NCBI RefSeq assembly: GCF_003334405.1 | Contig: NZ_QOWM01000051.1 | Direction: 5' to 3' (one strand) | Origin: Escherichia coli | GTDB taxonomy: Bacteria > Pseudomonadota > Gammaproteobacteria > Enterobacterales > Enterobacteriaceae | Length of the DNA: 895 nt | Part shown: piece after piece, positions 1 to 895 of the stretch | How positions within the stretch are numbered: position 1 is the stretch's first letter | Layout of the letters: the number at the start of each line of letters is the position of its first letter | Made by a program: the position numbers and the translations under genes | The notes under the pieces: generated by a model | Told to the model about the DNA's origin: nothing | Seen by the model: the letters and a program-made list of their open reading frames with translations, nothing else | Database searches by the model: none

Positions 1-895
1 TGCGGTCCGTCTTCTCCGTCAGCCTGCCGTATTCATCGTGGCGGTAGACATAGTGCGCATCCTCCGCGATGCGGTTATCCGGCCACACTGTGAGTGTACT
101 GTCCGGGTGCAGCTCCGGGTCCGGCAGCCGGTTGCCCGCCGGGTCCGTGGCATACGGGATGCGGATGTCCAGGTCTGGTGCGAGGGTGCGCACACTCTCC
201 AGCCTGCCCGTGGCGCTGTAGCCGTATTCCCGCGTCTGTCGCGGGCCGCTGATGCGCACCAGGTCGCCGTTGTCACTCCACCCGTAGTCACGGTCATATA
301 CCAGGCTGTTCAGGTGCTGGCTCTGTAACTGGCCTGCGGGGGTGTATGTGCTGGTCAGTTCGTATGCGGCATTACTGCCTGCCATGCTGCCGAAGCTGCG
401 CACCGTCTCACGGTGCAGCCTGTCCCGCGTATACTCGACCAGCGGCGTCCCGCCCAGCTTCATTCCCGCCAGGTAACCGCTGCCATACGTCAGCCACTCC
501 ACCGGCGGCAGGCTGTCCGGCGTGACGCGGTTTGCCAGCCCCTGCTCGTTGTATGCGTGTTTCGTCTCATGCTGCCACAGCAGTTCCCCCGTCTCCGGGT
601 TCTCCACCGTCTGGCATTCGCCGGTCAGGCGGCCTTTATCGTCATAGCCATAGTGGACGGCAACACGGTGGCCTTCGCTCAGGTGGCTGATGTCTGTCAG
701 CCAGCCGTGGCCATCATACTGCCACTGCTCTGCCGGTTCGCCGTTCACCGTGCGGTGAGTGATACGGTCCGATTCATCGTAGTACCAGAGGATGACAAGT
801 CCCTCATCCTCACTCTGTGTGAGTTTTCCGGTCAGGTCATAATGATAACGTTGCGTCCGCCCGTCAAAGCCGCCCTGCTGTACCAGCCGGTCCAG
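1..895 (-). CDS. rhs: Internal fragment, partial at both ends, of an Rhs-family YD-repeat core protein (polymorphic toxin, T6SS-associated or contact-dependent class). Complete codons occupy 2..895; position 1 is the first base of the next codon.
   Basis: Hand translation of the reverse complement starting at position 895 gives 298 codons with no stop: [298 protein letters not shown]. It contains repeated YD-repeat motifs (Y-x-Y-D-x-x-G-R/K-L-T) at roughly 20-25 residue spacing and is rich in Tyr (21), Asp (25), Gly and Trp (7), as expected for an Rhs/YD shell. From memory it closely matches the conserved E. coli-type Rhs core (rhsA/B/C/D family). The paralog cannot be assigned because the cores are near-identical and the distinguishing C-terminal tip is not in the window. 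No database search was run. Confidence 0.92.

Follow-up and report, generated by a model that had tools for sequence, protein, structure and literature searches.

The window, by which the whole 895-nt stretch of DNA under analysis is meant, is almost certainly an internal segment of rhsD, a classical rearrangement hot spot (Rhs) element of Escherichia coli, with the codons running from position 895 to position 2 on the minus strand. The gene has long been known and its RefSeq annotation is correct; the finding is an ordinary one, with nothing new in the window, and in biological terms the locus is a textbook gene of E. coli K-12. The value of the case is one of quality control only: an ORF finder for which both gene boundaries are required overlooks any gene that exceeds the window in length and reports off-frame and antisense ORFs in its place, above all when the gene is GC-rich. 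ORF tracks of short windows taken from long GC-rich genes are misleading.

Identity with rhsD and extent of the gene

A megablast search of the window against 5,426 complete E. coli genomes returned rhsD of E. coli K-12 MG1655 and of many further E. coli strains at 100.0% identity over 895/895 nt. Among the matches listed at 100.0% over 895 nt, 20 of 20 carried the annotation "rhsD: rhs element protein RhsD", with MG1655, C600 and other K-12 derivatives included. Of the 5,426 genomes, 3,863 contain a place where at least 80% of the window is covered. In total, the same search located Rhs core copies at 20,470 places in 3,871 genomes (median 5 per genome), and the identity of these related copies to the window extended from 100% down to ~79%, a spread that accords with the multicopy nature of the Rhs core.

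In the MG1655 reference (NZ_CP032667.1, locus L001), the window corresponds to L001 6001-6895, as confirmed by exact string comparison, and is located inside the rhsD CDS, which occupies L001 4607-8887 on the minus strand and runs for 4,281 nt (1,426 codons) from an ATG to a TAA without being interrupted by a stop. The peptide of the window is identical to residues 665-962 (of 1,426) of the K-12 RhsD protein (WP_000014739.1, RhsD-E subfamily of Rhs elements), the codon phase 895..2 is exactly that of the gene, and no difference from K-12 rhsD occurs within the window. The segment can be described as follows:

2..895, minus strand: internal rhsD coding segment for RhsD residues 665-962, in the middle of the YD-repeat core, without a start or stop codon (exact match; NCBIfam NF041261)

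The sequence-only reading, made from the letters of the window, had predicted that extension of the contig would disclose a single ORF of about 4 kb or more, and the MG1655 context contains exactly such an ORF in the 4,281-nt, 1,426-codon gene. The contrary outcome that it had named, stop codons just outside the window leaving an ORF of only ~300 codons, did not occur in this context. In the source strain, rhsD is probably intact as well, judging from the identical public copies.

Another Rhs member, or a truncated or pseudogenised copy such as an rhsE-like relic or a recombinant core, is a very unlikely source of the window; the frame would then be the same, and the gene might not be an intact ~4.3-kb ORF. 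Such an origin would be compatible with the abundance of Rhs cores (the 20,470 places in 3,871 genomes, median 5, given above), with the assignment of rhsD and rhsE to one subfamily (PMC2935791) and with the presence in MG1655 of a truncated Rhs pseudogene just downstream of rhsD (L001 3489-4175). The identity values argue against it, however, as all of the 20 full-length matches listed at 100.0% were annotated as rhsD, and the identity of other copies and lineages is lower, at 97.6%, 95%, 90% and 79%. Since the match is complete over 895/895 nt and other copies score lower, rhsD of a K-12-like strain is the simplest reading of the window.

A partial match was also noticed in E. coli strain S1 (NZ_CP010226.1 1988064..1988497; H35), where only window positions 76..510 are matched, at 93.3% identity, and the features annotated in the region read "hypothetical protein | arylamine N-acetyltransferase". 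This arrangement suggests an Rhs core relic beside an unrelated gene.

Reading frames in the window and selection on the sense strand

The minus-strand frame over 2..895 (codons 895..2) is open throughout, with no stop in 298 codons, and the stops counted in the six frames of the window amount to 7 (+0), 1 (+1), 12 (+2), 0 (-0), 10 (-1) and 16 (-2). Under a mononucleotide model, 8.7 stops are expected per 298 codons and the probability that this frame is open is 1.5e-4, while any of the six frames was fully open in 29 of 5000 dinucleotide-preserving shuffles. A chance of ~0.6% for an open frame of 298 codons is unusual in 63% GC DNA and suggestive, but not conclusive alone; it is homology that settles the coding status of the minus-strand frame.

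The ORF listing of the window contains 12 ORFs of at least 20 aa, none of which (0/12) is in the minus-strand 895..2 frame. The two longest, 38..328 on the plus strand (96 aa) and 19..297 on the minus strand (92 aa), are both off-frame. The rhsD frame is absent from the list because it extends past the window on both sides, the gene neither starting nor stopping inside. When the full MG1655 locus was subjected to the same ORF listing, the 1,426-aa ORF was reported, and RefSeq annotates rhsD too; the "invisible" ORF is therefore an effect of the 895-nt cut. The sequence-only reading was right on each of these points: it had described the minus-strand frame 2..895 as stop-free (0/298) and missed by the ORF track, had assigned the two small ORFs to other frames, and had warned that the track taken at face value would mis-annotate the region as two small proteins, for which there is neither a family match nor good conservation. 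The stretches concerned are as follows:

19..297, minus strand (frame offset 1): spurious off-frame ORF of 92 aa, with GC at codon positions 1/2/3 of 0.45/0.78/0.66, out of register with the coding bias
38..328, plus strand: spurious antisense ORF, 96 aa in the window, being the 3' end of a 353-aa antisense ORF at L001 5267..6328
329..895, plus strand: antisense open stretch of 189 codons, which runs off the window end and is thus unlisted; judged spurious

Read by the sense codons, GC at positions 1/2/3 in the window is 0.66/0.45/0.78, which fits the minus 895..2 frame. Four homologous segments with 80-96% identity were aligned to the window, and their substitutions at the third position of the sense codons were counted:

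L005, 95.6% identity: 29 of 39 substitutions at sense codon position 3
L004, 94.5% identity: 34 of 49 substitutions at sense codon position 3
L002, 91.4% identity: 55 of 75 substitutions at sense codon position 3
L003, 79.9% identity: 110 of 175 substitutions at sense codon position 3

Indels in the four homologues are limited to lengths of 15 and 21 nt, each divisible by three, and none of the four has a stop in the sense frame. The frame is under purifying selection.

The plus-strand frame with offset 1, which is antisense to rhsD and in codon register with it, is interrupted only once in the window, by the stop at 326..328. Of the open stretches on either side, 2..325 and 329..895, the latter had gone unmentioned in the earlier reading.

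A real overlapping antisense gene opposite rhsD, in the form of the 353-aa ORF that ends at window position 328, of a 240-aa ORF over window 413..895, or of both, is extremely improbable. The single stop in 895 nt of the in-register antisense frame could be taken in its favour, as could the presence of both ORFs in the full locus, where 329..895 contributes to the 240-aa antisense ORF at L001 6413..7135, and the largely open state of the frame in homologues with at least 91% identity. The scarcity of antisense stops is, however, in our preferred reading, to be expected because the third position of the sense codons has 78% GC. No family match was returned by the NCBIfam search of the off-frame and antisense translations, the 329..895 stretch is broken at its codon 40 in the 80%-identical homologue L003, start codons vary among the homologues, and the sense frame alone accounts for the pattern of substitutions. 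The start codon of the ORF at 38..328 is replaced by GTA in L005 and by ATA in L003, and two stops interrupt the ORF in L002; this ORF is judged to be a spurious by-product of the GC-rich sense gene.

The literal version of the ORF track, two small hypothetical proteins encoded by 19..297 (minus, 92 aa) and 38..328 (plus, 96 aa), is scarcely conceivable, for although both ORFs possess a start and a stop codon, neither has an NCBIfam match, their translations are rich in Arg, Ala and Thr, as we would expect of GC-rich DNA read out of frame, their GC by codon position is out of register, they overlap each other and the well-supported rhsD frame, and in the homologues the plus-strand ORF loses its start or gains two stops, a stop appears at codon 33 of the minus-strand ORF (in L003, 80% identical) and the substitutions track the rhsD frame. 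The off-frame and antisense ORFs were accordingly rejected as genes, being without a family match and each broken or deprived of its start in at least one diverged homologue.

A non-coding RNA in the window was rejected as well; the Rfam search at a permissive E-value threshold gave only a snoRNA match at chance level, whose 19.6 bits fell short of the gathering score of 47 (E 0.21).

Rhs family models and the YD-repeat shell

The peptide of the minus-strand rhsD frame belongs to the Rhs family. NCBIfam NF041261 ("RHS element core protein", an equivalog model) matched it with 651.3 bits and an E-value of 3.4e-195, in a colinear alignment of peptide residues 1-298 on model positions 669-965 of 1261. 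The curated cut-off of this model, 2000 bits, applies to the whole protein and is out of reach for a fragment alone; full-length RhsD reached 2787.7 bits over model positions 1-1261, above the cut-off. Among the models searched, NF041261 is regarded as the decisive one for the window peptide. The description of the window as an Rhs core fragment, whose minus-strand translation should match Rhs/YD-repeat proteins, is thereby confirmed, and the lack of a significant Rhs match, which would have spoken against it, was not encountered.

The three HMM checks that the earlier reading had suggested differed in what they could tell about the window. TIGR01643 (YD repeat) passed its cut-off with 22.8 bits against 15.8, matching peptide residues 19-58, and gave 158 bits in 7 stretches over full RhsD. 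Pfam RHS_repeat (PF05593) was marginal, with five weak matches in the window of which the best had an i-E of 0.0017 and none an i-E of 0.001 or less; the weakness reflects the degeneracy of the repeats along this stretch of the core, and 7 matches at i-E ≤0.001 occur in the N-terminal 664 residues of RhsD. TIGR03696 (Rhs-associated core domain) had no match in the window peptide (residues 665-962) and was uninformative there, as the domain falls outside the window, at residues 1181-1258 of full RhsD (82 bits). Two canonical YxYDxxGxL motifs were found in the window by regular expression, with their codons checked by eye:

821..847, minus strand: YD-repeat motif YHYDLTGKL, RhsD residues 681-689, within the TIGR01643 match at peptide 19-58 and a Pfam RHS_repeat match at peptide 19-52
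626..652, minus strand: YD-repeat motif YGYDDKGRL, RhsD residues 746-754, within the Pfam RHS_repeat match at peptide 60-92 (i-E 0.0017)

Solved structures of Rhs proteins are matched by the window as well. Residues 1-260 of the window peptide align by sequence with residues 571-826 of the Tse5 chain (PDB 8cp6_B) at an E-value of 2.6e-23, and further solved Rhs proteins, namely 8qja, Tse15 (8uxt/8uy4), Rhs1 (7q97) and 8h8a, were matched by sequence with E-values from 6.9e-14 to 8e-07. In Tse5, RhsA and Rhs1, a beta-sheet made of the YD repeats winds spirally into a hollow cocoon around the C-terminal toxin, and the core terminates in a conserved aspartyl-protease motif that frees the toxin fragment from the polypeptide (PMC10684867). 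The window encodes the middle of the YD-repeat shell and has no catalytic, targeting or toxin function of its own.

By homology to the solved Rhs proteins, residues 665-962 of RhsD would form beta-hairpin repeats in the wall of such a hollow beta-cocoon. The cocoon may enclose the variable C-terminal domain of RhsD, a putative toxin annotated as DUF4329 at ~residues 1259-1426, and the aspartyl-protease motif DPxG-x18-DPxG at the core end (residues 1232-1258) would detach this domain. The cocoon fold, the encapsulation and the autocleavage are thus proposed for RhsD on the strength of its homologues and the literature.

Tse5 of P. aeruginosa, a pore-forming Rhs toxin of the T6SS whose cocoon structure has been solved (8cp6/9i9y), has a YD-repeat shell homologous to that of RhsD, and the two proteins have the same order of parts: an N-terminal domain is followed by the YD-repeat shell, the protease plug (DPxG..DPxG) and a C-terminal toxin that varies (PMC10684867). 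They are nevertheless distant homologues, the tip being a pore-former in Tse5 and DUF4329 in RhsD. Different from Tse5, which has a PAAR-like N-terminus and is delivered by the T6SS, RhsD features DUF6531, only a non-significant PAAR match and no annotated vgrG in the 6-kb flanks of its gene. Photorhabdus Rhs1 (7q97), Acinetobacter Tse15 (8uxt/8uy4), 8qja and 8h8a also share the shell match with the window; they are more distant than Tse5, and their N-terminal delivery domains and toxins are different.

Termini, neighbourhood and delivery of RhsD

The core of RhsD ends with PLQQIDPMGL at residues 1249-1258, and the pair DPMG-x18-DPMG occupies residues 1232-1258, both outside the window. The C-terminal tip that follows was identified as DUF4329 (Pfam E 1.3e-37) at ~residues 1259-1426, which corresponds to L001 4607..5110 (minus strand) and is AT-rich. 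The claim that a large Rhs toxin gene runs through the window therefore holds as far as the Rhs gene, rhsD, is concerned, but the window itself covers shell only, with the toxin tip (~1259-1426) lying outside it.

The GC content of the window is 62.8%, compared with 60.1% for the whole of rhsD and 49.9% for the flanks. In 300-nt bins along rhsD, the core has 61-70% GC and the last ~700 nt of the gene have 31-46%. This composition agrees with the Rhs architecture of a GC-rich core and an AT-rich core-extension (PMC2935791).

At the other end of the protein, the N-terminal 664 residues (L001 6896..8887, minus strand) contain DUF6531 at residues 46-123 (E 2.6e-18), and the Pfam search of these residues for PAAR gave only a non-significant match, at residues 3-20 (i-E 0.15). 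The neighbours of rhsD in MG1655 are ybbP/ybbA upstream and ybbC downstream, and the annotation of the 6-kb flanks includes neither vgrG nor any T6SS gene. To our knowledge, K-12 has no T6SS gene cluster. Judged from these domain matches and annotations, T6SS delivery of this RhsD copy is not supported. PMC7043789, which deals with Salmonella rhs, contains no data specific to K-12 RhsD, and "rhsd" in that paper stands for rhs^delivery.

The ybbC gene, encoding a YbbC/YhhH family protein, shares the strand of rhsD and is located downstream of it at a distance of 39 nt, a position that fits a candidate immunity gene. Downstream of rhsD-ybbC, RefSeq annotates L001 3489..4175 (minus strand) as a truncated "RHS repeat-associated core domain-containing protein" pseudogene without an N-terminus, and this is followed by two small hypothetical genes on the same strand (small ORFs at L001 3018..3508). 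On the basis of position and annotation only, the rhsD tip, ybbC and the orphan Rhs fragment would correspond to the usual layout of toxin, immunity gene and orphan tip. The pseudogene and the small ORFs would represent an orphan-tip layout with candidate immunity genes, left by C-terminal displacement.

Follow-up and report, generated by a model that had tools for sequence, protein, structure and literature searches.

Consecutive YD-repeat units in the middle of the Escherichia coli RhsD core: a protein-level repeat predicted to build part of an Rhs shell

The stretch of DNA analysed here, referred to as the window throughout, comprises 895 nucleotides from Escherichia coli and is 100% identical over its whole length to a part of the rhsD gene of E. 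coli K-12 MG1655 and of many other strains. The minus strand is open throughout in frame 0, from nt 895 to nt 2, and the 298 amino acids encoded there map to residues 665-962 of the 1426 residues of K-12 RhsD (b0497, WP_000014739.1), which is the same gene and presents no difference from the window. The annotated rhsD gene enclosing it is 4,281 nt long and occupies 4607-8887 of the locus record. The window has a GC content of 62.8%, with a GC3 of 77.5% in the RhsD frame; the longest alternative open reading frames (38-328 and 346-525 on the plus strand, and 19-297 in another minus-strand frame) match no NCBIfam family and are what a gene of 63% GC produces. A search of the window for RNA families returned only a sub-threshold match to snoR113 (19.6 bits against a threshold of 47, E = 0.21), which was rejected as a chance match. 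Inside the coding sequence there are also a single sigma-70-like consensus match and a single terminator-like hairpin, for which shuffles give means of 0.2 and 0.4 respectively.

Matches to the window occur in 3,871 of the 5,426 complete E. coli genomes, at a median of 5 places per genome, and amount to 20,470 places, 12 of them on plasmids. The K-12 paralogues show repetition at the scale of the genome, not within the gene: rhsA and rhsB are 77.4% identical to the window and rhsC 76.6%, while a 174-nt fragment in ybfO, downstream of rhsC, is 80.5% identical. The paralogue rhsE is 94.8% identical, but only over nt 1-690 of the window because rhsE is a 5'-truncated pseudogene.

The translated window matches the NCBIfam equivalog RHS_core (NF041261) with E = 3.4e-195 and 651.3 bits over profile positions 669-965 of 1261. 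This score is as expected of a fragment, full-length RhsD covering profile positions 1-1261 with 2787.7 bits at a curated cut-off of 2000. An earlier note on this DNA, made from the letters of the window, had read periodic YD motifs in the minus-strand translation and named a scan with YD- and RHS-repeat profiles as a check; TIGR01643 (YD_repeat) does match the window, with 22.8 bits at a curated cut-off of 15.8, and matches the whole of RhsD with 158 bits in 6 stretches. The Pfam RHS_repeat profile (PF05593) gives five weak matches in the window (best i-E = 0.0017, none at E <= 0.001). In RhsD residues 1-1200 it gives eight matches with E <= 0.001, Pfam having been run on the protein in two pieces, and strong copies lie just upstream of the window part, at RhsD residues 413-678. 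The whole protein also matches Rhs_assc_core (TIGR03696, 82 bits) and the Pfam families RHS (PF03527) and DUF6531.

Outside the window, RhsD carries the autoprotease motif DPxG-x18-DPxG as DPMG-x18-DPMG at residues 1232-1257, with the PxxxxDPxGL motif reading PLQQIDPMGL at residues 1249-1258, and its C-terminal tip is a DUF4329 domain (126 bits), a family referred to as an RNase motif in one in-silico paper (PMC7216683). The GC content is 63.3% in the rhsD core, 36.5% in the C-terminal tip and 51.8% in the flanking chromosome, a sharply mosaic composition that is the classic contrast between Rhs core and tip (PMC2935791). At the N-terminus the Pfam PAAR_motif is matched at sub-threshold level (E = 0.28, residues 3-20), and the N-terminal cleavage motif, reported as PVxxxxGE, reads PVNPLLGA-K at residues 48-55 (8723-8746 of the locus record), with Ala-Lys in place of Glu as in RhsA from Pseudomonas protegens (A312/K313), a protein that still cleaves. 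Directly downstream of rhsD is ybbC, a small gene of the YbbC/YhhH family, for which an immunity role would be expected from its position, since it has no NCBIfam match. Beyond ybbC lies an orphan fragment in which the final 86 residues of an Rhs core (85 bits to Rhs_assc_core) are combined with a different tip; it is a displaced 'silent cassette' such as Jackson et al. 2009 reported (PMC2935791).

Table 1. Features of the window and of the surrounding rhsD locus. Positions are those of the window unless the locus record is named; aa, residues of the translated window; E, strand; independent profile, a YD profile built on RhsD residues outside the window.
Feature	Position	Strand	Basis and remarks
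Internal rhsD CDS fragment	2..895	-	Mid part of Rhs core (shell); frame, identity, RHS_core profile
YD unit 1	818..847	-	aa 17-26; model EEE-----EE hairpin; independent profile match
YD unit 2	758..787	-	aa 37-46; model hairpin
YD unit 3	695..724	-	aa 58-67; model hairpin; Pfam RHS_repeat 60-92
YD unit 4	623..652	-	aa 82-91; independent profile match; model hairpin
YD unit 5, degenerate	530..559	-	aa 113-122; family consensus HxYxxLGxR; model hairpin
Unit 6, non-canonical	464..493	-	aa 135-144; 3-residue turn
Unit 7, non-canonical	404..433	-	aa 155-164; R157, D158, R162 and E163 invariant in alignment
YD unit 8	323..352	-	aa 182-191; independent profile match; family consensus YDxxGRL; model hairpin
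YD unit 9	257..286	-	aa 204-213; Pfam RHS_repeat 206-236; model hairpin
YD unit 10	197..226	-	aa 224-233; independent profile match; model hairpin
YD unit 11	125..154	-	aa 248-257; D251, A253 and N255 invariant; model hairpin less well defined
Long variable loop, units 11-12	53..124	-	aa 258-281; pLDDT <50 at aa 265-274
YD unit 12	17..46	-	aa 284-293; independent profile match; model hairpin
Sigma-70-like match and terminator-like hairpin	839-867 and 607-632	- and +	No supporting evidence of function
DUF4329 tip, ~120 C-terminal residues	locus record ~4610-5100	-	Pfam
Orphan Rhs core-end fragment and ybbC	locus record 3489-4175 and 4199-4567	-	Annotation, NCBIfam

YD repeats have long been described in the E. 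coli Rhs core (PMC2935791), and the published definition of the motif is the YDxxGRL(I/T) repeat of E. coli Rhs proteins from Hill and co-workers, as cited in a later structural paper (PMC10684867). Ten such motifs had been listed for the window, and each translates exactly as written at its position. When the window is aligned with 24 homologous segments (28-80% identity to the window), drawn from 2,195 matches among 1.84 billion representative proteins searched, the resulting family consensus places twelve units in it (Table 1). The ten listed motifs are all real, but the list itself was incomplete, units 6 and 8 having been missed, with YTPAGQLQS among the missed motifs; unit 8 is also picked up by the independent profile. 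The alignment moreover sets the register, unit 9 being the in-register part of the 16-residue motif listed at 251..298, and the motif listed at 521..553 being overlapped by unit 5. The period of about 60-75 nt given in the earlier note holds for five of the nine intervals between its ten motifs and fails for the other four (60, 63, 72, 99, 120, 135, 72, 72 and 102 nt). Counted over all twelve units, neighbours lie 20-36 residues apart (median 22 residues, 66 nt), and eight of the eleven intervals fall within 60-75 nt. The longest spacing, of 36 residues, is accounted for by the loop between units 11 and 12, which is gapped and variable among homologues. Units 5-8 and 11 diverge strongly from the YD consensus.

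An AlphaFold2 model of the isolated 298-residue fragment, built from the homologue alignment, is beta-rich as the earlier note had anticipated, with 24 strands, no helix and a mean pLDDT of 87.2. All twelve units are predicted to fall on a strand-turn-strand pattern in which the turn begins at the D position of each YD, the predicted turns comprising five residues in eleven units and three in unit 6. When the model was compared with the PDB by Foldseek, the top 39 matches were all Rhs, Tc BC or teneurin shells, the best being Tse5 from Pseudomonas aeruginosa (8CP6, E = 2e-16). The model superposes moderately on real shells (TM ~0.56, rmsd ~9.5 A), values from which the curvature of the fragment model is taken to be unlike that of a real shell. 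The relationship is also apparent at the level of sequence, where the window aligns to residues 571-826 of Tse5 with E = 2.6e-23, and to 8QJA, 8UXT and 7Q97. The placement of the motifs at sharp turns agrees with what has been described for solved relatives: the Tse5 shell consists of 40 hairpins with the consensus YDxxGRLV, in which the turn is made by DxxGR, torsional freedom comes from the glycine, and the tyrosine points toward the cavity and bonds with the leucine of the repeat before it (PMC10684867), while in the Salmonella and Advenella cores the YD motif lies at the transition from strand to sharp turn (bioRxiv 10.1101/2024.02.26.582050).

A frame of high GC content that is rich in Y, D, G and R might throw up such motifs by chance or composition, with no true repeat behind them, and the weakness of the Pfam RHS_repeat matches in the window, together with the strong degeneracy of several units, would be in keeping with this. 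The self dot-plot of the translated window (BLOSUM62, 10-residue windows, score >=20) nevertheless contains 59 off-diagonal windows at or above the threshold, compared with 12.3 +/- 6.4 in 300 composition-preserving shuffles (z = 7.3), none of which reaches 59, and for 56 of these 59 the lag matches a distance between two units, against ~20% expected by chance. A YD profile built by iteration solely on RhsD residues outside the window, a strict regular expression having yielded too few training copies, scores 23.2 bits on the window with six positive matches, while 500 shuffles average -3.1 bits and never exceed 5.6. The mean identity of one unit to another, in register, is 19.6% as opposed to 6.4 +/- 0.8% for random in-frame segments, and the motifs, which are sharpened by the family consensus, correspond one-to-one to the predicted hairpin turns. 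On these grounds a chance or compositional origin is refuted, and we give it practically no weight; the repetition at the protein level is real and beyond chance. Both signals whose absence the earlier note had named as evidence against its reading, a YD/RHS profile match and periodicity in the dot-plot, are present, and each of the checks that it proposed turned out as it had foreseen. An older view would take the YD repeats as an exposed array that binds ligands or carbohydrates at the surface, instead of an encapsulating shell, the wording of Jackson et al. 2009 for the YD-repeat domain being 'associated with carbohydrate binding' (PMC2935791). We consider this very improbable for RhsD, since all homologues of known structure that the window matches, whether by sequence or by fold, form a closed shell, the structural papers place the conserved tyrosine toward the cavity, and the full gene has an autoprotease motif and a toxin-like tip.

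A repeat in the protein could also reflect a recent tandem duplication of DNA, or a slippage-prone tract serving variation of length or phase. The weak short direct matches, which are the only dispersed repeats in the window (13-23 nt at 70-87% identity), and the nucleotide identity of 36% between units against a background of 29% could be read in this sense. Tandem Repeats Finder (TRF), however, finds nothing at a score of at least 30, as the earlier note had maintained in stating that tandem repetition is absent at the DNA level, and no 10-mer recurs within the window. The 9-mer CAGCCTGCC does occur at 20-28 and 200-208, and both copies read G-R-L in frame (G290-R291-L292 and G230-R231-L232 respectively), but it had been presented as the sole exact recurrence, which is incorrect: seven 9-mers recur, a number at chance level (mean of 5.5 in codon shuffles, 153 of 500 of which reach seven). 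Where two units have an amino acid in common, they encode it by the same codon 42% of the time, compared with 51% expected from codon usage; since codon sharing does not exceed this expectation, the excess nucleotide identity is attributed to the conserved amino acids. The claim that the units have diverged at the nucleotide level is upheld by these results, and at the sensitivity of the TRF, k-mer and codon-sharing tests a duplication or slippage origin is refuted, to the point of being a negligible alternative.

With the identity to rhsD, the family profiles, the solved relatives, the model and the Foldseek matches all pointing the same way, the reading of the motifs as beta-strand repeats of an Rhs/teneurin-like shell is well supported, and we assign a probability of about 0.96 to the interpretation that the window, as RhsD residues 665-962, consists of YD hairpin units of a toxin-enclosing Rhs shell. 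The window covers about twelve consecutive units in the central part of the Rhs core. For each of them a beta-hairpin is predicted, in which an aromatic-x-aromatic pattern would close the first strand, D-x-x-G-R would make the tight turn and L-T would begin the return strand, so that hairpin after hairpin would extend a single unbroken antiparallel sheet, which would spiral into a closed shell in the complete protein. The hairpin architecture of the window itself is a prediction of the model, whereas it is from homologues that we infer a closed shell, an RhsD tip enclosed in it and then released, and delivery. Rhs shells comprise three beta-helical turns, are sealed by plugs and release a C-terminal toxin after aspartyl autoproteolysis (PMC8765631); by homology with these solved effectors, the RhsD shell would hold the DUF4329 tip after aspartyl autoproteolysis at DPxG-x18-DPxG, with the product of ybbC as the putative immunity protein. 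The units are ancient in this reading, with only those residues retained that determine the fold, so that no trace of the repeat is left at the level of DNA.

Among the relatives of known structure, Tse5, a type VI secretion system (T6SS) Rhs effector, is the best for the window, with ~29% identity and the hairpin repeat in common, and its shell encloses a cleaved C-terminal toxin. It differs from RhsD in its tip, which is pore-forming where RhsD has DUF4329, and in being delivered by a known T6SS. RhsA from P. protegens (7Q97), Tse15 from Acinetobacter baumannii (8UXT) and the cores from Advenella and Salmonella bongori (8QJA-D) match by both sequence and fold, at 16-25% identity, and differ in their N-terminal modules, which include a prePAAR/TMD, a clade domain and a VgrG fusion, the Advenella relative 8QJA being a VgrG-Rhs protein. 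More distantly, the Tc toxin BC components (4IGL, 6H6E) and the eukaryotic teneurins (6FB3, 6FAY) have the fold of the YD-hairpin shell in common with the window (Foldseek E = 1e-10 to 1e-7), but are no more than 10-16% identical to it. A Tc shell makes four turns and is divided between two proteins, while teneurins carry a toxin-like domain outside the shell, uncleaved (PMC8765631). Membership of the teneurins or of Tc BC was considered and rejected for the window, as only the shell fold is shared and RhsD is a bacterial single-chain Rhs protein with an RHS_core equivalog. To our knowledge, E. coli K-12 has no type VI secretion system, and the delivery of RhsD from K-12 is uncertain for this reason.

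Units 6, 7 and 11 are the furthest from the YD consensus and yet the best conserved in the window, the mean frequency of the top residue among orthologues being 0.80, 0.81 and 0.77 respectively, compared with 0.48-0.68 in the other units. The block YGSGHL...RDxLHRE, spanning units 6 and 7, recurs in Tse5 (as YGxGHLHG...ERDxLHRE), in P. protegens RhsA and in Tse15. No mention of it was found when the text of the Tse5 paper was searched by residue numbers that were derived by hand from the sequence alignment, and that of the Tse15 paper by terms relating to conservation. It is conceivable that in T6SS-type Rhs shells the block marks a functional site specific to this position, a suggestion that we put forward tentatively and regard as rather less probable than its opposite; at such a site the shell could touch the N-terminal plug or anchor, touch the unfolded toxin, or open. 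Alternatively, the block may be simply an irregularity of structure.

All three elements, rhsD itself, its YD motif and the shell fold, have been published already, and the window is K-12 reference sequence. As a discovery the finding matters little, motif and shell architecture being textbook knowledge for Rhs toxins; its value is one of calibration, as a case in which a repeat that exists at the level of the protein and leaves no trace at that of the DNA was recognised from the sequence alone.

Follow-up and report, generated by a model that had tools for sequence, protein, structure and literature searches.

An 895-nt stretch of Escherichia coli DNA (contig NZ_QOWM01000051.1 of assembly GCF_003334405.1; this whole stretch is called the window here) encodes the core of an Rhs protein. 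It raises the question of whether the gene is complete, what lies at its N-terminus, and whether its product belongs to a T6SS or to a stand-alone element. The original prediction placed the 5′ end of the gene beyond position 895, expected a PAAR-like or other secretion-targeting domain there, and held that linkage to a T6SS could not be decided from the window. All three parts of this prediction are supported by the comparisons below. The window very probably lies in the interior of a complete E. coli gene for an Rhs polymorphic toxin whose core is of the RhsD type, and for this toxin we propose delivery by a T6SS.

Results

The window is an internal segment of an rhs gene

Minus-strand frame 1 is open across the whole window, with 298 codons and no stop, and the other five frames contain 1–16 stops each. 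A fully open frame of any kind arose in 48 of 20,000 composition-preserving shuffles. GC accounts for 63% of all bases and for 78% of those at third codon positions; YD motifs abound in the translation, which gives weak Pfam RHS_repeat matches (Table 1). Codons 665–962 of the 1426 in rhsD of E. coli K-12 MG1655 (b0497; product WP_000014739.1, 1426 residues) match the window at 100% identity and correspond to nucleotides 1993–2887 of the gene. Judged by sequence, the gene is E. coli rhsD or a gene-converted paralog at the yncH locus, within the Rhs family. The K-12 rhsE pseudogene was rejected as a source, as it is 95.4% identical and matches positions 1–676 only.

Positions 780–895, on which the original prediction centred, are ordinary YD-repeat shell; a start codon, an N-terminal domain and a secretion signal are all absent from them. 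An Rfam E-value scan of the window returned a single chance-level match (snoR113, E 0.21), and we therefore conclude that it holds no RNA element. The plus strand carries antisense ORFs of 40–96 aa, which most likely reflect the high GC content of the coding strand on the other side rather than genes.

Table 1 Coordinates of features in the window and in the compared genomes (L-numbers denote regions of those genomes)
Feature	Sequence	Coordinates	Strand	Basis or remark
rhs internal segment, RhsD-type core, YD-repeat shell	window	1..895	-	open frame and K-12 rhsD identity
Flagged stretch, RhsD residues 665-702	window	780..895	-	translation; weak Pfam RHS_repeat matches
YD/RHS repeat, window-translation residues 19-52	window	740..841	-	Pfam PF05593, i-E 0.02
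YD/RHS repeat, window-translation residues 60-92	window	620..718	-	Pfam PF05593, i-E 0.0017
YD/RHS repeat, window-translation residues 206-236	window	188..280	-	Pfam PF05593, i-E 0.0052
Antisense ORF (example)	window	38-328	+	
Match of the window	K-12 MG1655	L001:12001-12895		100% identity
rhsD gene	K-12 MG1655	L001:10607-14887	-	
Stretch profiled for GC	K-12 MG1655	L001:10400-15200		
Displaced tip and H-repeat debris	K-12 MG1655	L001:9018-10567		two short ORFs, PRK14710
rhsE pseudogene	K-12	L003:14661-16697		2037 nt
Truncated genes at tRNA-Asp	K-12	L009:14149-14781		between ykfM and yafV
Match of the window	Ec-2844	L004:4303-5197		100% identity
yncH-locus rhs	Ec-2844	L004:2966-7189		called 'rhsD' by RefSeq/PGAP
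yncH-locus rhs	ECCHD184	L005:6001-10224		called 'rhsD' by RefSeq/PGAP
ydcD	ECCHD184	L005:5536-6017		annotated frameshifted
rhs sharing 100% tracts with the yncH-locus copy	DA33133	L006:3607-7887		
yncH-locus rhs	DA33133	L007:5001-9224		called 'rhsD' by RefSeq/PGAP
tRNA-Asp site	DA33133	L008:4985-38332		T6SS cluster, vgrG, rhs, ISAs1
T6SS-cluster rhs	DA33133	L008:29457-36396		interrupted by ISCro1
IS1B insertion near rhsD	C1	NZ_CP195942.1 631164-632841		

The gene continues about 2 kb beyond the window

In the K-12 reference, the rhsD ATG lies 1,992 nt past position 895 (window-equivalent 2885–2887), with no in-frame stop on the way, and the gene runs on for about 1.39 kb left of position 1 before its stop codon. 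The 5′ end thus lies some 2 kb to the right at the end of an uninterrupted frame, where the original prediction had looked for it. With an ATG this far beyond position 895, the window does not come from a truncated fragment; a frame that terminates shortly past 895, the outcome that would have spoken for such a fragment, is absent from every full-length reference. A relative with a truncated N-terminus is known in the K-12 rhsE pseudogene. Nine codons upstream of the rhsD ATG there is an in-frame stop, and no alternative start lies between the two. A longer ORF encoding a full PAAR domain was considered as well and is excluded by this stop.

RhsD begins with a single PAAR-like repeat

Extended rightward on the K-12 reference, the frame leads from its start codon into a one-repeat PAAR-like head followed by a DUF6531 plug. 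The head comprises 47 residues (MSGKPAARQGD...MTSGN) with one PAAR repeat, and spells a literal P-A-A-R at residues 5–8. Pfam PF05488 (PAAR_motif) aligns 18 residues of it (3–20) with model positions 52–69 of 70 at E 0.15, and NCBIfam NF033420 (T6SS_PAAR_dom) aligns residues 2–29 with positions 68–94 of 94, at 14.4 bits where the cutoff is 124. In a PDB search, residues 2–29 fall on the last repeat of VCA0105 (4JIV residues 67–93 of 93, E 0.02); the same search also returned SalCis10, 4JIW (c1882) and 8GRA. The predicted PAAR-like N-terminus is therefore present, both in the literal motif and in the alignment with the last PAAR repeat. A canonical PAAR domain is not detected, as the head stays below the threshold of PF05488 and of NF033420. 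Nor is there a three-repeat PAAR cone of ~95 residues; the last repeat alone aligns, and 47 residues precede the plug. 'PAAR-like' is thus the correct description on these alignments and 'PAAR domain' is not; what the latter label, often given to such proteins, denotes here is one repeat scoring below the thresholds of the PAAR models.

The remainder of the protein has the layout of an Rhs polymorphic toxin. The motif PVNPLLG begins at residue 48, directly after the head, and a Pfam search with residues 1–664 finds the DUF6531 plug at residues 46–123 (E 2.6e-18) and eight significant RHS repeats (PF05593). TIGR01643 matches RhsD with 158 bits, and the NCBIfam model NF041261 (RHS_core) covers residues 1–1258 with 2787.7 bits against a cutoff of 2000. 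The RHS core is further marked by PF03527 and TIGR03696 matches in the C-terminal part, and the core end motif PxxxxDPxGL is present as PLNPLQQIDPMGL. DUF4329 forms the variable C-terminal tip, a putative toxin. Base composition follows this division, with 60–68% GC in the rhs core, 31–40% in the tip and 31–45% in the tip and downstream region together; this sharp GC mosaic of core and tip is that of a classical Rhs composite.

rhsD stands alone at ybbP

No vgrG, hcp or tss gene occurs within 12 kb on either side of K-12 rhsD. Upstream, a 430-bp spacer (33.5% GC) separates the gene from a terminator-like hairpin that follows ybbP, with ybbA beyond. A promoter scan of this spacer found 2 sites against 1.7 expected from shuffles, and is therefore uninformative. 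Downstream lie ybbC (YbbC/YhhH family, immunity-like), an orphan fragment of an Rhs core end and tip, and H-repeat/ISAs1-like remnants. Two short ORFs in K-12 that match the two halves of one NCBIfam model (PRK14710) fall in a stretch of the displaced-tip and H-repeat remnants that typically accompany Rhs elements (Table 1). Strain C1 has an IS1B insertion in the segment that runs from the ybbP 3′ end across the spacer to the rhsD 5′ end.

The ybbP–rhs junction is found in 2855 of 5426 complete E. coli genomes. The ybbP locus is a fixed, neighbourless rhs locus, and rhsA–D have been described as 'orphan' genes outside vgrG islands (PMC7216683).

A second copy at yncH adjoins vgrG

In some genomes, the 5′ end of rhsD occurs at a second site, apart from ybbP. 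In strain WCHEC025985, the rhsE locus between yncH and pptA contains an rhs gene immediately downstream of a canonical vgrG (with Phage_GPD, Phage_base_V and Gp5_trimer_C domains). The product of this rhs gene and RhsD share 96% identity over residues 1–1258, with the first 207 residues identical and a different tip. The ATG of the yncH-locus rhs lies 66 nt downstream of vgrG, and a vgrG–rhs junction with the RhsD-type head is present in 2648 of the 5426 complete genomes. Of the neighbouring genes that the original prediction proposed to examine, the ybbP copy has neither vgrG nor hcp nor tss, and the yncH copy adjoins vgrG.

The K-12 rhsE gene is a 5′-truncated pseudogene with no vgrG upstream, and other strains carry vgrG and a full 4.2-kb rhs between yncH and pptA. 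A K-12 derivative matches the vgrG–rhs junction query in its rhs part only. Where it is intact, the yncH-locus rhs has a 47-residue head and a plug identical to those of RhsD, and the delivery part as a whole is 96% identical. The two differ in tip and immunity gene, with RhsE-CT and ydcD (or another tip, in WCHEC025985) at yncH, and DUF4329 and ybbC in rhsD.

Apparent gene conversion places the same 895 nt in both contexts

In strains Ec-2844, ECCHD184 and DA33133, the vgrG-linked rhs is a mosaic that includes a tract of 2.3–3.2 kb 100% identical to K-12 rhsD. The 5′ boundary of the tract lies at gene nt 277, 460 or 1177 and the 3′ boundary at nt 3460 in all of them, and beyond it follow an RhsE-type tip and ydcD. 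Since the window (nt 1993–2887) falls inside the converted tract, it is 100% identical in both contexts. It matches Ec-2844 without a mismatch (Table 1), one of the 100% 'rhsD' matches (in ECCHD184) is in fact the vgrG-linked copy, and DA33133 carries the identical window twice, at ybbP and in a vgrG-linked mosaic rhs at yncH. Unconverted yncH-locus genes are 94–95% identical to the window. The claim that these 895 nt cannot tell a T6SS-linked from a stand-alone copy is thereby confirmed. Identity is no guide to the locus of an internal window of the Rhs core, even within one genome, because apparent gene conversion equalises kilobase tracts of both copies.

In DA33133, the tracts shared at 100% lie in two loci about 1 Mb apart. 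The tracts common to the ybbP and yncH rhs genes look like products of gene conversion. RefSeq/PGAP names the yncH-locus rhs 'rhsD' in all three mosaic strains; the tip and downstream gene of this copy are of the rhsE kind, and the name 'rhsD' is therefore not indicative of the locus. The putative immunity gene ydcD is annotated as frameshifted in ECCHD184.

The window probably derives from the stand-alone rhsD at ybbP, as in K-12. It matches K-12 MG1655 and many other genomes at 100%, the ybbP–rhs junction is widespread, and the terminator-like hairpin and AT-rich spacer sit 5′ of rhsD there; the same 895 nt in vgrG-linked copies nevertheless mean that identity alone is no proof of this locus. 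A tentative alternative is that it comes from the vgrG-linked rhs at yncH (rhsE), in which, in some lineages, a 2.3–3.2-kb tract has been converted to the sequence of rhsD. The 100% matches in Ec-2844 and ECCHD184 and the position of the window within the mosaic boundaries speak for this origin, and the lower identity of unconverted genes at that locus speaks against it. Record counts, which take the best-matching place per record and include partial query coverage, bear on both origins. At a threshold of at least 99% identity, the window alone matches 1302 records, the window with the K-12 rhsD tip 480, and the window with the RhsE tip and ydcD 203, so that the yncH origin has fewer records on its side than the ybbP origin (203 versus 480). 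If the source is the ybbP locus, K-12 RhsD is identical to it in all respects.

Secretion machinery is complete in DA33133 and missing from K-12

The T6SS cluster at tRNA-Asp in DA33133 is complete, with tssA, B, C, E, F, G, H, J, K and M, and also holds icmH/dotU, tagH, two hcp genes, vgrG and rhs. The Rhs protein of this cluster has the same short head (MGGGKPAARQGD...SPVNPLLG), and the cluster VgrG is 90% identical to the VgrG of the yncH locus. No separate PAAR gene is annotated in this T6SS-2 cluster, and two small hypothetical proteins have no PAAR match; the RhsD-type head appears to be the sole PAAR-like element annotated there. The cluster rhs itself is interrupted by an IS66-family element (ISCro1), and the functional Rhs cargo of DA33133 may therefore be the stand-alone and yncH copies. 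RhsD encoded at ybbP in this strain matches that of K-12 with 100% identity.

At the same tRNA-Asp site, where DA33133 has about 33 kb of DNA, K-12 has a truncated hypothetical gene that abuts a truncated ISAs1 transposase, and this arrangement is the deletion scar of the T6SS. K-12 and B strains are known to lack a T6SS (PMC6730261; PMC3032704). RhsD is most likely not exported in K-12, because the T6SS cluster and the vgrG of the yncH locus are both missing. Reviews assign the 'neighbourless' Rhs-CTs to a family with kinship to the T6SS2-cluster Rhs, and describe Rhs-CT effectors as active in interbacterial antagonism (Ma et al. 2017b, per PMC6730261).

Discussion

Proposed delivery of RhsD

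Homology and gene context suggest how a protein of this layout would act. The shell would enclose the toxin tip, the short head would attach RhsD to the tip of the VgrG spike, and a T6SS-2-type machine would fire the spike into bacteria nearby. With no adjoining secretion gene, the ybbP copy would need a VgrG encoded elsewhere, which could come from the T6SS cluster at tRNA-Asp or from the vgrG island at yncH. Dependence of RhsD on a T6SS would follow by analogy with its paralogs and with Tse5, and the co-occurrence of rhsD with a T6SS cluster and vgrG in DA33133, together with the literature on related Rhs-CTs, lends it indirect support. Counted against delivery by a T6SS is the head itself, which fails both PAAR models and amounts to one third of the cone.

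An intact rhsD in K-12 could reflect recent loss of the machine or a role independent of the T6SS. It is possible, though we consider it rather unlikely, that in hosts without a T6SS, such as K-12 and B, the gene is a recent relic, or that its tip and immunity gene act as an intracellular toxin–antitoxin-like pair expressed from internal promoters. Either would fit the missing T6SS cluster and yncH-locus vgrG of K-12 (see also PMC6730261). The identity of K-12 RhsD with the protein of T6SS-positive DA33133 fits recent loss of the machine, and Salmonella rhs tips have internal promoters and behave as type II toxin–antitoxin modules (PMC7043789). The whole 4.3-kb delivery part is intact, however, and a toxin–antitoxin role would not need it.

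If T6SS delivery is taken as the working explanation, the geometry of the spike tip becomes a question in its own right. That a head of the RhsD type alone caps or docks on VgrG, in a non-canonical geometry, is a speculative idea to which we give little weight. Were it true, it would imply asymmetric binding by one blade, or three Rhs cocoons per VgrG trimer, and a single VgrG type could serve as carrier for whichever of a cell's five to nine neighbourless, mutually interchangeable Rhs toxins is at hand.

A surface ligand-binding role was an early proposal for Rhs. Export or display of RhsD independently of the T6SS, for instance as such a surface protein with a vestigial PAAR-like motif, is highly improbable: the failure of the head in PAAR models and a ybbP locus that never adjoins secretion genes would suit it, but the N-terminus has no obvious signal peptide by eye, the same head adjoins vgrG in roughly half of E. 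coli genomes and occurs within the T6SS cluster itself, and the closest solved relative, Tse5, is a T6SS effector.

Rhs elements of E. coli, rhsD among them, have been known for decades, and all of these results agree with published descriptions and are in that sense ordinary. Their value lies mainly in correct annotation. Automatic annotation labels the ybbP and yncH copies alike as 'rhsD'.

Comparison with known Rhs and PAAR proteins

The best PDB match to RhsD residues 1–374 is the shell of Tse5 from Pseudomonas aeruginosa (8cp6_B, E 6.8e-22), a chain that begins at Tse5 P48 (PVNPMLG), aligned with RhsD P48 (PVNPLLG). Tse5 (PA2684; PDB 8CP6) has the same order of parts as RhsD, namely a 47-residue head, PVNP(M/L)LG, the DUF6531 plug, a shell of YD repeats and a C-terminal toxin, which in Tse5 is encapsulated. 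Its 47-residue PAAR-like fragment is required for secretion, and the protein rides on VgrG1c; it is cleaved at K47|P48, the DUF6531 plug holds residues 30–47 within the shell, and residues 1–29 are disordered even in cryo-EM (PMC10684867). The Tse5 head has been termed 'cryptic PAAR-like' (PMC7376260) and described as having no PAAR motif (PMC9637101), whereas the RhsD head has the motif in literal form. Further differences are the residue that precedes the cleavage site (K in Tse5, N at the equivalent position in RhsD), the toxin (pore-forming in Tse5, DUF4329 in RhsD) and the gene neighbourhood, with tse5 adjoining vgrG1c and rhsD neighbourless at ybbP. By analogy with Tse5, RhsD would be processed at N47|P48. 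A PDB search with RhsD residues 1–56 did not return the Tse5 N-terminal fragment; homology of the two heads is therefore not demonstrable by sequence, and their equivalence is positional, given by equal head length and the same motif that follows.

Canonical PAAR proteins (VCA0105/4JIV and c1882/4JIW) align with RhsD residues 2–29 (SGKPAARQGDMTQYGGPIVQGSAGVRIG) through their third repeat. They form a cone of three repeats and ~95 residues, whereas RhsD has one repeat and scores far under the model cutoffs.

A homologous Rhs shell and plug are also found in Pseudomonas protegens RhsA (7q97_A, E 4.5e-9). This protein (7Q97), Photorhabdus Rhs1 and Enterobacter RhsA belong to the prePAAR/Eag class of Rhs proteins, which are delivered at the VgrG tip. 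Members of the class reportedly carry a prePAAR motif, then transmembrane helices and a full PAAR domain, with an adjacent Eag (DUF1795) gene, as Ahmad et al. are said to have set out in 2020. The RhsD segment AARQGDMTQY resembles the prePAAR motif, and is followed by only ~35 Gly/Pro-rich residues before the plug. No Eag/DUF1795 gene is annotated around K-12 rhsD or around the copies in WCHEC025985, Ec-2844, ECCHD184 and DA33133. The N-terminal fragments of prePAAR/Eag-class Rhs proteins measure 25–45 kDa and contain predicted transmembrane regions (PMC10684867); RhsD appears to have neither. The N-terminus of RhsD, distinct from both canonical PAAR proteins and the prePAAR/Eag class, is best assigned by its layout to the Tse5 type.

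Follow-up and report, generated by a model that had tools for sequence, protein, structure and literature searches.

The window, i.e., the whole stretch of 895 nt that was analysed, is an internal segment of the Escherichia coli gene rhsD, and its composition is extreme for this species. The anomaly is mostly synonymous, and it shows up in GC3 and dinucleotides but not in codon adaptation. The core of rhsD is foreign-looking in composition and probably off equilibrium. The long-established reading of a foreign origin is partly supported; an old acquisition of the family with a later intragenomic duplication agrees better with the evidence than a direct import of the locus. It must be kept in mind that an atypical composition alone never proves a transfer.

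Identity, strand and protein family of the window

Over all 895 nt, the reverse complement matches rhsD of E. coli K-12 MG1655, and of many other strains, with 100% identity. The window covers codons 665-962 of this gene (1426-codon CDS in K-12), within the conserved YD-repeat core. In the K-12 locus (L001) it is found at 20001-20895 and the rhsD CDS at 18009-22289. There is no difference from K-12 RhsD (b0497; clade I, RhsD-E subfamily), of which the window is simply a part. The gene is read on the minus strand, a point on which the original prediction was silent: in the six-frame translation, the sole open frame starts from window base 895 on that strand and runs for 298 codons with zero stops. 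Of 5426 complete E. coli genomes, 3871 contain a match to the window, the median number of matching places being five per genome. It must be noticed that 12 of the 20,470 matching places are on plasmids.

The feature that spans the window (positions 1-895, minus strand) is identified as a part of the YD-repeat core of the Rhs beta-shell by the identity with rhsD, by RHS_core and by TIGR01643. The match to NCBIfam NF041261 RHS_core (651 bits, E=3.4e-195) covers model positions 669-965 of 1261; the 2000-bit cut-off of this model is made for whole proteins and is beyond the reach of a 298-aa fragment. The TIGR01643 YD repeat scores 22.8 bits (cut-off 15.8). Pfam RHS_repeat gives five matches, all weak (E-values 0.0017 to 2.1); residues 3-27, 19-52 and 60-92 of the window protein are among the segments matched. 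A regular-expression scan of the translation finds four [YWH]x[YF]D motifs, namely YHYD, WYYD, WQYD and YGYD, at residues 17, 37, 58 and 82, respectively (positions 596-844, minus strand). The recognition of an Rhs core, initially made on the letters of the DNA, is confirmed by the identity with rhsD and by the RHS_core match.

rhsD encodes an Rhs polymorphic toxin: its YD-repeat core builds a shell that encloses the variable toxin of the C-terminus. Among solved structures, other Rhs toxin shells come nearest: Pseudomonas aeruginosa Tse5 (8cp6, E=2.6e-23), then 8qja, Tse15 (8uxt), 7q97 and 8h8a. Tse5, Tse15, 7q97 and 8h8a are homologous to the window over the YD-repeat shell (E-values from 2.6e-23 to 8e-07), and this homology supports the idea that the window encodes part of the toxin-encapsulating beta-shell. 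These solved Rhs/T6SS effectors differ from the window in being distant in sequence and in coming from other genera; among the PDB relatives found, there is no solved structure of RhsD itself.

The plus strand contains a shadow frame at positions 2-895, antisense to the gene, with a single stop in 298 codons in the six-frame translation; it is not a gene. The plus-strand ORFs (41-96 aa) were rejected as genes in the same manner, all of them being antisense to the fully annotated rhsD CDS. Such antisense shadow frames arise because GC3 is high in the real gene. In the case of the rhs gene of E. albertii (L004), antisense ORFs reach up to 353 aa; shadow ORFs of this kind usually accompany a high GC3 and are a potential trap for gene callers. 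No RNA family of Rfam matches the window. No meaningful DNA repeat is contained in it, the YD repeats being without conservation at the DNA level.

Base composition and codon choice

The window has a GC content of 62.8%, with 58.3% in its first 60 bases and 65.0% in bases 61-120, in agreement with the partial counts of the original prediction (roughly 60%, about 58% and about 65%, respectively). GC1, GC2 and GC3 are 66.1, 45.0 and 77.5%, respectively. Values of 66/45/78% would be expected for a gene from a genome of about 60-62% GC (Muto-Osawa relationships). The most used codons are CTG (24 of 30 Leu), GGC (20 of 29 Gly), ACG (15 of 26 Thr) and CCG (13 of 15 Pro). The preference for G or C at third positions, which had been illustrated with these same four codons, is thus real. 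The 24 Arg codons of the frame are 10 CGC, 5 CGT, 5 CGG, 3 AGG and 1 CGA; the figures first given for the total and for CGG, AGG and CGA are exactly reproduced.

Some choices are besides odd even in a GC-rich gene. Ser is encoded by AGY in 16 of 17 cases (11 AGC and 5 AGT). For Ala, GCA is the commonest codon (7 of 15, versus 20% in the background described below). The main codon for Thr is ACG, not ACC.

Comparison with the host background

The host background amounted to 219 kb of K-12: the 34 kb flanking rhsD, a region of ribosomal-protein genes and three 50-kb regions taken arbitrarily. It has a GC content of 51.2%, with a GC1 of 57.8%, a GC2 of 40.7% and a GC3 of 56.0%. None of its 213,632 sliding windows of 895 nt reaches 62.8% GC, the maximum being 60.4%. 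None of the 166 long background ORFs reaches the values of the window either (maximum GC 58.4% versus 62.9%, maximum GC3 69.7% versus 77.5%), and the same is true of the 30 annotated flanking genes (maxima of 58.6% and 72.8%, respectively). The comparison of GC and GC3 with the host and with the flanking genes, which had been proposed as a check, thus places the window far outside both.

The Karlin dinucleotide signature is normalized for base composition. The corresponding delta* (x1000) is 198 for the window versus a background maximum of 190, and 135 for the 3.6-kb core versus a background mean of 51. The high Tyr content (7.0%) may contribute to this outlier, i.e., to the unusual TA value.

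It could be supposed that the protein drives the composition, in other words that YD repeats rich in Gly, Arg, Asp, Tyr and Thr, together with ordinary translational selection, are sufficient and that the history of the gene is not unusual. GC1 and GC2 are indeed somewhat over the background. The amino acid content alone lifts the expected GC from 51.2% to 54.9% when the same 298 aa are encoded with the background codon usage, and Tyr could feed the TA value as mentioned above. However, this same calculation gives an expected GC3 of 55.6% (SD 2.7 percentage points), and the observed GC3 is 8 SD above it. Roughly one third of the GC excess is due to amino acid content and two thirds to synonymous choice. 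Moreover, the preferred codons ACG, GAG, AGC, CGG and AGG differ from those of highly expressed genes, the reference set of which has a GC3 of 50.3%, and the codon adaptation index (CAI) of the window is merely average (see below). As a sole explanation, a protein-driven composition is effectively refuted and hardly deserves any credit.

Codon adaptation and rare Arg codons

The CAI was calculated with 30 ribosomal-protein and elongation-factor genes (5096 codons) as a reference. The window scores 0.425 and whole rhsD 0.345. The mean of the flanking genes is 0.416 (SD 0.081), i.e., z=0.1 for the window. On this index, which had also been suggested as a check, the window cannot be distinguished from the genes around it.

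The share of the rare codons (CGG, AGG and CGA) among Arg codons is 37.5% in the window (9 of 24), to be compared with 26.1% for ordinary ORFs of K-12, a difference with a binomial p of 0.15. Taken separately, AGG is marginal (p=0.044, uncorrected). In highly expressed genes, the same codons are almost absent (9 of 419). Their rarity in highly expressed enterobacterial genes, on which the original prediction insisted, is thus correct, but there is no significant enrichment in the window with reference to ordinary genes. Neither CAI nor rare-Arg counts were retained as marks of horizontal acquisition. This has a calibration value: the anomaly is extreme and mostly synonymous, and these two measures are poor discriminators here.

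The rhsD gene and its locus

The GC-rich stretch extends from the start of rhsD to PLQQIDPMGL (residues 1249-1258), a PxxxxDPxGL motif. In Rhs elements, this motif closes the core, ahead of the variable, AT-rich tip and of an immunity gene. The core has 63.3% GC and a GC3 of 75.4%, versus 36.5% and 17.8%, respectively, for the toxin tip. The composition remains low in ybbC, downstream of rhsD (30.6% GC), and through the downstream orphan fragments. The statement that the Rhs core is markedly richer in GC than its host is borne out by the window (62.8%) and by the core, both to be compared with the 51.2% of the background. A core GC of about 62% is reportedly given in the papers of Hill. It was Hill and co-workers who described the now classical combination of a GC-rich core and an AT-rich tip in Rhs elements; both this architecture and the inferred acquisition of the cores are known since the work of this laboratory in the 1990s, as summarized in PMC2935791.

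The occupancy of the site was estimated with a chimeric ybbP/mnmH query. Of the 5421 E. coli genomes, 1900 have these two genes next to each other, about 0.2-0.9 kb apart; the rhsD site is thus empty or nearly empty in about 35% of the genomes. At least one empty-site genome (H66) retains a DUF6531 relic, which indicates that at least some of the empty sites are deletions. In K-12, the ybbP-mnmH interval corresponds to L001 17578-24880. The short gap found in other genomes is often annotated as dinQ (type I toxin).

The strong form of the foreign-origin reading is that E. coli received rhsD recently and directly from a GC-rich organism that is only distantly related. The atypical composition, the presence/absence polymorphism at the site and the mosaic look of the locus (AT-rich tips and orphan fragments downstream) are all in its favour. 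Against it stand the closest relatives of the core, which are enterobacterial, with no credible match from a GC-rich genus, the presence of a syntenic clade I copy in E. albertii (both described in the next section) and the published reconstruction, in which position 6 was duplicated within E. coli to give this locus (PMC2935791). On balance, such a direct import appears very unlikely.

Two minor features of the gene and of its relatives deserve mention. The N-terminus of RhsD (MSGKPAARQGD...) contains a literal PAAR motif (L001 18009-18100) and is consistent with a PAAR-like T6SS spike-binding domain; K-12 is generally said to lack a T6SS. In E. coli S1 (H65), an orphan core fragment of 435 nt (query 386-820, 93% identity) is found in the rhsE neighbourhood and is annotated «hypothetical protein | arylamine N-acetyltransferase».

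Relatives of the core and search for a donor

The closest relatives of the window are copies from E. coli, Shigella and E. albertii, followed by those from Citrobacter, Yokenella, Salmonella and Lelliottia. Twelve further E. coli alleles or paralogues (79-97% identity) and the E. albertii copy all have a GC content of 61-64% and a GC3 of 76-80%. In other words, the GC3 of the E. coli core stays in this range over up to 21% nucleotide divergence. The cores of RhsA, RhsB and RhsC of E. coli and of the E. albertii Rhs share about 78-83% nucleotide identity with the window and are similar to it in their YD-repeat core, GC and GC3; they differ from it by their subfamily, their chromosomal sites and their C-terminal toxin tips. 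In E. albertii NBRC 107761 (L004), the clade I Rhs (ORF 1228-5502, GC3 79.5%) adjoins fadE/yafJ/lpcA. Its flanks are 92.4% identical to E. coli, and the site is syntenic with position 1 of Jackson et al.

The same trend is seen in other Enterobacteriaceae. In Citrobacter, Yokenella, Phytobacter, Trabulsiella, Lelliottia, Buttiauxella and Superficieibacter, the homologous segment has 55.6-66% GC versus 47-56% for its flanks; the core is above the flanks in every case, with a variable margin, so that the excess is a trait of the family at large. Some relatives have nearly the host composition, for instance Trabulsiella guamensis (55.6% versus 54.3%). With hosts that span only 47-56% GC, the comparison of cores with their hosts across genera could not tell amelioration apart from a fixed set-point. 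The Serratia marcescens Rhs core has 67.7% GC (PMC2935791).

In Citrobacter amalonaticus AUH_CA_2023_1, four Rhs core matches (L028-L031) are without an intact frame over the segment matched and a fifth one (L012) is intact. The former may be frameshifted pseudogenes or the result of indel errors in the assembly.

Donors were searched by means of homologous proteins and by a scan of genome contigs with a seven-sequence alignment. No GC-rich donor was found in these searches, and the credible relatives all belong to Enterobacteriaceae; the word and peptide patterns used are specific to close relatives, so that sensitivity is biased against distant donors. E. coli-like Rhs core fragments (77-96% aa identity) were encountered on very short contigs assigned to unrelated phyla. 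They come from metagenome-assembled genomes labelled Lentisphaerae, Akkermansia, Oscillospiraceae and Collinsella (L003, L005, L006 and L023) and from two actinomycetes, Frankia tisae (L026, 433 bp) and Streptomyces griseoloalbus (L032, 544 bp). A protein 96% identical to the window is named «Clostridium sp.» (P0007). None of these matches was considered as reflecting the real distribution of the family: they look like contamination or mis-binning, and in the case of the two actinomycetes contamination is most likely.

Substitution spectrum

Changes were polarized by parsimony among ten rhsD-type alleles, with more distant cores as a reference. Changes from G or C to A or T (48-59) are about twice as numerous as the reverse ones (24-32), with p=0.0007-0.018. 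The equilibrium GC implied over all sites is 45-50%. This net flux from GC to AT suggests that the rhsD core is above its equilibrium GC. In bacterial polymorphism generally, GC-to-AT changes are often in excess, and such an excess is not specific to amelioration. At third positions, the rates lead to an equilibrium GC3 of nearly 72% instead of 55%, in conflict with the all-site flux; this value relies on only 23-32 ancestral A/T sites and is prone to parsimony error.

These values bear on the question whether GC-richness is actively maintained in place, either by GC-biased gene conversion in the course of recombination among the several Rhs copies of a genome and between strains, or by selection at the DNA or RNA level on a long repeat-coding gene. 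Several observations point in this direction: (i) the family is multicopy, as indicated by the median of five places per genome; (ii) in all the enterobacterial genera sampled, core GC lies above that of the flanks, which an intrinsic force would explain equally well; (iii) GC3 is stable over the whole divergence observed in E. coli; (iv) the third-position equilibrium is itself high; (v) the Serratia marcescens core is GC-rich even for its host, the genome of which is about 59% GC. Conversely, the all-site flux toward AT is significant and leads to a low equilibrium GC, and the case of Trabulsiella guamensis resembles amelioration, not a fixed set-point. Maintenance in place is thus doubtful, while deserving consideration. 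The more definite proposal that the high GC3 of Rhs cores is not a fossil of transfer, being actively kept by GC-biased gene conversion or by selection on a multicopy, recombining toxin-shell gene, seems to us slightly less probable again.

Origin of the composition and of the locus

Clade I Rhs are older than E. coli, and Rhs cluster by genomic position (Jackson et al. 2009, PMC2935791). According to the same authors, the site of rhsD is position 3 (ybbA...ybbB) and it was derived from position 6 by a duplication within E. coli. The title of Wang et al. 1998, a work cited in PMC2935791, carries by itself an argument for divergence in a GC-rich context. The constancy of GC and GC3 among the E. 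coli and E. albertii cores, over identities of 79-100%, fits such a divergence.

An old acquisition followed by a duplication can be described as follows. The high GC (63%) and GC3 (75-78%) characterize the clade I Rhs core family as a whole, which most likely owes them to an ancestor whose evolution took place in, or was moulded by, surroundings of about 60-65% GC. We infer that this source was foreign and that it entered the Escherichia lineage before the speciation of E. coli. The rhsD copy would then have been made by duplication or transposition inside E. coli. It would have spread as an accessory element and may now be drifting slowly toward the host composition. Taken as a whole, i.e., a GC-rich clade I ancestor acquired before E. 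coli, a copy made within the species and a composition in decay, this explanation is rather probable in our opinion.

The «foreign origin» put forward in the original prediction is to be worded with more care. It is partly sustained by the atypical GC3 and dinucleotides and by the accessory nature of the site, the 2:1 flux from GC to AT being suggestive. On the other hand, no GC-rich donor was found in searches biased toward close relatives, the credible relatives are all enterobacterial and the locus itself has been published as a duplication. In other words, the family is old, GC-rich and anterior to E. coli, and the locus results from a duplication within the species.

A comparison with compositionally atypical genomic islands leads to a similar distinction. 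rhsD is like them in its atypical GC, GC3 and dinucleotides and in its presence or absence among strains. It differs from them in that the searches gave no donor and in its published origin, which is an intragenomic duplication. Moreover, most of the E. coli islands are AT-rich, whereas rhsD deviates to high GC.

Follow-up and report, generated by a model that had tools for sequence, protein, structure and literature searches.

An internal fragment of Escherichia coli rhsD as a strain-dependent repeat shared with rhsE

Is an 895-nt stretch of Escherichia coli DNA (referred to here as the window, by which we mean the whole of the stretch analysed) present more than once per genome, and if so, does it constitute a substrate for recombination and a hazard for assembly? 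A preliminary description, made from the sequence alone, had proposed all of this on the grounds that the window is a fragment of an Rhs core.

Identity of the window and its relatives

The window is the reverse complement of nt 1993-2887 of rhsD (b0497) of E. coli K-12 MG1655, to which it is 100% identical over 895 nt, and it corresponds to positions 525,253-526,147 of the MG1655 chromosome. The minus strand contains a frame of 298 aa, rich in YD motifs and without a stop from end to end, that encodes residues 665-962 of the 1426-aa RhsD protein (base 1 of the window is the first base of the following codon). The NCBIfam model RHS_core (NF041261) matched the 298-aa translation with E = 3.4e-195, over profile positions 669-965 out of 1261; at 651 bits the match lies below the whole-protein cut-off of 2000 solely because the query is a 298-aa fragment. 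The same translation scored 22.8 bits with the YD_repeat model TIGR01643 (cut-off 15.8) and gave five weak matches to Pfam RHS_repeat. Moreover, it aligned with the YD-repeat shell of the Rhs effectors of type VI secretion systems (Tse5, 8cp6; Tse15, 8uxt; and the Rhs proteins 7q97 and 8h8a), a distant similarity for which the best match, and the closest relative of solved structure, was Tse5 (8cp6_B, E = 2.6e-23). The window is therefore an internal piece of rhsD presented on the antisense strand, and the RHS_core match together with the identity to K-12 rhsD bear out its description as an Rhs core fragment. Judged from their sequence, the 298 encoded residues form part of the shell of YD repeats in a polymorphic toxin.

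Little else was found in the window, which has a G+C content of 62.8%. Its internal repeats are limited to two trivial ones of 14-15 nt, and a scan of the window against Rfam returned no family (a single match with E = 0.21, which at 19.6 bits fell short of the gathering score of 47). The remaining reading frames hold short ORFs only. On the plus strand, the frame spanning window 2-895 has a single stop in 298 codons and includes a 96-aa ORF at 38-328. We considered this ORF as a candidate gene and rejected it as an antisense artefact of the kind typical of G+C-rich coding DNA, since it carries no signs of a gene.

The gene itself has the anatomy of an Rhs element, consisting of a G+C-rich core, the motif PxxxxDPxGL, an A+T-rich tip and a small downstream gene. 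In particular, beyond the window the K-12 rhsD locus has a core of 63.3% G+C and a tip of 36.5%, the motif that ends the core reads PLQQIDPMGL at aa 1249, and the gene is followed on its 3' side by ybbC and by orphan core and tip fragments. It sits between ybbP and ybbC, and no vgrG is adjacent. (Note that one of the downstream fragments, ylbH, at 9950-10231 of the extracted piece L001, is 82.9% identical over 280 nt to the rhsE core at its 3' end, L003 5210-5489; it is a separate, older core remnant that lies outside the portion of the core represented in the window.) Three subfamilies of Rhs elements have been distinguished, rhsABCF, rhsDE and rhsGH (PMC2935791). The window is the RhsD element of K-12, described as a member of the RhsD-E subfamily by Hill and co-workers, with no difference from that gene. 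The original paper on this subfamily is reportedly that of Sadosky et al. 1991.

To count relatives of the window, we compared it by megablast with 5,426 complete E. coli genomes. It matched 20,470 places in 3,871 of the genomes (1-9 places per genome, median 5), and in 1,302 records the best place was at least 99% identical. K-12 has five such places, rhsA to rhsE (Table 1). As a family, then, the sequence is multi-copy, as had been claimed. The further claim that the copies are near-identical held for rhsE, which is close to the window, but not for rhsA, rhsB and rhsC, from which rhsD diverges by ~23%, in line with the split between subfamilies. Indeed, not one 31-mer is common to the window and rhsA, rhsB or rhsC of K-12. 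Several near-identical copies are a property of the other subfamily, in which rhsA and rhsB are 100% identical over the segment equivalent to the window and 98.9% identical over the core, and not of rhsD.

RecA-dependent exchange needs uninterrupted identity of a few tens of bp. We entertained the idea that rhsA, rhsB and rhsC might act as partners of the window in recombination or misassembly and rejected it, given an identity of ~77%, an indel of 21 nt and the lack of a common 31-mer; with respect to these requirements of length and identity, the three genes are not plausible partners for homologous recombination. Nor can they mislead the mapping of reads, for want of any 31-mer in common with the window.

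A stricter count was made with 271-nt queries at an E-value limit of 1e-120, which corresponds to matches of at least ~96.5% identity. (The full 895-nt window was not counted in this way, as its E-values underflow to zero.) One query lay in the part of the window that is typical of rhsD, hereafter D-type, and the other in a part shared with rhsE; the outcomes are given in Table 1. Among the matches listed, at least 6 of 30 genomes with an exact match to the window also have a full-length copy of the E-type.

Table 1. Coordinates of the features of the window, of its relatives and of the rhsE locus
Feature	Location	Strand	Details
Internal rhsD coding fragment, assigned to the YD-repeat shell part of the Rhs core	window 2-895	minus	open frame, RHS_core match, K-12 identity
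End of 848-bp perfect rhsD/rhsE block (K-12)	window 1-275		block: rhsD nt 2613-3460
Central divergent patch, diagnostic of rhsD or rhsE	window 276-752		47 differences from full-length rhsE
No rhsE counterpart in K-12	window 691-895		K-12 rhsE pseudogene starts at the equivalent of window 690
Start of 1,676-bp perfect block with full-length rhsE, e.g. M217	window 753-895		block: rhsD nt 460-2135
Patch, M217 rhsD vs rhsE	rhsD nt 249-459		15 differences
Patch, M217 rhsD vs rhsE	rhsD nt 2136-2612		47 differences
Patch, M217 rhsD vs rhsE	rhsD nt 3461-3774		33 differences
Strict count, D-type patch	window 430-700		1,427 genomes, 1,633 places; median 1, maximum 3 per genome
Strict count, shared block	window 1-271		2,173 genomes, 3,646 places; median 2, maximum 4 per genome
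rhsE (K-12)	window 1-690 only		94.8% to window, 36 differences; 5'-truncated pseudogene
rhsA, rhsB (K-12)	window, full length		77.4% to window, one 21-nt indel
rhsC (K-12)	window, full length		76.6% to window, one 21-nt indel
Orphan fragment near ybfO (K-12)			80.5% to window over 174 nt
rhsE locus, K-12	L003 3891-5939
rhsE locus, E. coli B	L019 9140-13133
rhsE locus, full length	L006, L008, L021

Patchwork identity of rhsD and rhsE

The first 275 bases of the window belong to the 848-bp block over which rhsD and rhsE of K-12 are identical. In MG1655 the two copies of the block lie at 525,873-526,720 and 1,528,327-1,529,174, as direct repeats 1,002,454 bp apart. The central patch that follows differs from full-length rhsE in 24 codons synonymously and in 13 codons non-synonymously. 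Compared with the truncated rhsE of K-12, the patch has 36 differences, which are clustered and all fall within window 276-690. The identity of rhsE to the window is 94.7-94.8%.

Strain M217 carries an rhsD identical to that of K-12 together with a full-length rhsE, and the mosaic can therefore be read within one complete genome. The 3,774-nt cores of the two genes have 95 differences (97.5% identity), every one of which falls within three patches (Table 1) that are 7-10% divergent and are separated by perfect blocks of 248, 1,676 and 848 bp; the window straddles the middle patch. The longest run free of differences, at 1,676 bp, compares with a mean of 200 bp and a maximum of 561 bp in 20,000 permutations. 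Of note, third codon positions account for 63 of the 95 differences, and the identical blocks have 0 synonymous differences. Protein-level purifying selection cannot account for blocks that lack even synonymous changes. Strain Ec-050 shows the same mosaic as M217. The mosaic pattern, as a feature of the sequences, points to recombination.

At least three states of the rhsE locus can be distinguished: full length with an intact vgrG, the deletion of K-12 and the deletion of E. coli B. In non-K-12 strains the order is yncH-vgrG-rhsE (full length)-ydcD. The rhsE of K-12 is a deletion derivative from which vgrG and rhsE nt 1-2197 have been removed, and its junction was found in 499 genomes. The deletion in E. 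coli B is an independent one and joins a 339-nt fragment of vgrG to the core at nt 574. With respect to linkage to type VI secretion, full-length rhsE lies directly downstream of vgrG in non-K-12 strains (M217, Ec-050), whereas rhsD of K-12 has no vgrG. (Two further arrangements were seen. In strain S1 the locus is reduced to a 435-nt remnant adjoining nhoA. In EC416, a 1,190-nt query for the K-12-type junction matches in two pieces over 2,133 bp at NZ_AP027404.1 3124320-3126452, which suggests an insertion of ~0.9 kb, possibly an IS element by the look of the matches.)

The extent of identity between rhsD and rhsE differs between lineages. In E. coli B (strain C3029), rhsD equals rhsE over nt 574-2900 (2,327 bp), a segment that includes the whole of the window, and both copies have the same six differences from the K-12 window. 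Read from the sequences, these six common variants are a signature of concerted evolution. In strain A27, which was isolated from a tapir, rhsD is that of K-12 with an exact match to the window, and the gene at the rhsE locus is D-type over nt 1-3629, apart from two 1-nt deletions and one substitution, and has an E-type 3' end. This second copy matches the window at 894 of 895 positions, with D-type identity over ~3.6 kb; the A27 and B assemblies are single records of the long-read era, for which polishing with multi-mapped reads can artificially homogenise paralogs. (The A27 rhsE locus, at L021 19025-23246 in the order yncH-vgrG-...-ydcD, is annotated automatically as 'rhsD, frameshifted'. 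The frameshifts are single-base deletions and may be sequencing errors.)

Other alleles, when painted at the 95 diagnostic sites, are block-wise mixtures of D- and E-states. An rhs core of strain NRZ14408 (L013, NZ_CP158426.1) has 20-40 differences per 100 nt from rhsD between nt 1 and ~1600, where it is as divergent as rhsA, rhsB and rhsC, and is D/E-like beyond ~1600, with 0-20 differences per 100 nt; on this profile it may represent a chimera of two subfamilies or belong to a third one.

Recombination between the loci and other explanations

These observations are very probably accounted for by a reading in which the rhsD core is a dispersed direct repeat with rhsE as its only effective partner, recurrent homologous exchange has homogenised lineage-specific tracts of the two genes, and the same tracts give rise to both crossovers and assembly ambiguity. 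The G+C-rich core of rhsD would be paired with rhsE ~1.0 Mb away, and repeated homologous recombination of the RecA type, or gene conversion, would have produced the identical blocks; we infer gene conversion as the cause of the mosaic and of the differences between lineages. The extent of the conversion tracts would vary by lineage, with K-12 and M217 keeping the central patch and tracts of 2,327 bp in E. coli B and ~3.6 kb in A27. The identical blocks would in turn allow crossovers between the loci, resulting in duplication or excision of a circle, and would cause short-read ambiguity and contig breaks.

In each case a second copy in the same genome shares long uninterrupted identity: 848 bp in K-12, two blocks of 1,676 and 848 bp in M217, a tract of 2,327 bp in E. 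coli B and one of ~3.6 kb in A27. Consistent with a role in exchange, a cross between an E. coli Hfr strain and Salmonella yielded a donor circle of ~957 kb that apparently arose from recombination between rhsD and rhsE, and other dispersed repeats of E. coli served as crossover points in Hfr hybrids (PMC9551528). The long perfect identity to rhsE and this reported event support the view of the window as a substrate for recombination between paralogs. The mention of inversions as an outcome did not hold up for K-12, where the five rhs genes all share one strand; because of this, crossovers between rhs genes in K-12 are expected to lead to duplications, deletions or circles and not to inversions.

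Might the window nevertheless be effectively single-copy, with an unambiguous placement and no meaningful problem for recombination or assembly, so that the warning falls away? The closest paralog in K-12 has 36 differences over 690 aligned bases and no counterpart of window 691-895, rhsA, rhsB and rhsC have no 31-mer in common with the window, 300-nt reads derived from it find no exact second match, and the median for the D-type patch is 1 place per genome. However, window 1-275 lies in an 848-bp perfect repeat, ambiguity affects 16.9% of 150-nt reads, actual assemblies have contig breaks at rhsD, and a crossover between rhsD and rhsE has been reported. Moreover, the whole window segment is present twice in A27 and E. 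coli B, and near-identical copies of the patch occupy 1,633 places in 1,427 genomes, with up to 3 per genome. The single-copy reading is true for the whole window in K-12; it is true neither for the first 275 bases nor for A27 and B, and as a general account we consider it very unlikely. The uniqueness of the window depends on the strain.

An account without conversion between the loci would hold the blocks to be remnants of a recent duplication, and the patches to be later imports from alleles of other strains. It fits the occurrence of the D- and E-states at diagnostic sites in other alleles and in the rhsA/B/C outgroup, which shows exchange of patches among alleles of the population, and it fits the mosaic nature of D/E-type cores from different strains. 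The account is nonetheless unlikely, if somewhat less so than the single-copy reading, in view of the six lineage-specific substitutions that rhsD and rhsE of E. coli B share within their identical 2,327-bp block, the D-type core with an E-type 3' end at the rhsE locus of A27, and an extent of identity that differs in every lineage examined. The shared variants in B and the D-type core in A27 both require that sequence moved between rhsD and rhsE after the lineages had split. (Note that duplication followed by import of patches would still be recombination of cores, though not conversion between loci.) Far less probable than either is that assembly or polishing created the long identical blocks of the public records by collapsing or homogenising paralogs. 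Rhs regions are known to misassemble, the A27 gene is annotated as frameshifted with its two 1-nt deletions, and spurious Rhs 'plasmid' contigs occur in public collections; yet the 848-bp block is present in the finished MG1655 reference and occupies 2 places in many K-12 derivatives that were sequenced independently (DH1, DH10B and C600 among them), M217 and Ec-050 show an identical mosaic, and the crossover between rhsD and rhsE, which was recovered experimentally, requires real homology.

Homologous exchange between rhsD and rhsE remains the preferred reading, and it has relatives among known repeats. Recombination between rhsA and rhsB is the original 'rearrangement hot spot' (Lin, Capage and Hill 1984, as recounted in PMC3045373 and PMC2935791), and there, too, dispersed direct repeats of an Rhs core act as substrates for unequal homologous crossover. 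The case of the window differs in that it belongs to the other subfamily and has rhsE as its partner, which in K-12 is a 5'-truncated pseudogene ~1.0 Mb away, and in that the identity of rhsD and rhsE is patchy, at 97.5% over the core and 94.7% over the window. Among dispersed repeats of E. coli, tufA and tufB offer a comparison for concerted evolution, of which lineage-specific variants in both paralogs are the classic signature; such variants are seen in rhsD and rhsE of E. coli B. Unlike rrn operons, IS elements or tufA/tufB, the Rhs core is incompletely homogenised and retains persistent divergent islands, and the product of the repeat is part of a polymorphic toxin with C-terminal tips that vary from copy to copy.

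It has been inferred in the literature that Rhs cores at different loci seldom recombine. The data from B and A27, with a handful of genomes sampled, suggest that rhsD and rhsE are an exception to the conclusion of Jackson et al.

Consequences for mapping, annotation and the Rhs family

The hazard is real, and the warning is valid but ordinary and already documented: the multi-copy rearrangement hot spots of Rhs, the rhsD/rhsE subfamily, the breaks of assemblies at rhs loci and the crossover between rhsD and rhsE were all established before. In 454 assemblies of K-12 derivatives, common contig breaks fell at rhsD and the four remaining rhs loci, which were listed with rrn operons and IS elements as causes of such breaks, and one false polymorphism (SNP) was traced to an rhs misassembly (PMC3045373). 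The expectation that short-read assemblies collapse or mis-join such regions accords with these reports.

What we add is a precise map of which segments of the window are identical between the two genes and which are diagnostic, and of how this depends on lineage, which should be of use for mapping and annotation, in particular for read mapping, variant calling and the assignment of paralogs in the rhsD/rhsE region. Among reads derived from the window, an exact second location in K-12 was found for 22% of 100-nt, 16.9% of 150-nt, 4% of 250-nt and 0% of 300-nt reads. In K-12, short reads from window 1-275 could stem from rhsD or rhsE alike, and the same applies to 753-895 in many other strains. 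Window 276-752 separates rhsD from rhsE in K-12-like genomes and is duplicated in genomes like those of E. coli B and A27. The proposal that the window may not be uniquely placeable is thus right for E. coli B and A27, which have two copies, and wrong for the whole window in genomes of the K-12 or M217 type. The latter genomes allow unique placement because the window extends across the whole diagnostic patch and has 36-47 differences from rhsE; in B- and A27-like genomes it cannot be placed without its flanks because the whole segment is present twice.

Automated annotation may name the gene at the rhsE locus 'rhsD' because the name tracks the sequence of the core and not the locus, and paralog labels need to be checked against flanking genes. 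The rhsE-locus gene of A27, annotated as rhsD, gives substance to the advice that paralog assignments be treated with caution.

Plasmid records call for the same care. The 19,343-bp linear record NZ_CP069916.1 (L015, positions 1-19343), labelled 'Klebsiella oxytoca plasmid unnamed5', carries the E. coli chromosomal order ybbA-ybbP-rhsD-ybbC...allS-allA-allR-gcl-hyi-glxR and is likely to be contamination or an unplaced contig, and the records CP048292.1 (L016) and NZ_OY757120.1 (L017) are 'plasmids' of ~7 kb with fragmented Rhs ORFs and no replicon typing. We considered a plasmid-borne origin of the window and rejected it, as the 'plasmid' matches are chromosomal fragments or mislabelled records. 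That small 'plasmid' records turn out to be Rhs-containing fragments of chromosomes reinforces the call for caution with assemblies.

For the biology of the family, these findings provide more detail on concerted evolution in a well-studied group of genes and open no new question. It is possible, although we would stop a little short of calling it probable, that conversion between rhsD and rhsE is recurrent and ongoing, with lineage-specific tracts, and that the patch at window 276-752 is then a persistent island of divergence. If so, the patch would persist either as conversion tracts stop there or as selection keeps the two shells different.
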